In this document: positions 1-27,540 of the stretch, piece by piece
Layout of the letters: each line of letters opens with the position of its first letter
Numbering within the stretch: position 1 is the first letter of the stretch
Virus record (IMG/VR): IMGVR_UViG_2585427737_000003
Length of the DNA stretch: 27,540 nucleotides
Reading direction: 5' to 3' (one strand)
Source: a virus
Lineage: Duplodnaviria > Heunggongvirae > Uroviricota > Caudoviricetes
The notes under the pieces: model-generated
What the model saw: only the letters and a program-made list of their open reading frames with translations
The model's database searches: none
Told to the model about the DNA's origin: nothing
Position numbers and translations under genes: made by a program

Positions 1-10260: not shown

Positions 10261-10932
10261 TCAGCGACCAATCACCACAACCTGACCACCGTCCCCTTCG
10301 TCTGCCGTGCTGATCTCCTGAGAAACCACGCGTGACCCCACGCGCATTTCACCGTACAGAACCGGCAGAACATTGCCCTGGGCAACCATGTTATCCAGTG
10401 AGGAGAAATAGGTGTTCTGTTTGCCGTTATCCGTTGTCTGTGTACGGGGAGTTCTGGCTTTCGGTGCCAGCATCTGCGCCACACCACCGAGCACCATACT
10501 GGCACCGAGAGAAAACAGGATGCCGGTCATACCACCGGCCCCAATGGCTGCCCCCCATGCTGCAAGGGTGGCTCCGGCGGTAAAGAATGATCCGGCAATG
10601 GCGGCAGCCCCCAGGACAATCTGGAATACGCCACCTGACTTGGCCCCGGCGACTCTGGGAACAATATGAATCACAGCGCCATCAGGCAGAGTCTCATGTA
10701 ACTGCGCCGTTAACCCGGACGTGCTGACGTCCCGCCCGGCAATCCGTACCTGATACCAGCCGTCGCTCAGTTTCTGACGAAACACCGGGAGCTGTGTGGC
10801 CAGTGCGCGGATGGCTTCAGCCCCCGTTTTCACACGAAGGTCGATGCGGCGGCCAAATCGTTGCAAATCCCCGTAAAGGCAGATGCGCGCCATGCCCGGT
10901 GACGCCAGAGGGAGTGTGTGCGTCGCTGCCAT
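10261..10932 (-). CDS. I: Tail tip assembly protein I
   Basis: 223 aa MAATHTLPLASPGMARICLYGDLQRFGRR..., near-identical to lambda I. Confidence 0.9.
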   Translation of the reverse strand: MAATHTLPLASPGMARICLYGDLQRFGRRIDLRVKTGAEAIRALATQLPVFRQKLSDGWYQVRIAGRDVSTSGLTAQLHETLPDGAVIHIVPRVAGAKSGGVFQIVLGAAAIAGSFFTAGATLAAWGAAIGAGGMTGILFSLGASMVLGGVAQMLAPKARTPRTQTTDNGKQNTYFSSLDNMVAQGNVLPVLYGEMRVGSRVVSQEISTADEGDGGQVVVIGR

Positions 10933-11573
10933 TTGTCGGTATACCTCTCTCGTTTGCTCAGTTGTTCAGGAATATGGTGCAGCAGCTCGCCATCACCACA
11001 GTAAATGGCGGCATGATTCGGCACCGATGAACCAAAACAGCACAGCAGCACATCGCCCGGCTGCGCCGCTGACAACGGCACCTGATACAGCCCTGTGGCC
11101 TCCAGATTATCCAGATAGAGATTCTGACCGTGACGCCACCAGTTATCCCCGCGATGAAAATCCGGCATCTCAATTCCCGCCAGATGGTAAGCGTCCCGGA
11201 ACAGCGTGTAACAGTCCGTCACCCCGTGCTCAAAGCGCCGCCCGGTGAGATGCGGCACACAGCGGAATTTATGAATCGCCCCCCGGCAGACCAGCCACCA
11301 CGGCAAATCACTCTGTACCTGCAGCCGCCGGTCGGCCTCACTCAGCCAGGGCAGACCACCGGGGTGGCTGTGGACCAGCGCCACAATCTCTCCCTGCATT
11401 TCTGCACTCAGCCAGTCCTCCGGCGACATCCGGAAATACGCCTCCGGCTCACCGGAGATATTCACGCAGGGAAAATATCTTTCCTCCTCCGGCGTTCTCA
11501 CCACGAAGCCGCACGACTCCGCTGGCGCACATCGCCGGGCGTGCGCCAGAATCGCTGATTCTGTCTCTGTCAT
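10830..11573 (-). CDS. K: Tail tip assembly protein K (JAB/MPN-like HSHP motif plus NlpC/P60-like region)
   Basis: 247 aa MTETESAILAHARRCAPAESCGF... with HSHPGG motif; matches lambda K; overlaps the start of I as in lambda. Confidence 0.85.
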   Translation of the reverse strand: MTETESAILAHARRCAPAESCGFVVRTPEEERYFPCVNISGEPEAYFRMSPEDWLSAEMQGEIVALVHSHPGGLPWLSEADRRLQVQSDLPWWLVCRGAIHKFRCVPHLTGRRFEHGVTDCYTLFRDAYHLAGIEMPDFHRGDNWWRHGQNLYLDNLEATGLYQVPLSAAQPGDVLLCCFGSSVPNHAAIYCGDGELLHHIPEQLSKRERYTDKWQRRTHSLWRHRAWRASAFTGICNDLAAASTFV

Positions 11574-11578
11574 GGGAT

Positions 11579-12277
11579 TTACTGCGAAAGTTTGTTAATG
11601 GAAAGGAAGCTGCCAAAGTTGCCGACATTATTGCGAAACTTACAGCCACTCAGGCATTTGCTGCATTTATCCTTCGTGATATCGGACGTCGGCTGGTCAT
11701 ATTCATCCGCGACCGCCGGACCGCTATAACCGCACTCATCGCCGCGATAGGTCCAGGTGCAGGTGTTGGCCAGCATGATACGTCCCGGAAAAACAGCGCC
11801 ATCCGTTTCAGTCGGCGTGGACAGTACAAAAGAGGCACTGACCGCGCTCAGTTCGCTGCACTGCTCGATGCGCCAGCGGCTGATCACCTCCTGCTCCGGA
11901 TCGGCTTCGCTGTTTCCGTTGACGAAGTTCACCGCATCCAGAAAGCGGGCGTAAACCTTACGCCGGACCACCGTTCCGCCGACCAGACTCTGCAGATCTT
12001 CCGCCATCCCGGTGATCATGCCGTACAGGTTAGAAACCGTCAGCGTGGGGCGCGTACTGGTGCCTTTGCCATTCAGTTCAAAACCGCTCCCCTGAATGGG
12101 ATACGGCTGATACTGTCGCCCCTGCCAGGTGACCGGCTCACCTTTTTCGTTCTGCTCATTACAGAAAAAATAACGTTCTCCACCGACCTCTGTCAGGTCG
12201 ATTTCCCAGAGCACCACGCTGGCCGACTGCTCCGCACGGGTGCATTCATTCAGTGTTTCCTGCCGGATATCCTGCAT
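11579..12277 (-). CDS. L: Tail tip protein L
   Basis: 232 aa MQDIRQETLNECTRAEQSASVVLWEIDLTEVGGERYFF..., near-identical to lambda L. Confidence 0.9.
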   Translation of the reverse strand: MQDIRQETLNECTRAEQSASVVLWEIDLTEVGGERYFFCNEQNEKGEPVTWQGRQYQPYPIQGSGFELNGKGTSTRPTLTVSNLYGMITGMAEDLQSLVGGTVVRRKVYARFLDAVNFVNGNSEADPEQEVISRWRIEQCSELSAVSASFVLSTPTETDGAVFPGRIMLANTCTWTYRGDECGYSGPAVADEYDQPTSDITKDKCSKCLSGCKFRNNVGNFGSFLSINKLSQ

Positions 12278-12606
12278 CAGTTCACCACCTGTTCAAACTC
12301 TGCGCTGAACTCAACACGCAGCATACTGACCCGCGACGACCATTTTGCGCAGGTCACCTTTATCTGCCGCCACTCATAAGGCGGCGTCCACAGAAAGGAT
12401 TTCCAGCCCCCGTGCTCTTCCAGAAACGACTCCAGTACCGTGGCCTCCTCACGGGGGACAGAAAGCGTCACGCTGTACGTTTTCAGGTTGGCATTCAGCC
12501 CGGCAGGCGCTCGCTGGGAATAGCCATCACCAAAGCGCACCTTTCTTACAGAAGGGACCGAAGCCACATCCATACCGGGTTTCACTTTCCAGCGGAAGGT
12601 CTTCAT
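12277..12606 (-). CDS. M: Tail tip protein M
   Basis: 109 aa MKTFRWKVKPGMDVASVPSVRKVRFGDGYSQRAPAGLNANLKTYS..., matches lambda M. Confidence 0.9.
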   Translation of the reverse strand: MKTFRWKVKPGMDVASVPSVRKVRFGDGYSQRAPAGLNANLKTYSVTLSVPREEATVLESFLEEHGGWKSFLWTPPYEWRQIKVTCAKWSSRVSMLRVEFSAEFEQVVN

Positions 12607-15182
12607 CGTCCACCTCCGGAGAACAGGCCACCATCACGCATCTGTGTCTGAATTTCATCACGGGCACCCTTGCGGGCCATGTCATACACCGCCTTCAGAG
12701 CAGCCGGACCTATCTGCCCGTTCGTGCCGTCGTTGTTAATCACCACATGGTTATTCTGCTCAAACGTCCCGGACGCCTGCGACCGGCTGTCTGCCATGCT
12801 GCCCGGTGTACCGACATAACCGCCGGTGGCATAGCCGCGCATCAGGCGGTACAGGTTGCCGACACCAATCCGGCTGGTTGCCTCCTTCGTGAAGACAAAT
12901 TCACCACGGTGAACAATCCCCGCTGGCTCATATTTGCCGCCGGTTCCCGTAAATCCCCCGGTCGCAAAATGGAATTTCGCCGCAGCGGCCTGAATGGCTG
13001 TACCGCCTGACGCGGATGCTCCACCACTGGCAGCACCGCCAATGGCGCTGCCGATACTCCCGACAATCCCCACCATTGCCTGCTTAAGCAGAATTTCTGT
13101 CATCATGGACAGCACGGAACGGGTGAAGCTGCGCCAGTTCTGCTCACTGCCGGTCAGCATCGCCGCCATATTCTGCGCAATACCATCAAAGGTCTGCGCG
13201 GCTGCACTTTTAACCTGCGACATACTGTCCGTGGCGCTCTCTTCCCACTCACTCCAGCCGGACTTCAGGCCTGCCATCCAGCTCCCGCGAAGCTGGTCTT
13301 CAGCCGCCCAGGTCTTTTTCTGCTCTGACATGACGTTATTCAGCGCCAGAGGATTATCGCCATACTGTTCCTTCAGGCGCTGTTCTGTGGCTTCCCGCGC
13401 TGCCTGCCGGTCAGTCAGCCCCCGGCTTTTCGCATCAATGGCGGCCCGTTTTGCCCGTTGCTGCTGTGCGAATTTATCCGCCTGCTGCGCCAGCGCGTTC
13501 AGGCGCTCCTGATACGTAACCTTGTCGCCAAGTGCAGCCAGCTGGCGTTTGTACTCCAGCGTCTCATCTTTATGCGCCAGCAGGGATTTCTCCTGTGCGG
13601 ATAGCTGGCGACGTTGTGCCGCCTCCTCCAGTACCGCGAACTGATTTTCAGCCTTCCACAAATCCCGGCGCTGCTGGCTGATTTTCTCATTTGCTCCGGC
13701 ATGCTTCTCCAGCGTCCGGAGTTCTGCCTGAAGCGTCAGCAGGGCAGCATGAGCACTGTCTTCCTGACGATCGCCCGCAGACACTTTCACGCCGGACTGT
13801 TTCGGCTTTTTCAGCGTCGCTTCATAATCCTTTTTCGCCGCCGCCATCAGCGTGTTGTAATCCGCCTGCAGGATTTTCCCGTCTTTCAGTGCCTTGTTCA
13901 GTTCTTCCTGACGGGCGGTATATTTCTCCAGCGGCGTCTGCAGCCGTTCGTAAGCCTTCTGCGCCTCTTCGGTATATTTCAGCCGTGATGCCTCAGACTC
14001 GGCCCAGTCCTTTGCTGCCATCTCTCTGGCCTTTTCAAGATCGGCCTGCAACGTGGCGGCTGAAAGTCCAAGTTGCGCATTCGCTCTGTCCTCCCATGCT
14101 CCCCGGAGATTGGCACGAAATGCTGAGGTTTTACCGCGCCGGTGGCTCCGGCTCTGATACCACTGCCATTTTTTGTCCGCCTCATCAAAAGCCTTTTCTG
14201 CTTTCTCCAGCATTCCCTGGGCAGTGTCCGGGCGACCAATATCCAGCACCGAATCCCACATGGATTTGAATGCCCGTGCTGTCCTGTCTGCCCAGGTCTC
14301 CAGCGTGCCCATGTTCTCTTTCAGGCGGCGGGTCTGGTCATCAAACCCTTTCGTTGCGGCCTCGTTCGCCGCCTGCAATGCCCCGGCTTCATCTCCGGAA
14401 CGCTGCAACTGAGCAACATACGCAATCTGCTCCGCCGTCACGTTATGGAACTGACGTGCCATCGCTGTCAGTCCCGACGTCGGGTCTGTGGTCAGCTTCC
14501 CGAAGGCTTCAGCGACCTTGTCCACCTCCACGCCGGATGCAGAGGAGAAACGCGCCACACTCTGGCTGATCGCCTCAAACTGCTCACCACCACGCACACC
14601 GGCATTCACCAGCGCCGTCAGTGACTCGCTGGTCTGGTTAAACGTCAGCCCTGCCGCCTGCCCGGCTCTGGACAGGACCAGCATACGATCTGCCGTCAGT
14701 CCCGCCTGATTGCCGGAAAGGACCAGCGTTTTGTTGAAATCGGACAGGGTTGAGTTGCCCTGATACCAGGCATACGCCAGCGCACCGGTCGCCACCGCCA
14801 GCGAGGTGGCCCCCACCATCGGCAGGGTGATCGCACCGGCAAGCCCCCTGAACATGGGGATCATCCCGCCGAAGGAGTCCTTAACCTGACCCCCCTGTTG
14901 CAGCAGGATCAGCCACGGACTTTGCCCGCCTGCAAGCTGCGTGGCCACGTCGGTGAACTGTGCAGGCAGCATACGCATGGCGGCTTTATACTGTCCGACG
15001 GAAATCCCCGCTTTCTGTGCAGCCAGCGCCTGCCGGTTCATTGACTGTTCAACGACTGCCGCTGTTTTTTTCGCATCACTTTCCGTATCGGAAAAATGAC
15101 GCCTGACTCTGGCCATCTGCTCGTCAAATCTGGCCGCATCCAGACTCAAATCAACGACCAGATCGCCTACCGGTTCAGCCAT
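12603..15182 (-). CDS. H: Tail tape measure protein H
   Basis: 859 aa MAEPVGDLVVDLSLDAARFDEQMARVRRHFSDTESDAKK..., matches lambda H (which I recall as 853 aa). Confidence 0.95.
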   Translation of the reverse strand: MAEPVGDLVVDLSLDAARFDEQMARVRRHFSDTESDAKKTAAVVEQSMNRQALAAQKAGISVGQYKAAMRMLPAQFTDVATQLAGGQSPWLILLQQGGQVKDSFGGMIPMFRGLAGAITLPMVGATSLAVATGALAYAWYQGNSTLSDFNKTLVLSGNQAGLTADRMLVLSRAGQAAGLTFNQTSESLTALVNAGVRGGEQFEAISQSVARFSSASGVEVDKVAEAFGKLTTDPTSGLTAMARQFHNVTAEQIAYVAQLQRSGDEAGALQAANEAATKGFDDQTRRLKENMGTLETWADRTARAFKSMWDSVLDIGRPDTAQGMLEKAEKAFDEADKKWQWYQSRSHRRGKTSAFRANLRGAWEDRANAQLGLSAATLQADLEKAREMAAKDWAESEASRLKYTEEAQKAYERLQTPLEKYTARQEELNKALKDGKILQADYNTLMAAAKKDYEATLKKPKQSGVKVSAGDRQEDSAHAALLTLQAELRTLEKHAGANEKISQQRRDLWKAENQFAVLEEAAQRRQLSAQEKSLLAHKDETLEYKRQLAALGDKVTYQERLNALAQQADKFAQQQRAKRAAIDAKSRGLTDRQAAREATEQRLKEQYGDNPLALNNVMSEQKKTWAAEDQLRGSWMAGLKSGWSEWEESATDSMSQVKSAAAQTFDGIAQNMAAMLTGSEQNWRSFTRSVLSMMTEILLKQAMVGIVGSIGSAIGGAASGGASASGGTAIQAAAAKFHFATGGFTGTGGKYEPAGIVHRGEFVFTKEATSRIGVGNLYRLMRGYATGGYVGTPGSMADSRSQASGTFEQNNHVVINNDGTNGQIGPAALKAVYDMARKGARDEIQTQMRDGGLFSGGGR

Positions 15183-15615
15183 ACCGGACTCCTCCTGCGA
15201 TCCCTTCTGATACTGTCATCAGCATTACGTCATCCTCCGTCATGTCCGCCACATCCGGGGAAGCGGGGATAACTTCATTCCCGTCCGGGCCAAAGCGGAC
15301 GCCTCCGGCAAGCCCTGCCGCTTTCTGCATCAGCACATCATCTTCAGGCTCTTCGTCAGCCTCACGCCGGTTCAGCAAACTGAAATCCAGCGGATGCATA
15401 TCCGGATCGCTGAAAAACAGGCTGAGTACGGTGTACGTCAGCCCGGAAAAGTGCATATCCAGCAGAACATCATGAAAATAATGGGTACTGTAAAAGCGGT
15501 GCCAGTCGGCATACTCCGTGGATGACATCCCGGCAAGCATGGCGCGCCAGTCGGGTCGCCCCATCTCACGCGCCAGTTTCAGGGCAAAACTCAGCTCACC
15601 GTCGAACACTTTCCC
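15175..15615 (-). CDS. T: T segment of the G-T tail assembly chaperone (made only by -1 frameshift from G)
   Basis: T reading frame (V)FDGELSFALKLAREMGRPDWRAMLAGMSSTEYADWHRFY... matches lambda T; begins at the slippery heptamer. Confidence 0.8.
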   Translation of the reverse strand, partial: GKVFDGELSFALKLAREMGRPDWRAMLAGMSSTEYADWHRFYSTHYFHDVLLDMHFSGLTYTVLSLFFSDPDMHPLDFSLLNRREADEEPEDDVLMQKAAGLAGGVRFGPDGNEVIPASPDVADMTEDDVMLMTVSEGIAGGVRYG

Positions 15616-16011
15616 GCAGAAACAGGCTCTGCTGGCCCGGCGTCATCTGCCTGTTCAGGTGCATCATTCACAACAAACTCAGACATACCGGACAGACGCA
15701 TTACCACATTTTCAGCCTGAGCAATTGCCTCTGTGGGCCAGGTGGTAAGCACTTCCTGCTCAATTTGTTTAACGGCTTCATTCATGGACGGCATCTGCGT
15801 CTTCTGCGGATGGCTATGCCACAGGGACATCGCCACCAGAAACGCGCCGGTTCTGACGAGTCTTCCACACTAAACTGCCGATTGAGACTGACCCCGCCTG
15901 TTCTGCCTGTCGTTTCAGCAGGGCGAGATGCTCAATTCGCTGCAGGGCTGACAGTTCAGAAAGCGTGACGCTCACACCGTTATATTCAAATGATTCGGTT
16001 TTCAGGAACAT
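15591..16011 (-). pseudogene. G: Tail assembly chaperone G, interrupted (split into 65 aa and 81 aa ORFs by indels)
   Basis: N-terminal ORF MFLKTESFEYNGVSVTLSELSALQRIEHLALLKRQAEQA then leaves frame and stops at 15814; C-terminal ORF MAMSLWHSHPQKTQ...AGKCSTVS resumes in another frame; lambda G is a single 140 aa protein. Confidence 0.7.
15609..15615 (-). promoter_or_regulatory. G-T programmed -1 ribosomal frameshift slippery site (GGGAAAG on the coding strand)
   Basis: Heptamer gggaaag sits at the end of the G frame (..SAGKCSTVS stop) with the T frame continuing in -1. Confidence 0.75.
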
Positions 16012-16026
16012 CGCTGACTCTCCGGA

Positions 16027-16767
16027 TTAACTGTCGGTGACGGTGATTTCTGCAACCACAGCAAACTCACCATTACCGGATACAACCGGAATGTTGACCT
16101 TGCCTGCAGCAACACCTTTCACGGTGATGGTCATACCACTGACCGACACGGTGACTTTTGTTTTATCCGCAGACACCGCACGGAAGCTCTTGTCAGTTGC
16201 ACCCTCCGGCTGGAATGCCACGGTCAGCGTGGTGCTCTGCCCTTTCACCACCGAGGAGCTGGCAGGCGTCACAGTCATACCGGTTGCCGCCGTCACCGTA
16301 CTGCGATCTTCTGCCATTGACGGACGGCCCACATTGGTGACCTTCACCGTACGGGTGATCACTTCCTTCGCCGTCACCGCCTTACCGATACTGCTGACCC
16401 AGCCACGGAACACATCGACCGTGCCGTTCGGGAAGCGGATTTTATAGGCACGGGTATCGCCTTCATTAAACCACGCCAGCAGCGCCTGCTGCCCCTGCTC
16501 TCCGGGCATCCACGCCAGCGTGAAGCTGGTATCTCCGGCAGATTTCTGCCCCTGCCCGGTCGCAGTCCAGTCTGCATCTTCATCATCGAGATAGCTGTCG
16601 TCATAGGACTCAGCGGTCAGTTCGCCGGGCGTCAGGTCTTTAACTTTTGCCAGACGCGACCAGTCAACGTCTGAAAGCGGATTCGCATAAGGGTCACCGC
16701 TTCCCTTATAAACCCACAGGGTGGTCCCGGCACCTTTCACCGGCATTACAGGATTTGGTACAGGCAT
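16027..16767 (-). CDS. V: Major tail protein V
   Basis: [31 protein letters not shown]..., 246 aa from the ATG at 16767 (ORF track extends 10 codons upstream, into U); gagga RBS. Confidence 0.9.
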
Positions 16768-16774
16768 AGCGTCC

Positions 16775-17170
16775 TCACATTTCATAGGTAATGACATAAG
16801 TCAGATCGGCTGAACTCCACAGGCCCGCATCATCGTCGCGCCGGTAGTCATAGCCGCTGGCCACCATACTGGTGATCAAATCTGACAGTGCCGGGACATC
16901 GCTCATCACCGGATAAATCCGGGACTCCATCCACGAATCCAGCTCTGAATCCGGCACCTGAGCAGGCAGGAAAACTTCAATATGCAGCTCCGCCTGCCAG
17001 GTATCACTGTCCAGCTCTTCGCCCGTGTATTCAGCGCCGGTGAGATAAACGGCAATTGCCGGAAAATCCGCCTCATCAAAAACAGCGGGGCGACCATCAA
17101 AAAACGTCGCCCCGGTGTCATGCTTCTCCAGTGCATCCAGTACGGCTGCACGGAGTTCAGTATGTTTCAT
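16775..17170 (-). CDS. U: Tail terminator protein U
   Basis: [37 protein letters not shown]..., 131 aa from the ATG at 17170 (ATGA overlap with the Z stop). Confidence 0.9.
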
Positions 17171-17745
17171 CGCTTTATTACCATCCTCAGTTGATGCTGC
17201 AGCGCATAGCCCAGCTCTTTCGGAAGACATTCACGCCGTATCCGTTCAATATTCTGTTTAAACGCCGTGGTAAGCGGCACCGCCATCGGGATTTTCACCA
17301 CATCAATGGGGTAACGGTTTTTCCCGGCCACACGCTGCATGACATGCCACCGGCCATTTTTCAGTTGCTGAATAAACGCGCCGGGAATACGACGGTTTCC
17401 CACCACAAGCACGCTGCCGCCACCTTTCAGGGATGAACGCTGCCCCTTTTTACGACGCCTGCGGCGCGAAAGGACAACCCGCGCGTTACCCAGCTTGATT
17501 ACGGGCAAATCCCCCCGGTTAACCCTGATTCTGGCCTGCGGATTTTTGACCGTGGCCCTTTTCAGCCTGGCCCTTTCCTTTACCAGTTTCCGGCGTACCT
17601 TTGTCTCACGGGCAACCTGTGACGCAGACTGCGATATCGCGGATGACGCAACGCGGTTAATGGTCATTGCGGCGGCACCAGGCACCGCCGTTTTGCTGAT
17701 ACGGCTGAGGTTTTCAACGGCCTGCTCAAGACCTTTTATGGCCAT
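17167..17745 (-). CDS. Z: Tail completion protein Z
   Basis: 192 aa MAIKGLEQAVENLSRISKTAVPGAAAMTINRVASSAISQ..., matches lambda Z. Confidence 0.9.
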   Translation of the reverse strand: MAIKGLEQAVENLSRISKTAVPGAAAMTINRVASSAISQSASQVARETKVRRKLVKERARLKRATVKNPQARIRVNRGDLPVIKLGNARVVLSRRRRRKKGQRSSLKGGGSVLVVGNRRIPGAFIQQLKNGRWHVMQRVAGKNRYPIDVVKIPMAVPLTTAFKQNIERIRRECLPKELGYALQHQLRMVIKR

Positions 17746-17756
17746 ACATCCCCCTT

Positions 17757-18110
17757 TCAGCGGCGACGGTTAACGGCAGGCGGTACGCCCCGCCCAAGCC
17801 AGAGATGACAGCTTCCGCCATCATCCGGCGAAATCCGGTCTATCCAGAAGTTTTCCTCACCGATGGTCAGCGTGTCGCCGCGCCGCAGCTGCCGCACATC
17901 ATCAGTCCGGACAAACAGGGACGGGCTGGAGCCTTCAACGCGCACCCCCTGTCCGGCATAGCTGATATTTTCAGGGTCATCAAAAACACCACGTATCACC
18001 GCACCTGACTGCTCACCGGATGTCATGGTGGCTGACGTTCCCATGTACCCGCGTATCGTTTCATCGGCGCGGGCAATGGCAGCATCGAACAGGTTATCGA
18101 AATCAGCCAC
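17757..18110 (-). CDS. FII: Head-tail joining protein FII
   Basis: 117 aa MADFDNLFDAAIARADETIRGYMGTSATMTSGEQSGAVIRGVFDD..., matches lambda FII. Confidence 0.9.
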   Translation of the reverse strand: MADFDNLFDAAIARADETIRGYMGTSATMTSGEQSGAVIRGVFDDPENISYAGQGVRVEGSSPSLFVRTDDVRQLRRGDTLTIGEENFWIDRISPDDGGSCHLWLGRGVPPAVNRRR

Positions 18111-18121
18111 AGCGCCTCCCG

Positions 18122-18508
18122 TTATTGCATTCTGGCCAGGCCGCGCTCTGTCATTTCGGCTGCCACACCGGCAGAGACACGAAACGCCGTTCCCGGCAGC
18201 ACAAATGCCACAGGTTCATCCCGCGTGGCGTGAAGTGCATCGGTATGCAGCGTCACCAGTGCCACAACCGTGACCAGAGCAGCCGTATCAGTCACGGTAT
18301 CCGGCTGCGCTGATACCACCTCATTTTCATGTCCGGTCAGCGCATTTTCCGGGCTGAGAGGGGTATCCTGATCGGCAGTGTCATCAAGCTCCTCTTCCAG
18401 CTCTGCCACACGGAGCGCCAGTTCTTCTTTCGTCCCCGTCAGGCTGACATCACGGTTCAGTTGCTCACCCAGCTCCTGAAGACGGGCAATCAGTTCATCT
18501 TTCGTCAT
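18122..18508 (-). CDS. FI: DNA-packaging / head assembly protein FI
   Basis: MTKDELIARLQELGEQLNRDVSLTGTKEELALRVAEL..., start taken at the ATG at 18508 preceded by ggagg. Confidence 0.85.
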   Translation of the reverse strand: MTKDELIARLQELGEQLNRDVSLTGTKEELALRVAELEEELDDTADQDTPLSPENALTGHENEVVSAQPDTVTDTAALVTVVALVTLHTDALHATRDEPVAFVLPGTAFRVSAGVAAEMTERGLARMQ

Positions 18509-18530
18509 GAACTCCTCCACAGAGAGAAAA

Positions 18531-18546
18531 TGGCCCCGAAGGGCCA
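18531..18546 (-). promoter_or_regulatory. Stable hairpin with UUCG-type tetraloop plus U-rich tail in the E-FI spacer
   Basis: tggccc ttcg gggcca on the transcribed strand, followed by ttttctctct, then the ggagg RBS and FI ATG. Confidence 0.4.
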
Positions 18547-18549
18547 TGA

Positions 18550-19575
18550 TTACGCCAGTTGTACGGACACGAACGCATCAGGATCAGCCAGCAGCATCAG
18601 CGGTGCTGACTGAATCATGGTGAACTCACGCGCCGGATCGCCGGTGGTCACCCAGTTTTTCGGGTAGCGGGCAGAGGCGTTAATACCTTCGCGCTGTGCG
18701 TCCGCATCCTGAATGCAGCCATAGGTGCGCAGACCGCGTGCCTGAGTGTTCCCCAGCACCATCGTGTTGTCCGGAAGGAAGTTCTTTTTGACGTCGTTTT
18801 CCACGTACTGTCCGGAATACACGACGATCGCCGTATCGCCATACATCCCCTTATAGGACACCGCTTCGCCCAGGTCTTTTACCGCTGTCTCCAGCTCGGA
18901 ATTAGAGCCGCGACGGGTATCCAGCTTCTCCTTGACGGCTTTGAAGGAACGGAACAGCGCCCAGCCTTTCGGATCAAACACGATGATATTCACCACTCCG
19001 CTGGCGTTCAGCGCATAGGCTTCGATATCGTCGGTCGGGTCATACGTGGACTTGTCACGCTTGCTCCACTCCGTGCCGCCGGACTGCGTGATGTTGTTGG
19101 CCGCACTGCGGCCCATATCCACCTCAACCGGATCGAAAGCTTCACCGGTCATGGTGTATTTGCCCTTAAGCACAGCAGAAACTGCCTGCATCTCTTCGAC
19201 CTGAGCAATGGCCAGCTCTTCGTCTCGCATGTTCTGCATGATGATGCGACGGCGGCGGTAAGCCGGGTCCGCCAGATTCTGCGGATCTTCATCCGGCAGG
19301 CGACGCAGGGTCATCTGCGGATTCACCTCATGCTTCGGCTTGACATATCCCGGTGTAAATTCAGAGGTGGAGCCGCCACGGGAGCGGATAACCTCACCGG
19401 AAACAATCGGCGAAACGTACAGCGCCATGTTTACCAGTCCCGGAATTTGTGAGAGATAGACTTTCTCCGTGGTGAAGGGATAGCTCTCACGGAAAAAGAG
19501 ACGCAGAAACAGCGGATCAAACTTAAATTTCTTCTCATTTGCCGCCAGCAGCTGGGCGGTTGTGTACATCGACAT
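18550..19575 (-). CDS. E: Major capsid protein E
   Basis: MSMYTTAQLLAANEKKFKFDPLFLRLFFRESYPFTTEKVYLSQIPGLVNMALYVSPIVSG..., 341 aa from the ATG at 19575. Confidence 0.95.
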   Translation of the reverse strand: MSMYTTAQLLAANEKKFKFDPLFLRLFFRESYPFTTEKVYLSQIPGLVNMALYVSPIVSGEVIRSRGGSTSEFTPGYVKPKHEVNPQMTLRRLPDEDPQNLADPAYRRRRIIMQNMRDEELAIAQVEEMQAVSAVLKGKYTMTGEAFDPVEVDMGRSAANNITQSGGTEWSKRDKSTYDPTDDIEAYALNASGVVNIIVFDPKGWALFRSFKAVKEKLDTRRGSNSELETAVKDLGEAVSYKGMYGDTAIVVYSGQYVENDVKKNFLPDNTMVLGNTQARGLRTYGCIQDADAQREGINASARYPKNWVTTGDPAREFTMIQSAPLMLLADPDAFVSVQLA

Positions 19576-19589
19576 AAAAAAATCCCGTA

Positions 19590-19609
19590 AAAAAAGCCGC
19601 ACAGGCGGC
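19590..19609 (-). promoter_or_regulatory. Hairpin (gccgc ctgt gcggc) plus T6 in the D-E spacer; terminator-like element inside the late operon
   Basis: 5 bp GC stem, 4 nt loop and six T on the transcribed strand, read from sequence. Confidence 0.35.
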
Positions 19610-19630
19610 CTTTAGTGATGAAGGGTAAGG

Positions 19631-19963
19631 TTAAACGATGCTGATTGCCGTTCCGGCAAACGCGGTCCGTTTTTTCGTCTCGTCGCTGGCAGCCTCCGGC
19701 CAGAGCACATCCTCATAACGGAACGTGCCGGACTTGTAGAACGTCAGCGTGGTGCTGGTCTGGTCAGCAGCAACAGCAAGAATGCCAACGGCAGCACCGT
19801 CGGTGGTGCCATCCCACGCAACCAGCTTACGGGTGGAGGTGTCCAGCATCAGCGGGGTCATTGCAGGCGCTTTCGCACTCAATCCGCCTGGCGCGGTTGC
19901 GGTATGAGCCGGGTCACTGTTGCCCAGCGGCTGGTAATGGGTAAAGGTTTCTTTGCTCGTCAT
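19631..19963 (-). CDS. D: Capsid decoration protein D
   Basis: [43 protein letters not shown]..., 110 aa, matches lambda D. Confidence 0.9.
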
Positions 19964-19972
19964 AAACATCCC

Positions 19973-20578
19973 TTACACTGGTGTGTTCAGCAAATCGTTA
20001 ACGGCATCAGATGCCGGGTTACCTGTAGCCAGCGGTGCCGGTGCCCCCTGCATCAGACGATCCAGCGCAGTGTCACTGCGCGCCTGTGCACTCTGTGGTG
20101 CAGCTGCCAGAATGCGGCGGGCCGTTTCCACGGTCATACCGGGGGTTTCTGCCAGCACGCGGGCCTGTTCTTCGCGTCCGTGAGCCTCCTCACAGTTGAG
20201 GATCCCCATAATGCGGCTGTTTTCTGCCGCAACCGCTGCAGTGATCTGCGCGTTCACGTCCGGCTGCGCCGCGCTGGCGTTTTCGCCCTCCGTCGCTGGC
20301 ACCACGTCAGTAACGTCAGTCTGCGAAGCAGTGGCTGAAACAGTTGTTGATTGAGTCTCTTTGGTCATTCGCCCTCCTGAGAGACGGGATTTATGTGCAT
20401 CCAGTGCATCACGCATGACGGTGATCGCATCGGTGCTGTTAACAAGTTCATCAGCCAGTCCGGCATCAATGGCCTCCTGACCGCTGTACACTGCAGCCTC
20501 GGTATCCAGCACAGCCTGCACAGACAGGCCGGTATATGCCGACACCTTCTGCGCAAACATCTGGCGGGTTGCGTCCAT
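19973..20578 (-). CDS. Nu3: Scaffolding protein Nu3 (nested in-frame in the 3' part of C)
   Basis: Internal in-frame ATG at 20576-20578 (MDATRQMFAQKVSAYTGLSVQ...) about 201 codons before the C stop, consistent with the lambda C/Nu3 arrangement as I recall it. Confidence 0.55.
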   Translation of the reverse strand: MDATRQMFAQKVSAYTGLSVQAVLDTEAAVYSGQEAIDAGLADELVNSTDAITVMRDALDAHKSRLSGGRMTKETQSTTVSATASQTDVTDVVPATEGENASAAQPDVNAQITAAVAAENSRIMGILNCEEAHGREEQARVLAETPGMTVETARRILAAAPQSAQARSDTALDRLMQGAPAPLATGNPASDAVNDLLNTPV

Positions 20579-21272
20579 CCGGGACTGCAGTGTCTCCCGG
20601 ACGTCATCCGGAAGATGGCTGTAAGGATTGCCATCCACCTTATGGCTGCCGCTGTAAATCAGCGTGATTTCCACACCCTGTTTCTCCAGGGCAGCACCGT
20701 AATTACTGTGAGCCATCATGACGCCGATGGAGCCTGTCCGGGCGGTCTGCGTGACCAGACGCCGGGAGGCGGCACTGGCAAGCAGCTGACCTGCACTGCA
20801 GTTCATGTCGTTGGCCAGCGCCCATACCGGTTTTATGTCACGCACACGGGCGATGATGTCAGCGCAGTCAAATGCCCCCGCCACCATTCCGCCTGGCGTG
20901 TCCATATCGAGCAGAATGCCGTCCACCATCGGGTCGCTGGCAGCCTGTTGCAGACGGGCGATAATGCCGTTGTAACCGGTCATCCCCGAGTACGGCTGCA
21001 GCGCCCGCGTCCGGCTGACCAGCGTGCCGGACACCGGCAGCACGGCGATGCCGTTCATGACCTGATAACTGCGGGCCTGTCGTGGTCCGTCATCATCACC
21101 GGATAACGCCAGCGTCGCGAGTGTCTCCTGGGCAGTCAGGCTGTCACCGGACACCGCATCCGTCAGGCGGCTGATCCCAAGCTGGCCTGCAAGCGCACAA
21201 AAGAAAACCCGCGCATAGGCGGGTTCAAGCATCAGCGGCTCATTAAAGGCCATGCTGGCAATATGCGGGAGA

Positions 21273-21292
<20 letters not shown>
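19973..21292 (-). CDS. C: Capsid assembly protease C
   Basis: (V)TAELRNLPHIASMAFNEPLMLEPAYARVFFCALAGQLG..., 439 aa from a GTG at 21290-21292 preceded by ggaggag; the ORF track's longer upstream extension overlaps B and is not used. Confidence 0.9.
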
Positions 21293-24973
<3,681 letters not shown>

Positions 24974-24999
<26 letters not shown>

Positions 25000-25519
25000 T
25001 CAGCAACCCCGGTATCAGTTCATCCAGCGCGGCTGCTTTGTTCATGGCTTTGATGATATCCCGTTTCAGGAAATCAACATGTCGGTTTTCCAGTTCCGGA
25101 AAACGCCGCTGCACCGACAGGGGGATCCCGTCGAGAATACTGGCAATTTCACCTGCGATCCGCGACAACACGAAAGTACAGAATGCGGTTTCCACCACTT
25201 CAGCGGAGTCTCTGGCATTCTTCAGTTCCTGTGCGTCGGCCTGCGCACGCGTAAGTCGATGGCGTTCGTACTCAATAGTCCCTGGCTGGAGATCTGCCTC
25301 GCTGGCCTGCCGCAGTTCTTCAACCTCCCGGCGCAGCTTTTCGTTCTCAATTTCAGCATCCCTTTCGGCATACCATTTTATGACGGCGGCAGAGTCATAA
25401 AGCACCTCATTACCCTTGCCACCGCCTCGCAGAACGGGCATTCCCTGTTCCTGCCAGTTCTGAATGGTACGGATACTCGCACCGAAAATGTCAGCCAGCT
25501 GCTTTTTGTTGACTTCCAT
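24974..25519 (-). CDS. Nu1: Terminase small subunit Nu1
   Basis: 181 aa MEVNKKQLADIFGASIRTIQNWQEQGMPVLRGGGKGNEVLYDSAAVIKWYAERD..., matches lambda Nu1; 3' end overlaps A. Confidence 0.9.
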
Positions 25520-25770
25520 TGTTCATTCCACGGACAAAAACAGAGAAAGGAAACGACAGAGGCCAAAAAGCCCGTTTTCAGCACCTGTCGTTTCCTTTCT
25601 TTTCAGGGGGTGTTTTAAATAAAAACATTAAGTTACGACGAAGAAGAACGGAAACGCCTTAAACCGGAAAATTTTCATAAATAGCGAAAACCCGAGAGGT
25701 CGCCGCCCCGTAACCTGTCGGATCGCCGGAAAGGACCCGCAAAATGATAATAATTATCATCTGCATGTCA
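25520..25770. other. cos region (cosB - cosN - cosQ) with the two genome ends joined; 12 nt cohesive-end sequence aggtcgccgccc at 25697-25708
   Basis: Reverse complement of the lambda cohesive end GGGCGGCGACCT found at 25697-25708, flanked on one side by the Nu1-proximal region and on the other by ...cgtaacctgtcggatc... resembling the lambda right end. Confidence 0.8.
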
Positions 25771-25907
25771 CAACGTGCATCTACGCCATCAAACCACGTC
25801 AAATAATCAATTATGACGCAGGTATCGTATTAATTGATCTGCATCAACTTAACGTAAAAACAACTTCAGACAATACAAATCAGTGACACTGAATACAGGG
25901 CAACCTC

Positions 25908-26141
25908 ATGTCAACGAAGAACAGAACCCGCAGAACAACAACCCGCAACATCCGCTTTCCTAACCAAATGATTGAACAAATTAACATCGCTCTTGATCAA
26001 AAAGGGTCCGGGAATTTCTCAGCCTGGGTCATTGAAGCCTGCCGCCGGAGACTGTGCTCAGAAAAAAGAGTTTCTCCTGAAGCAAACAAAGAAAAGAGTG
26101 ACATTACTGAATTGCTCAGAAAACAGATCAGACCAGATTGA
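25908..26141 (+). CDS. Small basic protein, putative ribbon-helix-helix DNA-binding fold (conserved ORF near the lambda right end)
   Basis: 77 aa MSTKNRTRRTTTRNIRFPNQMIEQINIALDQKGSGNFSAWVIEACRRRL...; Arg-rich N-terminus followed by a strand-helix-helix-like pattern; product assignment is tentative. Confidence 0.55.
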   Translation: MSTKNRTRRTTTRNIRFPNQMIEQINIALDQKGSGNFSAWVIEACRRRLCSEKRVSPEANKEKSDITELLRKQIRPD

Positions 26142-26199
26142 AGCAATTTAGATAATCGTGCAGACTACGCCCCCCTCATATCACATGGAAGGTTTATCT

Positions 26200-26610
26200 A
26201 TGGATCAGGTAGTCATTTTTAAACAAATATTTGATAAAGTTCGAAACGATTTAAACTATCAATGGTTTTATTCTGAGCTAAAACGTCATAATGTCTCACA
26301 TTACATTTACTATTTAGCCACAGAGAATGTTCATATTGTATTAAAAAATGATAATACAGTGTTATTAAAGGGCCTAAAAAACATTGTGTCTGTCAAATTT
26401 TCAAAGGATAGGCATCTTATAGAAACGACCTCTAATAAGCTGAAATCCAGAGAGATCACATTTCAGGAATACAGAAGAAACCTTGCTAAAGCAGGAGTTT
26501 TTCGGTGGGTTACAAATATCCACGAACAAAAAAGATATTACTATGCCTTTGATAATTCATTACTCTTTACTGAAAACATACAGAGCACATCACAAATGTT
26601 TCCACACTAA
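26200..26610 (+). CDS. Hypothetical protein, YbcV/DUF1398-like (conserved between the lysis region and cos in lambdoid phages)
   Basis: [61 protein letters not shown]...; start placed at the second ATG (26200), which has a ggaagg RBS; the ORF track begins at 26158. Confidence 0.6.
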
Positions 26611-26942
26611 ACCATAACGTCCGGTTTCTTCTACCCCTGCACCGGACTGGCTGACATGAAGAGCAACCCCGCGTTCAGTTGACGCGTTAATAACCCGGTG
26701 TGCATCGTTTTTGATTATTCCCGCACACTCACGCAGAAGGAATTCCCCGTCGGGCTACGGTCATGGTTAATGCGGGAATACGGCGACGATACAGCGCATG
26801 ATGTGTCAGGCTTGAATACCTTTATCCGTTAAAAGGGATATCAGTTAAGTTATCCCGTGCAGGGTATAAGCCATTATCAAGCCCCCCGTAGATAGGCTTT
26901 GTAATGACATCTTCAATTAATCAGCAGTTCAGGCTGTGTCAC

Positions 26943-27540
26943 CGTAAGCGACTCGTCAGAACCGTATTGATATTTACTGAGAGCTCAGATCAACTTTCCA
27001 GGGCAACAGATCGCGTACCCGGTTTGCCGGCCAGTCCTGGATATGTTCAATGACGTAACGCAGCCACTTTTCTGGCTCCACATTGTTCAGACGGCATGTG
27101 CCGATCAGCGAGTACAACACCGCCGCATGTTCACCACCGCTGTCGGAACCCGCGAACATCCAGTTTTTCCGGCCTACGGCCACTCCCCGTAAGGCGTTCT
27201 CTGCGATGTTGTTGTCGATTTCCACCCAGCCATTACTGCAGTACACGTTCAGTGCATCCCACTGTTTCAGCAGGTATGCGAACGCTTTTGCCGTATCTGA
27301 GTGACGCGACAGTGTTTTCATCTGTTGCTGTATCCAGTCATACAGTGACTGCATCAGTGGCGCGGCTCTGGCTTTTCTTGCCGCCAGACGCTGTTCTGCT
27401 GAACAGCCCCGGACCTCTGCCTCGATGGCATACAGTTCACCGATACGCTGCAGGGCTTCCGTGGTGATGTCGGTGGGCGCTCTTGCATGCACATCGTGGA
27501 TTTTTCTCCGGGCATGAGCCATACACGCGGCTTCCGTTAT
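26943..27540 (-). mobile_element. IS66-family insertion sequence, partial (outer end near 26943 with GTAAGCG terminus; continues beyond the window)
   Basis: IS66-family transposase C-terminus encoded on the minus strand; gtaagcg motif at 26943-26949 resembles the conserved IS66-family terminal repeat start. Confidence 0.7.
26974..27540 (-). CDS. IS66-family transposase (TnpC-like), C-terminal portion; N-terminus outside window
   Basis: ...[128 protein letters not shown]..., typical of IS66-family transposases; reading frame is open to the window edge. Confidence 0.75.

What the first reader, a model, noticed from the sequence alone, without database searches (positions are those of the whole stretch)
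15591..16011. Tail assembly chaperone G is broken by a dense cluster of substitutions and indels, while the G-T slippery site is intact
Lambda G is one 140 aa ORF. Here the G frame runs MFLKTESFEYNGVSVTLSELSALQRIEHLALLKRQAEQA and then goes out of frame to a stop at 15814, and the conserved C-terminal part (MAMSLWHSHPQ...AGKCSTVS) resumes in a different frame. The intervening ~50 nt carry several changes relative to the lambda sequence implied by the protein, including an apparent net 2 bp deletion. The rest of the module is nearly identical to lambda, so this is a localised lesion. G and the G-T fusion are required for tail assembly, so as written this prophage should not make functional tails. 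The GGGAAAG frameshift heptamer and T frame downstream are preserved.
Basis: partly seen in the sequence, partly recalled or inferred. Interest (0 to 1): 0.6.

Follow-up and report, generated by a model that had tools for sequence, protein, structure and literature searches.

The report
Broken phage gene G: assembly artefact
The lambda-type tail chaperone gene G really is split in two in this deposited contig, but the damaged stretch is a letter-by-letter computer blend of two normal versions of the gene, so it is almost certainly an assembly error and not a defective prophage.

Summary
In this contig (E. coli 6-319-05_S1_C2, JORD01000131.1) gene G is 421 nt instead of 423. Two 1-bp gaps 30 nt apart split it into 65-aa and 81-aa ORFs. 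The GGGAAAG slippery site and the T frame are intact.

The interpretation as a real lesion is not supported. Inside about 40-60 nt, every column where two natural G alleles differ (E. coli 602354/PhiR11 type and lambda type) carries the symbol that comes first in the order gap, A, C, G, T on the record's plus strand. That holds for 17 of 17 columns, including all four indel columns. Of 48 possible tie rules and 105 natural allele pairs, only this rule reproduces the patch exactly.

A second orphan patch in the tail-fibre gene (2845-2927) obeys the same rule at 27 of 27 differences, and two natural stf alleles reproduce it exactly.

The chimeric sequence was found in only two drafts. Both were assembled with MaSuRCA 2.3.2 in one project, from unrelated strains. 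All 89 natural G alleles collected are 423 nt.

Best explanation: a consensus tie between two lambdoid prophage alleles. Biological interest is low. The practical lesson is that this pipeline can create false frameshifts.

The parts
15814..16011 (-). 5' fragment of gene G as deposited (65-aa ORF). Residues 1-39 are G; the rest is out of frame up to the TAG at 15816-15814.
   Evidence: ORF list. Pfam PF06894 positions 1-41, E=8e-18. The exact protein occurs only as KEM15749.1 on this contig.
15591..15836 (-). 3' fragment of gene G in a different frame (81-aa ORF from GTG). It holds the conserved C-terminal two thirds of G and ends at the normal G stop, TGA 15593-15591.
   Evidence: ORF list. 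Pfam PF06894 positions 61-125, E=4.5e-26.
15847..15909 (-). Chimeric patch (consensus tie zone). Columns that differ between the two parent alleles span 15857-15893. The two single-base gaps lie at 15890/15891 and 15860/15861. The zone is bounded by sites 15910 and 15846, where the rule is not obeyed.
   Evidence: Alignments. Direction of differences. Exact reproduction from lambda-type x 602354-type alleles only under the order gap>T>G>C>A in gene orientation. 17/17 columns obey the rule inside the zone, against 15 obeyed and 13 not outside it.
15609..15615 (-). GGGAAAG slippery heptamer for the G to G-T -1 frameshift, intact.
   Evidence: Sequence read directly. Invariant in the alignment with lambda, PhiR11_1 and ev099.
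15175..15609 (-). T reading frame (144 codons), intact.
   Evidence: ORF list. Pfam PF06223, E=2e-14. Annotated as tail assembly protein T in relatives.
2845..2927 (-). Second chimeric patch, in the side tail-fibre gene (stf). It has 24 substitutions and three 1-bp gaps relative to the closest relative. It creates a stop at 2855-2857 that cuts about 94 codons off Stf (ORF 5974->2855 instead of ->2573).
   Evidence: 27/27 differences are in the rule direction, covering all six base-pair types. The best match in complete E. coli genomes is only 78%. The patch is reproduced exactly from the 602354-type and NCCP15648/FDAARGOS_1293-type stf alleles under the same single rule, and shuffled controls fail.

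Best explanation
The break in G is an in-silico artefact of consensus calling in the draft assembly, not a mutation.

The sequenced DNA contained two versions of the G linker region: one of the E. coli 602354/PhiR11 type (protein ...AGSSLNRQVSVEDLV...) and one of the lambda type (...AESDSNR(K/Q)FTVEDAI...). The most likely source is two co-resident lambdoid prophages. The assembler stacked the two versions in one layout.

Wherever they disagreed with equal support, the consensus took the first symbol in the order gap, A, C, G, T on the contig's plus strand. Under a unit-cost alignment the two alleles differ by two pairs of offsetting 1-nt indels. All four indel columns were resolved as 'gap', which gives a net loss of 2 nt and a false frameshift. 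The substitution columns alternate between the parents at single-base scale.

The same process blended two stf alleles at 2845-2927.

Shown: the chimeric composition, the single symbol order, the restriction to two drafts from one pipeline, and the assembler used. Inferred: that the tie arose between equally weighted super-reads in MaSuRCA's Celera consensus step, and that each real prophage copy has an intact 423-nt G.
For: (1) Composition. Within the 60-nt segment, 17 of 17 columns where the 602354-type and lambda-type alleles differ carry the rule's preferred symbol: 4 gaps, 8 columns won by the 602354 type, 5 won by lambda. A 3-way dynamic programme tested 48 rule variants (24 base orders x gap wins/loses) against 105 pairs of natural alleles. 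Only gap>T>G>C>A in gene orientation reproduces the window exactly. It does so only for lambda x 602354/PhiR11-type pairs, at a cost equal to the optimal edit distance (17/17, 16/16, 18/18).

(2) Independent patch, same rule. In stf, 27 of 27 differences from the nearest relative go in the same direction (one-sided 2^-27), and all six base-pair types are represented. The 83-nt patch is reproduced exactly from two natural stf alleles under that rule only. The 47 other rules fail, and 30 shuffles of the second parent cost >=106 or are impossible, against a cost of 49.

(3) The rest of the window is balanced: 85 substitutions in the rule direction and 77 against, with A/G 32 vs G/A 29 and C/T 29 vs T/C 26.

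(4) Outside the G patch the sequence follows one haplotype regardless of the rule.

(5) Distribution. All 89 natural G alleles collected are 423 nt; only this contig and one other draft are 421 nt. No complete E. coli genome has the patch: the best match is 94.4% and all subjects are 143 nt against the query's 141. The core 24-mer has no exact match in IMG/VR, JGI metagenomes or GTDB species genomes. The 65-aa ORF exists only in KEM15749.1 and KDX07804.1.

(6) The second carrier (E. coli 2-177-06_S4_C3, O104:H4 ST678) is an unrelated strain. Its prophage is only 97.6% identical and its flanking polymorphisms in G differ, yet the core is identical. In that contig 11 of 11 differences go in the rule direction.

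(7) Both genomes come from one project, assembled from 100-bp HiSeq reads with MaSuRCA 2.3.2 (super-reads plus Celera Assembler).

(8) E. coli genomes that have this G-T region carry a median of 2 and up to 8 copies, so co-resident alleles are usual.

(9) An intact G identical in protein to the window's, except for a normal 602354-type linker, exists in nature (P0123, Logan assembly of ERR9710236).
Against: No reads were available, so the artefact is inferred from the sequence pattern alone.

The second (lambda-type linker) G allele of this strain was not seen directly. A lambda-linker version of the window's G protein is not in the protein collection.

The stf reproduction uses an alignment of cost 49, where the optimum is 40.

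I did not examine the assembler's source code, so the tie-break order is deduced, not confirmed.

Finding the same core in two strains would also fit a real, locally circulating allele, if the symbol-order pattern were ignored.
Confidence: 0.93

Rival explanations
1. Real pseudogene. Patchy gene conversion (heteroduplex repair) between two co-resident lambdoid prophages produced a fine-scale mosaic G that lost one base at each of two sites. The allele then spread by recombination among prophages in the Tanzanian E. coli population.
For: The core is a mosaic of two natural alleles. It occurs in two unrelated strains from the same geographic study with different flanks. Prophage genes are often inactivated.
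Against: No repair process is known that would pick bases by the order gap>A>C>G>T of the deposited strand at 17/17 and 27/27 columns in two unrelated genes. The mosaic needs seven parent switches in about 40 nt. The sequence is absent from every other collection searched. The rest of the 24-kb late region shows no frame-breaking indels apart from the stf patch.
Confidence: 0.04
2. Raw sequencing error (miscalled or dropped bases in a low-quality stretch), not a blend of two alleles.
For: The draft was built from short reads, and the gaps are single bases.
Against: Every 'error' base equals the base of a known natural allele. The second gap is not in a homopolymer. An identical result appears in a second genome. 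Illumina consensus at normal depth does not accumulate 9 to 27 errors in under 90 nt.
Confidence: 0.02
3. A genuine, functional third G allele whose frame is restored during translation by an extra recoding event (+1 or -2).
For: G-T already uses programmed -1 frameshifting, and the heptamer is intact.
Against: The frame-shifted stretch reaches a stop at 15816-15814, and I saw no recoding signal there. All 89 natural alleles keep one 423-nt frame. The substitutions are synonymous or lambda-like only in the restored frame.
Confidence: 0.01

Closest known systems
Bacteriophage lambda G / G-T tail assembly chaperone (Pfam PF06894 + PF06223; -1 frameshift at GGGAAAG)
   Same: Same position between V and H, the same slippery heptamer and T frame, and 95.5% DNA identity to lambda G-T. 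Both fragments match PF06894.
   Different: The deposited sequence lacks 2 nt in the hypervariable linker (profile positions 42-60), so G is not a single 140-codon ORF. This difference is attributed to the assembly, not to the phage.
Consensus errors in collapsed repeats or paralogues in overlap-layout-consensus assemblies (here MaSuRCA super-reads passed to the Celera Assembler consensus)
   Same: Short orphan patches that blend two alleles, found only in drafts from one pipeline, in genes known to be multi-copy in E. coli genomes.
   Different: The strict symbol order (gap, A, C, G, T) that reproduces the patches exactly is deduced here. I found no published description of it and did not inspect the source code.
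The stf frameshift of laboratory lambda PaPa (orf-401/orf-314), a real one-base lesion in the side tail-fibre gene
   Same: A lambdoid tail-fibre gene split by a small indel. Lambda's record shows the two ORFs.
   Different: The PaPa lesion is a genuine, experimentally established mutation (my own knowledge). The stf truncation here (2855) lies in a 27/27 rule-biased chimeric patch and is an artefact.

Membership tests
Lambda-type tail assembly chaperone G/G-T | Sequence membership in Phage_TAC_2 (PF06894), followed by Phage_tail_T (PF06223) | tested here: met
   The fragments hit PF06894 at positions 1-41 (65 bits) and 61-125 (92 bits). T hits PF06223 (54 bits). All scores are above the curated cut-offs.
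Lambda-type tail assembly chaperone G/G-T | Gene order: major tail protein V, G, T, tape measure H | tested here: met
   ORFs and annotation of relatives.
Lambda-type tail assembly chaperone G/G-T | Slippery heptamer GGGAAAG near the 3' end of G, with T open in the -1 frame | tested here: met
   15615-15609 on the minus strand. The T frame 15609->15175 is open.
Lambda-type tail assembly chaperone G/G-T | One uninterrupted G ORF of about 140 codons | tested here: not met
   G is 421 nt, split into 65 + 81 aa. All 89 natural alleles are 423 nt. The failure is attributed to the assembly.
Assembly consensus artefact (tie between two stacked alleles) | The patch is an exact column-wise blend of two natural sequences under one fixed symbol order | tested here: met
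   G: 3 hits among 5,040 rule x pair combinations, all under one rule. stf: 1 of 48 rules works and shuffles fail.
Assembly consensus artefact (tie between two stacked alleles) | The bias is confined to the patches and absent elsewhere in the contig | tested here: met
   27/27 and 17/17 inside the patches, 85 vs 77 substitutions elsewhere. The V gene shows a weaker excess (21/27) that remains unresolved.
Assembly consensus artefact (tie between two stacked alleles) | Seen only in assemblies from the same software, and not in independent data | tested here: met
   Only two MaSuRCA 2.3.2 drafts carry it. There are no hits in complete genomes, IMG/VR, JGI metagenomes or GTDB genomes.
Assembly consensus artefact (tie between two stacked alleles) | No read supports the chimeric junctions, and reads resolve into two intact haplotypes | not testable with these tools
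Genuine prophage pseudogene | The lesion is reproducible in independent isolates or technologies, and the mutation spectrum is independent of the deposited strand's letter order | tested here: not met
   The exact 65-aa ORF is on one contig only, although two other colonies from the same stool sample are listed in the project's supplementary table. The spectrum is fully ordered by letter.

The most novel reading that the evidence does not exclude
The lesion is real. In that case a G pseudogene was created by fine-scale, patchy gene conversion between two co-resident lambdoid prophages whose linker alleles differ by offsetting 1-nt indels. It would then be circulating by recombination among E. 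coli prophages in one human population, an example of recombination between compatible alleles producing an incompatible, frameshifted hybrid.
Probability: 0.04. Interest if true: 0.4.

Novelty: not a real feature. Interest (0 to 1): 0.08.

Why it matters
Biologically it matters little. The prophage most likely has a normal G/G-T chaperone, so no conclusion about tail-less particles should be drawn.

Practically it is a useful warning. Public draft genomes made with this pipeline (240 E. coli genomes in this project alone) can contain short false frameshifts wherever two paralogous phage alleles were stacked. The frameshifts here were deposited as truncated proteins (KEM15749.1, KDX07804.1). 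A simple test flags them without reads: check whether the differences from the nearest relative all go down the order gap<A<C<G<T on the deposited strand. Pseudogene counts and 'defective prophage' calls based on such drafts would be inflated.

Tried and rejected
(a) Looking for an intact parent with the window's own 'QFS' linker. The restored protein is not in the 15-billion-protein collection, and the 24-mer is in no contig collection. The linker is therefore not a natural third allele.

(b) P0008, an intact G listed with 'longest contig 27540'. I suspected it was this contig, but it is an unrelated metagenome node of the same length.

(c) Adenine-directed mutagenesis (a diversity-generating retroelement) as the cause of the stf patch. 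Rejected, because many changes are C>T, G>T and C>G in gene orientation.

(d) Finding the second stf parent among alleles with the same flanks in IMG/VR. All 183 such alleles were of the first-parent type, and a first dynamic-programming pass over 69 candidates failed. The parent was then found as the L170/L296 allele family by eye and by BLAST.

(e) Using colonies from the same stool sample as a control. Exact look-ups of this contig's H and V proteins returned only this contig, so their G regions could not be read.

(f) A literature search for a published description of this tie-break behaviour found nothing relevant.

(g) An internal restart for the 81-aa fragment. From reading the sequence, I see no convincing ribosome-binding site upstream of the GTG/ATG at 15836/15830. 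This became moot once the artefact was established.

Full report
**What the window is**
An exact-sequence look-up of the 65-aa ORF identifies the window as contig JORD01000131.1 (27,540 bp) of the draft genome of Escherichia coli 6-319-05_S1_C2, GCA_000713025.1. It carries the late region of a lambda-like prophage on the minus strand. That region is 99.2% identical over 26.4 kb to prophages next to the bio operon in ETEC strains such as 602354. The contig ends in IS1 and IS66 transposase fragments.

**Checking the observation**
- Gene G starts at 16011 on the minus strand.
- The deposited sequence gives a 65-aa ORF (16011->15814) and an 81-aa ORF in another frame (15836->15591). They match Pfam PF06894 at profile positions 1-41 and 61-125.
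- Against lambda, PhiR11_1, ev099 and E. coli 602354, the G-T region is 861 nt instead of 863. Two single-base gaps lie at 15890/15891 and 15860/15861, inside a cluster of substitutions.
- GGGAAAG (15615-15609) and the T frame are intact.
The only amendment is that the closest relatives are E. coli prophages and not lambda itself (95.5%).

**How widespread is the lesion?**
- None of 5,426 complete E. coli genomes has it. The best match to the 141-nt region is 94.4%, and every subject is 143 nt.
- The 24-nt core CAATCGGCAGTTTAGTGTGGAAGA has no exact match in IMG/VR, JGI metagenomes or GTDB species genomes.
- All 89 natural G alleles I collected are 423 nt.
- In about 15 billion proteins the truncated ORF exists only twice: here, and in E. 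coli 2-177-06_S4_C3 (JNPZ01000019.1, locus L007).
- That second strain is unrelated (O104:H4 ST678 against O115:H5). Its prophage is only 97.6% identical and its flanking polymorphisms in G differ, yet the roughly 45-nt core with both gaps is identical.
- Both genomes belong to one project. [quoted passage not shown]

**Anatomy of the patch**
The core is a single-base-scale mosaic of two natural linker alleles. One is the 602354/PhiR11 type (GGGATCCAGTCTCAATCGACAGGTGAGCGTGGAAGATCTCGTC). The other is the lambda type (GGAGTCAGACAGCAACCGGAAGTTTACTGTGGAAGACGCCATC).

In a unit-cost alignment these alleles differ at 17 columns, four of them single-base indels that offset each other in pairs. At all 17 columns the window carries the symbol preferred under gap>T>G>C>A in gene orientation. 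On the plus strand of the deposited record this is simply the order gap, A, C, G, T. All four indel columns are resolved as gaps, which is the whole of the 'net 2-bp deletion'.

I tested this formally. A three-way dynamic programme asked whether the window's 60-nt segment can be generated as a tie-rule consensus of any two of 15 distinct natural segments, under each of 24 base orders with gaps winning or losing. That makes 5,040 combinations. Only three succeed. All three use that one rule, all pair lambda with a 602354/PhiR11-type allele, and each has a cost equal to the optimal edit distance.

Outside the patch, the window follows one haplotype whether or not the rule agrees (15 sites agree, 13 do not). 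This bounds the tie zone between 15846 and 15910.

**An independent second case in the same contig**
Comparison with E. coli 602354 showed one other place with frame-breaking single-base gaps, 2845-2927 in the side tail-fibre gene. It has 24 substitutions and three 1-bp gaps. A stop at 2855 removes about 94 codons.

This patch is also an orphan, with a best match of 78% in complete genomes. All 27 differences from the relative go down the same symbol order, and all six base-pair types are represented. The rest of the window is balanced, with 85 against 77 substitutions.

I found the second parent in a common natural stf allele family (E. coli NCCP15648 and FDAARGOS_1293). Together with the 602354-type allele it reproduces the 83-nt patch exactly, again only under this one rule of 48. 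Thirty shuffles of the second parent either fail or cost at least 106, against 49.

In the second draft, 11 of 11 differences in the G patch also go in the rule direction.

**Interpretation**
A strict preference order that follows the alphabet on the deposited strand, covers transitions, transversions and gaps, and appears in two unrelated genes and two unrelated genomes has no biological rationale. It is what an argmax over counts indexed '-', 'A', 'C', 'G', 'T' returns when two sequences have equal support.

MaSuRCA reduces reads to super-reads and passes them to the Celera consensus module (Zimin et al. 2013, cited; my knowledge of the design). Two alleles can then be represented by one equally weighted sequence each, which is the condition for systematic ties. 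This last step is inference, because I did not see the code or the reads.

Multiple lambdoid G-T copies per genome are the norm in E. coli (median 2, up to 8). A G protein identical to the window's, except for a normal 602354-type linker, exists in an independent sample (P0123, Logan ERR9710236). Each real copy in this strain therefore most likely has an intact 423-nt G.

**Rivals**
- *Real pseudogene made by patchy gene conversion.* It would explain the two-parent mosaic and its presence in two strains of one population. It does not explain the letter-ordered choice at 17/17 and 27/27 columns, the seven parent switches in about 40 nt, or the restriction to one pipeline. I give it about 4%.
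- *Plain sequencing error.* It does not explain why every aberrant base equals that of a known allele (about 2%).
- *A functional allele rescued by extra recoding.* It has no support (about 1%).

**Comparison with known systems**
The locus is an ordinary lambda-type G/G-T tail assembly chaperone module: PF06894 and PF06223, gene order V-G-T-H, and GGGAAAG. The only defining feature that fails is the single 140-codon ORF, and that failure belongs to the assembly.

The requirement of gpG and gpG-T for tail assembly, and the -1 frameshift at GGGAAAG, come from established work (Levin, Hendrix and Casjens 1993; Xu, Hendrix and Duda 2004, 2014). I cite these from my own knowledge; I did not re-read them here.

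**Verdict**
The interpretation as a biological lesion is not supported, and this is not a real feature of the genome. Interest is low for biology. There is a modest practical value as a recognisable signature of false frameshifts in drafts from this pipeline.

Noticed in passing
window 2845-2927 (stf, minus strand); ORF 5974->2855: The side tail-fibre gene is truncated by about 94 codons in a second orphan patch with 24 substitutions and three 1-bp gaps. The patch obeys the same gap<A<C<G<T rule at 27/27 differences and is reproduced exactly from two natural stf alleles. It is the same artefact as in G.
   Followed up: yes
window 16027-16767 (V) and 12603-15182 (H), minus strand: The exact V (246 aa) and H (859 aa) proteins of this contig occur on no other contig in the 15-billion-protein collection. 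In V, 21 of 27 differences from relatives go in the rule direction, and most are at third codon positions. Scattered single-site consensus ties between two collapsed prophage copies may therefore extend beyond the two obvious patches.
   Followed up: partly
L007 about 2660 (E. coli 2-177-06_S4_C3, JNPZ01000019.1): In the second draft, the terminase large-subunit gene is split (553 + 72 aa instead of 641) by a single-base gap with no surrounding substitutions. Whether this is real or another consensus tie is unknown.
   Followed up: no
window 48-551 (+) and 26974-27522 (-): The contig ends in fragments of IS1 and IS66 transposase genes. These are typical short-read contig breaks at multi-copy elements. 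The first 566 nt and the last roughly 600 nt do not match the 602354 prophage locus.
   Followed up: no
window about 18371-18377 (FI gene, minus strand): There is a 9-bp in-frame gap relative to E. coli 602354 and to the second draft (FI is 128 aa against 131 aa), within a cluster of about 18 substitutions. It is probably natural allelic variation, but I did not test it against the tie rule.
   Followed up: no
G linker, gene nt about 115-160, in loci L001-L093: Natural G alleles fall into at least six very different linker types (GSSLNRQVS, ESDSNRKFT, ESSGNLQVS, GGGDNLLVS, GSDSNRQVT and others), all keeping exactly 423 nt. The lambda and 602354 types align best with two pairs of offsetting 1-nt indels, so any blend of them is prone to frameshift.
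   Followed up: partly
window 584-1915 (+): A 443-aa ORF lies between the tail-fibre assembly gene and the contig end. In E. coli 602354 the corresponding gene is annotated as a sensor domain-containing diguanylate cyclase and lies between the tail genes and the bio-side chromosomal genes (bioB, bioA). It is possibly a prophage cargo gene.
   Followed up: no

Follow-up and report, generated by a model that had tools for sequence, protein, structure and literature searches.

A probable simple insertion of an ISCro1-type element into the 3′ end of rha in a lambdoid Escherichia coli prophage split between draft contigs

One copy of the IS66-family element ISCro1 very probably transposed into the 3′ end of rha in the lambdoid prophage analyzed here, with nothing deleted and with the prophage continuing beyond the element. 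The window, meaning the whole stretch of DNA that was analyzed (27,540 bp), makes up all of contig JORD01000131.1 in the draft assembly GCA_000713025.1 (positions 11273–27540 were matched exactly). Because it is a complete draft contig, both of its ends are assembly breaks in multi-copy repeats; the IS junctions are real, and that the sequence stops after them is due to the assembly and not to the genome. In the proposed sequence of events, ISCro1 (2,699 bp) would have inserted 28 nt upstream of the rha stop codon, duplicating the 8-bp sequence GTGTCACC, and the far side of the element would carry, in this order, rha, orf50, Rz, R, S, a porin gene (opposite strand), Q and the nin region. The window would begin 566 bp from the end of an IS1 copy and stop 597 bp into ISCro1 simply because draft contigs break off at repeats present in many copies. 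We regard this as an ordinary insertion of an IS into an ordinary lambdoid prophage, in a strain related to ETEC.

The start of the element was placed at 26944. When 5,426 complete E. coli genomes were searched with megablast, many prophages were found to be 99.7%–99.8% identical to the window over 25500–26943, and in all of them the similarity ended at 26943. Relatives without the IS match the window up to this base, after which the window switches to GTAAGCGACTCG… (GTAAGCGACTCGTCAG… in the alignment). The original prediction had an IS66-family element beginning near 26943, which agrees with this boundary and with the profile matches of the transposase: the part of TnpC in the window (188 aa), which has no stop or frameshift, matched Pfam DDE_Tnp_IS66 (E = 6.6e-46), Pfam DDE_Tnp_IS66_C (E = 1.1e-16) and NCBIfam transpos_IS66 (203.8 bits, cut-off 180). 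Joined with the portion on JORD01000133.1, a contig that encodes the N-terminal LZ and zinc-finger domains, TnpC comprises 523 codons with LZ, zinc-finger, DDE and C-terminal IS66 domains. The organization is tnpA-tnpB-tnpC, since JORD01000133.1 has genes of 225 aa and 115 aa and then tnpC; the same organization was found in three other copies (L002, L004, L014), 99.8%–99.9% identical. The inverted repeats of the full element are GTAAGCGACTCG… and GTAACCGGCTC…, and its imperfect terminal repeats of the form GTAA(G/C)CG (GTAAGCGACTCGTCAGAACCGT from 26944, GTAACCGGCTCATTTAAACCGT at the other end) agree at 18 of the first 26 positions by our count. The IS genes lie on the minus strand, which is the direction of the late genes.

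Over 26944–27540 the window differs at 1 of 597 bases (99.8% identity) from the copy in APEC17, which RefSeq assigns to the ISCro1 family; the name ISCro1 rests here on RefSeq/PGAP labels of copies 99.8% identical and not on an ISfinder reference. The element has each IS66-family feature that was tested and, going by the RefSeq labels, is ISCro1, a well-known IS. ISCro1 was named first in Citrobacter rodentium and is widespread in E. coli. At 27471 the window has C, while the APEC17 copy and both sister contigs have A, a difference that, by our hand translation of the codon, presumably changes Tyr to Asp in TnpC. The C is either a variant of another IS copy that was drawn into the contig end or an assembly error.

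The 333-bp stretch between the end of the DUF1398 gene, whose transcription leads away from cos to the IS, and the start of the element was examined for damage. By blastn, lambda (J02459) positions 48502–48141 aligned with window positions 25709–26070 (94.8%) and positions 47527–46868 with 26125–26798 (79.9%), and there was no alignment with J02459 past 26798 in the window, so that lambda-like sequence ends close to where it had been predicted to decay (after about 26790). The homology stops about 115 bp short of the bor position in lambda. The sequence that follows (26799–26943) is an rha module, the same as in IS-free relatives over the aligned stretch, and the spacer as a whole is likewise undamaged, being identical to these relatives over the stretch that aligns. 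Rfam scans of 25500–27540 found zero RNA families, and a promoter and terminator scan of the spacer gave nothing above background.

In the IS-free relatives (99.8% identical to the window up to 26943; examples are L001 from strain 1162invT2, L003 and L007–L011), the gene order is DUF1398, rha, orf50, Rz, R, S, porin, Q and the nin region. In these relatives, rha (174 aa; 7414–7938 in L001) is on the strand opposite to DUF1398, the porin gene is on the strand opposite to the lysis genes, and the intact Rha homolog matches the Pfam/NCBIfam phage_pRha profile. Pfam Lambda_Bor was absent from the window, from JORD01000133.1 and from the closest relatives, which have rha there; bor is missing here because its place is taken by the rha module in this prophage lineage. 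Lambdoid prophages differ in what occupies this mosaic slot, which contains bor (L019, L026), DUF1398 alone (L015–L017, L020–L023) or DUF1398 with a KilA-N gene (L014, L025), and DUF1398 with rha is a further mosaic variant.

The remainder of the late region is lambda-like: there is a cos sequence, Nu1 and A are next to it, Nu1, A, W, B, C, D, E, FI … J follow the lambda order, and Q, S, R and Rz are present on the sister contig JORD01000133.1. The IS is about 1.2 kb from cos on the right-end side, leaving the cos sequence itself well clear. Identical copies of the 77-aa DUF3950 protein were found in many relatives. In the public collection, the exact DUF1398 protein occurred in 1018 blocks and the exact terminase A in 10106, while the portal protein allele of the window was rare.

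A simple insertion predicts an Rha::IS fusion protein of 172 aa that ends in …LQVTRNRLI in place of …LQVTQPELLIN. Exactly this protein was found in public data (WP_032215362.1 and KEM15666.1 are among its accessions; E. coli 6-319-05_S1_C1), encoded on JORD01000133.1 (9,254 bp), which belongs to the same assembly as the window; one sister assembly and two Logan read-set assemblies contain the fusion ORF as well. The far junction was as predicted, with …GAGCCGGTTAC, GTGTCACC and TGCAAGATG… in direct succession, and the 8-bp sequence GTGTCACC is thus found at both ends of the IS. When the flanks were joined without the IS and one copy of the duplication, they aligned collinearly and without any indel to uninterrupted L001, at 38 mismatches in 2,700. 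The reading frames of Q, S, R, Rz and orf50 are free of internal stops, and their proteins are identical to those of the relatives. The original prediction, in which the IS replaces the bor/lysis side of the prophage, was not borne out: the end of rha is kept, and past 27540 intact, full-length Rz, R, S and Q do follow right beyond the IS and its target duplication on JORD01000133.1, as read across two contigs. Its supposition that Q and the late promoter are situated past the IS was correct, Q being on this contig.

JORD01000131.1 and JORD01000133.1 each cover one part of the IS and overlap in it by 355 bp with one mismatch (C versus A at 27471). No private SNP was found that links the IS part in the window to the IS next to rha, the sole variant being the C at 27471, which is absent from both sister contigs. 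A search for the 36-nt junction TTCAGGCTGTGTCACCGTAAGCGACTCGTCAGAACC gave 0 matches in genome_contigs and 0 in metagenome_contigs, and neither the complete E. coli RefSeq genomes nor the phage records contained the exact junction. We infer from the shared duplication and the collinear flanks that the two contigs would be adjacent in the genome. The features are collected in Table 1.

Table 1. Positions of the features discussed, in the window, on the sister contig and in prophages with other ISCro1 insertions
Feature	Sequence	Coordinates	Strand	Remarks
IS1 copy, right-hand 566 bp	window	1–566	+	cut by contig start; element end …AATAAGTTGGAGTCATTACC at 566
Terminase A	window	23074–24999	−	
Terminase Nu1	window	24974–25519	−	adjoins cos on the left
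cos cohesive-end sequence GGGCGGCGACCT	window	25697–25708	−	lambda right end (48502) aligns at 25709
YlcI/YnfO-family gene, 77 aa	window	25908–26141	+	intact; Pfam DUF3950, E = 4.9e-21
DUF1398 (YbcV-like) gene, 136 aa	window	26200–26610	+	intact; Pfam DUF1398, E = 2.8e-46
Spacer, DUF1398 to rha	window	26611–26912		lambda-like to 26798, then rha module
rha 3′ remnant	window	26913–26943	−	TGA stop (26913–26915) and last 9 codons (…VTQPELLIN*)
Target-site duplication GTGTCACC, copy 1	window	26936–26943		copy 2 on JORD01000133.1, directly after the other IS end
ISCro1-type (IS66-family) element, right-end 597 bp of 2,699 bp	window	26944–27540	−	cut by contig end
Transposase TnpC, C-terminal 188 codons	window	26974–27540	−	runs off the window
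nin region	JORD01000133.1 (L031)			first in gene order
Q, 127 aa	JORD01000133.1			
Porin, 360 aa	JORD01000133.1			opposite strand
S, 71 aa	JORD01000133.1			
R, 165 aa	JORD01000133.1			
Rz, 155 aa	JORD01000133.1			
orf50	JORD01000133.1			
rha, 172 aa	JORD01000133.1			
ISCro1 tnpA	JORD01000133.1			
ISCro1 tnpB	JORD01000133.1			
ISCro1 tnpC, first 453 codons	JORD01000133.1			to contig end
ISCro1 near DUF1398-rha	L002	7220–9918		
ISCro1 near DUF1398-rha	L004	10564–13262		
ISCro1 near DUF1398-rha	L014	5619–8317		
ISCro1 near DUF1398-rha	L013	38503–43651		
ISCro1 near DUF1398-rha	L025	8524–11222		
ISCro1 near DUF1398-rha	window	26944		

Three other readings of the junction were weighed. That the IS marks a deletion of bor and of the lysis/Q side, leaving the late module isolated between IS elements, would fit a window that ends within the IS and has no lambda homology past 26798, but 26799–26943 is identical to IS-free relatives and contains the 3′ end of rha, the same assembly has the opposite end of the IS, next to the same 8-bp duplication and then the intact rest of rha, Rz, R, S and Q, and bor does not belong to this prophage lineage, its slot being mosaic in other relatives; this reading is exceedingly improbable. 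It is refuted by JORD01000133.1 unless the contigs come from a second, otherwise identical prophage. We consider it just as hard to credit that the junction is an assembly chimera and that the real genome has no IS at the site, which uninterrupted would read …GGCTGTGTCACCTGCAAGATG…. The window is indeed a draft contig ending in repeats, and a contig of the sister assembly (L030) appears chimeric at another IS66-family remnant; against this, both junctions exist and match through the 8-bp duplication, the window contig was recorded in three samples and the far-junction contigs likewise in three, and the fusion ORF is also in the two Logan read-set assemblies.

Somewhat less remote, although still very improbable, is that a simple ISCro1 insertion was followed by homologous recombination between IS copies that inverted or moved a segment, so that the head-tail block now lies apart from Q and the lysis genes. 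Such an inversion or translocation between ISCro1 copies would keep both junctions unchanged; the source genome is IS-rich, with IS1 and two IS66-family types at contig ends; the 355-bp overlap of the contigs holds one mismatch; and in the HMDUC-17 group an ISCro1 in this place lacks a perfect duplication (CATCAGTC versus CTCAGTTC), as would follow from occasional recombination between copies. All closed relatives with an IS in the region, however, keep the prophage collinear across it, and one mismatched base close to the end of a contig, within a collapsed repeat, carries little weight and may reflect reads of mixed IS copies. A simple insertion with an otherwise continuous prophage was retained as the preferred reading.

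Through the insertion, the last seven residues of Rha (QPELLIN) are replaced by RNRLI, and the distance between the lysis cassette and cos grows by 2,707 bp. Rha-family genes at this position are, we assume from P22 and phi80 rha, accessory, and the change at the Rha C terminus should not matter for phage growth. Since Q and the late promoter region are located on the far side of the IS, the element is inside the late transcription unit, and late transcripts of Nu1-A…J would have to cross it. Lambda-type Q renders RNA polymerase resistant to terminators, and a simple consensus scan, which is blind to Rho-dependent termination, found no terminator-like site in the full IS on the strand of the late transcript; for these two reasons strong polarity of the IS on the late genes is predicted to be unlikely. 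Q-modified RNA polymerase would probably read through the IS, with weak polarity on Nu1-A…J, and the added length would use up packaging capacity. For the prophage, the ISCro1 insertion would thus mean altered last residues of Rha and 2.7 kb more in the late operon.

Insertions of ISCro1 were also found elsewhere in the prophage family, with perfect 8-bp duplications at five other sites (APEC17, L004, L014, L013 and L018). Four of the five are in or near the spacer, the one in L013 being inside rha in the opposite orientation, while that in L018 is in gene Z; the spacer insertions in APEC17 and L004, equivalent to 26715–26722 and 26755–26762 of the window, are independent. Counting the window, six independent ISCro1 insertions from different strains fall within about 400 bp, and five of the six are oriented with late transcription. 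These were retrieved with the DUF1398-rha region as the query, which biases the sample, and we consider it distinctly doubtful that the approximately 400 bp close upstream of cos, beginning at the DUF1398 stop and reaching into the 3′ end of rha, are a preferred ISCro1 landing site in lambdoid prophages. Were it so, the element might prefer the region or its structure as a target, or insertions there might be selected because the prophage stays viable.

Two of these copies have features of their own. The ISCro1 in L013 is interrupted by a second IS66-family element. In L025 (strain HMDUC-17), where ISCro1 separates the DUF1398 module from the KilA-N module, the flanks (8516–8523 versus 11223–11230) do not form a perfect duplication; the other seven strains of the H1–H8 group probably share this imperfect duplication, and the L025 junction may be a recombinant between two IS copies.

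At the left edge of the window, the predicted IS1 is present: an insB-type ORF (48–551) matched NCBIfam transpos_IS1 (E = 6.4e-42), and homology to IS1-free relatives begins at 567, right behind …AATAAGTTGGAGTCATTACC. The accompanying claim that IS1 replaces the b region was unsupported, since the diguanylate-cyclase gene (584–1915, plus strand) is already the last gene in IS1-free relatives and lies about 640 bp from the att core. The closest complete relatives of this prophage are at the lambda attB next to bioA; in ETEC strain 602354 (L013), the closest of all (99.2% identity over 567–26943), the prophage is at the att site by bioA-ybhB, with the att core about 640 bp to the left of the equivalent of window position 567 and no annotated gene between them. 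No ORF crosses the site of the IS1 far junction in the relatives. The IS1 end (566) is 17 bp before the ATG (584) of the gene for the GGDEF diguanylate cyclase (443 aa, identical to the L013 protein), and IS1 reads toward this gene; from its position, the insertion could change expression of the diguanylate-cyclase cargo gene. As for the head-tail block being bracketed by two insertion sequences, both junctions are present, but the bracketing also marks the points where the assembler stopped. In draft assemblies in general, a module "bracketed by IS elements" may only reflect such stops, and neighbors that seem missing may sit on another contig.

Several other differences from L013 were seen in the window. 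The tail assembly chaperone gene G (15591–16013, minus strand) has single-base deletions at 15861 and 15890, and public gene calls split G into pieces of 65 aa and 79 aa. Because the window contig was recorded in three samples, random sequencing error is argued against as the source of this lesion, which would also disrupt the G-T frameshift product. In FI (18122–18508, minus strand) there is an in-frame 9-bp deletion at 18378 (128 versus 131 aa), and this 128-aa FI is shared with the prophage L026, whose lysis module differs. The stf ORF (2855–5974, minus strand) stops 93 codons earlier than that of L013 (1039 versus 1132 aa), leaving a 281-bp gap (2574–2854) before the tail fiber assembly gene; this could be a frameshift or a different allele, as the surrounding sequence has diverged. 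Within the tail fiber assembly gene (1989–2573), positions 2032–2230 (minus strand) matched the full length of Rfam IS009 (RF02111), scoring 225 bits where the gathering score is 117; no other Rfam family was found in the window.

JORD01000133.1 shows a third IS junction within positions 1–781. Here the terminal part of another type of IS66-family element (…GACGCTTAC), which matches at 100% identity an element of L012 that has a 537-aa TnpC, abuts the prophage immediately upstream of a 33-codon ORF and ybcN, both in the nin region. The contig ends there, and the junction maps, via L006, inside a 60-codon ORF of the relatives. In the sister assembly (GCA_000713015.1), a 222-aa remnant of an IS66-family transposase at positions 1–4488 of JORE01000030.1 (L030) links the nin region to genes of the TolC family, to ABC-permease genes and to the gene for a 116-aa secreted protein. 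All of these linked genes are on 142–148 kb plasmids in the closest closed ETEC genomes (99.5% identity), and the join is probably a chimera at a shared repeat. The TolC, ABC and secreted-protein genes may resemble the aat/cexE cluster.

That the prophage is decaying and cryptic, as originally predicted, would rest on other lesions, mainly that in G, and is given no support by the ISCro1 insertion. The prophage may be decayed or defective, mainly on account of the G frameshift, and we infer that frameshifted G is the best candidate for a real prophage defect and a better explanation than ISCro1. Any verdict of defectiveness on this ETEC-type prophage should rest on G and on the IS junctions at the nin region and near attR.

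Compared with known systems, the element agrees with ISCro1 in identity (99.8% to copies so labeled by RefSeq), tnpA-tnpB-tnpC organization, the 523-aa TnpC, GTAA… terminal repeats and an 8-bp duplication, and differs in length, with 2,699 bp between the repeats here versus 2,824 bp quoted for the ISCro1 copy of EC958 (PMC8764528). Insertions of ISCro1 in intergenic regions of E. coli and their transcriptional effect have been described (PMC8764528). The right end of lambda (Rz, bor, p78/YbcV-like, p79, cos) is resembled in its cos and in the DUF3950 and DUF1398 genes; Nu1 and A are on the other side of cos in the window, and, unlike in lambda, DUF1398 and Rz are separated in this prophage lineage by an Rha-family gene and a 50-codon ORF, and S and Q by a porin gene. 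Classical IS insertions are known from lambda operons, where antitermination by the phage relieves their polarity. Here, too, the IS is in an operon read by antiterminated polymerase, although those insertions sit in N-dependent early operons, whereas this one is in the Q-dependent late operon. Like the IS-rich defective lambdoid prophages of E. coli (DLP12, Rac and Qin types), the prophage has several IS junctions (IS1, ISCro1 and a second IS66-family element) and a frameshift in the essential gene G; unlike them, it has nothing deleted at the ISCro1 junction, and its head, tail, lysis and Q genes were otherwise seen to be full length.
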